Below, piece by piece: positions 1 through 64,000 of a stretch of 64,000 bases of DNA. The notes under the pieces were generated by a model, which was not told the origin of the DNA, did not search any database, and worked only from the letters and a program-made list of their open reading frames with translations. This stretch comes from Alphaproteobacteria bacterium. GTDB taxonomy: Bacteria > Pseudomonadota > Alphaproteobacteria > Paracaedibacterales > VGCI01. Each line of letters starts with the position of its first letter. Within the stretch, counting starts at the first letter, position 1. The DNA is taken from NCBI GenBank assembly GCA_016870095.1, contig VGCI01000009.1, forward strand, positions 5,518 to 69,517, in the 5' to 3' direction. A program made the position numbers and the translations under genes.

Positions 1-11028: not shown

Positions 11029-11537
11029 ACCTGCGCTTTTTTAGCGCATACTGCCAATACTAGATAATTTTTTATTATAATCAAACATTTAACAATAAGG
11101 CTTCATCTTTATAATTATAATTTAATTGATAATTAAAATTAAATTATTGATATTAGTTTCTCTATAAGATATTCCATTTTATGTAAATAAGTAAAAATTT
11201 TATTAGCTTATTTCTTAATTATTATGCCATTTAAGGCTTTGGATCATCTATTAAAAATAGGGAGATTTATATGAATAAAGTTAATTATGAATCAAAAATA
11301 AACCAAATGTTTGCTCCAATTTTTATTGGTAAATAATACTAGGAATAGTTCATTAAAATAACTTAGAAGATTTTTCCGAAAAACAAATAATTATATTGTT
11401 TTATTGTCATGACTGCAATACCGATACTAAATTTTTTTTAGTCTTAGACGATAATATTTTTTGCTAAACATTAAGAATTCGTTATTATTTTTAAATTAAT
11501 ATTGTTTTGTATATTTATTAATAAGAGGAATTTCTAA

Positions 11538-12455
11538 GTGGATTTTAATTTAGAGCATCTCCGATCTTTTATTATTGTCGCCCGCACAGGTAATCTGAGT
11601 TCAGCAGCGAAAGAGCTTGGAACTACACAACCAAATCTTGGTCGTCAAATGACTGCGCTAAGCAAAGAAGTTAATATAACTCTATTTTCTCGTCATTCAC
11701 GCGGAATAACACTAACAGAACAAGGGGAGGAATTTCTCAAAGTATGTGAAGAGATTATTGGTGATTTTGTTCAAAAAACAGATATTATTCGAGAAAAAAC
11801 ATCGGAACCGCAGGGAACCCTTCGGATAATGATGGGAGTAGGTGCATCACAAATAATCTTAGACCACCTTTCTCCCTTTATTCATAAGTTTCCAAAACTT
11901 TGTTTTAGATTTTCATCCATAACCGACATTTTTCAATTTAAAATCGGAGATGCTGATATTGGTATTATGCCGGTATCATCATCTGACCCAGACTTAATTC
12001 AACACCATCTATACGATATGGATTTAAGAATTTATGCTTCTCCACATTATCTTGCCAAACACTCTCTGCCTAAGACACTTGAGGATTTATACGAGCATAA
12101 TATGGTTGTTTATATTGGCGACACGCCAGAAATCACAAAATCTCTCTCCCTTCACTTAACTGGCAACCCTTCTAGAGATTCTAAATACAAAAACCTTATT
12201 GAAGTTAATAATGGATTATCTCTACGTAAAACTTTATTAAATGGTTTAAGGATTGGAAGTTTTTGGTATGAGGAGGAACTTTTAAAACAAGGAGTTCTTG
12301 TAGATGTATTTCCAAACATGCCAAGTCGCAGTATTCCTCATTATTATACGTATCATCGCCGTTTAGAAAACTCTCCAAAAGTACATGTCTTTCATGAATT
12401 TATGAAGGAAATTGTCAAACCATTCCAAATGATAGCCCCTGCTAATAAAAAGTAA
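11538..12455 (+). CDS. LysR-family transcriptional regulator
   Basis: N-terminal LysR HTH (LRSFIIVARTGNLSSAAKELGTTQPNLGRQMTALSKEV..LFSRHSRGITLTEQG); GTG start with AAGAGG RBS; C-terminal PKVHVFHEFM as in the CrgA/GcvA-like subgroup. Confidence 0.93.
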   Translation: MDFNLEHLRSFIIVARTGNLSSAAKELGTTQPNLGRQMTALSKEVNITLFSRHSRGITLTEQGEEFLKVCEEIIGDFVQKTDIIREKTSEPQGTLRIMMGVGASQIILDHLSPFIHKFPKLCFRFSSITDIFQFKIGDADIGIMPVSSSDPDLIQHHLYDMDLRIYASPHYLAKHSLPKTLEDLYEHNMVVYIGDTPEITKSLSLHLTGNPSRDSKYKNLIEVNNGLSLRKTLLNGLRIGSFWYEEELLKQGVLVDVFPNMPSRSIPHYYTYHRRLENSPKVHVFHEFMKEIVKPFQMIAPANKK

Positions 12456-12553
12456 TATTACAAAAATTTTTATGTACTTCATATTTGAGATAAAAAACAA
12501 GTATATTAAAATTTAACACAATAAAAAGTGACAAATTTATTCTCTGTATTCTA

Positions 12554-12626
12554 GATAGAAAATTATGGAACACATTTTGCTTTTGCGAGCATTTCCGGAA
12601 GAATAGAAATTTCCATTATTTTTGCT
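12554..12626. repeat. 73-bp exact direct repeat, copy 2 (includes the stop codon of ABC binding protein 3)
   Basis: Identical to 10956..11028. Confidence 0.97.
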
Positions 12627-13540
12627 GACCGCGTATTAATGACCAAATCAAGTTGATGATTCACTTCTATGGGTATATCTGAAGCTTTTTCTCCTTTAAG
12701 TATTCTGGCAACTAACTGACCAGCCTTATAACCCATAGCTTTATGAGACGGTGCATGAACAGCCAAAACACCTCTTTCAGCTGAATCATAATCCGGTGTA
12801 AAAATAGGTATTTTATTTGTACGCCCTAAGGCCACAATTCCATCAATTGAGGCCATCGCCGTATTATCAAGAGGGATAAAAATAGCATCTGCTTTCCCAA
12901 TTAAACTGGTAGCTGCCATAAGAGTGTCTGCTGTTCTTGCGGTTGTTGCATAAACTAAAGAATACCCCATTTCAGGGGCAAGCTTTGCTAACTTTTCTAC
13001 AGCTTTAGAAGAATTAGCTTCTCCCGGATTATAGAGAACACCGATAGTTTTAACAAAAGGGGCGATTTTTTGAATGAGCTCCAATTGAGGTCTCAAGGGC
13101 ATTCCGTCACTCACACCTGTTACATTTTCTTTGCCCTTATCAAGAGATGACACAAGACGTGATTCTAAAGAATCAGTTACTGCCGTAAAAACCACAGGAA
13201 CATTATGTTTGGCCATCGGGCGAATGAGACTTTGCGCTGAAGGGGTGGAAATACCAATTGCCACCGCTGGCTTCTGACTAACAAAGCCATCAGCAATTTG
13301 ACTTGCCGTCGCAATGTTACCTTGAGCATTTTGATATAAGAGTCTCATTGTCTTACCGTCCTCAAAGCCTGAATCATTCAAGGCCTTGATGATACCTTCA
13401 CGTTCTTTCGTTAAGGCATCATGATCAACAATTTGCGTAATCACAACAAGGGGCAATTGAGAAGATTGGGGCACATCATCTGCCCAAATACTTCCCATTA
13501 TCAATAAGAAACAGAGAATAAAAAAATGATGAAAGTTCAT
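12563..13540 (-). CDS. ABC transporter substrate-binding protein 3 (ABC_sub_bind/TrpX-like, aromatic amino acid type)
   Basis: Signal peptide; ITQIVDHDAL, QNAQGN, PVVFTAVTD, NVTGVSD, IGVLYNPGEANS, IPLDNT motifs; overlaps upstream paralog by ATGA. Confidence 0.88.
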   Translation of the reverse strand: MNFHHFFILCFLLIMGSIWADDVPQSSQLPLVVITQIVDHDALTKEREGIIKALNDSGFEDGKTMRLLYQNAQGNIATASQIADGFVSQKPAVAIGISTPSAQSLIRPMAKHNVPVVFTAVTDSLESRLVSSLDKGKENVTGVSDGMPLRPQLELIQKIAPFVKTIGVLYNPGEANSSKAVEKLAKLAPEMGYSLVYATTARTADTLMAATSLIGKADAIFIPLDNTAMASIDGIVALGRTNKIPIFTPDYDSAERGVLAVHAPSHKAMGYKAGQLVARILKGEKASDIPIEVNHQLDLVINTRSAKIMEISILPEMLAKAKCVP

Positions 13541-14508
13541 GCCCCGCCTCCGCTTTGTTCTGAAAGCTTTTTCTTCAAAGATTCTGGGACTTTAATTCCA
13601 AGAGATTCAGCAATCTTATTATTTAAATCAACGTTTACATTTGCGGGATATTCTATTTGCAAATCAGAAGCCTTTGCTTCACCTCGCAAAATTTTAGCAA
13701 TCATACGGCCTGTTTGACGGCCAATTTCATATTGATCTGCACCCAAAAGTGCTAAGGCGCCACTTTCTATAAGATTACCATCACTTGCAAAAAGCGGGAT
13801 TTTATTGTCACGACAAATTTGCCCAATGCCATTAATAGCTGCTAATGCTGTATTATCATTGTTGATGAAAATTGCATCAACTTTACCAATCAGACTTTGA
13901 GCCGCACTCGTCACTTCACTTGTTTTCGAAGCTGCTGCAGGTACCAATTCTAGCCCTTTCTTCTTACTATCATCTTGCATTTGGGTCAGAAGACTCGCTG
14001 AATTTGCTTCCCCGGGGTTGTAAACAACGCCGATTTTTTGGGCGTTAGGTAAAATTTTCATGATGACATCAAATTGATCTTTGGGGGGAACAAAGTTTGA
14101 AACTCCTGTAACATTTCCCATTATTTTTGCCCCTTTTGGATCTGTCACAGAAGCAAAAACCACAGGTATTTTTCTGTCTCGCGATGCACTCAAAGCAGCT
14201 TGGGCAGCCGTTGTCCCAATCCCAATAAGTAAATGAACTTCTTGCCCTACAAATTTCTGGGCAACTTGGGTAGCAAGCGCCGGGTTTCCTTGTGCAGAAT
14301 CCCAAGACCATTGTAAATTTTCTTTAAAACCAAGTTGGGTTAATTCATCACGAATTCCTTTGCACGTTGCATCTAGCGCCGGATGTTCAATGACCTGAAT
14401 AACACCAATTTTATAAAGGGTGGTGGGAAGAGATGACGTTGCACCAAAAGTCATTGCAATTGGTAGTATTAAAGCAATAATCGTTTTTATAACTGTTCTA
14501 AAAGCCAT
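13537..14508 (-). CDS. ABC transporter substrate-binding protein 2 (ABC_sub_bind/TrpX-like)
   Basis: IQVIEHPALD, SAQGN, PVVFASVTDP, NVTGVS, IGVVYNPGEANS, INNDNT motifs. Confidence 0.88.
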   Translation of the reverse strand: MAFRTVIKTIIALILPIAMTFGATSSLPTTLYKIGVIQVIEHPALDATCKGIRDELTQLGFKENLQWSWDSAQGNPALATQVAQKFVGQEVHLLIGIGTTAAQAALSASRDRKIPVVFASVTDPKGAKIMGNVTGVSNFVPPKDQFDVIMKILPNAQKIGVVYNPGEANSASLLTQMQDDSKKKGLELVPAAASKTSEVTSAAQSLIGKVDAIFINNDNTALAAINGIGQICRDNKIPLFASDGNLIESGALALLGADQYEIGRQTGRMIAKILRGEAKASDLQIEYPANVNVDLNNKIAESLGIKVPESLKKKLSEQSGGGA

Positions 14509-14605
14509 AATAGGGACTCCATTTTAAAATTCGTTTTTCCATTATTTCGTTCATTCTGATTGGACAAATCATAAGTGTTATGATGGGGTTCCATAATTTT
14601 CTCTC

Positions 14606-15592
14606 CTATTTCTTAATAACAAACTTTGCACGTTTTACAGTAGCTTCGGGAAATATAATCTTTAGTTCTTCTGCTGTATCTTGGTTTAAACTCACCTCAA
14701 TTTCCGCAGGCGTTTCTACGGATAATGTTTGAAGATTTACCCCTTTCAAGATTTTAGCCACCATCCTGCCGGTTTGTCGTCCCAACCCATATTGACAATG
14801 AGCGATGGTTGCAAGACATCCTTGTCTAACGGACTCAGGATCTGAAGAAATAATGGGAATAGTATTGATTTGTGCTATTTTTAAAAGAGACTCAAGCGCC
14901 GCAACAATGGTGTTATCATTGGGAATATATATAACATCAACCTTTCCAATTAACGATCTCGCAGCAGCCGTCACCTCTACCATATTAGAAGCCGTTGCGC
15001 GAACGAGAGTCATCCCCTTTTTCTCTATGTTTTGTTCAAAAATTTTGAGAACAGCAAGAGAATTGGACTCTCCCGGATTATATATTGTTCCCACTCTCTT
15101 CGCATTGGGTAATATATCTTGTAAAAGAGACACCTGTTCCGCCACAGGAGGTAAGTCTGATACCCCTGTAATTCCCTGACCCGCCTTATCCATACTCGGC
15201 ACTAACTTTGCCCCTATCGGATCATTGACGGCTGCAAAAACCACGGGAATGTTATGATTTCGAGCCACTGCATAGATTGTTTGAGTTGAAGGCGTTGTAA
15301 TGGGAACAATAATTGTGGGGTTTTGACTCACAAATTTTTGGGCAATCTGTGTTGCCGTTGCGATATTTCCGTGGGCATTTTCAAACAAAAAATCACAGTC
15401 AATTTTTTGTATCGCCAACTCATCTTCAATTCCATTACGTATGAGATTCAAAGAAGGATGGGGCACAATTTGCGTAATAGCAACGAGGGGCTTTTTCCCC
15501 GGGGATGAATTTGTTCCTGCAGCACATGATATTGCTACTGAAACGAGAATAACACTACGCTGAATGATATTTTTAAAACGATAACTTTTCAT
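14606..15592 (-). CDS. ABC transporter substrate-binding protein 1 (ABC_sub_bind/TrpX-like)
   Basis: ITQIVPHPSL, ENAHGN, PVVFAAVNDP, ITGVSD, VGTIYNPGESNS, IPNDNT motifs; AAGGA RBS. Confidence 0.88.
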   Translation of the reverse strand: MKSYRFKNIIQRSVILVSVAISCAAGTNSSPGKKPLVAITQIVPHPSLNLIRNGIEDELAIQKIDCDFLFENAHGNIATATQIAQKFVSQNPTIIVPITTPSTQTIYAVARNHNIPVVFAAVNDPIGAKLVPSMDKAGQGITGVSDLPPVAEQVSLLQDILPNAKRVGTIYNPGESNSLAVLKIFEQNIEKKGMTLVRATASNMVEVTAAARSLIGKVDVIYIPNDNTIVAALESLLKIAQINTIPIISSDPESVRQGCLATIAHCQYGLGRQTGRMVAKILKGVNLQTLSVETPAEIEVSLNQDTAEELKIIFPEATVKRAKFVIKK

Positions 15593-15612
15593 AATCTTTC
15601 CTTACATTTTTA

Positions 15613-15654
15613 AAACAAAACATTAACAACCTATAAATCACCGATGGTGATAGG
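15613..15654 (-). promoter_or_regulatory. Attenuator-like hairpin plus U-rich tract in the SBP operon leader
   Basis: Minus strand CCTATCACC-ATC-GGTGAT(TT)ATAGG followed by TTGTTAATGTTTTGTTTT; the leader stop codon lies in the 3' arm; TTGACA at 15761-15756 upstream. Confidence 0.5.
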
Positions 15655-15694
15655 CCCGCCAATGTCCGTAATAAAGATGTAAAGACTGAATCAC
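15638..15694 (-). CDS. Putative leader peptide MIQSLHLYYGHWRAYHHR (18 aa), not in ORF track
   Basis: AAAGGAA RBS, 6 T, GTG start at 15694, TGA at 15640-15638; 3 Tyr, 1 Trp, 4 His codons; ends 45 nt upstream of the SBP operon. Confidence 0.6.
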   Translation of the reverse strand: MIQSLHLYYGHWRAYHHR

Positions 15695-15891
15695 AAAAAA
15701 TTCCTTTGAACAAAACCAAGTTTACACCATATTATTTGGTGAAGGTAAGTCATAATGTCAAGAAAATATTTACCAATATCCCGCAGCGCCTTAATTTTAG
15801 CGAAACAGCTCTTGACTAGATTCATCTCGACAACGTGTTTATACTTGAGTCTTGCTATTTCCCATAGGTCATAGTAAAAACCAAAGGTATT

Positions 15892-15966
<75 letters not shown>

Positions 15967-18789
15967 TTACTCCCTAGCAACCGTTTTCAGCTCTTGCGTT
16001 TCCTCTGGCATTGTATCTATGACTTCAGCTTCAGAGATAGGGCTTTCATCTTCTGAACCTGCCTCACCCTCGGTAGTATCTTCCGCATCATCATGGTCAC
16101 CCAAAGGAATGCGGCTTACAGCCACGACTTTTTCTTCCTCGCCCACACGGAAAATGGTCACCCCTTGGGTCCGTCGTCCGGCTATGCGGATGTCGTGCAC
16201 AGGGCAACGAATCAATTGTCCCCCATCTGTTACCAACATAATTTGATCTGTTGGATCAACAGGGAATGAACCAACAACACCACCATTGCGTTCATTGACA
16301 ATGATACTGTCAACACCCATGCCTCCGCGACCCGTTGTGCGGTAACCATAAGAGGAGCTTCTCTTACCAAAACCTTTTTCCGTAATCGTCAAAATAAATT
16401 GTTCGCTGCCCGCAAGCTCTAGAATGCGTTCTGGGGATAGTTTCACAGCCTCTGAAGACCCGTCTTCATCATCCAAACTATCTGATCCCAAAGCATCTTC
16501 GCCTTCCAGTCCTCCTTCAAGAGCCTGACGAGCTTTAGCAGCTTGGCGCAAATAAGCATCACGTTCTTCAGTTGAAATAACCATTTGACCCAATATACCC
16601 ATGGAGATGACTTCATCGTCTTTAGATAAGCGAATACCCCGGACACCATTGGAGTCCCGACCGACGAAGATACGAATATCTGTCATATGGAAGCGTATAC
16701 ATTTGCCTTTTTGAGTGGATAACAATACATCGTCATTTTCTGTACATGTTTGCACGGCAATTAAATTCTCGCCCTCATCCAACTTCATGGCAATTTTACC
16801 ATTTGCTTTAATATTTAAAAAATCGCTTAAGCGGTTGCGTCGAACATTCCCCTTAGAAGTCGCAAACATCACAAACATCTGATCCCACAGATTCTCCTCT
16901 TCCGGTAGGACCATTACTGTCGAAATGGTTTCTCCCTCCGACAAAGGCAGAAGGTTAATCATCGGGCGGCCTCGCGCTTGAGGCGTGGCCAATGGCAGAC
17001 GGTAGGCTTTCAACTGATAAACGCGTCCAATAGACGTAAAGAACAAAACAGGGCTATGAGTATTGGCAACAAAAACATCACTCACAATATCTTCATCACG
17101 GGTGGACATTCCTGATCGTCCCTTACCGCCACGACGTTGTGCTCTATAGGTAGACAATGGCACACGTTTGATGTAGCCATTCAAGCTTACTGTCACAACC
17201 ATGTCTTCCCGCTGAATGAGGTCTTCCATATCAACATCGGAACCCCCTTCTTCAATCGTGGTCCGTCGCGGTGTCGCGAACTGTTGTTTCATCTCAATCA
17301 GCTCGTTACGCAAGATATCCATAACCAACTGGCGAGACGCCAAAATGCGCAAATATTCAGCAATCATATCGGCAAGTTCTTGCAAATCTGCCGCTATTTT
17401 ATCCCGTTCCAACCCTGTCAAACGGTGAAGACGTAAATCCAAGATGGCTTGAGCTTGCGCATCGGAAAGTCGGTACGTATTCCCCACCACTTCTCGATCG
17501 GGTTCAACTAAAGAAATAAGAGCTGCTACGGATTCTGATGGCCAATCTTGTGCCATTAACTGTGCTTTAGCAACTTGCCGATCAGCAGCGGCACGAATCA
17601 AGGCAATGATTGGATCAATATTAGCAACCGCAATGGCTAAGCCTACAAAGAGGTGGGCTTTTTCTCGGGCCCGAGCCAGCTCATACCGCGTGCGACGCAA
17701 AATAACTTCCTCACGAAATTCGACGAAAGCTTCCAGAATTCTTTTAAGAGGCAATTGCTCGGGTCGACCATGATTAAGAGCCAACATATTGATACCAAAA
17801 GATGTTTGTAAAGCCGTATACCGGTACAATTGATTTAAAACAACATCAGGAACAGCATCTCGCTTTAACTCAATAACAACCCGCATTCCTTGACGATCGG
17901 ACTCATCTCGCAAATCAGAAATGCCTTCAATAATTTTTTCTTTGACCGTTTCGGCGATGCGCTCGATCATGCGTGATTTGTTAACTTGATAAGGAATTTC
18001 ATCAATGATAATGGCTTCCCGATCTCCCCGAAGCGTCTCAAAATGTGTTTTTCCGCGAATGACGATAGAACCACGTCCCGTACGATAGGCTTCAAAAATT
18101 CCCCCGCGCCCCATAATTGACGCCCCCGTTGGGAAATCAGGTCCGGGGACTATGGCGATGAGTTCCTCAACTGTAATGTCAGGATTATCAATAAGCGCAC
18201 AACACGCCTCTAGGACTTCCCCTAAATTGTGGGTGGGTATATTGGTTGCCATACCGACCGCAATTCCACTCCCCCCATTAACTAATATGTTCGGAAAACG
18301 GGCTGGCAGAACTTTGGGCTCAACCATGGAATCATCATAATTGGGCTGAAAATCAACGGTATCTTTATCAATGTCTTCGAGAAGGGCATGAGAGGGTTTA
18401 CTCAGCCTTGCTTCCGTATAACGGGAGGCAGCAGCAGGGTCGCCATCCATTGATCCAAAGTTTCCCTGTCCATCGATCAATGTCAGTCTTAAAGAAAAAT
18501 CTTGAGCAAGACGAACCATAGCATCATAAATTGCCATATCACCATGAGGGTGATATTTACCCATAACATCACCCACTGTTCGTGCAGATTTACGATAGGG
18601 CCGATTATATTCGTTTCCGGCTTCCTTCATCGCATACAATATGCGTCTATGAACCGGCTTCAACCCATCTCGCACGTCAGGCAATGCACGAGACACAATA
18701 ACGCTCATTGCATAATCTAAATAGGAGCGTTTCATCTCCTCTTCGATAGCAATAGGCTTAATATCTGATGGCTGAAGGGACGTTGTCAT
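15967..18789 (-). CDS. gyrA: DNA gyrase subunit A
   Basis: [29 protein letters not shown] active site, GyrA-box QRRGGKG, acidic C-tail. Confidence 0.97.
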
Positions 18790-18840
18790 CTTGCTTCTTT
18801 CCTCTTAAAAGTCTTCAAAAAAAATTACGATATCACTTCG

Positions 18841-19335
18841 TTAAAAAGGCACTTCATCATTCAAAGGGGCGCCGCTACCCAGAGGCGCCGAACTCAAACC
18901 CGCCCCAAAACCCCCACTGTTTCCCCCAGATGGAAAAGAGTCGTGTTCATAGCTACCTCCTTGATCTTCAACACCCCCACTTCCGCGAGTATCAAGCATG
19001 GTTAGTTCACCGCGGAATTTGCCAAGAACAACTTCCGTTGTATACTTTTCCTGCCCTTGTTGGTCTGTCCATTTGCGAGTCTGCAACTGTCCTTCTAGAT
19101 AAACTTTAGAGCCTTTTTTAAGAAATTTTTCTGAGACTTCTGCCAATTTATCATTGAAAACGACCACACGGTGCCATTCTGTGCGATCCCGCCGTTCACC
19201 TGATGCTTTATCTTTCCAAGATTCACTCGTTGCAACAGATAATGTTACAATTTTACCGCCCTCAGGGCTATTGCGCACTTCAGGATCCCGTCCCAAATTT
19301 CCGACCAAAATAACTTTATTTACCGATCCCGCCAT
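18841..19335 (-). CDS. ssb: Single-stranded DNA-binding protein
   Basis: [36 protein letters not shown], Gly-rich linker, C-terminal DEVPF. Confidence 0.98.
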
Positions 19336-19656
19336 ATTCGTTTACTCCTTACCAAAATGTCATTTCTTTAGAGTTTACAACCTTAACTCTGGGGCTTTAA
19401 ACTGGTCCCAATCCTTTGTTCTTTTTGCTTTCAAGAGAAGAAGGTCACTCTACCTTCTTTTATACGAAACTCTGATGCTCAACGCCATCTTTTGTTTTAT
19501 ATAAAGACTGAATATTTTGAAAAAGCTTAGTTTTTTACAACTTAGTTAATAATTTAAGTAAAGAAAGCTTGCATAGGGTTAAAATTGCTTTTTTATAGAT
19601 TGTCTTGTAATATTCTACATATAAAAAAATTTTTATATGAATTGATAGTTAACCAC

Positions 19657-20704
19657 ATGAAAAAAAATAGTATTTTTACTAATTTTATCGGCTTTCATTC
19701 TCTTAAACATGCACCCACTTTTCGCTATAGAACAACCTCAATCCTCCTCACAGACTTCATCCGCCGCTCTAAAATTTCGAATCACGCCTCAAGGTGAGAT
19801 TGAAGATGCACAAGGAAGTGATTTAATAGAACGCTTTAAAGACGCGGTAAAAAATGAGGTCAAAATATGGGAAAATAAAAAAAGTAAGTATCTTACCTTG
19901 TTAAATAGTTATGAAGCAAAACTTAGAGACAAAGCTACCCTTTCAGATTCAGAATGTTATTTAATCGAAATAGATTTGATCATTCTAAAGCGAAAAATTA
20001 AAATTTGTGAAAAAAACAAATTTTGTGTTACCGAAAGGGAAAGTTTACTACCCCAAATATTAAAGGAGATTCTTACTACTAAAATGCCCTTCCATCCCAA
20101 GATGGACGTTACAACCAGGGGCGGCGTGTGGGAATTAGGACGCAATGAGTTGACGCATGACAGTCCGGACAATTATTGTTCACTCAACTGGAAATTATTA
20201 GATACAGCTAACATTCGCCATCTTGATATTATTGATTTTTCTGATCTCCTCAACAGTCAAGAAAAGTTTCTAATTTACAAGGAAAATAAGTATTTCATTC
20301 GTCATAATATACCCCAGTTAAGCAAAAATCTTAGAGAGAAATATTTCATAGATTACGAAGAACATCTGCCAATAGCTTCCTTTCAAAGGATTCAAAAAAA
20401 ACTTCGACAATTAGAAACATTACTTGGTAGCCTTTCTGATCCCTTAGTAACTTCCCATTCAGCTCCGGATAATGGAGGAGTGAATATTAGACACATTACT
20501 TCAAATTTTGGATCAGCCTCAAAAGAGAGAATTATGAAAGAAATTGAAAGATTAGAAAAAAAAGCCCATACGGTAACAATCCCTCTCATGGCTGTGACTT
20601 ACTGGATGGGCGAAGTTATGTCCGCATTTATGGGCGAAATTGATGTTCATCGACAAGGATTGTCTCAATCTACGACCTCTAACGTTTTCAGTGACAATAG
20701 CTAA
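19657..20704 (+). pseudogene. Secreted hypothetical protein A, +1 frameshift in the A8 run after the start codon (ORF track gives 19709..20704)
   Basis: ATG 19657 followed by 8 A; removing one A gives MKKIVFLLILSAFILLNMHPLFA-IE (signal peptide) in frame with 19709; paralogous to the next gene. Confidence 0.7.
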
Positions 20705-20722
20705 CTTAGAAAAGGAATAACA

Positions 20723-21685
20723 ATGAAAAGGCTAGTCTATGTGGCCATATATATTGGATTTCATTTGTCAGCTTTAGCAATGGAAAAACCAGATGAACTC
20801 CAACACGTCCCTGTACCAAGATTAAAATTTAAAATAAGTGAAAATGGAGATATTGAAGACGCACCTGGGAGTCATTTAATTATGGAATATAGAAAGTTTG
20901 CCCTATAGACTGCTATTTATTGGAATCTAAAAAGAGATGCTACCAATGCTGTGATAAATGATTTGAAAGAAGAGCTAACGAATAATAACTTATCTCCGTC
21001 TCATAAGGAAAGCCTAGAGATTCAATTGAATCGTCAAATAAAAAAAGTAACAAAATATGAGATAAGGTTTAAAGAAAATATGGACCAACAAGTTCTTTTG
21101 AGTGCATGTTTACAGCATATGAGTAGGAATGAAGATGGTCCTATTAGTTTTAAATACTGCGCAATGAACTATGATTATTTTAGTAAAATTGACTTCCGGC
21201 TTGCGGGAGATATTTTTGATTTTTCTGCATTTAAAAATCATCTACGAGGCCATAATAGTCCTCAACTGATTTATTTTGACGGCAGTCATCGGCTTGCAGG
21301 GTTGAGAGTCAGGAGTTATGCTCTGGTACATCTTGTAAAAGCCAGGGAGTATTATATAGAAAACCTGTGGTCTCATTGTTTTGAAAATCAAAGAAAGTTG
21401 ATCAAAATACAAACTAAAATTTGGGAAGCTGCTAAATTGCTTCGATATGTGATGAATGCATCTGAGCTTTCGTTAGAAAATGAAATTAAAATAAGAGAGC
21501 TTCAGAAAGAAGCAGAAAAAACAAAAAAATCAATTTCCCAACTATTAAAAGAAAAAATTGAAAGCTTAAATGAAGATGCGAATGATATTTATATTCCTTT
21601 GTTAGCACCGTCATATTATTTTCTTCTTGTGCTTATTGAGTTTCAGAAGGAGGCCCCTCTTCACAAGATTAGGCAACCTGGTTGA
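20723..21685 (+). pseudogene. Secreted hypothetical protein B, paralog of A, interrupted by an in-frame TAG at 20906-20908
   Basis: 20723..20908 and 20951..21685 share a frame with no other stop between; signal peptide MKRLVYVAIYIGFHLSALA-ME; shared motifs LKF.I...G.IEDA.GS.LI and IPL(M/L)A..Y. Confidence 0.8.
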
Positions 21686-21713
21686 GATAGGATAATTACG
21701 GATTCGTAAAATA

Positions 21714-21741
21714 GTTTACCCTCTCTTGTGAGAGGGTAAAC
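21714..21741. terminator. Intrinsic terminator hairpin between convergent gene B and cspA
   Basis: GTTTACCCTCTC-TTGT-GAGAGGGTAAAC, perfect 12-bp stem. Confidence 0.75.
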
Positions 21742-21762
21742 GATAAAGAATGTGAAGAAAAC

Positions 21763-21969
21763 TTAGAGAACTTTAATGTTAACCGCGGCCATTTTGCCTT
21801 TGTTTTCTTGTAGCTCAAACTCAACCTTTTGGTTTTCAGAAAGAGTGGATAGACCTGCTTTTTCAACTTCGCTCATGTGAACGAAAGCATCTGGCGCACC
21901 ATCATCTAATGTTATAAATCCATACCCTTTTTCTGGGTTAAACCACTTTACTGTTCCTGTTTTTGACAT
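21763..21969 (-). CDS. cspA: Cold-shock protein
   Basis: [15 protein letters not shown] (RNP1), DAFVHMS (RNP2); AAGGAG RBS; TTGCTT-N16-TAGAAT at 22044-22017. Confidence 0.95.
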
Positions 21970-22148
21970 AATAGTCTCCTTGTCTGTGTCGTTAATAATT
22001 TTTCCCTTATGGTTTTATTCTATAGAACCTAGGATTAAAAGCAAGTTCCATCTACACATCTTTTCATTTTCTCACCTTTTTTTTAGCCCTAAGCTTGCTT
22101 AAGTGTTGTATAGTAAAAATAAAGATAATCAAGAGGACCCTCCTATTT

Positions 22149-22745
22149 ATGGAATATTTGATCGATTTTATTAAAGATTGGGGCTATATAGCTGTTTTTT
22201 TAGGATCCTTAGTAGAAGGTGAATCCGTAATTCTTGTAGCCTGCTTTATGGCCCACTTGGGATATTTGTCCTTAACAAAGATCATGATCATTGCTTTTTG
22301 TGGCACCTTATTTGCAGATCAGGCCCTGTATTACGTTGGAAGATATTATGGCCAAGCCATTATCCAAAAATTTCACCGTCTTCACGCACCAGCTAATCGG
22401 GCTTTTAAACTTCTTCATAGTTGGGATATTTGGTTTATATTAAGTTTTCGCTTCATTTGGGGAATTCGCACAATAAGCCCTATTGTTATTGGCTCAAGTG
22501 GTATTTCTCCTCAAAGATACACCCCTTTAAATATACTTGCTGCCGTTATATGGACGTTAATTAGCTGTATCGGCGGTTACATGCTTAGTGGCGTTATTGA
22601 AGACATAGGGCTCCATGTTATTAAGCGATATTTTGGGTATTTTACCATTGGGATTATCATCCTTGTTGTCGGGTTTATTGCTTTAAAACGTTGGATGAAA
22701 AGCCGGCTTGAAACTCTTGGAGATGAAGGCCCTTTTCACGACTAA
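22149..22745 (+). CDS. DedA family membrane protein (start moved to ATG 22149)
   Basis: YIAVFLGSLVEGE, G..FADQALYYVGRYYG, ILSFRFIWGIRT motifs; AAGAGG RBS upstream. Confidence 0.88.
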   Translation: MEYLIDFIKDWGYIAVFLGSLVEGESVILVACFMAHLGYLSLTKIMIIAFCGTLFADQALYYVGRYYGQAIIQKFHRLHAPANRAFKLLHSWDIWFILSFRFIWGIRTISPIVIGSSGISPQRYTPLNILAAVIWTLISCIGGYMLSGVIEDIGLHVIKRYFGYFTIGIIILVVGFIALKRWMKSRLETLGDEGPFHD

Positions 22746-22766
22746 ATAATAAGGAATTACAAAATC

Positions 22767-23201
22767 ATGCCAAACCGAGTTATAGCATTTGGGTCAGATC
22801 ATGCCGGATTTACATTAAAAAATGATCTTAAGGAAACTGCCAAGTCTTTTGGACATTATGTGATTGATTTAGGAACACATTCGGCAGATTCTGTTGACTA
22901 CCCAGATTATGCAAACAAAGTTGTGGAGGCCCTGAAGGGAGAGCAAGCCGCTCTTGGCGTTATCATTTGCGGTACAGGTATTGGAATGTGCATGGCCGCC
23001 AACCGACATAAGGGTATACGCGCTGCTGTTTGTCATACAGAGTTGGAAGCCCGCCTGGCAAGAGAACATAACAATGCCAATATTTTATGCCTAGGCGGAC
23101 GGATCCTTGGCACCGATCAAGCAAAAGCCTGTCTTGCTGCTTTCTTGAGCGCTCATTTTATTGGTGGCCACCATACAGCTCGTGTAACAAAATTGGGCTA
23201 A
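22767..23201 (+). CDS. rpiB: Ribose-5-phosphate isomerase B
   Basis: GSDHAG, SVDYPDY, ICGTGIG, ANRHKGIRAA, AREHNNANILCLG, GGHHTARV. Confidence 0.96.
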   Translation: MPNRVIAFGSDHAGFTLKNDLKETAKSFGHYVIDLGTHSADSVDYPDYANKVVEALKGEQAALGVIICGTGIGMCMAANRHKGIRAAVCHTELEARLAREHNNANILCLGGRILGTDQAKACLAAFLSAHFIGGHHTARVTKLG

Positions 23202-23206
23202 TAAAA

Positions 23207-24049
23207 GTGAACGTCTACCTCAGGCTAAGCCGACTTCACCGACCCGTTGGAATTCTTCTCTTAATGCTCCCCTGCTGGTGGGGTGTTGCTCTTGCTAGTC
23301 CCCAAAAAATTAATATTAAACTTCTTGTGCTTTTTGCTTTGGGAGCAACATTCATGCGCAGTGCGGGCTGCACATTTAATGACCTCATTGATCGCAACAT
23401 TGATATCCATGTGAACCGCACAAAACTCCGTCCTCTTGCAAACAAAGAGATATCCCCAGGGTATGCCTTCCTCTTTTTCATCCTCCAATGTTTGGGAGGG
23501 CTTATTATATTGGGATGCTTACCGCAGCGATGTTGGCCTCTTGGTTTAATTGGCCTTGTTCTGCTTGCTATTTATCCTTTTATGAAACGCGTCACCCATT
23601 GGCCGCAATTGGTATTGGGATTTGCTTTTAATTTGGGGATTATCTTTGGCGTTGTTGCCGTTTTACCCTATGGGGCCATTCAATGGTTCCCCGTTCTCTG
23701 TCTCTATGGCGCCGGAATATTTTGGACTCTAGGATATGACACGATCTATGCCCTGCAAGACAAAACCGACGACCTTAAAATTGGTGTCAAATCCACCGCC
23801 ATTTACTTCGGAGACACTATAAAAATTGCGTTATCCCTTATTTATAGCCTCGTATTTGTCAGCTTAGCGTTGGTGGGTTACTGGGAAAATGCAAACGATA
23901 TTTTTTACAGTCTTCTTGGAATCAGTTTCTTCACAACGCTCGTCATGCTGTACCGCATGAATCCCCATAATGAAGAAAATTGCCAAAAGGCTTTTAATGC
24001 CAATTCCTATTTGGGATTGTTAATTTGGATTGCCTTACTCACTTTGTAA
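23207..24049 (+). CDS. ubiA: 4-hydroxybenzoate polyprenyltransferase (start moved to GTG 23207)
   Basis: RLSRLHRPVGILLL.PCWW, MRSAGCTFNDLIDR.ID..V.RT..RPLA, YPFMKR, YDTIYALQDK.DD.KIGVKS. Confidence 0.95.
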   Translation: MNVYLRLSRLHRPVGILLLMLPCWWGVALASPQKINIKLLVLFALGATFMRSAGCTFNDLIDRNIDIHVNRTKLRPLANKEISPGYAFLFFILQCLGGLIILGCLPQRCWPLGLIGLVLLAIYPFMKRVTHWPQLVLGFAFNLGIIFGVVAVLPYGAIQWFPVLCLYGAGIFWTLGYDTIYALQDKTDDLKIGVKSTAIYFGDTIKIALSLIYSLVFVSLALVGYWENANDIFYSLLGISFFTTLVMLYRMNPHNEENCQKAFNANSYLGLLIWIALLTL

Positions 24050-24113
24050 TTAAATCGAATAAAAAAATCCTTAGGCATTTTTCCCTTTAAAACTAACCAG
24101 AAAATTTACGAAT

Positions 24114-24755
24114 TTAGGCTTCCAATTTAAATTCAATAGGCACCTCCAAAGTTTTGACACCAGGCATGAACTTCCATTGGCGAATCGCGTTTAGGGCCGC
24201 ATTTTCTAAAATAGGATCTACTAGCGGAGGAATTGTCCTGGCGTCAGATACAGCACCCTCTTGAGATAAATGGACCTGAATCATAACAATGCCTTGAATT
24301 TTTCTAAGCCTTGCCTCTCGAGGGTAAATAGGAGGAGGCTGAAAGAAGGATATAGCGTTATGGCTAGTGTCTAATCCCTTCGTTGAGACGGCTACTGTCT
24401 TCAAAAATTGCTTATCTTCATTACCCTTTTTAGCGGAAGATTTTCCTCTAGGTGGATTATCGTATATTCTCTCTTGGGCTTGGGTTTTGAGTTTATTTTC
24501 TCCTGAGGATGAACCTTGCGAAGAGGCTAACTTGTGTATTTTTTCAGGAATGATTGCTGATAAATGATCCTTCGGTTGGGCGTTACAAAATACCATTTCC
24601 ACACAAAAATTATTCTGCAAACTTTGAGGTTGCCCCTTACCCATATACGGGAAATTAAAAGCAAAGGCAGAGATGACTAAGCTATGTGTTAGAAATGCAC
24701 TCCCTAAAGCTGGCCAATAATATTCTTTCATAACATAGGATCCTCCCTCTAACAT
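24114..24755 (-). CDS. tonB: TonB family energy transducer
   Basis: N-terminal TM with SxxxH (SAFLTH); C-terminal PIYPREARLRKIQG.V...LENAALNAIRQWKF.P; overlaps the receptor gene end. Confidence 0.8.
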   Translation of the reverse strand: MLEGGSYVMKEYYWPALGSAFLTHSLVISAFAFNFPYMGKGQPQSLQNNFCVEMVFCNAQPKDHLSAIIPEKIHKLASSQGSSSGENKLKTQAQERIYDNPPRGKSSAKKGNEDKQFLKTVAVSTKGLDTSHNAISFFQPPPIYPREARLRKIQGIVMIQVHLSQEGAVSDARTIPPLVDPILENAALNAIRQWKFMPGVKTLEVPIEFKLEA

Positions 24756-26626
24756 TGTGCGCGAAGCCCTACATAAACGCCCATGCCTGGTTGCTGAAAA
24801 CTTCGTGGACTTTCATAGTAACGATTAAAGAGATTTTCTGCACGCCCATAAAATTGCACTTGATCCGTTAATTGATAGGCAGTTTGTAGACCCACGATCG
24901 TATAACTGCGCGTGTGCACTCTTTTAAAGATGGCCGCATCAAACGTATCTCGAGAACTAATATAAAGAACATTTCCGCTCAGTTGCCAATTAGAAGTCAC
25001 GTGTCCGGTCACAGAAAAAGTAATTTTATTGAGCGGATTTCCAATCAATCCCAGTCTTGTTCTTTCATCCCAGGTTTCCGTATAGGTATGGGAAAGTTGT
25101 GCACTCCATTGCGATGTTGGGTGAATGCGCATACTTGTTTCAACCCCTTGAGTCCGAGCTTTATCCATATTAATCAACATCACCCCACCAGACGCTGCCG
25201 TAATTAAATCCCGGATCCGATTCTGAAATATTGTCACGCCCAAACTCAGTGTATTTTGAAAGAAAGAACGCTCTATACCCCCATCCCAACCTAAACTTCG
25301 TTCAGGTTTAAGATTGGGATTGCCGGAAAAAAAGGGATCTTTATAAAATCTCTGCTGCAGGGTTGGTGCTTTAAAGGCCGTTCCGATTCCTCCTTTTATA
25401 GTAATTTCTTTAACTCTGTATTGCATTCCAAATCGAAAAGTTGGTTTTGATGAAATTCCTTGATACTTGTCAATGCGGGAAGACCCAGTCAGCATTAAAT
25501 TTTCATACATTCTATAAGAAAGCGTGCCCCCAATTCCTCCATGGGAAGTTTGAAAATCTCTATTCAGGATGGGTAGCTTATACCAATACAATTTTTCCCG
25601 AGCAAAATCTGTTGCAACTTGAAGTTGTAAAGAATTTGTTATCTCAAAATTTTGGCGCCAATCAATTTGGGTTTGAGAACCATTTCGCGTTGTCTGACTT
25701 GACGTTGGACGCGTGTTGATAAGATTATTTTGATAATGTCCAAGACCAAAATCATGCTGCCATCGACCTGCTAATGTCTCAAAATGCCCTTGAAGACGAT
25801 TAAAAGATTCCGAAAAGTTCTGTCGATAAGGGTATGTATCCGTTGGCGGTTGGCGAAAGCCAAGGCGGCGGGTTAAATATCGACTTACCCAGGAAATATG
25901 CGCTGAATCTGACGTCGCACCGAGACGAGCAGTGAAGGCCTCCTGATGTAAAGGATTATCAGCTTTTTCCCTAATTCTTGTAAGATACCTTGATGGTGTT
26001 GTTCTTGTACCCATTGATTGAACACGCGAACCATTTACATAATAGTCTATCCTATTCTTTTGACCTTGGAATCCAACATTTTGAGTATACGTTTTAAAGG
26101 AACCCGCCTCAGTATTGGCTAAGGTTTTATGGGCACCTTGACCTTTTTTGGTTTCAAGAAGAACAACACCTCCCATACCCCCAGGTCCATATAAGGAACT
26201 CTTAGGCCCTCGAATCACTTCAATCTCACAGAGATCACTTGCCATCCATCTTGATACGTTCAACGCATTATCAAAAGAACCACTATCATTGATAGTCATA
26301 CCATTCATGATGACAGTTGTATTGCCATCTCCCGCTCCTCGGATAGAAATTCTCGCTTCTTGGCCAATACCACCATGCTGGTTGACATAAACTCCAGGCA
26401 CTCTACGTAAAGCATCCGAAATAGTTACCGATTGCTGCTGCTCCAGATCTTTCGCTGGAATACGTGTCGTGTCGGCACTATCAAGAGGATTGGGTTCGGA
26501 TAAAGGCGTCGCTCGTACGACAATTTTTGGAAGTTGAAAAGGCAACTGACTTGCAAAAACACTTGTAGCATAAGCCAAGAAGGGTAATGTAGATAAAACC
26601 CTGGGCACAAAAATATTGACATACAT
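24749..26626 (-). CDS. btuB: TonB-dependent receptor, vitamin B12 (BtuB-like)
   Basis: Plug motifs DALRRVPGV, ISIRG, EIEVIRGPKSSLYG..GMGGVV; beta-barrel with NPNLKPE.S, RAENLFN; directly downstream of a cobalamin riboswitch. Confidence 0.88.
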   Translation of the reverse strand: MYVNIFVPRVLSTLPFLAYATSVFASQLPFQLPKIVVRATPLSEPNPLDSADTTRIPAKDLEQQQSVTISDALRRVPGVYVNQHGGIGQEARISIRGAGDGNTTVIMNGMTINDSGSFDNALNVSRWMASDLCEIEVIRGPKSSLYGPGGMGGVVLLETKKGQGAHKTLANTEAGSFKTYTQNVGFQGQKNRIDYYVNGSRVQSMGTRTTPSRYLTRIREKADNPLHQEAFTARLGATSDSAHISWVSRYLTRRLGFRQPPTDTYPYRQNFSESFNRLQGHFETLAGRWQHDFGLGHYQNNLINTRPTSSQTTRNGSQTQIDWRQNFEITNSLQLQVATDFAREKLYWYKLPILNRDFQTSHGGIGGTLSYRMYENLMLTGSSRIDKYQGISSKPTFRFGMQYRVKEITIKGGIGTAFKAPTLQQRFYKDPFFSGNPNLKPERSLGWDGGIERSFFQNTLSLGVTIFQNRIRDLITAASGGVMLINMDKARTQGVETSMRIHPTSQWSAQLSHTYTETWDERTRLGLIGNPLNKITFSVTGHVTSNWQLSGNVLYISSRDTFDAAIFKRVHTRSYTIVGLQTAYQLTDQVQFYGRAENLFNRYYESPRSFQQPGMGVYVGLRAQC

Positions 26627-26721
26627 GAATGAAGAACTCCCGCTCGTGGTTAATGTGCATCACCACATGCGGTTATCCCGTTCCCAAAAGCACCCCGCCC
26701 TCAAGAAAAGTGATGCGAATC

Positions 26722-26930
26722 AGCTGGCAGGTCTCCTGGCTTATGGGTCATTGTTTAATAGTCATGCCTTCCCAGTTTCCCAGTGGCAACTAGCTGTTTT
26801 GCTAGTAATCCTCCTTCCAGAGGACAACCCTTAAACTCGCCATTCACAGTTACGGGGGTAGCCACGGATTAACCCTTTATCGGGTATACCGTGTTCCCTT
26901 TTCATTTGGCGTACGCCAAAACCAACAGTC
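26722..26930 (-). ncRNA. Cobalamin (AdoCbl) riboswitch
   Basis: Minus strand AAAAGGGAACACGGT...AATCCGTGGCTACCCCCGTAACTGTGA...GCCACTGGGAAACTGGGAAGGC...B12 box AAGCCAGGAGACCTGCCA. Confidence 0.95.
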
Positions 26931-27070
26931 AAAATTAAAATCTCCCAAACACCCCCACTGTGTCAATATCCCATTTTTCACTTTTGAATATTTCTCTGTA
27001 ACCCTAATTTTAACTGGTCTATGGTCGATTTTTATAGAAATTTACCCCCAATATAGAGTATCAAAAGAAT

Positions 27071-28855
27071 ATGAATACTGTTATTTCGCTTGCCTATAAA
27101 AGCTCCAAAAGCCATAAATTGGGGAGACGTATTTTTCATGAACATATTCGCCCCTACGGGCGGTATTTTGTGATCGCTGTCGTCTTGATGATTCTAGCTG
27201 CCCTGTCAACTTCCGCATTGCCGTATTTTCTTCAACCTGTTTTTGATGAAGTTTTTGCAAATGGCACACCTCGGGTACTGCTGTTTGTTTGTGGAGGAAT
27301 CTTTTTGGCCTTCGTTGTAAAGGGCGCCAGCTCCTTTGGAGAGTCTGTAATCATGACTTACGTGGGGCAACGGATCATCTCTGACTTGCAAAATCGCCTT
27401 TTTAGCCATTTAATGCGCCTCGATTTAGCTTTTTTTCATGGAACATCTTCTGGAGACATATTGTCCCGATTCACAAACGATGTGAATTTAATGCGCAATG
27501 CCGTTGCCACCACCTTGGTTGGAATAGGTAAAGATTCATTTACCCTGATTTTCTTGGTATCTTTGATGTTTTACAGAGATTTAGCGTTGGCATGCATTAC
27601 TCTGTTCATCTTCCCCCTTGCCATTTTACCCATCCTTCACATTGGTCGCCGCATGCGTAAAGTGGCGAATACTACGCAAGAAGAGCTCGCAAACTTTACG
27701 GGACGTTTAACACAAATTTTTCAAGGCATCCGAGTCATTAAAGCATATCGTGCAGAAGAATATGAGGCCAATAGAGCTCACATGATGATTGAACGTATCT
27801 TTGCCCTGGTCTATAAAACGGCCCGCGTTCGCTCAGCTTCTCATCCCATTATCGAGGGTCTTGGCGGAGTAGCCATTGTTATTGTTATTGCCTATGGCGG
27901 ATGGCAAGTTATGCATCATGCCCGCACTACGGGCGAATTTATGTCGTTTATTCTTGCCTTATTGCTCGTTTATGAGCCCATGAAACGCCTCAGCAATATG
28001 AATGCCAATATCCAAGAAGGTTTAGCAGCGGCAGCTCGTGTTTTTACCATTTTAGATACTCCAGCCATTATTCAAGATAATCCGCATGCCAAACCTTTAC
28101 CGCCTATTACAGGAAATATAGAGTTTCAGAATGTCCGTTTTGCTTATCCTGACGGAAAAATTGCATTAGATGGTATTAATCTAACAATACAAAAATCCCA
28201 ATCTATTGCGCTTGTAGGAGCCAGTGGAGCTGGCAAATCCACCATCATCAATTTGATTCCTCGATTTTATGATATTCAAGAAGGATCTATTCTCATTGAT
28301 GGAATTGATCTGAGAGATGTCACGCTCAGTTCATTACGTCAACAAATAGCCTTGGTCAGTCAAGAAATTATGCTCTTCGATACGACTATTCGTGACAATA
28401 TTGCTTATGGATCCTTCACCGCGACAGATAATGACATTATGGAAGCCGCTAAAGCAGCAGCAGCTCATGAGTTTATTTCCGCTTTGCCGAATGGATACGA
28501 GACAATGATCGGAGAAAATGGGGTAAAACTTTCCGGAGGACAACGTCAAAGAATTGCGATTGCGCGCGCTATGTTGAAAAACGCACCCATTCTTTTATTA
28601 GACGAAGCCACATCTGCACTAGATACAGATTCTGAACGACAAGTTCAAGCGGCTCTCAAAATTCTTATGAAAGGGCGTACTACATTGATGATTGCCCATC
28701 GACTTTCCACCGTTGTCGAAGCAAATAAAATTTATGTTTTGCAAGATGGGAAAATCGTTGAAAGTGGGAATCATCAAACACTACTTGAAAATAAGGGAAT
28801 TTATTCTGGCCTATGGCAGGCTCAATCGACACGCCCCACGAATGAAGCCGCATAA
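27071..28855 (+). CDS. msbA: Lipid A export ABC transporter MsbA-like
   Basis: 6-TM domain plus GASGAGKST, LSGGQRQRIAIARA, LLLDEATSALD, IAHRLST. Confidence 0.85.
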   Translation: MNTVISLAYKSSKSHKLGRRIFHEHIRPYGRYFVIAVVLMILAALSTSALPYFLQPVFDEVFANGTPRVLLFVCGGIFLAFVVKGASSFGESVIMTYVGQRIISDLQNRLFSHLMRLDLAFFHGTSSGDILSRFTNDVNLMRNAVATTLVGIGKDSFTLIFLVSLMFYRDLALACITLFIFPLAILPILHIGRRMRKVANTTQEELANFTGRLTQIFQGIRVIKAYRAEEYEANRAHMMIERIFALVYKTARVRSASHPIIEGLGGVAIVIVIAYGGWQVMHHARTTGEFMSFILALLLVYEPMKRLSNMNANIQEGLAAAARVFTILDTPAIIQDNPHAKPLPPITGNIEFQNVRFAYPDGKIALDGINLTIQKSQSIALVGASGAGKSTIINLIPRFYDIQEGSILIDGIDLRDVTLSSLRQQIALVSQEIMLFDTTIRDNIAYGSFTATDNDIMEAAKAAAAHEFISALPNGYETMIGENGVKLSGGQRQRIAIARAMLKNAPILLLDEATSALDTDSERQVQAALKILMKGRTTLMIAHRLSTVVEANKIYVLQDGKIVESGNHQTLLENKGIYSGLWQAQSTRPTNEAA

Positions 28856-28894
28856 TAAGGCTCGCTGTTTTGCCACTCATTCAAATTTACTTTT

Positions 28895-30037
28895 TTAATT
28901 AAAATATCGTTCCAGAATTTCTTGATAAGCTCGTGTCAAACGATGAATTTCTTCTACAGAAATATGCTCATCAACTTGATGAGCTGTCGTATTGACAAGA
29001 CCAAATTCAATAACAGGGCAAATATCCTTCATAAATCGAGCGTCAGAAGTCCCTCCACTTGTACTGAGTGTTGGCGTCAATCCTGTAGCCGTTGAAATAG
29101 CTTGAGATATCAAGTTCTGCAGAGCCTTGTCTTCGCACAAAAAAGCATTGCCACTTCCTTGAATATCAAGAGTATAAGTAAATCCCATTGCCGACAAATT
29201 ATGCCTTTCGGCTGTCTTGTGCAGATAGTGTTGTAAAGATTCCAGCGTATGCGTTGGGTTAAATCGAATATTAAATTTTGCGGTTGCTTCGAAAGGAATT
29301 ACATTTGTAGTCGGATTACCCACATCAATGGAAGTCACGGCAAGATTAGAGGGGTCAAAGTGTTTTATTCCGTCATCCAAGGGACGCGACAAAAGATCTT
29401 GTAAATATTCGAGAAGGGGAAGAATGGGATTTTTTGCCAGATGTGGATAGGCTGCATGGCCAGCTTTTCCTTGTATAGTTATAGTTGCATTGAGGCTCCC
29501 GCGCCGTCCAACTTTAACTGTATCCCCTACCTTTGCAATATTTGTCGGCTCTCCCACAAGACAAGCATCTATTTTTTCACCCCGAAGTTTAAATTGCTCA
29601 ACCACATAACGGACCCCATCTACAGCCGGCCCTTCTTCATCTGTCGTTAAAAGAAGACTTAAAGAGCCGTCAAATTTAGGAGTTTTTAAAAGATAAGCAT
29701 CAACCGCCGCCATAAAGGCGCCTATGCCTCCTTTCATATCAACGGTTCCTCGACCATATAACTTGCCGTCTCTAATCTCCCCTTTAAAGGGATCAACAGA
29801 CCAACGGGCGACATCCCCTGAGGGAACGACGTCTGTATGCCCCACAAAACAAAAATGCGGAGAGGATGTGCCTAAGCGGGCATAAAGATTACTCACGTCT
29901 CTAGAATCTAAACGCTCTATGGAAAAACCACGTATACTTAAAAAATTAGCAATGAGGTCAAGTGTTCCAACTTCTAAAGGCGTAACACTTGGACATTGTA
30001 GCAACTTTTGGGTTATCAAAATTGGATCGGCTATCAT
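28895..30037 (-). CDS. dapE: Succinyl-diaminopimelate desuccinylase
   Basis: GHTDVVP, YGRGTVDMKG, TTDEEG, VGEPT, KVGRRGS, GHAAYPHLA, STSGGTSDARF, HQVDE. Confidence 0.96.
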   Translation of the reverse strand: MIADPILITQKLLQCPSVTPLEVGTLDLIANFLSIRGFSIERLDSRDVSNLYARLGTSSPHFCFVGHTDVVPSGDVARWSVDPFKGEIRDGKLYGRGTVDMKGGIGAFMAAVDAYLLKTPKFDGSLSLLLTTDEEGPAVDGVRYVVEQFKLRGEKIDACLVGEPTNIAKVGDTVKVGRRGSLNATITIQGKAGHAAYPHLAKNPILPLLEYLQDLLSRPLDDGIKHFDPSNLAVTSIDVGNPTTNVIPFEATAKFNIRFNPTHTLESLQHYLHKTAERHNLSAMGFTYTLDIQGSGNAFLCEDKALQNLISQAISTATGLTPTLSTSGGTSDARFMKDICPVIEFGLVNTTAHQVDEHISVEEIHRLTRAYQEILERYFN

Positions 30038-30129
30038 AAATTCTCAACGGTAAATAATTAAGAACATTTTATAAAACCAGGTATTTTTGTTTTTTCAAAG
30101 ATCGTAATAAGAGAAAACAACCAAAAACT

Positions 30130-32571
30130 TTAATGAACAACATCTGAAGGAGTAATAGACCCATCGCCCGATAACCCTGGCACTTGTTCTACAGGCGTTT
30201 TAGTGTCTTTCTCACGCTCATCATCCTGCCATTCAATAGGTGTTAGGGGTTTGGTAAGAGCAATTTTTAAGACCTCATCTACGCAAGACACAGGAATAAT
30301 TTTAATCCCCTTCTTCACGTTGTCCGGAATCTCAGCCAAATCCTTTTCATTATCAATAGGGATAAGGACTGTTTTGACTCCACCGCGATGGGCCGCTAAA
30401 AGCTTTTCTTTTAAACCACCAATTTGGAGAACGCGGCCACGCAAGGTAATTTCACCAGTCATGGCAACATCTTTTTGAACAGGAATACCTGTGAGAGCGG
30501 AAACAATAGATGTACACATTGTAACACCTGCAGAGGGTCCGTCTTTAGGGGTTGCCCCTTCAGGCACATGAATATGAATATCACGTCTTTCAAAAAGAGA
30601 AGGTTTAATGCCAAAGCGAGGGGCTTGAGAGCGGATGTAACTCACAGCGGCTTGAATCGACTCTTGCATAACATCACCTAGCTTTCCGGTGATCATTGTC
30701 TTTCCTTTACCTGGCAAAATAACAGCTTCAATAGATAGCAAATCTCCACCTGTCTCTGTCCAAGCAAGCCCTGTTGTTACACCAATAACATCTGCAACTT
30801 CAGCCAAGCCATAGTGATATCGGGAAATACCCGCATATTTTCCAAGATTCTTTGCCGTAATTTTGACAGCTTTTACTTTTGGTTTAATAAGAATTTCTTT
30901 AATAGATTTACGCGACAAATTTGCAATTTCGCGCTCTAAATTTCTTACGCCTGCTTCACGTGTATAATAACGAATCAATTGACGTAGCGCATCATCAGAA
31001 ATAGCAAATTCTCCCGCTTTGAGTCCATGCATAGCAACTGTTTTGGGGATTAAGTAGTGTATAGCAATTTCAACTTTTTCATCTTCTGTATAGCCTGGCA
31101 AACGAATAACTTCCATCCGGTCCAACAGGGGTTGGGGCATTCGAAGCGTATTAGCTGTCGTCACAAACATCACATCTGATAGATCATAGTCAACCTCAAG
31201 ATAGTGGTCATTAAAAGTCGCGTTCTGCTCAGGATCAAGGACTTCAAGTAAAGCAGAAGCAGGGTCTCCCCGCCAATCTGTTCCCATTTTGTCAATTTCA
31301 TCCAATAAGAACAAAGGATTTGAAGTCTTTGCCTTTTTCATACCTTGAATAACTTTACCCGGCATAGCCCCTATATAAGTTCGTCGATGGCCTCGAATTT
31401 CGGCTTCATCCCGCACTCCTCCTAAAGACATACGCACAAAATTACGTCCCGTTGCCGAGGCAATAGATTTTCCAAGTGAAGTTTTCCCCACACCGGGAGG
31501 ACCTACCAAACATAGAATCTGCCCTTTAACCTTCCCAACCCGGCTTTGAACAGCCAGGTATTCCAGAATCCTTTCTTTAACCTTGTCTAAACCATAATGG
31601 TCATGATCCAAGATTTTCTTAGCCGTTATAATATCGCGCTTAACGCGACTACGATGTTGCCAGGGAATACACAAAATCCAATCTAAATAATTTCGAATAA
31701 CAGTAGCCTCAGCAGACATTTGGTTCATGCTGCGCAATTTACGTAATTCGGTCATAGCCTTTTCATGGGCTTCTTTGCTCAACTTTGTTTTCTTAATTTT
31801 TGTTTCAAAATCAGAAATCTCATCCTTGCCATCTTCACCTTCGCCTAATTCCTTTTGAATGGCTTTTAACTGCTCATTTAAATAGTAATCACGCTGGGTC
31901 TTTTCCATTTGACGTTTGACACGGGTTCGAATACGACGTTCAACTTGTAAAACACCAATTTCGCCTTCAATATGATTAAGGATTTTTTCCAAGCGTTGCT
32001 TGACATGAGATGTTTCTAATAAAACTTGCTTCTCAGATATCTTTAATCCCAGATATGAGGCAATTGTATCTGCTAGTTTTGCAGCATCGTCAATTTGGTT
32101 AATGGTGACCAAAACATCTGGCGGAATTTTTCTGTTAAGCTTTATATATTGTTCAAATTGACCAACGATGGTTCGAACCAAGGCCTCAACTTCTGCCTCA
32201 TCAACCTCATCTTCAGGGATAAGCTCGACACTTGCATGAAAATGCTGCGCATCATCTTGAATTTTTAAGAGGCGTACACGTTGTCCCCCCTCTACGAGAA
32301 CTTTTACAGTTCCATCGGGAAGTTTCAGGAGCTGTAGAACTGTTCCAAGTGTTCCGATGGAGTATAAATCTTCAGATGTTGGATCATCATGATTTGCATT
32401 CTTTTGAGTAATAAGAATGATTTGTTTTTCTTCTCCCAACATAACTTGCTCTAAGGCACGGACTGATTTTTCTCTACCGACAAACAAAGGCACAATCATA
32501 TGGGGAAACACAACGATATCTCGCAGAGGGAGAACGGGGTACTGTGTTCCTTTTGTGAGACTAAACATCAT
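30130..32571 (-). CDS. lon: ATP-dependent Lon protease
   Basis: [42 protein letters not shown]. Confidence 0.98.
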
Positions 32572-32703
32572 ATATATCTACCCATTTAACAAATTTGAAT
32601 AACATAACGACATTAGCACAAGATTTACCTTAAAACTTTCGAAATGTTTTATCTTGTAACCTTATTGCTGGTTAAAACTTGTAAACAACGTCTAAGGCCG
32701 TAA

Positions 32704-33972
32704 TCATTGTTTCCCTTTTGACGCATCACTAAGACGTTTTCCATATGTTTTTAAAGGCTGAGCCCGACCCTCTACAACTTCTTTATTGATAACAACTTCA
32801 TCAACATCTTCATACGAGGGCATTTCAAACATGGTATCCAGTAAAATGTTCTCCATGATAGATCTCAATCCTCGGGCTCCGGTTTTACGGGAAATAGCAC
32901 GAAGCGCAATAGCATGCAAGGCATCATCTGTTAGATTTAATTCAACATTTTCCATTTCAAATAAGCGCTTATACTGCTTAACAAGAGCATTCTTAGGTTT
33001 TACCAAAATCTCAACTAGAGATTCTTCATCTAAATCTGTCAATGTTGCTAAGACAGGAAGTCGTCCAATAAATTCGGGAATTAACCCAAATTTCAACAAA
33101 TCCTCCGGCTCAACGCCTCGAAGTAAATCACCTGTTGACCTTTCGATGCTGGACCGAACATCAGCACCGAATCCGATAGCAGCTCCTTTTCCTCTGGCAG
33201 AAATAATTTTTTCTAATCCTGAAAATGCTCCCCCACAAATGAAAAGAATATTTGTTGTATCCACTTGCAAAAACTCTTGTTGAGGATGCTTACGGCCACC
33301 TTGAGGCGGAACAGAAGCAACTGTTCCTTCCATTATTTTCAACAGGGCTTGCTGGACACCTTCACCTGATACGTCACGGGTAATAGAAGGATTATCTGAT
33401 TTGCGAGAAATTTTATCAACTTCATCAATATAAACTATGCCTCTTTGAGCACGCTCAACGTTATAATCTGCAGCTTGAAGAAGTTTGAGGATAATGTTTT
33501 CAACATCTTCACCTACATAACCTGCTTCTGTGAGCGTTGTGGCATCCGCCATGGTGAAGGGCACATCTATGATACGCGCTAAAGTTTGGGCAAGAAGCGT
33601 TTTGCCACTTCCCGTTGGGCCTATCAAGAGGATGTTAGATTTTGCAATTTCGACATCACCACTCTTTGGACCGTGGGCTAATCTTTTGTAGTGATTATGT
33701 ACAGCAACAGAAAGAACACGCTTGGCAAAGAATTGACCAATAACATAGTCATCCAATACCGAACAAATCTCTGCAGGGGAAGGAACACCATCGCCTGACT
33801 TTACCATCGATGAACGGTTTTCTTCCCGAATAATATCTGTACATAGTTCAACGCATTCGTCGCAAATGAAAACAGTGGGTCCAGCTATAAGCTTTCGGAC
33901 TTCATGTTGGCTTTTTCCGCAGAATGAGCAGTATAATGTATTTTTGATGTCACTACTGACCGATTTGCTCAT
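32704..33972 (-). CDS. clpX: ATP-dependent Clp protease ATP-binding subunit ClpX
   Basis: CSFCGK zinc finger, [27 protein letters not shown]. Confidence 0.98.
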
Positions 33973-34101
33973 ATCCTACCCCCTTCTAAGTAACATCCAA
34001 AGGGCCTTCTTTTCCATCTTATTTCACAAAATAACACAGTGGCCGCTCACTTTTTAGTATGGCCTGCCAATGATCAACAAAGAGTTAAATTTTTTGGCTT
34101 T

Positions 34102-34749
34102 TTATGCTTTTGCATTTTTTGCAACAAGTTCTACCGCACTGGGTCGATTTACAACCACTTCATCTATAATTCCAAACTCTTTAGCTTCCTCAGGAGACAT
34201 AAAACGGTCTCTCTCCAAGGCATCTTGTATAACATTTAAAGACTGTCCCGTTCGATTAGCAAAAATTTCATTAATTTGGCTCCGAAGCTTTAATATTTCA
34301 CGAGCCTGAATTTCTATATCCGTTGCTTGTCCTTGAGCCCCTCCATGAGGTTGGTGAACCATGATACGGGAATTCGGCAAGGCAAATCGCTTACCCTTCG
34401 CGCCAACTGCTAGCAGCAAAGCCCCAGCAGAAGCGGCTTGGCCCATGCATAAAGTCGCCACATCGCATCGAATATAACTCATAGTATCTAAGATAGATAA
34501 GCCAGCTGTTACTACGCCCCCAGGCGAATTAATGTACATAGTAATGTCTTTATCTGGATTTTCAGATTCTAAAAATAAAAGTTGGGCACAAACGAGACTC
34601 GCAATATCATCGTTTATTGGGCCTGACAAAAATACAATGCGCTCTTTGAGCAAACGAGAATAAATATCGTAAGACCTTTCTCCCCGACTTGTTTGTTCAA
34701 CAACCATGGGAACTAAAGTATTATGTATCGATCCTTGAAACTGACTCAT
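34102..34749 (-). CDS. clpP: ATP-dependent Clp protease proteolytic subunit
   Basis: [35 protein letters not shown]. Confidence 0.98.
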
Positions 34750-36200
34750 GCGCCTTTTCCTTTCATCGCTTTTGGCTTCTTATCATCGGAAGCTGCCGCC
34801 TTAGATGACTTTTTAATCTCTTGCTTCTCCTCGATTTCTTCGTCATAAGGTGTTGGAATGACTCCCTTAACCACTTTCTTTAAGGTTGGGAAGTCTACCG
34901 TGCGTTCTTTGACGTTCGAGCTCGCTAAGATAAAATCTACCACCTTATCTTCCAAAAGGGGAGCCACCAAATTTCGAAGAGCTTGATTATTATTCACATA
35001 ATATTTAATCACTTCGTCAGATTGGGAAGGATATCGCATCGCTTCCTGGAAAACAGCCATTCTGACTTCTTCGTCAGACAACTTAATCTTATGAGTATCT
35101 GCAAGATGAGAAATCAATAATCCCAAACGAACGCGCCGCTTTGCAATGATTTCATAATCTGCTTTTAATTCTTTTTCGGATTTTTGCGCATCTTCTTCAT
35201 CCAGCTCTCCATTTGCGCGCGCTTCAGCTAATTCCCGTTGAAGCTGGGTCCAAATGGCGTTGAACTCTGTTTCTACCATGGTAGGAGGCAGGTCAAAACT
35301 ATATTGCTCATCAAGAGCATCCAATAAATTTCGTTTGGTATATAAATGGGCAACTTTTTTACCCTCATTTTCTACCGATTGACGAACGGATTTGCGTAAA
35401 TCCTCAACGGTTTCAAGCTCAAACTCTTTCGCAAAGGTATTATCTAGCTTAAACGTAATTGGCTCTTCAATTTTCTGCAATTCAACCTTGACTATGGCTT
35501 TTTTCCCGGCTAAGTCTGTAACTTTCTCATTTTTTGAAAATTGAACCTTTTCTTCAAATTTATCGCCTACTTTTTTCCCATAGAGAGCTTTCACCACAGG
35601 AATAAAAGGACTATCATCCTTTTCAGGTCCTAGCAAAATTTGATAGGTTTCTGGTAGATCTATACCTTTCCCTTCTTCGAGGGTGCCCGACCATTTTACT
35701 AGTACCAAATCACCCTTCTGGGCCGGCCTTACTGATGCTGGCGCTTGATATCGAATGTGGTCTGCACACATCTTAGTTAAGCGCTCCTCCACATCTGTAT
35801 CACTAATTGTAACAGTGAGGACCTCTAAAGAGATGTCTTTGAAGCTTTTCACTTCAATTTCGGGAAGTAATTCAAATGTTATTGTACATTCAAAATCTTT
35901 TCCTCGCTCGAAAGAAACTATTTTTACCGCAGGATCAATAGCATTTCTAAATTTGTGCTCTTTATAAATTTGCTTTAGAGCTTCTTGCAATATCTCATTA
36001 CCCGAATCTTCTAAAGCCTGAGCTCCAAACTTTTGCACAAGAACAGCTTCAGGCGTCTTACCGGGTCGAAATCCTGGAATTTTGACTTTAGCACCTATTT
36101 TTTGCAGTTGTACTTGAAATTTGTCCTGAAGTTCTGTGGATGTCGCTGTGATTTTAAACTCATACTTCAATTTTTCCGAAAGTGTTTTTGCAACCTGCAT
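34746..36200 (-). CDS. tig: Trigger factor
   Basis: IPGFRPGK ribosome-binding motif, FKBP-like middle domain, RRVRLGLL; position tRNA-Leu-tig-clpP. Confidence 0.95.
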
Positions 36201-36246
36201 TTAATGCTCCGCCCCGTCTGTATGGCTATTTCTATAATTTTATATG

Positions 36247-36331
<85 letters not shown>

Positions 36332-36615
36332 AAAAGAGACTCCCGGAAAAATGACCAGGCATCTTTTTGTACACGATCCGTTTTATATGTACAATACTTT
36401 AGTCCGACCTGAGGCATGAGGCAAGTTTTTCTTGTGGCCTATTCAGAAAATATTCGCAATAGCCAAAAAATTATTTTTTCACTTTTTAAAAAAATTATTT
36501 ATTAATATTAGAAATTTTGGGCAAATTTATTACTTGAAAAGTACAGAAAAAGAACATATCTGTATTATGCATATTAGACATACAAAAGATATACGTTTTT
36601 AAAGGAATTATTATT

Positions 36616-37101
36616 ATGGATAATAACGTAATACGGAACAAATGGACGGAAGAACACATATCTTACTTGAAAAAGGCCTATTTACAAGGTTCCCCCCTAA
36701 AACAAATTGCTTCAAAACTCAATCGCTCCGTTAGTGCAATTAATAAGGTTTTGGCCCGTCATAATTTACGGACACACAGCAAAATGGAGCACTCAAGCAG
36801 CTCATATCAGGCTATTTCTCAGCAAATTATCCCAAAAAAAAGCCTCGAGAATAAAAATCGATCCCTTCAACCGAATAGGCTCATTTTTTTAAAGGAAAGC
36901 AATCGTCTTGAAGTTCCTTTTGGGCATGTATTGAATTGGTTAAAATCGCAAAATATTTCAATTTTAAAATCTAAGAATGATGTATATTATGAAGTTGATG
37001 GAATTCCCCGAAATCAACAACAAATTTTATATCAAGCAAATTTACTACGTGAGCAATATCAACTTCCCATGTTTTGGGTAAGAGGCATTACACATTCTTA
37101 A
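36616..37101 (+). CDS. Hypothetical protein with GcrA-like N-terminal HTH
   Basis: KWTEEHISYLKKAYLQGSPLKQIASKLNRSVSAINKVLARHNL resembles the GcrA/Myb-type HTH start; AAGGA RBS; C-terminus not recognised. Confidence 0.6.
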   Translation: MDNNVIRNKWTEEHISYLKKAYLQGSPLKQIASKLNRSVSAINKVLARHNLRTHSKMEHSSSSYQAISQQIIPKKSLENKNRSLQPNRLIFLKESNRLEVPFGHVLNWLKSQNISILKSKNDVYYEVDGIPRNQQQILYQANLLREQYQLPMFWVRGITHS

Positions 37102-37131
37102 TTAATGAGGTACAGGAAAAGAATAGTTTGA

Positions 37132-38517
37132 TTATATTATCTTCAAATTATGAGGGGCGAGATAAGCCGCAATTTCTTCTTTTAAATCATTAAGCCCTTG
37201 AACGGTAGAGGACTCACACCGGGCAACGAGTACACTTTGGGTGTTTGAAGCCCGCAGAAGCCACCACCCGTGAGTACGAGAAACACGAACACCATCCATT
37301 GTAGATATAGTCGCCGCCTCTGCTATCAGTTGCTCCCTAATCGCTTCAACGACGCAGAACTTTTTCTCATCAAGACAATCAATGCGAATTTCTGGGGTAT
37401 TATACACTTTTGGCAAAGCGTCAATGATATCACTTAATGACTTATTGGTTCTTTGAAGAATGTTAATGAGCCGAATGGCTGCATACAGCGCATCATCATA
37501 CCCAAAGTATTTATCTGCATAAAAGATATGACCACTCATTTCCCCTGCCAGTTGCGCCCCTGTTTCGGCAATTTTTGTCTTAATTAATGAATGGCCTGTG
37601 CGAGCCATCAGAATATTTCCCCCTAAACGGCCGATTTCATCAAACAGGACTTGAGAAGATTTTACATCTGCAATAATTGTGGCTCCGGGATTATTCTCAA
37701 CAATTTCTCTGGCAAGAATAAGCAATAATTGATCTCCCCATAGAATTTCCCCCCCTCCTGCGACAACACCGATACGATCCCCATCCCCATCAAAAGCAAT
37801 GCCGACATCTGCCTGATGAGCCGTCACAGTTTCTATGAGTTGCTCCAAATTTTCAGCCACTGTCGGATCAGGATGATGGGCCGGGAATGTGCCATCAATC
37901 GTCTCATTCAATAAGGTATGATTAGCATGGATACCTTTGAGCAGAAGCTTTAAGACATCTCCCGTTGCCCCATTTCCAACATCCCACACAATATTTAAAG
38001 GGCGGCGTACACTTGACTCTAGTTTTTCGTAATCTTCCAAAAGGCGGTCAACATATCGCTGGCTTATATCTACAGTCTCCAGAGTTCCTGGACTGTTTAA
38101 ATCTATTGTTTCGTCGAGGGTAGCAAGTTCTTGAATATCTGCCCCAAAAAAGGGACGATTCTGCAACGACATCTTAAACCCATTATCAGGAGCAGGGTTG
38201 TGAGAGCCCGTCACCATAATTGACGCATCCACACCAAGTTTTTTCAATGCATAATAGGTCATTGGTGTCGGCCCAATTCCCAGGTCCGTGACTGTCATTC
38301 CTGTCGTCAATAATCCTTCAATAAGATTCTGGAATAGGGCCGGAGATGTTAAGCGACCATCCCGCCCCACGCATACAGTTTGCTGACCCAATTGACCGAG
38401 CATTAAACCAAATTTGCGTCCCAAAGCCCAAGCATCTGCTTCAAAAAGATTTTTTCCAACCTCACCTCGAATATCATACTCTCGTAATATCGCAGGATTA
38501 AATTTGTGCATTGCCAT
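37132..38517 (-). CDS. Phosphomannomutase/phosphoglucomutase
   Basis: LREYDIRG, MVTGSHNP active-site Ser, FDGDGDR metal loop, GEMSGH, LRASNTQ. Confidence 0.95.
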   Translation of the reverse strand: MAMHKFNPAILREYDIRGEVGKNLFEADAWALGRKFGLMLGQLGQQTVCVGRDGRLTSPALFQNLIEGLLTTGMTVTDLGIGPTPMTYYALKKLGVDASIMVTGSHNPAPDNGFKMSLQNRPFFGADIQELATLDETIDLNSPGTLETVDISQRYVDRLLEDYEKLESSVRRPLNIVWDVGNGATGDVLKLLLKGIHANHTLLNETIDGTFPAHHPDPTVAENLEQLIETVTAHQADVGIAFDGDGDRIGVVAGGGEILWGDQLLLILAREIVENNPGATIIADVKSSQVLFDEIGRLGGNILMARTGHSLIKTKIAETGAQLAGEMSGHIFYADKYFGYDDALYAAIRLINILQRTNKSLSDIIDALPKVYNTPEIRIDCLDEKKFCVVEAIREQLIAEAATISTMDGVRVSRTHGWWLLRASNTQSVLVARCESSTVQGLNDLKEEIAAYLAPHNLKII

Positions 38518-38540
38518 ACGAACCCTTTTAAAACCCTAAT

Positions 38541-39923
38541 TTAAGCAACAGATGTGGCTTGTTGAGAGGCAATTTGAGCACCATATATTGTGGGACGCCC
38601 GAGAGAAATATAATCAAATCCTGCCGAAATCATTTCTTCTGGACGATAAATATTTCGCATATCAATAAGAAGAGGATACGTCAATAACCCGGCCATTTTT
38701 TTAAAATCAAGGGCTCGAAATTCATTCCATTCTGTTAAAATCAATACAGCATCAGCATTTCTCATGGCTTCATAAGCATTCCTTGCCCAGGTAACATCCT
38801 TGAAAAATTTTGTAGCTTCATCCAAACCAACAGGATCATAAGCTTGTATCAAAAGACCCGCTTCTTGCAACGCCGGAATAATTGTCAAGCTAGGCGCATC
38901 TCGCATATCATCTGTATTTGGCTTAAATGTTAGGCCTAAAACAGCAACTGTTTTGCGGCTTTCAGCGTCGATATTGAGGGCTTGAATGACCTTTTTAGCG
39001 ATTCCATTTTTACGATCCTCATTAGATTTTATCACAGATTCCACGATCGTAACCGGCGCTCCAACATCCCGCGCTGTCCGTGCCAAAGCCAAAGTATCTT
39101 TGGGAAAGCATGAGCCACCATATCCAGGTCCCACATGAAGGAATTTACGACCAATACGACCATCCAAACCAATTGCCTTGGCTAGGTCTTGTATATTGGC
39201 CCCGACTTGTTCGCAAATGTCGGCCATTTCATTAATAAAAGCAATCTTCGTTGCCAAAAACCCATTGGCTGCATATTTGATTAACTCAGCAGTTTCAATG
39301 CCTGTAAAGACAAGGGGCGTTTCTATTAAATAGAGCGGGCGGTAGAGTTGCTGTAATACAGCACGGGCACGATCATGTCCCCCCGCATCTGATTCTGTTC
39401 CTATGACAACACGATCCGGACGCATAAAGTCATTGATGGCAGATCCTTCCCTTAAGAATTCAGGGTTAGAGGCAACGTCAAATTCAGCTGTAGAATTTAT
39501 TTTGTCAATTTTTTGGCTAATAATCTCATGTACTTTTCTACAAGTTCCAACCGGTACTGTCGACTTAGTGACCACGACTGTATAGCCTTCTAAAACTTCG
39601 GCAATTTCTTCTGCTGCCGTATAAACGTAGGATAAGTCAGCATGACCATCCCCACGACGACTTGGCGTTCCAACAGCAATGAAAACGGCATCAGCGCCCA
39701 CAACAGCTTCTTTTAAGTCCGTTGTAAAAGATAGACGCCCCCCTCGTTGAGTTTGTTGCACCAACGACTCTAAACCAGGCTCATAAATTGGGATAACCCC
39801 TTTCTGCAAATTCTCAATTTTGGCCTTGTCCTTATCAACACATATGACATGATGCCCAAATTCAGCAAAGCAGGCGCCTGTTACCAAGCCGACATAGCCT
39901 GACCCTATCATAGCAATTTGCAT
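38541..39923 (-). CDS. ugd: UDP-glucose 6-dehydrogenase
   Basis: GSGYVGL, KSTVPVG, NPEFLREG, GYGGSCFPKD, GLTFKPNTDDMR. Confidence 0.96.
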   Translation of the reverse strand: MQIAMIGSGYVGLVTGACFAEFGHHVICVDKDKAKIENLQKGVIPIYEPGLESLVQQTQRGGRLSFTTDLKEAVVGADAVFIAVGTPSRRGDGHADLSYVYTAAEEIAEVLEGYTVVVTKSTVPVGTCRKVHEIISQKIDKINSTAEFDVASNPEFLREGSAINDFMRPDRVVIGTESDAGGHDRARAVLQQLYRPLYLIETPLVFTGIETAELIKYAANGFLATKIAFINEMADICEQVGANIQDLAKAIGLDGRIGRKFLHVGPGYGGSCFPKDTLALARTARDVGAPVTIVESVIKSNEDRKNGIAKKVIQALNIDAESRKTVAVLGLTFKPNTDDMRDAPSLTIIPALQEAGLLIQAYDPVGLDEATKFFKDVTWARNAYEAMRNADAVLILTEWNEFRALDFKKMAGLLTYPLLIDMRNIYRPEEMISAGFDYISLGRPTIYGAQIASQQATSVA

Positions 39924-39934
39924 TTCATTATCCT

Positions 39935-40846
39935 TTATTTGTTAGCAACACCCTTATCAAGGCGAGCGGAAATTCCGCAGTGTTTTTCAATGGATGCTAG
40001 CAGATGATCCTTCAAATCAGGACGAGTATACGCAAATGCTAGGTTTGCTTCAAGCCATCCTTCTTTTAATCCACAATCAAATCTTTTCCCATCAAATCTT
40101 AATCCATGAAATGGCATCTGTTCGATAAGTTTTGCAAACGAATCTGTGAGCTGGATTTCGCCCTCTTTCCCTTTATCTTGTTGGGCTAAAATATTAAAAA
40201 TTTCGGGCTGAAGGATATAACGACCAACGACGGCCGTATGGGAGGGAGCTTTATCAATAGAAGGCTTTTCAACAATACCTTTTGCTTGAACATGAGTGCC
40301 ATCGTCCGTTCGAATATCCAAAATACCATACCGATTAACATGTTCTGGATTGACATCCATAACGGCTATGACATTTCCTCCAAACTCTTGGTAAGCATCC
40401 AACATTTGCGATAAGCAAGGTTTTGTCGCCAAGATCAAATCATCGGCCAATATCAACGCAAAGGGTTGATTATCAACCAAATGTCGAGCACACCAAACTG
40501 CATGTCCCAATCCTAACGGGGCTTGTTGTCGAACAAAAACGGCTTGTCCAGGGTCTAATTGTGAAGAACGCAATATTGCTAATTCTGTTGTTTTCCCCCG
40601 ATGTTCAAGCATTTGCTCTAAGGGGTAATTGACATCAAAATGGTCTTCAATGGCTGCTTTCCCGTGAGAAGTAATAAAAATAAACTTTTCGATACCTGAA
40701 TCCCGCGCTTCTTCAACAGCATATTGAATGAGGGGTTTATCAACTACGACCAACATTTCCTTAGGAGAAGCCTTTGTAGCCGGCAAAAATCGCGTACCCA
40801 AGCCAGCAACGGGAAATACAGCGGTACGGATTTTGTTGGTTTTCAT
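39935..40846 (-). CDS. galU: UTP-glucose-1-phosphate uridylyltransferase
   Basis: AVFPVAGLGTRFLPATK..PKEML, PLGLGHAV, VEKP, GEIQLTD, RFDCG. Confidence 0.97.
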   Translation of the reverse strand: MKTNKIRTAVFPVAGLGTRFLPATKASPKEMLVVVDKPLIQYAVEEARDSGIEKFIFITSHGKAAIEDHFDVNYPLEQMLEHRGKTTELAILRSSQLDPGQAVFVRQQAPLGLGHAVWCARHLVDNQPFALILADDLILATKPCLSQMLDAYQEFGGNVIAVMDVNPEHVNRYGILDIRTDDGTHVQAKGIVEKPSIDKAPSHTAVVGRYILQPEIFNILAQQDKGKEGEIQLTDSFAKLIEQMPFHGLRFDGKRFDCGLKEGWLEANLAFAYTRPDLKDHLLASIEKHCGISARLDKGVANK

Positions 40847-41042
40847 CTCATTCTCCTGTTTCTGCTTTTAACCGCAAATTTCTGATCGTTTATCATACCT
40901 TATGCATATAATTTCAGTATCTAGAGGGCGCCCCAGTCGCAATGAATCAGACTCATTTTCGTGTCTATCTATGAATGCTCCGGGGTCAGTTTATAGGTAA
41001 GACTGAAACCTCTTGTATCAACTTTCAGATTTTTAATCCTAT

Positions 41043-41094
41043 AAAAAACCCCGCCAGACAACCCTATTATGGGATTTTCTAGCGGGGTTTTTTT
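41043..41094 (-). terminator. Intrinsic terminator of pal
   Basis: AAAAAACCCCGC...GCGGGGTTTTTT stem with A/T tracts on both sides, about 30 nt after the pal stop. Confidence 0.8.
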
Positions 41095-41125
41095 AAAAGT
41101 TCGCATTAACGAACGTCAGCTATAA

Positions 41126-41581
41126 CTACTCAATAGTTGTAACAGCTGCACGGTTTTGTGCGTAAACTTCTTCTGTATCACCGGCAACCAATGGATTGTC
41201 CTTACCGTAAGAAAGAGTTCTCAAACGGTTATGGTCTACGCCCAAGTGAACCAATGTTTTCTTAGCAGCGTGTGCACGACGTTCACCAAGAGCTTGGTTG
41301 TATTGACGTGTTCCACGTGCGTCACAGTGTCCTGCAACAACTGCTTTTGTCGCTGAGTAAGTCTTCAACCAACCAGCTTGTTGATCCAATGTTTTCTTGG
41401 AAAGGTCAGTAATGTTTGACTTATTGTAAGCAAAGAAAACCCGATCTTTAATGTTTGCTTTGAAATCTTCTGGTGTGCCAGGCGCACCAGATTGTCCGAC
41501 GTTTACACTTTGGTCTGGTGCACATTCGCAGGCAGCGAGCGCAACAGCTGTTACCAAAACACTAAGTACTTTACTACGCAT
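41126..41581 (-). CDS. pal: Peptidoglycan-associated lipoprotein
   Basis: Lipobox LAAC; VFFAYNKS, GHCDARGTRQYNQALGERRA, SYGK, QNRAA. Confidence 0.96.
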   Translation of the reverse strand: MRSKVLSVLVTAVALAACECAPDQSVNVGQSGAPGTPEDFKANIKDRVFFAYNKSNITDLSKKTLDQQAGWLKTYSATKAVVAGHCDARGTRQYNQALGERRAHAAKKTLVHLGVDHNRLRTLSYGKDNPLVAGDTEEVYAQNRAAVTTIE

Positions 41582-41737
41582 CTTTAATCATCCCTATAAT
41601 TGTTAATCACATTAAACATTAAACCATATAAAAGTTAACAAATAATTGAAAGAAAGGGAATGGGAAATCGAAAATGTGGTGCTGATTTTTCCCAAGTGTA
41701 GAGAAAATGCCACATATCCGGTATTCCCCCCAGCCCC

Positions 41738-43063
41738 TTATTCCGATAACACCCGAGACCAAGCCCCATCAGAAGCATCTCGATGTGTTTTCACCAACCG
41801 GACATTCCGACCCGTCAAATCGACAGCATAAAGGCGACTGTTTCCCCGTTTTCCCCCACTCTCTTTTGTAAAGAGAATAACACGACCATTAGGAGCCCAA
41901 GTTGGAGCTTCCACCAAGTGGCCATCAGCAATAAGGCGCTCATTACTGCCGTCAACATTCATAACGCCAACATAAAATTGACCTCCAGATTGCTTTGTAA
42001 AGGCGATAAGGTCACCACGAGGAGACCAAACAGGTTGAGAGTATTTTCCCTCCCCATAACTAAGACGACGAACATTACCTCCATTCGCATCCATAACATA
42101 GATGTTTTCTCGACATGAATTTGGGTCTGATCTATCAGACGTAAAAACAATTTGGGTTCCATCGGGTGAGTAACAAGGAGAGGTGTCGATACAACTATGG
42201 TTCGTTAGGCGACTAACAGTACCGGATCCCATATCCATTTTGTAAATAGCCGTTGTTCCATCCCGAGCCAAACTCATGAGCAAGCTTCTTCCGTCAGGAG
42301 AGTATCGCGGAGCGAATGTCATCCCTTTGAAGTGGCCAATTAATCGCTTTTTAAGAGTATGGACATTCAAAACATAAACATGGGCTGTTTTGTTCACATA
42401 AGCCAGATAAGCAATTTCTTTGGCATTGGGTGCGAATTGGGGCGTCAAAACCATATGCACGCCGTCGGTTAAGTACACATTTTGATGACCGTCATAATCC
42501 ATAATGGCAAGACGGCGCGTCCGTTTTCTACCTGTTCCGCGAGGCCCACTTTCATCAATATAAGCTATTTTAGTGTCGAAATAGCCACCTTCCCCTGTAA
42601 TTCGATTATAGACCGCATCCGCAATCATATGAGCCACTTTACGCCATTGCCCTCCATTTGCTGACAAGGAAATTCCAAGCATTTGTGTGCCGTTGTAAAC
42701 ATCAAATAGCCGAATCTCTACGGTTACTTTACCTCCAGTGCTCGACACATGACCGACAAGAAGACATTGCGCGTTAACCATCCGCCAGTCAGCAAAGCGG
42801 GGGGCTCTAAAAGCAGAATTTGTATCTTGAAGAAAGGCTGCCTTGCTAATCAATCGAAAAAGACCTGAATGTTCTAAATCATCTCCCACAACGGAGGCAA
42901 TATCTTTACCTATGGCTTCATTTCCACTCGAATCTATAAAATCAGGAATGGCAATGGGTGTAGGTGCAATTTGCCCTTGAGTCACATCAATTTCCAAAGT
43001 TGCCTGAATTGGAAAAGACCAGGCGAGTAGACTAATCACTAAAGATAAAACAAAGCGCAGCAT
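41738..43063 (-). CDS. tolB: Tol-Pal system beta-propeller protein TolB
   Basis: PIAIPDF, DLEHSGLF, AH.IADAVY.RITGE.GYFDTKIAY, PD40 repeats (SPCYSPDG, PVWSPRG, PTWAPNG). Confidence 0.96.
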   Translation of the reverse strand: MLRFVLSLVISLLAWSFPIQATLEIDVTQGQIAPTPIAIPDFIDSSGNEAIGKDIASVVGDDLEHSGLFRLISKAAFLQDTNSAFRAPRFADWRMVNAQCLLVGHVSSTGGKVTVEIRLFDVYNGTQMLGISLSANGGQWRKVAHMIADAVYNRITGEGGYFDTKIAYIDESGPRGTGRKRTRRLAIMDYDGHQNVYLTDGVHMVLTPQFAPNAKEIAYLAYVNKTAHVYVLNVHTLKKRLIGHFKGMTFAPRYSPDGRSLLMSLARDGTTAIYKMDMGSGTVSRLTNHSCIDTSPCYSPDGTQIVFTSDRSDPNSCRENIYVMDANGGNVRRLSYGEGKYSQPVWSPRGDLIAFTKQSGGQFYVGVMNVDGSNERLIADGHLVEAPTWAPNGRVILFTKESGGKRGNSRLYAVDLTGRNVRLVKTHRDASDGAWSRVLSE

Positions 43064-43086
43064 AGATAGGGTTCCTCTCGTCCTTA

Positions 43087-44028
43087 TTAAAACATCTCTT
43101 TGGGGTCAAATTTAAATATCATCTCTTTAAACTTCTCAAATTTGTCTTGAGGTATTGGCAGAGGACTACAATTTGGATCCATGACGGCGCGCTGAGCACT
43201 TTCAGCGGCCGTACGATAGGTGATATCCGAATTCATTCGGCCCTTATCTTGAATCTCAGCATTTTTCACAGTACCGTCTCTTCCAATTTTTATCTTAATG
43301 GGAACGACAATATTTTTAGCATCTCGCAAGCCAGAAGGAACGAGCCAACATCTGGAAAAATGACGTCTCAAAGCATCAATTTCCGAACCTGTCAGTACCG
43401 GGCCAATTGTTTCAGCAGGAGCTCCTTTTCCAGCAGATGGCGCACCTTCATCCTTACTTTCGGCTTCACTTTCGACTTCATTCAGAATGTCATCTAATGT
43501 TTTGGTAGGGGTTGCGGACTTGCTTTTTTTATCCTTTTTCTTATCGTCTTTTTTTTCATCTGGTTTCGTTTTTGGCTTTTTCTTTTTATCTAAAGTAATT
43601 TCCGCCTTTTGCTTTTGCTTTTCTTCCTGAGGCTTTTCCTTTGGTTTGTCTTTTGGCTTTTCTTTCGCTTTTGGATCAGGAATCGGCTCTGCCTCAACAG
43701 GCTTAGGTTCCTCGGGTTTTACTGGCTCAGGCTTTGCATGTTCAGGTTCCGGCTTTGGCTGAGGAGCTGGTTCTGGTTGCACAGGTTCCGGCGTCGGTTG
43801 TGGTGGCGTGGGTGCAGGCGTTGGCTTAGGGGGAGCTGGTTGCTGCGCTTCTTTTATTACTTCCGGAGCCAAAACAGGAGCGGCACTTTGTTCTGCAACT
43901 TGGACAAACTCAATCATCATAGGAGTTTCTAATGATCTCTTCTTTTCGAAAGGATTATAAAATCCAATCACCAATAAAATGAGAACTGTAAAGTGCAGGA
44001 TTGCAGAATATATTAGCGGACGCTTCAT
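43087..44028 (-). CDS. tolA: TolA
   Basis: N-terminal SxxLH TM, Pro/Lys/Glu-rich linker, C-terminal RCWLVP...AAESAQRAV..CSPLP; operon position. Confidence 0.85.
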   Translation of the reverse strand: MKRPLIYSAILHFTVLILLVIGFYNPFEKKRSLETPMMIEFVQVAEQSAAPVLAPEVIKEAQQPAPPKPTPAPTPPQPTPEPVQPEPAPQPKPEPEHAKPEPVKPEEPKPVEAEPIPDPKAKEKPKDKPKEKPQEEKQKQKAEITLDKKKKPKTKPDEKKDDKKKDKKSKSATPTKTLDDILNEVESEAESKDEGAPSAGKGAPAETIGPVLTGSEIDALRRHFSRCWLVPSGLRDAKNIVVPIKIKIGRDGTVKNAEIQDKGRMNSDITYRTAAESAQRAVMDPNCSPLPIPQDKFEKFKEMIFKFDPKEMF

Positions 44029-44033
44029 GGGCG

Positions 44034-44750
44034 TTACTGGCTCCGTATAACTTTGGGGCCATTTGCTGAATTTACTGCGGGTTTAAATGTTTGTACTGTA
44101 GGCATTCGGGGGGCTGGCGCGACAGGCACACCTGCTGGTGCTGCCTGAGGAGCCGTCCTTAAAGGGGCCGCGGGAACACCTACCTGACCGGGTGGAAGAA
44201 CACCTGGGATAACACCCTGAGGGGGAATGCCCCGAGGAACGTTTTGTGAAACAGAACCTGCAACAGCCTGAGAGGACTTTTTAACCATTAAGTTTTTCCC
44301 TTTATCTGGGCCGGAAGGCATTTCGGCAATAAGAGAAACTTTGTTAAAACCAGCTGCAGCAATAATTCCCATCACTTCCATGACACGACCATAATTAATT
44401 TTTTGATCCCCACGGACATAGATTTTCGCATCCGGATTGCTACCCGAAACAGCAATTAATCTTTCAATTAAGGCATCTCCTTCAAGCTCTGTTTCAGAAA
44501 GGTAGGCTTTCCCACTGGCATCCACAGAAACAACAAGGGGTTCCACTTGATCATTCATCTTTGCCGCTTTTGTTTTCGGCAGATCAACAGGAACTCCCAC
44601 CGTCAGCATGGGAGCGGTAACCATAAAAATCACAAGCAAAACAAGCATGACATCCACAAAGGGCGTGACATTAATTTCGGTAAATGCCTGACCTGTAGAT
44701 CGACGTCGAGCGCCCTGTCTTGCCGAAGCGCGGTTCATTGAAACAGCCAT
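44034..44750 (-). CDS. tolR: TolR with a ~95-aa Pro-rich C-terminal extension
   Basis: [48 protein letters not shown]. Confidence 0.93.
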
Positions 44751-44753
44751 AGC

Positions 44754-45500
44754 TTATACTTGCTCCTCAAATTGGCGAGATATAATGGCACTAAATTCAT
44801 TAGAAAAAGCGTCTAAACGATTCGCATAGCGATTTAAATCGCTCGAGAGTTTATTGTAAGCAATAACAGCAGGAATCGCCGCAACCAACCCAACAGCTGT
44901 TGCAAAAAGGGCTTCCGCAATACCAGGTGCCACTGCCACCACCGTTAGATTCGCATTTTGTTGCGTTGCTAAAGCCTGAAAGCTATTCATAATACCCAAA
45001 ACGGTTCCAAATAATCCAATAAAAGGAGCCGTTGCTCCGGTAGAGGCTAAAAATCCCATATGCCGCTCGAGACGATCCATTTCCCGACCTGAAGTCAACT
45101 GCATTACACGTTCAATACGTTGTTGCAATGTACCTCTAGAGTCCGTTGAGCTCGCCAAACCCTTTGAAATTGAACGACGCCATTCTCGCATAGCTGCACA
45201 AAAAATGGCACTTAATGGATCTTGGGGACGATTGTTAATCCGATCATAAAGATCATCCAGAGCCCCCCCTGACCAAAATGCTTCTTCAAATTGTTCTGCC
45301 GTTGTATGAAGACGACGCAATCGAATAACTTTTTGAAAAATAATAGTCCAACACCAAAAAGAAGCGCCTATTAAAACAATAATAACCAATTTAATAATGG
45401 GAGCGGCATCCCAAAACATCGCCCACAGGGAAAGTCCTTCAGAAAGATTGGTTGTGGCTGAAGCTACGGCAGCAACAGATTGAATAGCTGATTGATCCAT
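44754..45500 (-). CDS. tolQ: TolQ
   Basis: LASTGATAPFIGLFGTVLGIM.SF, APGIAEALFATA.GL.AAIPAV.AYN. Confidence 0.96.
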   Translation of the reverse strand: MDQSAIQSVAAVASATTNLSEGLSLWAMFWDAAPIIKLVIIVLIGASFWCWTIIFQKVIRLRRLHTTAEQFEEAFWSGGALDDLYDRINNRPQDPLSAIFCAAMREWRRSISKGLASSTDSRGTLQQRIERVMQLTSGREMDRLERHMGFLASTGATAPFIGLFGTVLGIMNSFQALATQQNANLTVVAVAPGIAEALFATAVGLVAAIPAVIAYNKLSSDLNRYANRLDAFSNEFSAIISRQFEEQV

Positions 45501-45600
45501 AATTCTTATTTTCCCCGAAATTTATTTGTATGAATATTATAATTTACTATTATCTAATATTGACCAAAATTTCAAGTAGATCCATAGGTGATATTAAAAA

Positions 45601-46473
45601 TTATTCCCTCGTTGGCCACTGCATTAAACGTGCCTCTGGCACCTGATTGGTAAACCACGTGATTTGACGTTTTGCATACCTTCGAGTTGCTTGTTGCCCT
45701 TGTAAAATTGCGACTTCTAAAGTTATTTCTCCCTGTAAATAAGCCGCCAACTCCGGCACACCCACCGCCTTTAAAATAGGAGATTGAGGATCGATATTTT
45801 GCTGAAGCAAATATTCAACCTCTCTTAACGCCCCCTTTTCAATCATTTCTACAAAGCGATTATTAATACGCTGATAAAGAATTTCTCGTGAGGGAAGAAG
45901 AACAAAGTATTCACAATTTAAATTGAGTATTTTTTGAGTTTGACCTTGGCATTGTTGAATTGATTTATGAGTGGCTCGCATAACTTCTAAGGCACGCGTC
46001 AAACGTTGTGTATCATTTTGGTGCAAAATTCCTTCAATTTTTGGGTCTTCTTTTATCACTATCATAAAGAAATCTTCTTCGCTTAATCTTTCAGATAGGT
46101 GGCGCACTTCTTGCCGTATGGCTTGGGGGATGTGCGGCATAGGAGATATCCCTTGAGTGAGAGCCCGCAAATAAAGACCGGTACCACCCACCACAATAGG
46201 CGTTTTCCCTCGGGACAAGATGTCTTCAATAACTCGTGAAGCTTCTTCATACCACCAGCCGAGAGAGCTAATTTGATTGCCTTTTAATACACCATAAAGA
46301 TGATGAGGAATGCCTTGTAAGTCGGTTGGTCGAGCGGTCAGACTATGCAAATGACTATACAATTGCATACTATCTCCGTTAACAATCTCTCCATCAACTT
46401 GCTTTGCAAGATGAAGAGCATAATCTGACTTACCACTCGCCGTTGGACCCCCAATAATGTATGTGTCTGACAC
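45601..46473 (-). CDS. miaA: tRNA dimethylallyltransferase
   Basis: GPTASGKS, NGDSMQLY, VGGTGLY, RRYAKRQITWF. Confidence 0.97.
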   Translation of the reverse strand: MSDTYIIGGPTASGKSDYALHLAKQVDGEIVNGDSMQLYSHLHSLTARPTDLQGIPHHLYGVLKGNQISSLGWWYEEASRVIEDILSRGKTPIVVGGTGLYLRALTQGISPMPHIPQAIRQEVRHLSERLSEEDFFMIVIKEDPKIEGILHQNDTQRLTRALEVMRATHKSIQQCQGQTQKILNLNCEYFVLLPSREILYQRINNRFVEMIEKGALREVEYLLQQNIDPQSPILKAVGVPELAAYLQGEITLEVAILQGQQATRRYAKRQITWFTNQVPEARLMQWPTRE

Positions 46474-46638
46474 TTGTTATCCTTCTGTCAGTCAAAATCA
46501 GCACAGAAAATTTTTGCTTACTATAAATTTCAAATTTTAAGAAACGAGTTTTTATCTACAATAAAGATCCACAAATTAATTTAATAACAACTAAATAAAA
46601 TTACGCAAATAAAACCAATAATTGCAATATCAATAATT

Positions 46639-49479
46639 TTATAAATAAGATTTCAAATATTGTCCCGTATAACTTTTTTTAACACTAGCAACTTGTTCTG
46701 GCGTTCCTGTGGCTATGATTTGCCCGCCCTTAAACCCACCTTCAGGTCCCAGATCGATAATCCAATCTCCGGTTTTAATGACTTCCAGATTATGTTCAAT
46801 CACAATAACCGTGTTTCCTTGATCCACAAGAGCGTGGAGAACTTCAAGTAATTTTCGCACATCTTCAAAATGAAGTCCTGTTGTGGGCTCATCTAAGATA
46901 TAAACCGTTCTTCCTGTCGCTCGTCGCGACAGCTCTTTAGCTAGCTTTACACGTTGAGCCTCCCCTCCCGAAAGAGTCGTTGCCTGCTGGCCCACATGGA
47001 TATAACCAAGACCAACCTGTTGGAGCGTTTTCAGTTTTTCGCGTACCAAAGAGTGAGCATCAAAAAAATCCACCGCCTCATCAACGGTCATATCCAAAAT
47101 ATCGGAAATAGATTTTCCTTTAAATTTGACATCTAACGTTTCTCGGTTATACCGCTTACCATGGCACTGATCGCATTGCACATAAACATCCGGCAAAAAA
47201 TGCATTTCAATTTTTATAACACCATCACCCTGACATGCCTCACAACGCCCTCCTTTGACGTTAAAGGAAAAACGACCCGGAGCGTATCCGCGAGCCTTAC
47301 TTTCTGGCAGACCCGCAAACCATTCTCGAATGGGGGTAAAACAACCAATATAAGTTGCGGGGTTAGACCGTGGGGTCCGTCCAATAGGGGATTGATCGAT
47401 ATCGATAACCTTATCGATATGCTCTAAACCTTTCAAATCATCATGGGGACCTGCCGGATCCTTTGTATCAGAAAATTCTCGCGCCAACGCTTTATAAAGC
47501 GTCTCAATAACGAGTGAAGATTTACCGCCTCCTGACACTCCTGTGACGCAAGTTAACGTTCCTAAGGGGAAATCAACAGTCACATTTTTCAAATTGTTGG
47601 AACGTGCGCCCACCACTTTGAGAGCATGCCCAGATCCCTTACGGCGATTCTTAGGGATATCAATTTTGCGTTTTCCAGATAAATACTGACCGGTAAGACT
47701 TTTTTTATTGTTCAAAATTTCCGCAAGTGTCCCTTGCGCAACAATTTCACCCCCATGGCGGCCAGCTCCAGGGCCCATATCAATGACCTGATCCGCCGTA
47801 CGAATAGCATCTTCATCGTGTTCAACCACAACAACCGTATTCCCAATATCACGCAAATGCTTTAAGGTTGACAGGAGGCGGTCATTATCACGCTGATGAA
47901 GCCCGATAGATGGTTCATCCAATACGTACAAAACACCTGTCAATCCTGACCCAATTTGCGAAGCAAGTCGAATGCGTTGACTTTCCCCTCCCGATAACGT
48001 CCCCGAAGAACGGGATAGAGTCAAATAATCAAGACCGACATTTACCAAAAAGGTCAATCGATTATGAATTTCTTTCAGAATGCGGTGAGAAATTTCCTGA
48101 TGCTTTTTGCTAAGATCAACTGTAGAAAACCATGTCGATGCCTCTCCAATAGAAAGAGCACATATTTCGCTGATCGAGCGACCGGCAATTTTAACACACA
48201 AAGCCTCCGGTTTTAATCTCTGCCCCTGACAAGCTGAACAGGGACTCATCATTTGATAACGTGTTAAGTCTTGACGAATCCAATCGCTCTCTGTATCTCG
48301 CCAGCGTCGTTGGAGATTGGGTAATACACCTTCAAAGGCTTTATGGGTTGTATATTTGCGCATACCATCATCAAATGCTAAGGAAACGGATTGTCCTTTT
48401 GACCCATTGAGAATTAATTCTTGTATAGTCGTTGGAAGGTCTCCAAAGGGCGTATCCATAGAAAATTTAAAATGGCGAGCGAGTGATTCTAGAACTTGTG
48501 AATAATATTCATTCGTTTGGAATCGTTTGCGACCTGTTCCTTGAGCAACGGCCCAAGGTTTAATAGCACCTTCCCGTAAACTCAAATTCGTATTGGGAAC
48601 CACTAATGACGCCACAAAGTCAATCTCCATACCAAGTCCATCACAGGTAGGGCATGCACCATGAGGGCTGTTAAATGAAAAGAGACGAGGCTCAATTTCA
48701 TTGAGGGTAAAACCGGAAACGGGGCAGGCAAATTTTGCTGAAAAAGTCGTTTGTTCGCCCCCATCAACTTGTTCTGCAAGCGCAAGGCCATCACTTAAAT
48801 TTAAAGCTGTTTCTAAAGAGTCCGCCAAACGTTGGGCAATTTCTGGTTGCACCACAATTCTATCCACAACAACTTCAATGTCATGGTTAACTTTTTTATT
48901 GAGCGCAGGGACTTGATCAATTTCATAAACAACACCATCAACTTTAACGCGCTGAAACCCCTTTTTACGTAAATCCAAAATTTCTCGTTTATATTCCCCT
49001 TTCCGTCCCCGCACAATCGGAGACAAAAGGAGAAGGCGAGTTCCTGCAGGCATTCCTAAAATACGATCCACCATTTGGCTTACCGTTTGAGCCTCAATTG
49101 GCAAACCCGTTGCCGGTGAATGGGGAATACCAATACGAGCAAAAAGAAGCCGCAAATAATCATACAGTTCCGTCACAGTGCCTACTGTCGAGCGGGGATT
49201 TTTAGAAGTTGTTTTTTGTTCGATAGAAATGGCAGGACTCAATCCGTCAATGGAATCAACATCCGGTTTTTGCATAAGTTGTAAAAATTGACGAGCATAT
49301 GCAGATAAACTTTCAACATATCGCCGTTGACCTTCCGCATACAGCGTATCGAATGCTAAGGAAGACTTGCCGGAGCCGCTCAGCCCCGTAATCACAACCA
49401 AACGATCGCGCGGGATATCGACATTAATGTCTTTCAGATTATGCTCACGAGCGCCACGGATGCTAATATTTGTCGTCAT
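46639..49479 (-). CDS. uvrA: Excinuclease ABC subunit A
   Basis: [21 protein letters not shown], two ABC modules ([18 protein letters not shown]), Zn fingers. Confidence 0.98.
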
Positions 49480-50453
49480 AAATCTTCCCTCGGGTGATTC
49501 AAAAAGTCTTCCAGAACTGCCGCTCTTTGCAATCGATCATTAATGGCCACCCCTAATCCCGTAGAGGGAATTGGCATCACAGCAATACCCGTATATAAAT
49601 CCTTATCGAGTTGGCGTAACATCCTAAATAAGTTTGCAGCGGCTTCTCTGAAATCACCAGTTTCACTTAAATTTAAAGTCACAGGCACTGTTGTTGTAGG
49701 GCCAAATCCCAAAAGCGCTTCTCCCGGACGGCAATCCAAAGCATTTAGGCGTAAAGGACGATGAGGAGCATAATGACGATGCATCATCCCTGGAGCCTTA
49801 ATAAGAGACCCAGGCGTATTTTTTTTCGCATAATAAATTGACCCGACAATCGACTCTAAAGATTCTCGCAAAACACTGCCGGGACGCAGCAATATTGGCC
49901 TGTCTTCAGATAAATCTAAGATAGTCGACTCCAATCCAATTTCACAAGGACCACCATCAAGTATTAGGGGGACAAAATCTCCCAATGACATAGCAACATC
50001 ATCAGCAGAAGTTGGACTAATTGTTGTGGAGCGATTTGCACTCGGTGCAGCCAGCGGTTTCCCATATTCTTGAATCAATCGACCAGCAACGGGGTGCGAC
50101 GGGCATCGAATGGCTAATGTGTCCAATCCCCCACTCGCAAGTAAGGAAATAGGGCAATTTTTCTTACGATTGAGCACAAGGGTTAAAGGTCCTGGCCAAA
50201 ACATCTCCATTAAAGATTGGGCTTCAAGACTCATGTCGACAAGAGTTTCTGCTTCCTGTGTAGAACTCACATGAATAATCAACGGATTAAAAGTTGGGCG
50301 ATTTTTGACCTCAAAAATCCGCGCCACAGCGTTATCTTGAGTTGCATCTGCGGCTAAGCCATAAACCGTTTCCGTTGGCATACCAATCACCTGTCCTTCT
50401 CGCAAGAGACGACAAGCCTCCTGTATCCCGTGGGGTGTCGGCGCAATGATCAT
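49476..50453 (-). CDS. tsaC: L-threonylcarbamoyladenylate synthase (Sua5 type with C-terminal domain)
   Basis: [55 protein letters not shown]. Confidence 0.94.
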
Positions 50454-50603
50454 TATATATACAACTCTATAATTTTTATTTTTATACTCTTATGTAAGCT
50501 ATTTTTGAAAAAAATTCTAGCAGAGATAGACCAATCTGGAAGATCAGGGGATGCATTTTATACCGTTCTACCTCTTGGTCTTCCAAGTTTTCAATTCCCC
50601 GGA

Positions 50604-50632
50604 TTGCTTTTTGAGCTCTCCACAGCTATACT
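50604..50632 (+). promoter_or_regulatory. Putative sigma70 promoter of the YccA-family gene
   Basis: TTGCTT-N17-TATACT (GCTATACT) 34 nt upstream of ATG 50667. Confidence 0.5.
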
Positions 50633-50666
50633 AAGATTGAATTCTATAACTTTAGGAGGAAATATT

Positions 50667-51389
50667 ATGAGCAAAATTGAAGATAAAACTGTTTGGCGTG
50701 CAGAGCGGAGCGTTGGAGCCCTGGAGGGTATTGATCAAGGTTTACGCTCATACTTAAGCCAAGTTTATATGTTTATGGCCTTTGGGTTGCTATTAACAGG
50801 TGGTGCGGCTTATACAGTCGCAAATGTCCCTGCAATGATGCAACTTGTGTTTGGCACAGGCTTAAAATGGGTATTTGTTTTTGCGCCTCTTGCTCTTGTT
50901 TTCTTTTTGAGTTTTCGTATTAACACCTTGAAATATGCAACGGCACAAGCCTTATTCTGGACTTATTCAGCTATGGTGGGTGTTTCCCTTGCTTCCATAT
51001 TTTTGATGTATACGGGTACGAGCATTGCGCGCATCTTTTTCATAACATCCTCAATGTTTGGAGCCATAAGTCTTTATGGTTACACAACAAATAGAGATTT
51101 ATCGGGTATGGGATCTTTTATGTTTATGGGACTGATCGGCATTGTTATTGCCAGTATCATTAACATGTTCATGCAAAGCTCTGCGATGCAGTTTATTATT
51201 TCTATTATCTCCGTTATCGTGTTTACTGGCTTGACTGCTTATGATACGCAAACGATTAAATCGATTTATTATGCCGGAGATAACCAAGAAGTTATGGGCA
51301 AGAAAGCGTTAATGGGAGCTTTAAGGTTATATCTAGATTTCCTAAACCTCTTTTTAGCACTGCTACAACTCTTCGGCGATCGTCGCTAA
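50667..51389 (+). CDS. Bax inhibitor-1/YccA family membrane protein (start moved to ATG 50667)
   Basis: AGGAGG RBS; GLRSYL..VY..M, YGYTT.RDLS.MG.F, F.GLTAYDTQ.IK, GAL.LYLDF.NLF..LL.LFG.R. Confidence 0.93.
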   Translation: MSKIEDKTVWRAERSVGALEGIDQGLRSYLSQVYMFMAFGLLLTGGAAYTVANVPAMMQLVFGTGLKWVFVFAPLALVFFLSFRINTLKYATAQALFWTYSAMVGVSLASIFLMYTGTSIARIFFITSSMFGAISLYGYTTNRDLSGMGSFMFMGLIGIVIASIINMFMQSSAMQFIISIISVIVFTGLTAYDTQTIKSIYYAGDNQEVMGKKALMGALRLYLDFLNLFLALLQLFGDRR

Positions 51390-51412
51390 AAAAGCAAAAA
51401 ACAATTAAAGTT

Positions 51413-51444
51413 AAAGGGGATTTTTCGGAAGAAAAGTCCCCTTT
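51413..51444. terminator. Bidirectional terminator between yccA-like and PAAR-like genes
   Basis: AAAGGGGATTTTTC-GGAA-GAAAAGTCCCCTTT hairpin. Confidence 0.75.
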
Positions 51445-51460
51445 GTTTATGACGCTCGCC

Positions 51461-52429
51461 TCACGGGACAGTAGCCTTATTTTGTCCGGGATCCTCTATT
51501 TCTATAACCCCTGCATATACACAAATTAATTTTGAGGTATGAGTAAGAGTTGGTTTATCCAACATTGTGGCATCATGAGACCCAGGCAACCACGGAGTCG
51601 TTGTTTTTGGGGTACAAGGTTGAGGCCTTAACTGACCATTGGCTTTTTTTGTCGCTTCAGCAACTGCAGGATTGGCACGACTCGTACAATAGCAAAACGG
51701 ACGAATGTTAATATTGGGAAGATGATCCATAACGGAACCTACAGCGTTGCCATCCACAGTGGCTATAGAATCTAAATTCATATCAATCCCACCAGAAACC
51801 GCTGGCACTTTTATGGACGCGGTCAGTCCAATACCAACACCTGCACCCGCTTGTGCCTGAGCACCAATCCCACTTTTTATGGCTTGAGATTGTTGCGCGG
51901 CTCCCTTCATCGCACCGTTGACAAATTCTTCCTTAGAAAGAACAGCGCCCGTTTCAACATTATAAGTCACTCGCATTCCATGTTCCTTACCGGCCGCAAA
52001 ATTTGTCTGGACTGCCAATCGACCTTGAGCGTCATAGAATTTACTTTCTCCAGCCATAACCCCTTTATTAAAATGCATCTGCGCCGTTACGACACCATTA
52101 TCATATATCATGGCAGGCCCATGGAGTTTGCCACCCACAAACATCAGTCTTTGCGTTGCTTGTCCCTTTGCATCAAAGGTCGCGCTCTCCCCCATAGCAA
52201 CACCTGCTTTAAAATTTGCTTGCGCAACTACTTTTCCGGAAGCATCAAATTTTTTGACAAGACCGTCAGGAACGGTAAGACTTGCGCCTAATACTACGCC
52301 CCCACCGACAGCACCTACCCCTGTTGAAACGGCTTCAATGGGAATTTCCAAAGGAGATACTTTTAATTTGCTAGAACAGGTGCCATATGAACAAGTTAGA
52401 CTAACCTTATCAACAACAAAAAAGACCAT
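51461..52429 (-). CDS. DUF4280 (PAAR-like) T6SS spike-tip protein split by a MORN-like repeat insertion
   Basis: N-terminal LTCSYG.CSS.L.V and C-terminal MDHLPNINIRPFCYC.S.ANPAVA.AT...PQPC.P.T..PW.PG...KLIC.YAG.I.I.DPGQ are DUF4280 hallmarks; five ~24-aa repeats (Y/F)D..G......(F)..G...G lie between; ATG 52429 has an AAGGGG RBS (ORF track starts at TTG 52435). Confidence 0.85.
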   Translation of the reverse strand: MVFFVVDKVSLTCSYGTCSSKLKVSPLEIPIEAVSTGVGAVGGGVVLGASLTVPDGLVKKFDASGKVVAQANFKAGVAMGESATFDAKGQATQRLMFVGGKLHGPAMIYDNGVVTAQMHFNKGVMAGESKFYDAQGRLAVQTNFAAGKEHGMRVTYNVETGAVLSKEEFVNGAMKGAAQQSQAIKSGIGAQAQAGAGVGIGLTASIKVPAVSGGIDMNLDSIATVDGNAVGSVMDHLPNINIRPFCYCTSRANPAVAEATKKANGQLRPQPCTPKTTTPWLPGSHDATMLDKPTLTHTSKLICVYAGVIEIEDPGQNKATVP

Positions 52430-52473
52430 TTTCAAACCCCTTTAATGTGGCATAGGTATTCCCCATTTCAGCT

Positions 52474-54609
52474 TTACCCAATCTTTAATGCACCTTTAAT
52501 GTTAACGACAGGGCCTTGAAGAATAATACCCGCACCCGCCTGCATTTTGATGGCAGCATCCGCTTTTATACTAATGATGGCTCCTTTCACTTGAACCATA
52601 GCTGTTGATTCGACAGAAAGAGGACCCGTGGCCTTCAGGGAAGCCAATGCACTGGATTCTATACTCAAAGGGCCTGTCGATTTTATACTTGCGACCGCAC
52701 TGGATTCTATACTCAAAGGGCCCGTGGACTTCAAACTTGCCGTTGCACTAGACTCAATACTGAGGGGCCCTGTAGATTTAATATTCGTATTCCCTTTGGA
52801 TTCCATATCGATGTTTCCAGATGCTTTAATCGTAATATTGCCCGTCACGTCAATGGTCATGTTACCCCCACCTAACGTTATTTTTTGGTTCCCTTTAGAG
52901 ATTTTGATAATGTCATCGCCATTGGTGATGGAAAGGGTATTTGTTGTTCCCGACCCTTTTAATTCAACCATCCGATTTCCCTTGTCTAAAGTCAGGGTAT
53001 CATGACCCGTATCTCCCCCATTTAACGTGACCTTTCTCTCTCCCTTTTTAATTGTTGAGGTATCATCTCCGGTTTTGATGAGGAGAGTTCGTGAGTGTTC
53101 AACTTCTGAATCCCAATCTTTTTGAGCATGAAGAAAAATTTGTTCACTTCCCTTTTTATCCTCATATCTAAATTCATTAAAACCGCCTCCACCTTTGGAG
53201 GTATCGGACTTAATTGTACTTTTTGTCGGTTCACTTTTGGCGTAAGGATTTGCATTTTTACCGTTGTAAACACATCCCGTAATTAAAGGCCGATCCGGAT
53301 CCCCATCCAGAAACGTGACGACAACTTCCATCCCAATGCGCGGCGTAAAAACACCGCCCCAATTGTTTCCCGCCCATAATTGAGCTACGCGAATCCAACA
53401 GGAACTTTTCTCATCTTGGGTCCCTCGTTGATCCCAATGAAAATGGACTTTAACGCGCCCAAATTCATCAGTCCAAATTTCTTCTCCAGCTTTGGTCGTG
53501 ACAATAGCTGTTTGCGTACTATGAATCAGGGGCTTAGGGGTTATAAGTTGCGGACGGAAAGGTACATCTGCCGGAAATGCTACAAACTCATTTTCATACA
53601 GCTCTTCACTTTCACTTTTTGCATTCTGATTAATGCGATGATGCACACGATAAAGAACATACTTTTTATTTAAATCAGATCGTGGATGTTCTGCCATCGT
53701 AAAGCTATACATGGAACAGAAAGTAGGTACTGTAGAAAACCCACTTAAAGTAATTTTAGCCCATTCTAAGTCTTGAATTCGATGATTGGCAATTAAGTCC
53801 CCCTCATCGGATTTCATAAACATACCGGGATATTGATAAACTTCACCGCCCATACCTTTGCCAGACACTTTGTTGTAAAGCTTCGTTGTGGGAGTCTTAA
53901 AATTAAAGTCTGCTGCTGCAAACTTCTTGACCACGACTTTTTCTTGATTTCGTACGGTATAAAGCATATTAAAGGGCGGTTTTGAAGAATATGATTTTAG
54001 AAACTTAATCGTCCCCGGGTCTACATCCTCTGCTCCTTTCGAATCATCACAAATAACCATTTTGTGAGCAGAGCTCGTGTGCTCAAAATAGTAAAATATG
54101 CCCTCTTCTTCCATGAGTCGACAAATAAAATCAAAACAACTTTCGGCATATTGCACGCAGTATTTACGCACTCTTTTGCCACAAGAGGATGTCTTATCTT
54201 CTATTTCTGTCACATCATTATCGCTTAAAACTTCCTTGATAATTTCCATCGCTGTTTTATTTTGAAAAATGCGGTGGTCACGCGTAAATTTCAGCAACCA
54301 AAATTTGGGATATATTTTGGCTTGATAAAAAGTATAATTATTTTTCCCCTTTTTTACGGTCCAACCCTGTTCTGCCGTGCCTACAATTCCGCAGAAATAT
54401 CTTTTGCCCTTTCCATACTCGTAAGTAACTTGGATTTCCTTCCCCACAAGCTTAGATAAATCAAGATCGGGCGATAGCGAGTGCATATCAAGATTAAAAC
54501 AAAAAGGCTCAGAAATTTGCTCCACACCATCAAATCTGTCCATTATCAAGGCATCTTTGCCTAAAGGAGTGCTGATCTTTAAATTCACTTTATCTTGAAC
54601 TGCAAGCAT
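52474..54609 (-). CDS. vgrG: Type VI secretion spike protein VgrG (TssI)
   Basis: YCVQY.ES.FDF..RLMEEEGI.Y.FEH, IWTDE.GRVKV.FHWD, SSCW.RVAQ.WAG..WG..F.PRIG.EV.V.FLDGDPDRP, FNE.R.EDKKG.EQIFLHAQKD. Confidence 0.95.
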   Translation of the reverse strand: MLAVQDKVNLKISTPLGKDALIMDRFDGVEQISEPFCFNLDMHSLSPDLDLSKLVGKEIQVTYEYGKGKRYFCGIVGTAEQGWTVKKGKNNYTFYQAKIYPKFWLLKFTRDHRIFQNKTAMEIIKEVLSDNDVTEIEDKTSSCGKRVRKYCVQYAESCFDFICRLMEEEGIFYYFEHTSSAHKMVICDDSKGAEDVDPGTIKFLKSYSSKPPFNMLYTVRNQEKVVVKKFAAADFNFKTPTTKLYNKVSGKGMGGEVYQYPGMFMKSDEGDLIANHRIQDLEWAKITLSGFSTVPTFCSMYSFTMAEHPRSDLNKKYVLYRVHHRINQNAKSESEELYENEFVAFPADVPFRPQLITPKPLIHSTQTAIVTTKAGEEIWTDEFGRVKVHFHWDQRGTQDEKSSCWIRVAQLWAGNNWGGVFTPRIGMEVVVTFLDGDPDRPLITGCVYNGKNANPYAKSEPTKSTIKSDTSKGGGGFNEFRYEDKKGSEQIFLHAQKDWDSEVEHSRTLLIKTGDDTSTIKKGERKVTLNGGDTGHDTLTLDKGNRMVELKGSGTTNTLSITNGDDIIKISKGNQKITLGGGNMTIDVTGNITIKASGNIDMESKGNTNIKSTGPLSIESSATASLKSTGPLSIESSAVASIKSTGPLSIESSALASLKATGPLSVESTAMVQVKGAIISIKADAAIKMQAGAGIILQGPVVNIKGALKIG
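52588..52779 (-). repeat. Four tandem 48-bp (16-aa) repeats in vgrG
   Basis: K(S/A)TGPLS(I/V)ES(S/T)AxxxL/I/V x4; GCACTGGATTCTATACTCAAAGGGCC is identical at 52649 and 52697. Confidence 0.93.
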
Positions 54610-54756
54610 TGTTCATCACTCAATTTTGGGTTAGGACATCTTAGTGCTTAATTATTCTGGCACGACTTTTCAGTAATGTTGAGAGGAAAAATGATTGGGT
54701 ACAGCAAAGTCCCGTGGTATCTTATGTTCAACTCCTTCGAAAATAGGCTTTAATTT

Positions 54757-55398
54757 ATGATTGCAAAATTATCCGGCATACTGGATTCTACAGGCCCAGA
54801 CTGGCTCATCCTAGATGTAGGCGGTGTAGGATACCAAGTTTTTGCCTCCGCACGCACACTATCGCACCTACCCCAAATGGGAGAAAAATTCTCTCTCATG
54901 ATTGAAACGTTGGTCCGTAATGAGCAAACTCAGCTCTTTGGTTTCTTTCACGAGGACGAACGAACTTGGTTTCGTTTGCTTTTGGGCATTCAAGGCGTAG
55001 GTGCTAAGGTTGGCTTAGCCCTTCTTTCGGCCTTGTCGAGCGATGAGCTTCATCAAGCCATTTTGACTCAAGATCAAGCCCTTATTACCCGTGCCGATGG
55101 TGTAGGGCCGAAGTTAGCGGGACGCATTGTAGCAGAGCTCAAAGGTAAAGTGGGGGGATTTGCCTTACAATTAAGCACCACAAACTCTGGAAGTATTGAT
55201 AGTATTGCTTCAGTTTCTGGGGGAATGAGTGAAGCCATTTCTGCCCTCACTAATCTTGGCTACCGGCGTGCAGAAGCTGTCGAGGCTGTCGCCAAATCTT
55301 CTCAAACCCTCGGGCCCGGGGTCTCAACAGAAGCCCTCATTCGCCAGGGGTTGAACATTCTATCGCAAAAATTAGCCGGCGGAGCCAATCATGGTTGA
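54757..55398 (+). CDS. ruvA: Holliday junction branch migration protein RuvA
   Basis: [43 protein letters not shown]. Confidence 0.97.
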
Positions 55399-56419
55399 AA
55401 TAAACAAGGCGGTTGAAGAACGTCTCAGTACTCCAGAATTTCTCGAAGAAGATTTGGGTGAAGTTTCCCTTCGCCCTCTCACCTTAAAAGACTTTACGGG
55501 TCAAGCGCCGGTTCGTGCCAATTTAAGCGTATTCATTGAAGCCGCCCGCACCCGGGGCGATGCCATGGATCATGTGTTACTATTTGGACCGCCAGGTTTG
55601 GGTAAGACAACGTTGGCACAAATTATTGCTCGGGAACTGGGTGTTGGATTTCGCACCACCTCTGGGCCCATCATTGCCCGTGCTGGCGATTTGGCCGCAC
55701 TTTTGACCAATCTGCAGCCGCACGATGTTTTATTTATTGATGAAATTCACCGGTTGAGCCCCGCAATTGAAGAAATTTTATATCCCGCTATGGAGGATTT
55801 CAAACTCGATATCATGATTGGTGAAGGACCGGCTGCTCGCTCCATTCAAATTGAATTACCCCCTTTTACTCTCGTGGGCGCAACTACACGCAGTGGATTA
55901 TTAACCCAGCCTTTACGGGAACGATTCGGTATCCCGTTGCGCCTCATGTTTTATGATGTTGAGGATTTGCGACGTATTGTGAAACGAGGAGCAGATTTGC
56001 TCAACTTTGTCCTCAATGATGATGGCGCCACAGAGATTGCCCGACGTTCCCGTGGTACACCTCGAATTGCCGGACGCCTTCTGCGTCGCATTCGCGACTT
56101 CGCTGCCGTTGCAGGAGAAACTATTGTAACAGCAGAGGTTGCCAACCTCGCCCTCAATCGCTTGCAAGTGGACCGTCTTGGTCTCGAAGCCCAAGATCAA
56201 CGCTATTTGCAGTTGATGATTGATTTTTATAAAGGCGGACCCGTGGGTGTTGAAACCCTGGCTGCTGCGTTAGCCGAGCAAACGGAAACCCTTGAGGAAG
56301 TCATTGAGCCCTATCTCATTCAACAAGGTCTTATTCAACGAACCGCTCGCGGGCGTATGCTCACCGACCTTGCCTATATACACTTAGGCTTACCGACAAG
56401 AGATAATTCTCTATCTTAA
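55391..56419 (+). CDS. ruvB: Holliday junction DNA helicase RuvB
   Basis: [50 protein letters not shown]. Confidence 0.98.
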
Positions 56420-56439
56420 GGTAAAGGAAAATCAGACTT

Positions 56440-57609
56440 TTATGCAGCAGACCGAAGGGTAATATGAGTAATTTCTGCTGCAGTCCCTAACCGCATGGGT
56501 GGGCCCCAAAACCCTGTACCGGAACTGATATATACTTGCGTTTGCTTATTATAGCGATGAAGACCTGTTGTATAAGGTTGCTGCAGATAAACCAAATAAG
56601 TAAACGGCCAAATCTGACCCCCATGGGTGTGCCCGGAAAGTTGAAGATCAACACCCTGCTCAGCTGCTTCATGGATAGCTGCCGGCTGATGGGCTAAAAG
56701 AATCAATGCCTTATTGGGGTCCCGACCCCGCAAAGCTTTTTTTAAATTGGGCCCTTCCCCCGGGAAGTGACTGCTTCCCCAATCGTCAACGCCAGCCAGA
56801 TCAAAACTAATGGAATCAGTGCCAGCTGAAATTGAGACCCGCTCGTTACGTAATACTCGAATGCCGAGGCCCGCAATATAATCACACCAGGGTTCGACGC
56901 CAGAATAATATTCATGATTGCCGGTAATAAAATAAATACCCATCGGCGCTTCTAAATTCGCAAGCGGATCTACGTGAGCGCGTAAATCTTCAACGGAACC
57001 ATCAACCAAATCGCCCGTAATAACAATTAAATCCGGCTTCAAAGCATTCACCTTGTTAACCACTTTTTGCAACCAATCGCCCTTAATTAATGCCCCGATA
57101 TGAAGATCCGTAATTTGAACAATTCTCGTTCCATCTAGCGATTTCGAAAGCCGATCGAGTTTAATCATTAAAGGCTTAACTTTTACGAAACGTAACCCAT
57201 TCCACAAAGCGATTGCTCCCAATATTCCGGTAACACTCAATGCCACAACACCAAAGCAAAATTGAAGAAGGGACTGAGGTTCCGGCAAATGACTTAAAGG
57301 AACAAATTTCAAGAAAAACCAAACCGCATCTGTTGCAACGAGTGTCACAAATAGGATTAAGGCAAAACCCATCCAAGGATAAATCGCCCACGCCAAAAGG
57401 GTTGCCGCTTTACGGGGCAAAATGCGGCTGACGGGAATATGAATTAAGGTAAGTAAAGAATATATTGTCAACAAAGACCCCAAAAAGAAACTCTGAGAGC
57501 CAGTTAACTGCAGATAATAGTTCAGGCGCGTAAACATATAAAAATGCGACAACCCGAGAATAAGGGCAAAAATACTCAGAAAAGTGAGAATTTGTTTCAG
57601 TTTAGGCAT
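56440..57609 (-). CDS. Membrane-anchored metallophosphoesterase (YkuE/YaeI-like)
   Basis: N-terminal TM helices; ITDLHIG, ITGDLVD, ITGNHEYY, LLAHQP, LSGHTHGGQ, SSGTGFWGPPMR. Confidence 0.92.
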   Translation of the reverse strand: MPKLKQILTFLSIFALILGLSHFYMFTRLNYYLQLTGSQSFFLGSLLTIYSLLTLIHIPVSRILPRKAATLLAWAIYPWMGFALILFVTLVATDAVWFFLKFVPLSHLPEPQSLLQFCFGVVALSVTGILGAIALWNGLRFVKVKPLMIKLDRLSKSLDGTRIVQITDLHIGALIKGDWLQKVVNKVNALKPDLIVITGDLVDGSVEDLRAHVDPLANLEAPMGIYFITGNHEYYSGVEPWCDYIAGLGIRVLRNERVSISAGTDSISFDLAGVDDWGSSHFPGEGPNLKKALRGRDPNKALILLAHQPAAIHEAAEQGVDLQLSGHTHGGQIWPFTYLVYLQQPYTTGLHRYNKQTQVYISSGTGFWGPPMRLGTAAEITHITLRSAA

Positions 57610-57726
57610 GAGAGTCCCTTTTTAATTTGTTTGTATCTCTTTCATGCCAACAAAACAAGATTAAGAAAAGAGAAGCTCGATAATATGTGGATTGTTTTAC
57701 ATAGGGTAACAAATGAAGAAAAATAT

Positions 57727-59367
57727 TTAAAAGGAATCCACACTGTTGCGTGAACTTACGAAATTTGGCATTTCCGTTATGCCTTTATACCATACTTCTT
57801 GAGGTATTTTTATGCCTACGCTCTCAAGATTATTCTTAAACTTTAGATCCGTCGTGGAGTCCTTTGTCTTGTAGGTAACTGCTCCGGCTCTCGGCAATGC
57901 TGGCGCAAAAGCAGATAAGGCAGATGCATATCCTTCCTTATAATCAAGTGTATCCACCATACATATTGCAAAAGCTCCAATGGTATTCAAAAGATGTATA
58001 TAGAGGAAGTGCCCTCGGCCTTCCGTTATTTTTAAACGAATTTCCTGTGCCAATCTTGCTATATGCATTAGGGGGCTAAGATCATCAACCGGCAGGACAC
58101 CTAAGGGTTCGGTTAGATATCTCCAAAACCAATACATTGCTTCCATTTCTTCACGAATTTCTGAAAAAGCTTTATCTTTTAACACAGTTTGAACAAATCC
58201 ATAAGGACAATTCGCTAGTCGCAAGGCAACATCGAGGGTGTGGGGCCGTTGTTGGTAGTTTGGCTTTTCTATATTTGCTTGAGCATAATTTTGGAGGTTG
58301 GCAATGGCCCTTAATACTTTAGGTTTTTGTTTTTTTCTAAAGTCTTGCACCATAAGCTCATTACCCTGTTTAATAAGCAATTCTTCTAAAAGAGAAAGGG
58401 CATGATTAGCCAGAACCACGAGAGGCTCAACACGATATTTGTTTACATAATAAGGTGTTACGACAGGATAACTTTGGTATATTCCATAACGAAATATTTG
58501 AGAAAACTCTAACACGATTGTATGCAAATAACTGATTAAAGGACCAAAACCAGGGCGTTTTGGTGTTTTTTCGTAGCCAAAAGAAACACAAGGGTGCGAT
58601 TGCAAAAATTCACTAAAGTAACGAGAATCTGTAAAATCATGCCCATCTAAGATAGCTTTATCTAAGAGTACTTCTTTGCCCTCAGGGGCTTTTACAAGGT
58701 CGATACATTTTCCCGTATTTTTACGTAGCCATGTTTTGACAGCCGAAGAAAGTGAGCCTTCAAAGCGCTCAATTTTAATACCACCGAGATCCAAATCTTT
58801 TGGGAAAATCGTCTCATGGTTTGGAAAAATTACACAACCTTCAATCTGACGCAAGTCAATTTCAGAAGCCCAAACTGCCGTATCACTTGGGAAGAGATTC
58901 ACTATTCGATCTCTTAATAGTTTTGCCGGAATCAACACAGCTTGGATATATGCCCCCACATTGGGATCTAAAGAATTCTCGCACAAGGCTGTGTGCAAAC
59001 TAAAATAAATACAAGGCCGAAAACTATCAGGATTCGGTGTATATGTTATGCTCTTACGCATCGTGTTTGTCATCTCAAAGGTGGTTAAAGGAACAAGAGC
59101 ACCACCATACAGTTTTAAATTTGTCTGCTCACCAAACAAATTCATTCGCGTTAAATGAACTAAATACCCATTTTCCAATAAATCTGCAGCTATCGCACAC
59201 CCAGCTGCTAGATGCACTGCATCTTTTGGAGTTTCGTGCCCATTAACAAGACGTGAAGGCGACGTGGCACCGAGGCCGGCATCTTTATCCACACCCCCGA
59301 TGGAACTTGATAGAAAGGGGAAGGCCATGACTATAGGCCATAATAATTTATAATAAAATTTGTTCAT
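57727..59367 (-). CDS. Hypothetical secreted protein (possible ADP-ribosyltransferase-like N-terminal domain)
   Basis: 546-aa ORF with N-terminal signal-like segment; motifs YLVHLT, RPCIYFSL, AVLIP, NLFPSDT; function is inference only. Confidence 0.6.
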   Translation of the reverse strand: MNKFYYKLLWPIVMAFPFLSSSIGGVDKDAGLGATSPSRLVNGHETPKDAVHLAAGCAIAADLLENGYLVHLTRMNLFGEQTNLKLYGGALVPLTTFEMTNTMRKSITYTPNPDSFRPCIYFSLHTALCENSLDPNVGAYIQAVLIPAKLLRDRIVNLFPSDTAVWASEIDLRQIEGCVIFPNHETIFPKDLDLGGIKIERFEGSLSSAVKTWLRKNTGKCIDLVKAPEGKEVLLDKAILDGHDFTDSRYFSEFLQSHPCVSFGYEKTPKRPGFGPLISYLHTIVLEFSQIFRYGIYQSYPVVTPYYVNKYRVEPLVVLANHALSLLEELLIKQGNELMVQDFRKKQKPKVLRAIANLQNYAQANIEKPNYQQRPHTLDVALRLANCPYGFVQTVLKDKAFSEIREEMEAMYWFWRYLTEPLGVLPVDDLSPLMHIARLAQEIRLKITEGRGHFLYIHLLNTIGAFAICMVDTLDYKEGYASALSAFAPALPRAGAVTYKTKDSTTDLKFKNNLESVGIKIPQEVWYKGITEMPNFVSSRNSVDSF

Positions 59368-59754
59368 AATTTTAATTTTTATATGAAAGAATTCTTATAT
59401 TCTAAGTAAAGCAAAATACACAATTTATCAATTTAAATGTGAAGCCTTATAAATGGCAAATCGTCACAACCGATTCCTTATGAAAAATCGTTTGACAGGT
59501 CGCTTTACTCCTTGCAACGACTGGCATCAAATGGACGAAGCCGACTTTACTTTTCCGAAAAAAAATCATGATCTTTCAATAACATTCCTTATCTTGTTTA
59601 TTCTTCTTCAAAATTCTTCTGCGCCCTAACACAGAAAAAATTTCATATGACCACATGAAATTAAGCTGATATTTCTCCTATCGTTTTAGAAAAGTTCTCA
59701 TAGAATAAGACTGTAACCAAATGTGAAAAATTTCTTAATTAATGGGAGGTTCAA

Positions 59755-60030
59755 ATGAAAGTTCTCAATTCAAAATTTTTACTCAGTTTGTTGGTTGTCG
59801 CGTGGTGGGCAACACCGGTTTTGGCCAGTGATAAAACAACAGGACAAGAAGAAAAGGCTACACCCACGTCTCAACCAACAACACAAACACCACCTGATAA
59901 GGTTGAGCCTCTCGGTTTAGAAGGGGGAGATTTTGTTAACAAGCCCTCAGATCTTGCAGATAGGATTGGCAATAAAATTGAACAAGTTGCCGATAATCTT
60001 TTTGGTAACAAAAAAGAAGATAAAAAATAG
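59755..60030 (+). CDS. Small secreted hypothetical protein
   Basis: GGGAGG RBS; signal peptide MKVLNSKFLLSLLVVAWWATPVLA-SD; T/P/Q linker; followed by a terminator hairpin. Confidence 0.75.
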   Translation: MKVLNSKFLLSLLVVAWWATPVLASDKTTGQEEKATPTSQPTTQTPPDKVEPLGLEGGDFVNKPSDLADRIGNKIEQVADNLFGNKKEDKK

Positions 60031-60055
60031 TATTTAGACCCTACAAACCCAAAAG

Positions 60056-60105
60056 AAGCCTTTGAGTAAAGTTCTGAATTGAACAAACTCCTCAAAGGCT
60101 TTTTT
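60056..60105. terminator. Terminator-like long hairpin between the small gene and mutS
   Basis: AAGCCTTTGAG...CTCAAAGGCTT-TTTT with inner GTTC/GAAC stem. Confidence 0.65.
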
Positions 60106-60159
60106 GATTATAAATCCACTGTTCCCCGCTTCGCTCCTCGCAATGAGGCCAACGAAATT

Positions 60160-62832
60160 TTAATCGCTGTTTGATACGAGGCCTTTCAACCGATAAAGCT
60201 CATCAAGCGCTTGACGGGGCGAGAGATCATCGAGTGAAAGTTCTTGCAAAGCCTCTTCCGCACGAGAAGTTTTTGTTGGCAAAACCGGGGGGGAAGAAAC
60301 GTCTAATGGTTGTGTTGCATGAATAGGAACATCTTTGCGCTCACCTTCCAATATTGCCAAGACTTGCTTTGCCCGTTCAACTGCCAGAGCCGGTAAACCG
60401 GCAAGTGCTGCCACATGAATGCCATAGGATTTATCAGCACATCCCGGAATGACTTCATGCAAAAAAATCACATCCCCATTCCATTCCTTAATGCGCATGG
60501 TCGCACACACCATCATGGGTAAACTGCTGGTTAGTTGGGTGAGTTCATGATAATGAGTAGCAAACAAAGCGCGGGATTTATTAACGCGACACAAAGATTC
60601 CACAACTGCCCAGGCAATGGACAAACCATCAAATGTCGCTGTCCCCCGCCCAATTTCGTCTAAAATAACAAAAGATCGAGCAGTGGCTTGATGCAAGATA
60701 GCTGCCGTTTCTACCATTTCAACCATAAAGGTGGACCGCCCCGCTGCCAAATCATCCGCCGCTCCCACACGACTAAAAATACGATCCACAATACCAATGT
60801 GGGCAGTGGTTGCTGGTACATATGACCCCATTTGAGCGAGCAAAATAATCACAGCATTTTGGCGTAAAAAAGTACTTTTCCCCGCCATATTTGGCCCCGT
60901 CATTAGGATTAGTTTCTGTGCATCATCCATCAAACAATCGTTAGCCACAAACGGCGTATTTCCCGCAGATTTGAGGGCTGTTTCTACAACCGGGTGGCGC
61001 CCCCCTTTAATGTCAAACATCATCGTGTCATCTACGATGGGACGCACATAATTCTCTTCAACCGCAAGCTGAGCGAGAGAGGCGGCAACATCCAGGCTTG
61101 CTAACGCTCGACAGGTTTGTAAAATTTCGGGAGCCCGTCCTTGAACTTCCGCGACTAAATCAGCAAAAAGTTGCAGTTCTAACGTCAAAGCGTGATGGGC
61201 TGCTGATTCAATTTCGCGTTCTAATTCAGACAAGGCGAGGGTCGTATACCGAATGGAAGACCCAAGTGTTTGGCGGTGGATAAACTCCTCACTCATTTTT
61301 TGAGCGTGGGAAGGGCCTATATCTACATGATAACCAATGACATTATTGTGACGAATTTTTAAAGTGTTAACGCCCGTTTTGGTAATATATTCCGCTTGCA
61401 ATTTTTGGGTCAGACTAAAACTGTTATCTCGCAAAACGCGATAATGATCTAGCTCTTCATGATAGCCGGTAGCCATAAATCCCCCCTCACGTGCGTAAGG
61501 AGGCAAACTATCAGCAAGGGCACGATTTAACCGATCCCAAACAAGAGTATGCCCCCCTAACCGTGCATTTTCTCGGGAGATAGGTTCTGGCATATTTTGT
61601 GCGCCTAAAAGATTTTGAATCGTTTCTGCTTGTCTTAACCCATCCCGAAGGGCAGCTAAATCTCGGGGACTTCCTCTCCCCAAGTTAATACGCGATAAGG
61701 CGCGTTCCATATCAGGGCATGACTTTAAAGCTTCGCGCACTTGACCCCTTGTCTGAGAAGCTTCAACAAAAAATGTCACCATATCCAAACGCTGAAGCAG
61801 GGGTGCTACCTGAGTTAGAGGCGCATTCAATCGCAAACTTAATAAACGACTGCCAGCCGCTGTTAGGGTTCTATCTATGGTACTTAAAAGCGTTCCCTGA
61901 CGTTGCCCATTTAAGGTAATTTCTAATTCCAAGCTGCGCCGGGTGGCAGGATCAATCATCAGAATACCTTGAGATGAAATTTTTCGAGGACGCTCAATCA
62001 TTGTCAAAGCTGACTTTTGAGTAATGTAAATATAATCGATCAAAGCACCTGCGGCGCGAATTTCACTGGCTGTAAATTTTCCAAATGCATCTAAAGTTTG
62101 TACGTGATAAACCTCTTCTAAACGTCGTCGGCTATTGTCTTCATCAAATCGAGCTTGAGGTAGCGGACTTAATTTTTTCTTCCACCCCCCAAACGTTTCA
62201 TAAAGTGCTGGCTCTTCTAACAGACGATCCGGTAACACAATTTCTGCGGGATTTAAACGCGCCAAAAGGGAAGCGAGTCCCTCGATTGTTGTTTCCTCAA
62301 TTAAAAAAACACCTGTAGAAAGATCAATAGCGCCCACCCCGATTGCTTTTTGGGTCACCGGAGACAGGGCGACTAAAAAATTATTTTGTCGAGCATCCAA
62401 AAGCCCTTCTTCGGTTAAGGTTCCCGCCGTGACAACACGCACCACGTCTCGACGCAACGGGCCTTTAGCTCCTCGCTTTTTGGCGGCTGCTGGGTCTTCC
62501 ATTTGTTCACAAACCGCAACCTTAAATCCTTTTTGAATAAGCTTTGCCAAATAAATTTCATAGGTATGGGCTGGTACACCACACATGGGAATTTCTTCCC
62601 CTTCTTGTTTGCCGCGTTTGGTAAGAGCGATATCAAGAGCCTTAGCGGCGACTATAGCATCCTCAAAAAACAATTCATAAAAGTCGCCCATTCGAAAGAA
62701 CAGCAAACAGGTGTGGTATTGTTGCTTCATCTCCCAATATTGTGCCATCACAGGAGACATACCCAAAGGAGGCTTCCCCGTTTCAATAACGTCCGGTTCA
62801 CCAAAATTGAGGAGCGATTGGGTATTTGTCAT
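60160..62832 (-). CDS. mutS: DNA mismatch repair protein MutS
   Basis: FFRMGDFYELF, IPMCGVP, TGPNMAGKST, STFMVEM, DEIGRGT, FATHYHEL, SYGIHVA.LAG. Confidence 0.98.
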   Translation of the reverse strand: MTNTQSLLNFGEPDVIETGKPPLGMSPVMAQYWEMKQQYHTCLLFFRMGDFYELFFEDAIVAAKALDIALTKRGKQEGEEIPMCGVPAHTYEIYLAKLIQKGFKVAVCEQMEDPAAAKKRGAKGPLRRDVVRVVTAGTLTEEGLLDARQNNFLVALSPVTQKAIGVGAIDLSTGVFLIEETTIEGLASLLARLNPAEIVLPDRLLEEPALYETFGGWKKKLSPLPQARFDEDNSRRRLEEVYHVQTLDAFGKFTASEIRAAGALIDYIYITQKSALTMIERPRKISSQGILMIDPATRRSLELEITLNGQRQGTLLSTIDRTLTAAGSRLLSLRLNAPLTQVAPLLQRLDMVTFFVEASQTRGQVREALKSCPDMERALSRINLGRGSPRDLAALRDGLRQAETIQNLLGAQNMPEPISRENARLGGHTLVWDRLNRALADSLPPYAREGGFMATGYHEELDHYRVLRDNSFSLTQKLQAEYITKTGVNTLKIRHNNVIGYHVDIGPSHAQKMSEEFIHRQTLGSSIRYTTLALSELEREIESAAHHALTLELQLFADLVAEVQGRAPEILQTCRALASLDVAASLAQLAVEENYVRPIVDDTMMFDIKGGRHPVVETALKSAGNTPFVANDCLMDDAQKLILMTGPNMAGKSTFLRQNAVIILLAQMGSYVPATTAHIGIVDRIFSRVGAADDLAAGRSTFMVEMVETAAILHQATARSFVILDEIGRGTATFDGLSIAWAVVESLCRVNKSRALFATHYHELTQLTSSLPMMVCATMRIKEWNGDVIFLHEVIPGCADKSYGIHVAALAGLPALAVERAKQVLAILEGERKDVPIHATQPLDVSSPPVLPTKTSRAEEALQELSLDDLSPRQALDELYRLKGLVSNSD

Positions 62833-63029
62833 CGTGAATTGGTCATTCTATTGATTAGACTTGTTCGATTCCCATCTTTAAACCAAAAGCAGGGGAAAGG
62901 GCAAGCCTTCTCCCTGCCCCTTTACATCATCTTTTTTAGCATATCGTCCCGGGCTTTTTAAAGCATTGAGTATACAGCTTATTTCAGATCATGATATCGG
63001 GCTTTCATCGTCTAGAAGAGGACTTTTAC

Positions 63030-64000
63030 ATGCATGCGAATCCCCTATGCCAAAAAATAAACGAATACCTTGCCAAGAATAGCCAGCGATATACTTGGAT
63101 TAAAAATGCACGCCCCAGTCAACTTCCTCCTTGCGGAGATTGGCGAACCTGGATGATTCTTGCCGGACGTGGTTTTGGCAAAACCCGCACGGGAGCAGAA
63201 ACCACACGGAATTGGGCCTGTTCGGGACGCTATCGACGCTTAGCTCTCATTAGTCAATCTATTCGCGAGGCCCGTGCTGTCATGGTCGAAGGAGTAAGCG
63301 GACTGTTAGAAATACATCCCCCTTTCGAGCGCCCTCATTTTAAAAAAACACTTCATCAACTGGTTTGGCCTAATGGGACAGTGGCTACGCTTTACGGAGC
63401 GGATCATTTTGATCATTTTCGAGGGCCTCAATTCGACGCCATCTGGATTGATGAATTGGCCAAATTTCGTTACCCTGAAGAAACATGGAATCAATTGATG
63501 TTAGCTTTGCGCCTGGGAAATGACCCGCGCTGTATTGTGACCACCACTCCCCGACCCATTCCCTTAATTGAAAAACTTCAGTTACGTAAAGATGTTGTCG
63601 TGACAAAAGGAACAACATTTGAAAATCACAATAACCTGGCGCCGGCATATTTGGATCAAATTGTGAAGCAATTTGAAGGCACACGCCTTGGAGCTCAAGA
63701 ACTCTATGCGGAAGTGTTAACAGAACACCAAGGGGCATTGTGGAGACGAGATTTGATTCGCTACCAAGAGCCACTTTATGATGCAATCGGTACACCGAAA
63801 TTGATTCGTATCGTGATCGCCATTGATCCGGCCACCACCCATCATGAAGAGAGCGATGAAACAGGTATCGTTATTGCGGGTCTTGCGGAAAATAAGTGTG
63901 CTTATATCCTTGACGATTTAAGTGGTCGACTCAGCCCCGGAGATTGGGGACAACGCGTGGTTGAATCTTACTGGCGGTTAAATGCAGATCGCGTCGTTGC
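63030..64000 (+). CDS. Large terminase subunit, RcGTA-like (3'-truncated; absent from the ORF track because there is no stop in the window)
   Basis: Manual translation from ATG 63030 (AAGAGG RBS): ARPSQLPP.GDWRTW.ILAGRGFGKTRTGAE (Walker A), WPNG, RGPQFDAIWIDELAK (Walker B), LRLG.DPR..VTTTPRP, GTRLG.QEL, IVIAIDP, DETGIV (nuclease domain); open to the window end. Confidence 0.92.
   Translation, partial: MHANPLCQKINEYLAKNSQRYTWIKNARPSQLPPCGDWRTWMILAGRGFGKTRTGAETTRNWACSGRYRRLALISQSIREARAVMVEGVSGLLEIHPPFERPHFKKTLHQLVWPNGTVATLYGADHFDHFRGPQFDAIWIDELAKFRYPEETWNQLMLALRLGNDPRCIVTTTPRPIPLIEKLQLRKDVVVTKGTTFENHNNLAPAYLDQIVKQFEGTRLGAQELYAEVLTEHQGALWRRDLIRYQEPLYDAIGTPKLIRIVIAIDPATTHHEESDETGIVIAGLAENKCAYILDDLSGRLSPGDWGQRVVESYWRLNADRVV

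Follow-up and report, generated by a model that had tools for sequence, protein, structure and literature searches.

A conserved tryptophan-containing leader ORF and hairpin upstream of substrate-binding protein genes in auxotrophic Alphaproteobacteria: a candidate translational attenuator

Background

Leader-peptide attenuation is textbook knowledge for biosynthetic operons, where it acts on transcription. The locus described here raises the question of what a short leader ORF rich in tyrosine, tryptophan and histidine codons does in front of three genes for substrate-binding proteins (SBPs). It lies on the minus strand of the window, that is, the whole 64,000-nucleotide stretch of DNA that was analyzed. 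The first-pass annotation of this DNA proposed that a single leader senses three amino acids and controls three paralogous importers in a probably auxotrophic organism. The analysis reported here indicates that the leader is most likely a variant of the textbook leader-peptide switch that acts on translation rather than on transcription. A full-text literature search found no published description of this leader element, which is also absent from Rfam.

A conserved leader ORF in an amino acid auxotroph

The elements recognized in the first-pass annotation, namely TTGACA, AAAGGAA, a GTG-initiated ORF in which 8 of 18 codons specify Tyr, Trp or His, and a hairpin at its TGA, are all present on the minus strand. 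The leader ORF (uORF1), its signals and the genes downstream are located as follows:

15756..15761, minus strand: -35 box TTGACA of the operon promoter; CTTGACA is invariant in 7/7 genus sequences
15736-15731, minus strand: candidate -10 box AATAAT, uncertain, with a spacer of 19 nt to the -35 box
15701..15707, minus strand: Shine-Dalgarno (SD) sequence AAAGGAA of uORF1, at the 5' foot of the hairpin
15638..15694, minus strand: uORF1, GTG start, 18 codons, MIQSLHLYYGHWRAYHHR, TGA stop, identified by translation and conservation
15668..15673, minus strand: Tyr8-Tyr9 codons (TAT TAC), a tandem pair restricted to this genus
15659..15661, minus strand: Trp12 codon (UGG), the single residue common to every leader of the family
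14606..15592, minus strand: SBP1, PF04392 (ABC_sub_bind) substrate-binding protein of 328 aa, Pfam E 3.7e-77
13537..14508, minus strand: SBP2, PF04392, 323 aa, Pfam E 2.6e-75
12563..13540, minus strand: SBP3, PF04392, 325 aa, Pfam E 5.8e-79, with a start that overlaps the SBP2 stop

The promoter at TTGACA was not called by the consensus scan because of its 19-nt spacer; in other families, TTGAC(A/T)-17-nt-TATA-like boxes occupy the equivalent position. An AAGG(A/G) motif is found 6-7 nt upstream of the GTG in 7/7 genus sequences, and 45 nt separate the uORF1 stop from the SBP1 ATG (15592).

The genome contains 22,535 ORFs of 12-25 codons when all frames are counted; only 11 of these contain at least eight Trp, Tyr or His codons, and uORF1 is the sole ORF with at least seven among the 2,253 that bear an SD-like motif. 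By itself, this composition is unusual but not decisive; uORF1 is more than a chance ORF because it is conserved in relatives. uORF1 and the hairpin precede the SBP1 orthologs in 7/7 genus genomes, with the GTG start and the SD retained in the six other genomes, although SBP1 itself is just 64-69% identical to its orthologs there. Upstream of the -35 box, these genomes have unrelated DNA. The conservation of uORF1 is of the coding type: the changes include synonymous ones at Leu5 (TTA/CTA/TTG), Arg13 (CGG/CGT/CGC) and Ala14 (GCC/GCT), the indel is an in-frame insertion of 3 nt, and a synonymous ATT>ATC replacement is the sole leader difference in a 98%-identical strain. Thus, the alignment of relatives that the first-pass annotation had proposed as a check shows a ribosome-binding site and an ORF that are both retained. 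Sequencing runs that contain the locus are either DNA runs or yield uninformative RNA contigs, those of X26 and X27 being fragments that derive from relatives.

All three downstream ORFs belong to PF04392 (254-266 bits against a cut-off of 25.9; E values of 1e-75 to 1e-79), and the relatives of SBP1 in the PDB are 3lkv, 6hni and 3lft. The claim of a genuine conserved leader peptide ahead of SBPs of the aromatic amino acid type, with coding-type conservation in 7/7 genus genomes, stands. So does the suspected auxotrophy: neither TrpA nor HisD nor chorismate synthase is encoded in this organism, and TrpA and HisD are each absent from 62/62 genomes of the order (controls, 14/14). Outside the order, TrpA is missing in 4 of the 5 lineages that possess the leader and present in 14 of the 16 that lack it.

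A long hairpin encloses the SBP1 translation start

The leader RNA folds into a structure with the following parts:

15578..15702, minus strand: whole leader hairpin; the 5' arm is uORF1, and the 3' arm consists of the spacer, the SBP1 SD and the AUG
15677..15685, minus strand: anti-SD segment UCUUUACAU, uORF1 codons 4-6, which pairs with the SBP1 SD
15599..15604, minus strand: SBP1 SD UAAGGA, sequestered, with a probability of 0.99 of being paired with the uORF
15630..15654, minus strand: apical hairpin CCTATCACC-atc-GGTGAT..ATAGG around the uORF1 TGA

The hairpin of approximately 50 bp has a predicted free energy of -41.2 kcal/mol (z -6.59), and none of 200 shuffled sequences is equally stable. 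The small hairpin reported at the stop codon in the first-pass annotation does exist but is merely the apex of this larger structure (15702-15578), so that the element reaches beyond position 15613, where it had been taken to end. The consensus fold (alifold) of the 7 genus sequences contains 46 pairs, 6 of these with compensatory changes; a second alignment of 7 sequences yields 49 consensus pairs, 10 of them compensatory. The pairing between the anti-SD and the SD is present in both the MFE and the centroid structures and, with compensatory changes, at alifold columns 26-33/110-117, and the unpaired probability of the SBP1 SD in free RNA is 0.01. The apical stem is likewise subject to compensatory change, ATCACC/GGTGAT being replaced by ATTACC/GGTAAT, with a TAA stop, in genome G002; in other families, the stop is enclosed by an apical hairpin of unrelated sequence. 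The pairing probability of the SD is 0.84 compared to 0.66 when the 5' arm is shuffled, a modest excess; the test is weak, since pairing with an SD is expected of every pyrimidine-rich arm.

The MFE, centroid and consensus folds all consist of one nested hairpin, without antiterminator/terminator alternatives; the terminator scan called no terminator at the hairpin site, and no conserved terminator was found across families. Accordingly, of the alternative structures that were to be sought, the strong fold was recovered but not the alternatives, and the suggestion that the classical trp layout does not apply holds. The search of positions 12000-17000 against Rfam (cmscan, E<=1) gave no match to Trp_leader (RF00513) or another family, returning only a neighboring tRNA-Val and chance hits.

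Distribution across the order and beyond

Homologous uORFs, together with the hairpin, are found in 9 of the 10 families of the order (relatives of Paracaedibacteraceae). The N-terminal part of the peptide is variable, whereas a core of the form [H/R]-W-R-[W/L/A]-[R/H]-H-H is conserved across the order, with residues that interchange (WRW, WWR, WHW, WRL, WRA). All 36 leaders of the order contain Trp at codons 8-13, and most have at least two Trp residues (the Trp content of the proteome is 1.1%); the flanking Arg codon is near-exclusively CGA (41/56). Of the three amino acids first named as signals, Trp is the one retained as the order-wide sensor, in a context of Arg and His (W-R-W-R-H-H); the tandem Tyr codons are confined to this genus. 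An obvious SD is absent from some of the uORFs in other families, which counts against the reading preferred below.

When the region from position -10 of the uORF to position +12 of the SBP ATG was folded for 30 loci from 8 families, the MFE structure was one long hairpin in 30/30, and the SBP SD paired with uORF codons 3-7 in 30/30; the z-scores were negative for every locus and -3 or lower for 23. The sequence TGGCG is retained in 29 of the 30 5' arms, and its 3' partner varies between families. In the more diverged families, the 3' arm loses register in MAFFT alignments analyzed with alifold; per-sequence folds were used instead, together with a swap test, an alignment-free covariation check of the 5' arm against the SBP initiation region. 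Cognate partners pair at -16.3 kcal/mol compared to -10.0 kcal/mol with partners from other families, and the cognate pair is the stronger one in 29/30 loci and in 8/8 family representatives (p 0.008).

Five other alphaproteobacterial lineages with small genomes also have the hairpin and the anti-SD, along with a core of the WWRWR type, but their uORFs are 43-55 codons long and run through the SBP start. The W-R core and the stop are 2-6 codons apart within the order and more than 25 codons apart in these lineages. Because the position of the stop is not conserved, the Trp codons and the anti-SD are the common denominator of the leaders. The covariance model R1, built from the 7 genus sequences, was too narrow and found 2 leaders outside the genus; the cmsearch alignment A3 was excluded because it contained antisense and false rows. 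A degenerate DNA pattern, CAYTGGCGNTGGCRNCAYCAY, was also run against all genomes and discarded, nearly all of its matches being due to chance.

A model of translational attenuation

We propose, with a probability of roughly 0.55, that uORF1 and the hairpin form an erm-like translational attenuator of SBP1 that senses Trp starvation; Tyr and His are probably sensed as well in this genus. The translational control to which the first-pass annotation had resorted as a fallback thus fits best, the SBP1 SD being located inside a sequestering hairpin. We infer both the signal, pausing at Trp, Tyr or His codons, and the direction of the response: because uORF1 pairs with the SBP1 ribosome-binding site, a paused ribosome would most likely turn on the importer.

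As long as no ribosome is bound, the first half of the uORF (codons 3-7, with the anti-SD) is predicted to pair with the SBP1 SD, and the leader start region with the SBP1 AUG, so that initiation at SBP1 would be blocked. The SD of uORF1 is outside the stem, and a ribosome could load there and melt the 5' arm in the course of translation. When charged tRNA-Trp is plentiful (and, probably, tRNA-Tyr and tRNA-His in this genus), the ribosome would reach the stop in the apical loop and depart, and the hairpin would close again. When these tRNAs are scarce, the ribosome would pause at the hungry codons, on or beside the anti-SD, and a second, following ribosome may be held at the uORF1 start codon; the SBP1 SD and AUG would then remain single-stranded, and more binding protein would be made.

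A footprint-only thermodynamic scan is partly consistent with this scheme. In this genome, unmasking of the SD is greatest, with probabilities of 0.92 and 0.77, when Tyr8 or Tyr9 is in the A site, but it stays paired when the first Trp codon is there, which counts against the model. For an A site occupied by this Trp codon, the SD is unmasked in L023 (0.93) and L019 (0.81) but paired in G000 and L017 (0.01 each) and L035 (0.05). The anti-SD precedes the first Trp codon by 8-22 nt, which places it at or past the trailing edge of the footprint. Given that the SD is paired at Trp in several genomes, Trp pausing may not suffice unless a second ribosome queues behind the first or steric exclusion contributes.

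A plain hungry-codon model would call neither for the specific W-R-W-R-H-H order nor for CGA as the near-exclusive Arg codon. Slow reading of CGA through I:A wobble is supported for Salmonella (PMC4046918). This explanation loses weight in the present case, as tRNA-Arg(UCG), a Watson-Crick reader of CGA, is encoded in the genome.

Alternative explanations

Could the peptide, rather than its codons, be the sensor? An unlikely alternative is that the W-R-W-R-H-H peptide stalls its own ribosome, either intrinsically or, in the manner of TnaC, with a small-molecule ligand, for example, free tryptophan; the arrested ribosome would keep the SD open, and the importer would answer to the ligand or the state of the exit tunnel and not to uncharged tRNA. 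Conservation at the peptide level fits such an arrest, with the order of residues kept over 9 families and the Arg codon synonymously variable in the genus, as does the frequent R-W-R (+X+) arrangement, and the anti-SD/SD pairing is equally compatible with it. Yet W, R, H, L and A swap freely between positions, and the variable spacing between core and stop fits poorly with an arrest tied to termination. Furthermore, the sister leaders in the same genomes are plain runs (HHHH, YYY, F-R-F, YY-R-YY) of the kind typical of codon sensors, and induction by the substrate is less sensible in organisms unable to make Trp. Arrest of the macrolide type at +X+ (R-x-R) motifs was rejected since not every leader carries the motif and the genes to be controlled encode SBPs rather than resistance functions. 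Conservation of the peptide would also be expected of a free-standing micro-protein, for instance, a metal- or RNA-binding peptide with an incidental position, and trans-acting leader peptides exist, peTrpL of Sinorhizobium being reported as one (PMC7298713). We give such a micro-protein hardly any weight, given that the uORF always lies directly upstream of the same SBP ortholog and is paired with its SD and AUG, and its N-terminal part is variable.

Two further readings were considered. Translation of the uORF might simply open the hairpin constitutively, or the hairpin might protect the 5' end of the mRNA; SBP1 output would then track overall translation, and the aromatic and basic codons would be by-products of a G-rich UGGCG pairing segment. 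The footprint scan, in which the SD opens mainly during codons 2-9 regardless of codon identity, agrees with this, and the W, R and H codons are mutational neighbors located where the stem is richest in G+C. We nevertheless regard such coupling as quite improbable: TGGCG persists in the 5' arms despite a 3' partner that is specific to the family, the unstructured second and third leaders also bear amino acid runs, and the presence of the leader tracks the loss of TrpA. Transcriptional attenuation, in which the hairpin or its apex would be an intrinsic or Rho-dependent terminator set by the position of the leader ribosome, is the switch that the first-pass annotation had considered, and we now find it very improbable. 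The U-rich tract downstream of the apex, present in this genus and in families f7 and f8, speaks for it; against it, the tract is at least 10 nt away from the apical stem, is paired inside the long hairpin and is missing in families f3, f4 and f10, the scans described above yielded neither a terminator nor an antiterminator fold nor an Rfam match, and a second leader inside the operon suggests control of each cistron.

Further leaders and a possible leader code

This second leader occupies the junction between SBP1 and SBP2:

14487..14594, minus strand: uORF2, MEPHHNTYDLSNQNERNNGKTNFKMESLLWLLEQL, overlapping the SBP2 start in another frame

Its SD, GGAGAG (14606-14601), overlaps the final base of the SBP1 stop TAG (14608-14606). 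uORF2 is kept in the genus as M-[ED]-H-H-H-x-Y-Y-Y and has counterparts of the form MHHHH.. or MHCHHHC.. in families f4 and f7. The His run has the canonical look of a starvation leader, which argues for cistron-specific translational control. A third leader, of the F-R-F type, precedes an SBP paralog that is accompanied by a permease and an ATPase on another contig, and further paralogs have leaders with YY-R-YY or Cys runs. From the presence of leaders 2 and 3, each cistron seems to carry its own sensor, and it is unlikely that one leader serves three importers, as had been claimed. Leaders 2 and 3 do not qualify as the hairpin type, being less structured than shuffled sequences (z +0.6 to +3, one -0.4).

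A tentative extension of the attenuation model is that, in these intracellular-type auxotrophs, every PF04392 paralog cistron has its own leader, the sensor codons of which name the imported amino acid, with CGA as a pause. The types would be W-R-W for SBP1, a His run, optionally joined by Tyr or Cys, for SBP2, and F-R-F for the SBP with the permease and ATPase. If such a code exists, it would provide for cistron-specific translational derepression within one mRNA, the nearly invariant CGA Arg between sensor codons would be a built-in sensitizing pause, and leaders would predict transporter specificity. A possible use would be the prediction of ligands for uncharacterized SBP paralogs from the leader types (Trp, His, Phe, Tyr, Cys).

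More generally, leader-type sensing appears to be wired here to translation initiation of uptake proteins, in an element that is spread over a whole order of Trp- and His-auxotrophic Alphaproteobacteria with reduced genomes and at least five further lineages with small genomes. It presents a testable case of amino acid-sensing translational attenuation in bacteria and offers an explanation of how nutrient scavenging might be tuned in organisms that lack most transcription factors.

Relationship to known systems

The trpL leader of E. coli contains Trp codons followed by Arg (...GWWRTS). Leaders of the trpL type (the E. coli trp operon; Sinorhizobium trpE(G), PMC6614838) share with uORF1 a short translated ORF in which Arg follows Trp codons, the sensing of charged tRNA-Trp via the position of the ribosome, as proposed for uORF1, and an RNA structure that overlaps the leader. 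Unlike these, uORF1 has neither a terminator nor 1:2/2:3/3:4 alternatives, its output would be the accessibility of a downstream SD, and the gene that it precedes serves uptake in a Trp auxotroph instead of biosynthesis. In the erm/cat type (ermC, ermB, cat-86; PMC5499644, PMC9178857), as in uORF1, part of the leader ORF base-pairs with the downstream SD and AUG, and a ribosome stalled in the leader frees them, as is proposed here; there, however, stalling depends on an antibiotic and the nascent peptide as opposed to, presumably, amino acid limitation, and two alternative stem-loops take the place of one long hairpin. The predicted actinobacterial LEU element upstream of leuA (PMC1262725) also consists of a uORF with regulatory codons that pairs directly with the SD of the target gene, without a terminator. 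In LEU, it is the Leu codons that pair with the SD, and a pseudoknot has been proposed, whereas the anti-SD of uORF1 precedes the sensor codons (by the 8-22 nt given above), and the lineage, amino acid and target differ.

In Streptococcus suis, a Trp T-box controls trpXYZ, which includes a member of the same SBP family, and Trp is present in the structure 3LFT (PMC9382623). Both systems would link the charging of tRNA-Trp to Trp uptake through a TrpX-like PF04392 SBP in an auxotroph, but the T-box binds tRNA and ends transcription, whereas uORF1 would sense by way of a translating ribosome and act on translation. The tnaC-tnaAB system, with an arrest peptide dependent on free Trp, is similar in its short leader, conserved Trp and downstream genes that include a Trp permease; TnaC differs in that W12, D16 and P24 must stand at set distances from the stop and in its use of Rho, the spacing in uORF1 being variable. 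uORF2, in turn, resembles hisL in its consecutive His codons close to the start of a short ORF and differs in being unstructured, internal to the operon and overlapping the SBP2 start. For uORF2, termination is less likely than coupling or occlusion of the ribosome-binding site (cf. PMC13285730).

A conserved leader upstream of the substrate-binding protein genes

In genome G000 (1.8 Mb, 99% complete; the window is its contig C9), the intergenic region between tRNA-Val(GAC) and SBP1 houses a promoter box, a small upstream ORF (uORF1, the ORF of leader 1) and a hairpin; downstream lie three consecutive PF04392 (ABC_sub_bind) genes for substrate-binding proteins, SBP1, SBP2 and SBP3. On re-reading, the first-pass annotation of the minus-strand elements (the TTGACA box, the ribosome-binding site, the GTG-initiated ORF and the hairpin over its TGA) proved accurate:

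15892-15966, plus strand: tRNA-Val(GAC), divergent to the leader promoter
15761-15756, minus strand: TTGACA
15707-15701, minus strand: AAAGGAA ribosome-binding site
15694-15638, minus strand: uORF1, GTG start, 18 codons; translation MIQSLHLYYGHWRAYHHR
15654-15630, minus strand: small hairpin around the uORF1 TGA
15592, minus strand: ATG of SBP1, 45 nt past the end of uORF1

Among the 2,253 ORFs of 12-25 codons preceded by a Shine-Dalgarno sequence (SD) in this genome, uORF1 alone contains at least 7 Trp, Tyr or His residues. This composition puts it in the extreme tail but does not settle its reality because, across all frames, 11 of the 22,535 ORFs of 12-25 codons contain at least 8 such residues.

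The three-SBP cluster is present in 6 other genomes of the genus, where SBP1 identity is just 64-69%. Alignment of the regions upstream of the SBP1 orthologues places uORF1 at the same position in all six, with the consensus M-x3-L-H-[LH]-Y-Y-G-[HR]-W-R-A-Y-H-H-[WR], and shows that the ribosome-binding site and ORF are kept in the whole genus with synonymous changes. The GTG start and an AAGGA motif 6-7 nt 5' of it are invariably retained, and the DNA 5' of the -35 box is unrelated between the genomes. The codons for Leu5 (TTA/CTA/TTG), Arg13 (CGG/CGT/CGC) and Ala14 (GCC/GCT) vary, one genome has a 3-nt in-frame insertion, and a TGA to TAA change of the stop in one genome is accompanied by a compensating change in the opposite hairpin arm. 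In a 98% identical strain from public DNA runs, the sole leader difference is a synonymous ATT>ATC at codon 2. Judging by these substitutions, which are of the coding type, uORF1 is conserved as a coding sequence. The flanking genes differ among the relatives, and therefore the promoter, leader and SBP unit moves as a block; tRNA-Val(GAC) adjoins the leader promoter in two other genus members, and elsewhere the neighbours are different.

A long hairpin predicted to mask the SBP1 start

The segment 15702-15578 is predicted to fold as a single imperfect hairpin of ~50 bp, with an energy of -41.2 kcal/mol versus a shuffle mean of -20.7 (z -6.59; none of 200 shuffles equally stable). The 5' arm is uORF1, and the 3' arm comprises the spacer, the SBP1 SD and the AUG; the hairpin noticed in the first pass (15654-15630) is real but is merely the apex of this larger structure. 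The SD (UAAGGA, 15604-15599) is predicted to pair with uORF1 codons 4-6 (UCUUUACAU), hereafter the anti-SD, and the AUG with the uORF1 start region. In the consensus structure of the 7 genus sequences, 6 of the 46 pairs show compensatory changes; a second alignment gives 10 of 49. A terminator scan of the locus called none, and an Rfam search of the region yielded no family matching the leader.

Distribution of the leader

Searching with a covariance model built from the genus sequences produced matches solely upstream of SBP1 orthologues. Direct reading of these upstream regions showed that 9 of the 10 families of the order Paracaedibacterales have a uORF, 11-19 codons long, that lies 36-78 nt 5' of the SBP start. 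Since two f7 members carry the database name Candidatus Paracaedibacteraceae bacterium, this order matches the relatives of Paracaedibacter in NCBI's Holosporales; the relatives of the window's genome come from lake water. The leader peptides (for example, MIFFQNKHWRWRHHAN, MLGLNYSHSWRWRHHHSC, MFLTLLHARWWRHHNS, MFLVLHTWRWHHGH and MLRHFPRWRHG) share the core [H/R]-W-R-[W/L/A]-[R/H]-H-H. Trp at codons 8-13 is the sole residue found in all 36 leaders, and tandem Tyr codons occur in the window's genus only.

In all 30 curated loci, the minimum free energy structure is one long hairpin in which the SBP SD lies in the 3' arm, paired with uORF codons 3-7 (z-scores from -1.2 to -10.1; -3 or lower in 23). 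Because the stem sequences differ between families (UCCUACAU/AUGUAGGA, CCAACAU/AUGUUGG, CUUUUUC/GAAAAAG and others), covariation was tested without alignment, by pairing each 5' arm with its own SBP initiation region and with those of other families. Mean binding was -16.3 kcal/mol for the own region versus -10.0 for other-family regions, and the cognate partner bound more strongly in 29 of the 30 loci, as it did in all 8 family representatives (p 0.008). Leader 1 is a real regulatory element, conserved and widespread. At one f8 locus (L179, G032:C44), codon 5 of the otherwise conserved leader is followed by an in-frame TAA (MIMMH*...ARWRHG), which could reflect a sequencing error or a natural knock-out.

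In a class-wide sample of 300 genomes outside the order, five further small-genome alphaproteobacterial lineages share the hairpin, the anti-SD and a WWRWR, CWRWR or GWRWQ core (L182, L184, L191, L193 and L198: RWWRWR, GWRWQ, CWRWR, HRWWRWQ and FWWRWRH). Their uORFs are 43-55 codons long, read across the SBP SD and AUG, and stop within the SBP gene. High-G+C free-living alphaproteobacteria with orthologous SBPs in this sample have no comparable leader.

Putative mechanism

Every version has a translated leader whose 5' portion contains the anti-SD; Trp codons lie a few codons beyond it, and the other arm carries the SD and AUG of the SBP. Neither the stop-codon position nor any U-rich tract is shared. 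This pattern favours stall-dependent unmasking of the SD and argues against both termination control and simple coupling of termination to reinitiation. Of the switch logics entertained in the first pass (inverted, Rho-dependent or translational), the translational one is accordingly favoured and termination control disfavoured. From sequence and predicted folds, hungry-codon translational attenuation is the probable mechanism: with a limiting aminoacyl-tRNA, a ribosome would stall in the leader and the SBP SD would be unmasked, following the logic of erm and cat.

The geometry of the leader fits this mechanism only partly. The anti-SD core ends 8-22 nt 5' of the first Trp codon. In a thermodynamic scan that sets 27 nt around each A-site codon unpairable and ignores sterics and queuing, the unpaired probability of the SD in the window's genome is 0.92 and 0.77 with Tyr8 and Tyr9, respectively, in the A site, and with Trp12 the SD stays masked (0.01); the first Trp codon unmasks the SD in L023 (0.93) and L019 (0.81) but not in L017 and L035. 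For masking to persist, the helix would need to close around a 70S ribosome. Furthermore, with Trp placed 9-12 codons after the start, a queued second ribosome could sit on the start codon, and both ribosomes would then jointly occupy the entire 5' arm. The Tyr-Tyr pair of the window's genus occupies the position that Trp has relative to the anti-SD in other families; given this position and the absence of chorismate synthase, Tyr is a plausible added signal in this genus.

Full-text literature searches found no description of this leader element. The nearest published ideas are erm/cat attenuation, the trpL attenuators, the trpX T-box and the predicted actinobacterial LEU element, in which Leu codons of a uORF base-pair with the SD of leuA (PMC1262725).

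Other leaders of the paralogous genes

A second small ORF precedes SBP2, and a third lies outside the window:

14594-14487, minus strand: uORF2, between SBP1 and SBP2, with its own SD GGAGAG
about 2400-2615 of G000 contig C4 (L004), minus strand: third uORF, 38 codons, MLHFRFKSCCYCWNLHEK...

The uORF2 SD overlaps the final base of the SBP1 stop, and the ORF, predicted to be unstructured, overlaps the SBP2 start in a different frame. Its genus form is M-[ED]-H-H-H-x-Y-Y-Y..., with the run partly eroded to PHH-NT-Y in the window's genome (MEPHHNTYDL...); families f4 and f7 have MHHHH.., MHCHHHC.. or MHHHHCC... uORF2 resembles a sensor of His (plus Tyr or Cys) that would serve SBP2 and SBP3. The third uORF (MLHFRFKSCCYYWN... 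in the genus), also unstructured and overlapping an SBP start, stands before the sole SBP-permease-ATPase operon, and its F-R-F core (UUU CGA UUU AG) recurs in families f3, f4 and f6. Other PF04392 paralogues are preceded by MHYYRYYT... (UAU UAU CGA UAU UAU; L226, G012:C1) or by Cys runs (MCCCSSQFF... in L225, G012:C4; ...CFCCDC... in L229, G027:C67), which points to a design of X-Arg-X motifs or runs in which the sensed amino acid differs.

Next to the sensor codons of leader 1 (36 loci), 41 of 56 Arg codons are CGA, as are all 14 between Phe or Tyr codons in the F-R-F and Y-R-Y leaders; the genome-wide share of CGA among Arg codons is 20%. Neither AGA nor AGG was found beside Trp in the leaders of the 36 loci. 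Decoding of CGA is slow in Salmonella (PMC4046918). Slow I:A decoding is no obvious explanation here because the window's genome encodes tRNA-Arg(UCG). Together, uORF2, the third uORF, the other paralogue leaders and the CGA bias point to a separate sensor for each cistron, and not to the single leader for three importers initially envisaged.

Auxotrophy and the regulated proteins

The probable auxotrophy proposed in the first pass is borne out: none of the 62 genomes of the order has TrpA (PF00290) or HisD (PF00815), both being detected in 14 of 14 controls by the same searches, and chorismate synthase is found in 0 of 7 genomes of the window's genus and 7 of 8 of family f7. Outside the order, TrpA is absent from 4 of the 5 leader-bearing lineages and present in 14 of the 16 leaderless ones. 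The regulated SBPs belong to the TrpX family, in which structure 3LFT holds tryptophan, and the Streptococcus suis trpX is a Trp-uptake gene controlled by a Trp T-box (PMC9382623). Structure matches of SBP1 are 3lkv, 6hni and 3lft. In f9, the sole leaderless family of the order (L171, G014:C14), a Trp_repressor-family gene (PF01371, YerC/YecD-like; E 1e-21) lies directly 5' of the SBP. A similar C-terminal sequence lies ahead of an SBP paralogue at L207 (G355:C3).

The three SBPs of the window have no permease or ATPase alongside, and the sole complete transporter of the genome (SBP, PF02653 permease and ATPase) is encoded on contig C4. A convergent LysR gene (11538-12455) lies between the two copies of an 84-nt direct repeat (95% identical; 10952-11035 and 12550-12633), the right copy overlying the SBP3 3' end; an insertion probably interrupted the original downstream context of the operon.

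Follow-up and report, generated by a model that had tools for sequence, protein, structure and literature searches.

A candidate DUF4280 spike tip of the type VI secretion system with a TseF-like MORN_2 module built into its tip domain

Results

Gene, start site and neighbourhood

The gene lies on the minus strand of the window, the whole 64,000-nucleotide stretch of DNA that was analysed, and follows vgrG in the same orientation. The source organism was recovered from lake-water, groundwater and wastewater metagenomes. An open reading frame is present at 51461..52435(-) counting from a TTG codon, and residue numbers are counted from this TTG (52435) unless the ATG is stated. Translation almost certainly begins with the ATG codon at 52429, because a Shine-Dalgarno sequence (AAAGGGG) is located 7 nt upstream and the homologs start at the same Met; the range given in the initial annotation, 51461-52429, agrees with this start. 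The product counted from the ATG is 322 aa, and the gene starts 44 nt past the vgrG stop codon. The features are as follows.

52474..54609, minus strand: vgrG, 711 aa, the sole VgrG of the genome (single copy), directly upstream and co-oriented (TIGR03361, E 1.6e-173; Phage_GPD, Phage_base_V and Gp5_trimer_C domains)
52437..52443, minus strand: putative Shine-Dalgarno sequence AAAGGGG, 7 nt 5' of the ATG (read from the sequence)
51461..52429, minus strand: whole open reading frame, 322 aa plus stop, split DUF4280 tip enclosing a TseF-like MORN_2 module (unbroken in four independent assemblies)
52346..52429, minus strand: predicted DUF4280 N-part, MVFFVVDKVSLTCSYGTCSSKLKVSPLE, with the first strands, the putative metal-binding C15 and the family-specific C20 (splice test, alignment, pLDDT 81-97)
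52271..52345, minus strand: tether 1, Gly/Val/Ala-rich, predicted disordered, hypervariable (18-70 aa in the family; pLDDT approximately 40; pairwise identity 0.18)
51902..52270, minus strand: candidate TseF-like MORN_2 module, five predicted beta-hairpin repeats of 23-25 aa in a single-layer antiparallel sheet (pLDDT 75-90, Foldseek, BLASTP, hhalign)
51764..51901, minus strand: tether 2, Ala/Gly/Gln-rich, predicted disordered, hypervariable (28-93 aa in the family; pLDDT 30-40; pairwise identity 0.18)
51464..51763, minus strand: predicted DUF4280 C-part, the last ~100 residues, with the putative metal-binding C250, C274 and C305 and the family-specific C248 (Pfam profile 28-109, 75.9 bits; pLDDT mostly 85-97)

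The further flanking genes are those for Bax1-I, Sua5, UvrA and RuvA. No toxin domain was found in the tip protein or in the flanking genes, and no immunity gene was adjacent, which is in line with the earlier proposal of a non-toxic tip. A chaperone gene was likewise absent from the locus. The genome's set of type VI secretion system (T6SS) proteins comprises TssB, C, E, F, G, L and M, two Hcp-like proteins, one VgrG and one DUF4280 protein. TssM was detected via PF14331, and PF06761 (the IcmF-related TssM domain) had no match. Classical PAAR (PF05488) gave no match across the whole genome even at E<=0.1. The protein described here is the sole tip protein of the genome, standing beside its sole VgrG in an otherwise near-complete T6SS.

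A DUF4280 domain in two pieces

The Pfam DUF4280 profile (PF14107; gathering cut-off 26.3 bits) matched residues 226-318 of the native protein, covering profile positions 28-109 only with 75.9 bits. After removal of the insert in silico, profile positions 1-109 were covered with 87.7 bits, compared with 74.1 bits for the C-part alone. In a MAFFT alignment, 26-30 residues of each of 49 canonical DUF4280 proteins fell on residues 1-30 and approximately 100 on 221-324, whereas the insert received none. It had been proposed initially that an insert divides the DUF4280 domain in two and that the N-terminal segment complements the C-terminal part; the splice and the MAFFT placement bear out both points. 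On these alignments, the first ~28 and the last ~100 residues constitute one DUF4280 domain, split by an insert of ~195 aa.

Structure prediction agreed with this division. Using AlphaFold2 with a 63-sequence alignment, the N-part was modelled with pLDDT 81-97 and the C-part mostly with 85-97, and pTM was 0.47. Four standalone MORN rows were left out of the structure alignment, as MAFFT spread them onto DUF4280 columns. With only 11 split-family sequences, the mean pLDDT was 44.5 and the DUF4280 part was not resolved; the pLDDT of the N-part was ~30 without canonical DUF4280 proteins in the alignment and 81-97 with them. From the pLDDT and the alignments we infer that the N- and C-parts touch, where the insertion point lies with respect to the VgrG-binding face, and how the six cysteines are arranged. 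The PDB contains a sequence relative, 9jg8_B (residues 6-114), and the literature search found no relevant paper on 9jg8/9jg9. There were no PAAR structures among the best 50 Foldseek matches, as is to be expected when ~195 residues of chain divide so small a cone.

All four cysteines expected from the outset to bind metal, C15, C250, C274 and C305, were kept in 63/63 aligned split and canonical sequences. Four metal-binding cysteines are essential in IglG, a DUF4280 protein (PMC5014421), and those of the present protein correspond to them. In addition, C20 and C248 were found in 14/14 split proteins and in 0/49 canonical proteins. C20 sits in the N-part and C248 in the C-part, and this pair probably helps to clamp the two pieces together. 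The pair tracks the split perfectly and so offers a concrete structural adaptation that can be tested.

A MORN_2 repeat module between two variable tethers

The insert contains five repeats of 23-25 aa across residues 57-176. This matches the five MORN-like repeats of ~24 aa recognised initially, and BLASTP, hhalign, AlphaFold2 and Foldseek agree on them. The AlphaFold2 model of the repeats has 10 strands in residues 58-172 with pLDDT 75-90. The Pfam MORN_2 profile (PF07661) scored 29.8 bits on the whole protein, marginal against the cut-off of 29.6, and 32.8 bits on the insert alone; homologous standalone MORN_2 proteins scored 64-90 bits. BLASTP of the insert gave E 3e-23 with the standalone MORN_2 neighbour in a same-genus genome (G056) and E 3e-44 with another standalone protein, P0014, and hhalign against the standalone MORN_2 proteins gave 99.8% probability (E 3.7e-28). 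Foldseek matched the model with MORN1 (6t4d, 6t69, 6t4r), junctophilin-2 (9uo9), SET7/9 and axonemal MORN proteins at E 2e-4 to 4e-3; OspA is also in the match list. From the Pfam, splice and MAFFT results together, the beta-hairpin repeat module sits inside the tip domain, as had been suggested.

The repeat core is nearly as conserved as the DUF4280 parts within the split family, with a pairwise identity of 0.50 and invariant periodic glycines. The tethers are the least conserved parts, with a pairwise identity of 0.18 and lengths of 18-70 and 28-93 aa. Similar Gly-rich motifs had been noted on both sides of the repeats. This sequence does contain both; across the family, however, the linkers are hypervariable and only short hydrophobic-x-hydrophobic-Pro ends recur. 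The left one of these, TVPDG, descends from the N-terminal end of the standalone MORN_2 protein. Tether 1 was considered as a transmembrane or glycine-zipper segment comparable to the transmembrane regions of prePAAR proteins, and this was rejected: the Kyte-Doolittle peak (window of 19 aa), which lies in tether 1, is a borderline 1.54, and neither composition nor length is conserved.

The unfused form of the locus in the same genus

Three species of the same genus carry, in the same chromosomal slot, vgrG, a standalone MORN_2 gene and a canonical DUF4280 gene. The orthologous loci of G056 and G059 encode VgrG, MORN_2 (231-239 aa), canonical DUF4280 (128-129 aa), Bax1-I and Sua5. The insert is colinear with the standalone MORN_2 protein from a common TVP(D/N)G motif onward, and compared with the ~231-aa standalone protein of G056 it is without the C-terminal ~55 residues. 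In the order, an adjacent pair of MORN_2 and DUF4280 genes was found in 14/28 genomes with canonical DUF4280. The pair also occurs in Acidobacteriota, Kapaibacteria and Massilia. In a phylogenetic tree, the 14 split proteins formed one clade (99/87) with long branches, nested with canonical proteins of the same genus and the same order. As judged from synteny and colinearity, the insert is demonstrably derived from the neighbouring MORN_2 gene between vgrG and the DUF4280 gene. The tree and the loci together place this merger, at the level of sequence, as one event that happened in place and within one genus.

Another genome of the genus, G060, has a low-complexity, non-MORN insert at the same site, and its DUF4280 match is weak (40 bits). 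Within one genus the locus exists in three states, as separate genes, with a MORN insert or with an insert of low complexity, which is a rare before-and-after view of the emergence of an evolved spike.

Two candidates for similar proteins elsewhere were rejected. A tblastn search with residues 57-324 at first suggested the split architecture in Acidobacteria, Clostridia, Massilia and other groups, and the open reading frames there proved to be adjacent MORN and canonical DUF4280 genes. P0169 (356 aa), from a Massilia-like organism, has the look of a simple end-to-end MORN_2+DUF4280 fusion. A frameshifted copy of this gene exists as its twin P0168; P0169 may therefore be an assembly error, and it was not counted.

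Integrity and divergence of the merged gene

The weak DUF4280 match of G060, the long branches of the split proteins, the small genome (1.8 Mb) and the scattered T6SS genes could suggest a decaying or accidental fusion, or an assembly or annotation artefact, with a functionless insert in a T6SS that may be degenerating in a reduced genome. Several observations oppose this explanation. The open reading frame was contiguous, free of indels and identical in architecture in four independent assemblies, and comparison of strains revealed 17 synonymous and 4 nonsynonymous codon changes. The merged gene is thus intact and under purifying selection. Approximately 15 clusters, down to 33% identity, retain this architecture together with the periodic glycines and all six cysteines. 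The conservation of the repeat core and the intact T6SS core genes also speak against decay, and we regard this explanation as highly improbable and already largely refuted. The identity of the tip protein was 33-48%, compared with 66-89% for its neighbours, indicating much faster divergence, which could reflect adaptation or partly relaxed constraint.

Discussion

Resemblance to the TseF module of Pseudomonas aeruginosa

TseF is a 178-aa MORN-motif protein that is encoded beside vgrG3, is released in an H3-T6SS-dependent manner and was pulled down with VgrG3 (PMC5379069). This T6SS substrate is secreted, is not toxic, and binds VgrG3, the small molecule PQS and the outer-membrane receptors FptA and OprF (PMC5379069). 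Lin et al. 2017 described the TseF family as MORN_2 proteins whose genes show synteny with vgrG and PAAR (PMC5379069, Supplementary Fig. 2), and PA2375 is a DUF4280 PAAR-like protein (PMC5014421; PMC9846239). The P. aeruginosa module vgrG3 (PA2373)-tseF (PA2374)-PA2375 therefore has the same three components in the same order as the locus described here, and neither contains a toxin/immunity pair. The unfused locus of the sister species shows this VgrG, MORN_2 and DUF4280 layout of the H3-T6SS module directly. A MORN_2 gene beside vgrG and a PAAR-type gene, the arrangement of the TseF family, was found for the standalone ancestral and related forms (L087, L089, L008, L014 and L042) and, as synteny, in 14/28 canonical-DUF4280 genomes of the order; the module in the window is homologous to these standalone proteins. 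No match in the homolog search was named as Pseudomonas. By analogy, we consider the module TseF-like; the link consists of the common Pfam family MORN_2, similar size and the published vgrG/PAAR-like synteny, with PA2374 compared by description. Because the same slot is unfused in the same genus and the vgrG-tseF-PA2375 order matches, a single in-place merger of a TseF-like cargo and its tip appears to account for the gene. The two cases differ in that MORN_2 is here embedded covalently in DUF4280, whereas TseF is a separate protein. The PQS/FptA/OprF biology is specific to Pseudomonas, and the TseF ligands have no evident counterpart here.

JGI and NCBI label the homologs 'antitoxin component YwqK' or 'YwqK family antitoxin', and MORN_2 is the Pfam family of YwqK; the initial annotation had likewise chosen YwqK-type immunity proteins for comparison. 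An insert acting as an immunity or antitoxin domain against a toxin would have no toxin domain to neutralise in the protein or in the flanking Bax1-I, Sua5, UvrA and RuvA, and an immunity domain on a secreted spike tip has no rationale. The constant partners are vgrG and DUF4280, as for TseF. We give this explanation almost no weight, and the TseF family, whose secreted MORN_2 members lie between vgrG and a PAAR-type gene, replaces YwqK as the better comparator.

The module might instead be a built-in chaperone or adaptor, which stabilises DUF4280 or loads it on VgrG, or docks a separate effector. The fusion would then merely make a helper intramolecular, comparable to DUF2169 for DUF4150 'PIPY' proteins and Eag for prePAAR proteins. 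Lying between vgrG and the PAAR-like gene, the standalone gene does have the position that is classic for an adaptor, and GST-TseF binds VgrG3 directly (PMC5379069). Poor solubility is reported for DUF4280 proteins (PMC5014421) and, as DUF2169 and DUF4150 show, PAAR-like tips can need a neighbouring helper (PMC11883445). However, known T6SS chaperones stay unsecreted and are released before firing, which is impossible for a doubly tethered module, and TseF occurs in supernatants in a T6SS-dependent manner (PMC5379069). Furthermore, DUF4280 genes without an adjacent MORN_2 gene are found in one family of the order (f9) and in many genomes, which argues that the tip has no general need of such a helper. 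A chaperone or adaptor role consequently seems unlikely to us.

Relation to other spike tips

prePAAR effectors such as Tse6 and RhsA have a 'split PAAR' interrupted by transmembrane segments (Ahmad et al. 2020; PMC7773334). As in these proteins, the present tip is interrupted after a first segment that carries the first metal ligand. In both, the insert is tethered at its N- and C-termini, and the prePAAR pieces are proposed to co-fold and bind VgrG (PMC7773334). prePAAR effectors differ in having a canonical PAAR domain (PF05488, with a His/Cys Zn site), an insert made of one or two transmembrane regions, for which Eag chaperones are required, and a toxin at the C-terminus. The present protein has a DUF4280 Cys4 site and a folded, soluble repeat domain of ~120 aa with tethers, and the origin of its insert is visible; it has no transmembrane region, Eag gene or toxin. 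The AARxxDxxxH prePAAR motif is absent from the N-part, which reads MVFFVVDKVSLTCSYGTC. Instead of the transmembrane insert and Eag (DUF1795) chaperone of the prePAAR type, we found a soluble beta-repeat, a peak hydrophobicity of 1.54 and no chaperone gene at the locus.

IglG, which belongs to the T6SS of the intracellular bacterium Francisella, is a DUF4280 tip with four essential cysteines and an extra non-toxic interaction module (PMC5014421). Its extension is an N-terminal alpha-helix, whereas the module described here is an internal beta-repeat insert. The NCBIfam IglG model NF041248 gave 25.9 bits against a cut-off of 200; the protein is therefore not an IglG ortholog. The DUF2169/DUF4150 'PIPY' pair shares a dedicated partner gene between vgrG and the PAAR-like tip gene (PMC11883445), but it involves other families, and DUF2169 is a chaperone that is not secreted. 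The same paper reports multidomain DUF2169 proteins bearing a pentapeptide-repeat extension at their C-terminus and, in the portion consulted, does not describe insertion inside a tip domain (PMC11883445).

The initial annotation regarded the architecture as undescribed. This stands for DUF4280, as the literature search found no paper linking MORN with DUF4280 or reporting an insertion inside DUF4280. It does not stand for tips in general, since a split tip with a doubly tethered insert has been described for canonical PAAR (PMC7773334). The new elements are the DUF4280 scaffold, the folded soluble insert, its traceable origin and the two split-only cysteines; the interrupted tip itself has precedent.

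Proposed role

We consider it likely that the gene encodes an 'evolved' PAAR-like (DUF4280) T6SS spike tip with its cargo built into the tip domain. With the Cys4 metal site at their centre, the two DUF4280 pieces would form one fold that caps the VgrG trimer. Hanging off the cone by the two tethers, the repeat module would leave the cell with every firing, being delivered covalently on the tip instead of as a separate non-covalent cargo. The standalone form is placed in the TseF family, whose P. aeruginosa member is a secreted binder without toxicity; by analogy, the built-in module is most likely a non-enzymatic binder of a ligand, a receptor or a surface.

A wider proposal, which we put forward tentatively and regard as rather doubtful when all its parts are taken jointly, is that the loop after the first DUF4280 strands may be a general evolvable cargo slot that captures neighbouring genes, that the new cysteine pair may stabilise the split as a second metal site or clasp, and that the sole T6SS of these freshwater Alphaproteobacteria with small genomes may fire a hard-wired, non-toxic binding module for interaction with a eukaryotic host or for resource acquisition. 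If true, specialised T6SS spikes could arise in a third way, in addition to extension at the N- or C-terminus.

The gene is a natural 'Rosetta stone' fusion, which argues that TseF-family MORN_2 proteins physically associate with the adjacent DUF4280 tip. An association of TseF with PA2375 is testable directly in P. aeruginosa PAO1, where the loading of TseF is only partly known from the VgrG3 pull-down. The split-tip principle would extend from canonical PAAR with transmembrane inserts to DUF4280 with a folded soluble domain. The protein is a variant of known designs and no new type of system, and it would show how a needle tip acquires hard-wired cargo. Large insertions appear to be tolerated in the first loop of PAAR-like cones, which may be useful for understanding, and possibly engineering, the attachment of T6SS cargo.

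Tip gene and its start

The frame of the tip protein opens 38-44 nt past the VgrG stop codon:

51461-52435, minus strand: open frame of the tip protein, from TTG
52474-54609, minus strand: VgrG, 711 aa (TIGR03361, E 1.6e-173)

An AAAGGGG Shine-Dalgarno sequence is located 7 nt 5′ of ATG 52429 and is directly abutted by the TTG, and the Met of this ATG was the first residue in all homologs. Judging from the sequence, the true start is ATG 52429, which makes the tip protein 322 aa; residues are nevertheless numbered here from the TTG (two more than in ATG numbering). The C-terminus of VgrG (window 52649-52696) carries tandem STGPLSIESSA(x)AS(L/I)K repeats with a joint that goes back 48 nt in 4/4 assemblies, so that the repeat copy number may vary between assemblies or be collapsed.

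DUF4280 domain split by a MORN_2 insert

In the native protein, Pfam detected DUF4280 only at residues 226-318, corresponding to profile positions 28-109 (75.9 bits). Removal of the insert in silico restored profile 1-109 and gave 87.7 bits, as compared with 74.1 bits for the C-part alone. When 49 canonical (uninterrupted, ~128-aa) DUF4280 proteins were aligned by MAFFT, 26-30 residues of each fell on residues 1-30, ~100 on 221-324, and none within the insert; the split point immediately follows the conserved 'VLPxN'. In the AlphaFold2 model, which was built from an alignment including canonical DUF4280 sequences and left the DUF4280 parts unresolved when these were omitted, pLDDT was 81-97 in the N-part and mostly 85-97 in the C-part. 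PAAR-like DUF4280 proteins are defined by four cysteines, which are essential in IglG (PMC5014421), and all four were kept in 63/63 sequences. The initial annotation had described a DUF4280 domain divided by an internal insert, with a first segment completing the C-terminal piece and with the four metal-binding cysteines retained, and these results bear it out on each of these points.

The insert is a MORN_2 sheet. It consists of five repeats of 23-25 aa (residues 57-176), and its core (57-178) was modelled as ten strands with pLDDT 75-90. MORN_2 was marginal on the tip protein itself (Pfam, 29.8 vs 29.6 bits); the insert is clearly homologous to proteins in which MORN_2 scores 64-90 bits. Its Foldseek matches were MORN1 of Toxoplasma, Plasmodium, and Trypanosoma, junctophilin-2, SET7/9, axonemal MORN proteins, and the single-layer sheet of OspA. 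The five MORN-like repeats noticed earlier between the two DUF4280 pieces were thus recovered.

An additional pair of cysteines, C20 in the N-part (CSYGTC; codon at window 52376-52378) and C248 in the C-part (PFCYC; codon at window 51692-51694), was present in 14/14 split proteins and 0/49 canonical ones, which have mostly Ala and Gly at these positions. As each DUF4280 piece holds one of the two, beside a metal ligand, the sequences suggest compensation for the interruption, through a clasp or through a second metal site.

Origin of the insert

A PF14107 scan of 62 species genomes of the window's order identified DUF4280 in 32, one per genome. Within the window's genus, the split form occurs in the window's own genome, in G057, and in G058, and the canonical form of 128-129 aa in G056, G059, and G061. 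The G056 and G059 locus occupies the window's chromosomal slot (RuvA ... VgrG ... Bax1-I, Sua5, UvrA), and the genes are arranged as VgrG, a standalone MORN_2 protein (231-239 aa), and canonical DUF4280. The window insert was colinear with residues 23-174 of the standalone protein (30% identity, E 3e-23) and short of it by exactly one 24-aa repeat; the six-repeat insert of the split homolog P0014 showed 46% identity over 157 residues (E 3e-44). Both alignments start at a common TVP(D/N)G motif, and profile-profile comparison of the insert with the standalone MORN_2 family gave 99.8% probability (E 3.7e-28).

In an ML tree of the DUF4280 portions, the 14/14 split proteins formed one clade (UFBoot 99 / SH-aLRT 87), nested (88/92) with canonical proteins of the same genus and order. 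Because the split clade is single and nested, and the same chromosomal slot holds the unfused genes in G056 and G059, we concluded that the MORN_2-DUF4280 merger occurred once, in place. The first ~28 DUF4280 codons may have been brought 5′ of the MORN_2 coding region by segment transposition, or by duplication and then deletion. Of the 28 genomes of this taxonomic order with canonical DUF4280, 14, drawn from four families, have a MORN_2 gene directly upstream of it; the arrangement vgrG, MORN_2, DUF4280 was also observed in Pyrinomonadaceae, Kapaibacteria, and Massilia. In Clostridia and Paenibacillus, too, DUF4280 is flanked by a MORN protein.

A third locus state was observed in G060, of the same genus (L103 3181-3978; contig C58). 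Here, DUF4280 is split at the identical position by a low-complexity, D/L/F/E-rich insert of ~140 aa, in which 'hydrophobic-x-hydrophobic-x-L-P' repeats occur and MORN units do not. Its DUF4280 scored only 40 bits, carries a Gly/Ala-rich insertion within the C-part, and lacks the C20/C248 pair, and G060 is devoid of a TseF-like gene; this tip could be a copy in decay, or one with a different insert. P0169, a Massilia-like protein from a Logan assembly, is an apparent end-to-end MORN_2+DUF4280 fusion of 356 aa ('...LLRGMMGQQVCGG...') with a frameshifted twin, P0168; either these partners fused independently here, or the assembly is wrong where stop and start codons overlap (ATGA). In L009, L011, L013, and L038 (Clostridia) and L040 (Paenibacillus), canonical DUF4280 is flanked by large, apparently membrane-anchored MORN-repeat proteins. 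These Gram-positive genomes are without T6SS, and no VgrG was found near DUF4280 in the stretches covered; MORN proteins and DUF4280 seem to be partners outside T6SS as well.

T6SS context, maintenance, and divergence

The T6SS genes of the 1.8-Mb genome (99% complete) are dispersed as mini-operons amid housekeeping genes:

C7:97151-101300: tssBC, two hcp-like genes, and tssE
C4:71406-74293: tssFG
C3:76039-78074: tssM and tssL
C9 (window): vgrG and the tip gene

The two Hcp-like paralogs (199 aa) have N-terminal extensions and matched Pfam Hcp weakly (20-28 bits), and TssM gave no PF06761 match. The genome holds exactly one VgrG and one DUF4280, and neither a classical PAAR nor a second MORN_2 gene was found in it. 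Hence, every T6SS firing would carry the split tip.

The tip gene is real, maintained, and under purifying selection. At 90% identity, the split architecture formed ~15 clusters in a set of 5.8 billion proteins, and at 50% identity, four or five in 1.84 billion representatives, with members down to 33% identity; the RuvA-VgrG-tip-Bax1-I neighbourhood was kept in distant members. The ORF was contiguous and indel-free in contigs from lake-water, groundwater, and wastewater metagenomes and in a run of a named organism, and a 97.5%-identical strain differed at 21 codons, 17 of them synonymous. This strain came from run X17 (2024, labelled with the named organism rather than as a metagenome; depth ~11), in which a 40-kb contig covers window 51300-52696, and could be a sign of a host or co-culture. 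Near the conserved locus on L001, the contig with the homolog P0009, are a 474-aa pentapeptide-repeat and an 823-aa Sel1-repeat protein (1177-2601 and 16827-19298); such repeat proteins are typical of host-associated bacteria.

Mean pairwise identity was 0.57 in the N-part, 0.50 in the repeat core, and 0.60 in the C-part, as opposed to 0.18 in each tether. The tethers vary from 18-70 and 28-93 residues in length across the family, and in the window protein these linkers (30-54 and 180-223) had pLDDT <50. Such a pattern of identity and tether length is expected of two folded modules with flexible linkers. Between congeners, the tip protein (33-48% identity) evolves fast relative to its neighbours VgrG (66-76%), RuvA (72-82%), Sua5 (75-78%), and UvrA (86-89%).

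Comparison with known systems and proposed role

In its gene architecture, the unfused module of the sister species resembles P. aeruginosa vgrG3 (PA2373)-tseF (PA2374)-PA2375. TseF (178 aa, predicted MORN motifs) is released H3-T6SS-dependently, came down with VgrG3 in a pull-down, and binds PQS, FptA, and OprF; its family was defined to comprise MORN_2 proteins in synteny with vgrG and PAAR-type genes (PMC5379069). PA2375 belongs to the DUF4280 PAAR-like proteins (PMC5014421; PMC9846239). In prePAAR effectors, an N-terminal motif provides the first Zn ligand and is followed by transmembrane segments and the remaining PAAR, an arrangement that anchors the insert at either end (PMC7773334). 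The window tip is topologically similar, with C15 of the N-part as the first metal ligand, but is without PF05488, the AARxxDxxxH motif, a TMD, and an Eag chaperone. The non-toxic graft proposed in the initial annotation is real, whereas its YwqK comparator gives way to TseF, which fits better, and the split topology has a precedent in prePAAR (PMC7773334). Neither a MORN-DUF4280 link nor an insertion inside DUF4280 was found in the literature searched.

We propose that the two DUF4280 pieces would come together around the Cys4 metal site as one fold capping VgrG, and that the TseF-like sheet would ride two flexible tethers and exit the cell together with the spike. The MORN_2 module is probably cargo or a binding module. 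That it acts as an intramolecular chaperone or adaptor appears unlikely, since a chaperone released before firing is hard to square with covalent tethering at both ends. For the favoured cargo or binding module, a host-directed role is possible. The value of the split tip is that its evolutionary path is visible, and it yields a testable prediction, namely that DUF4280 tips carry TseF-family cargo.
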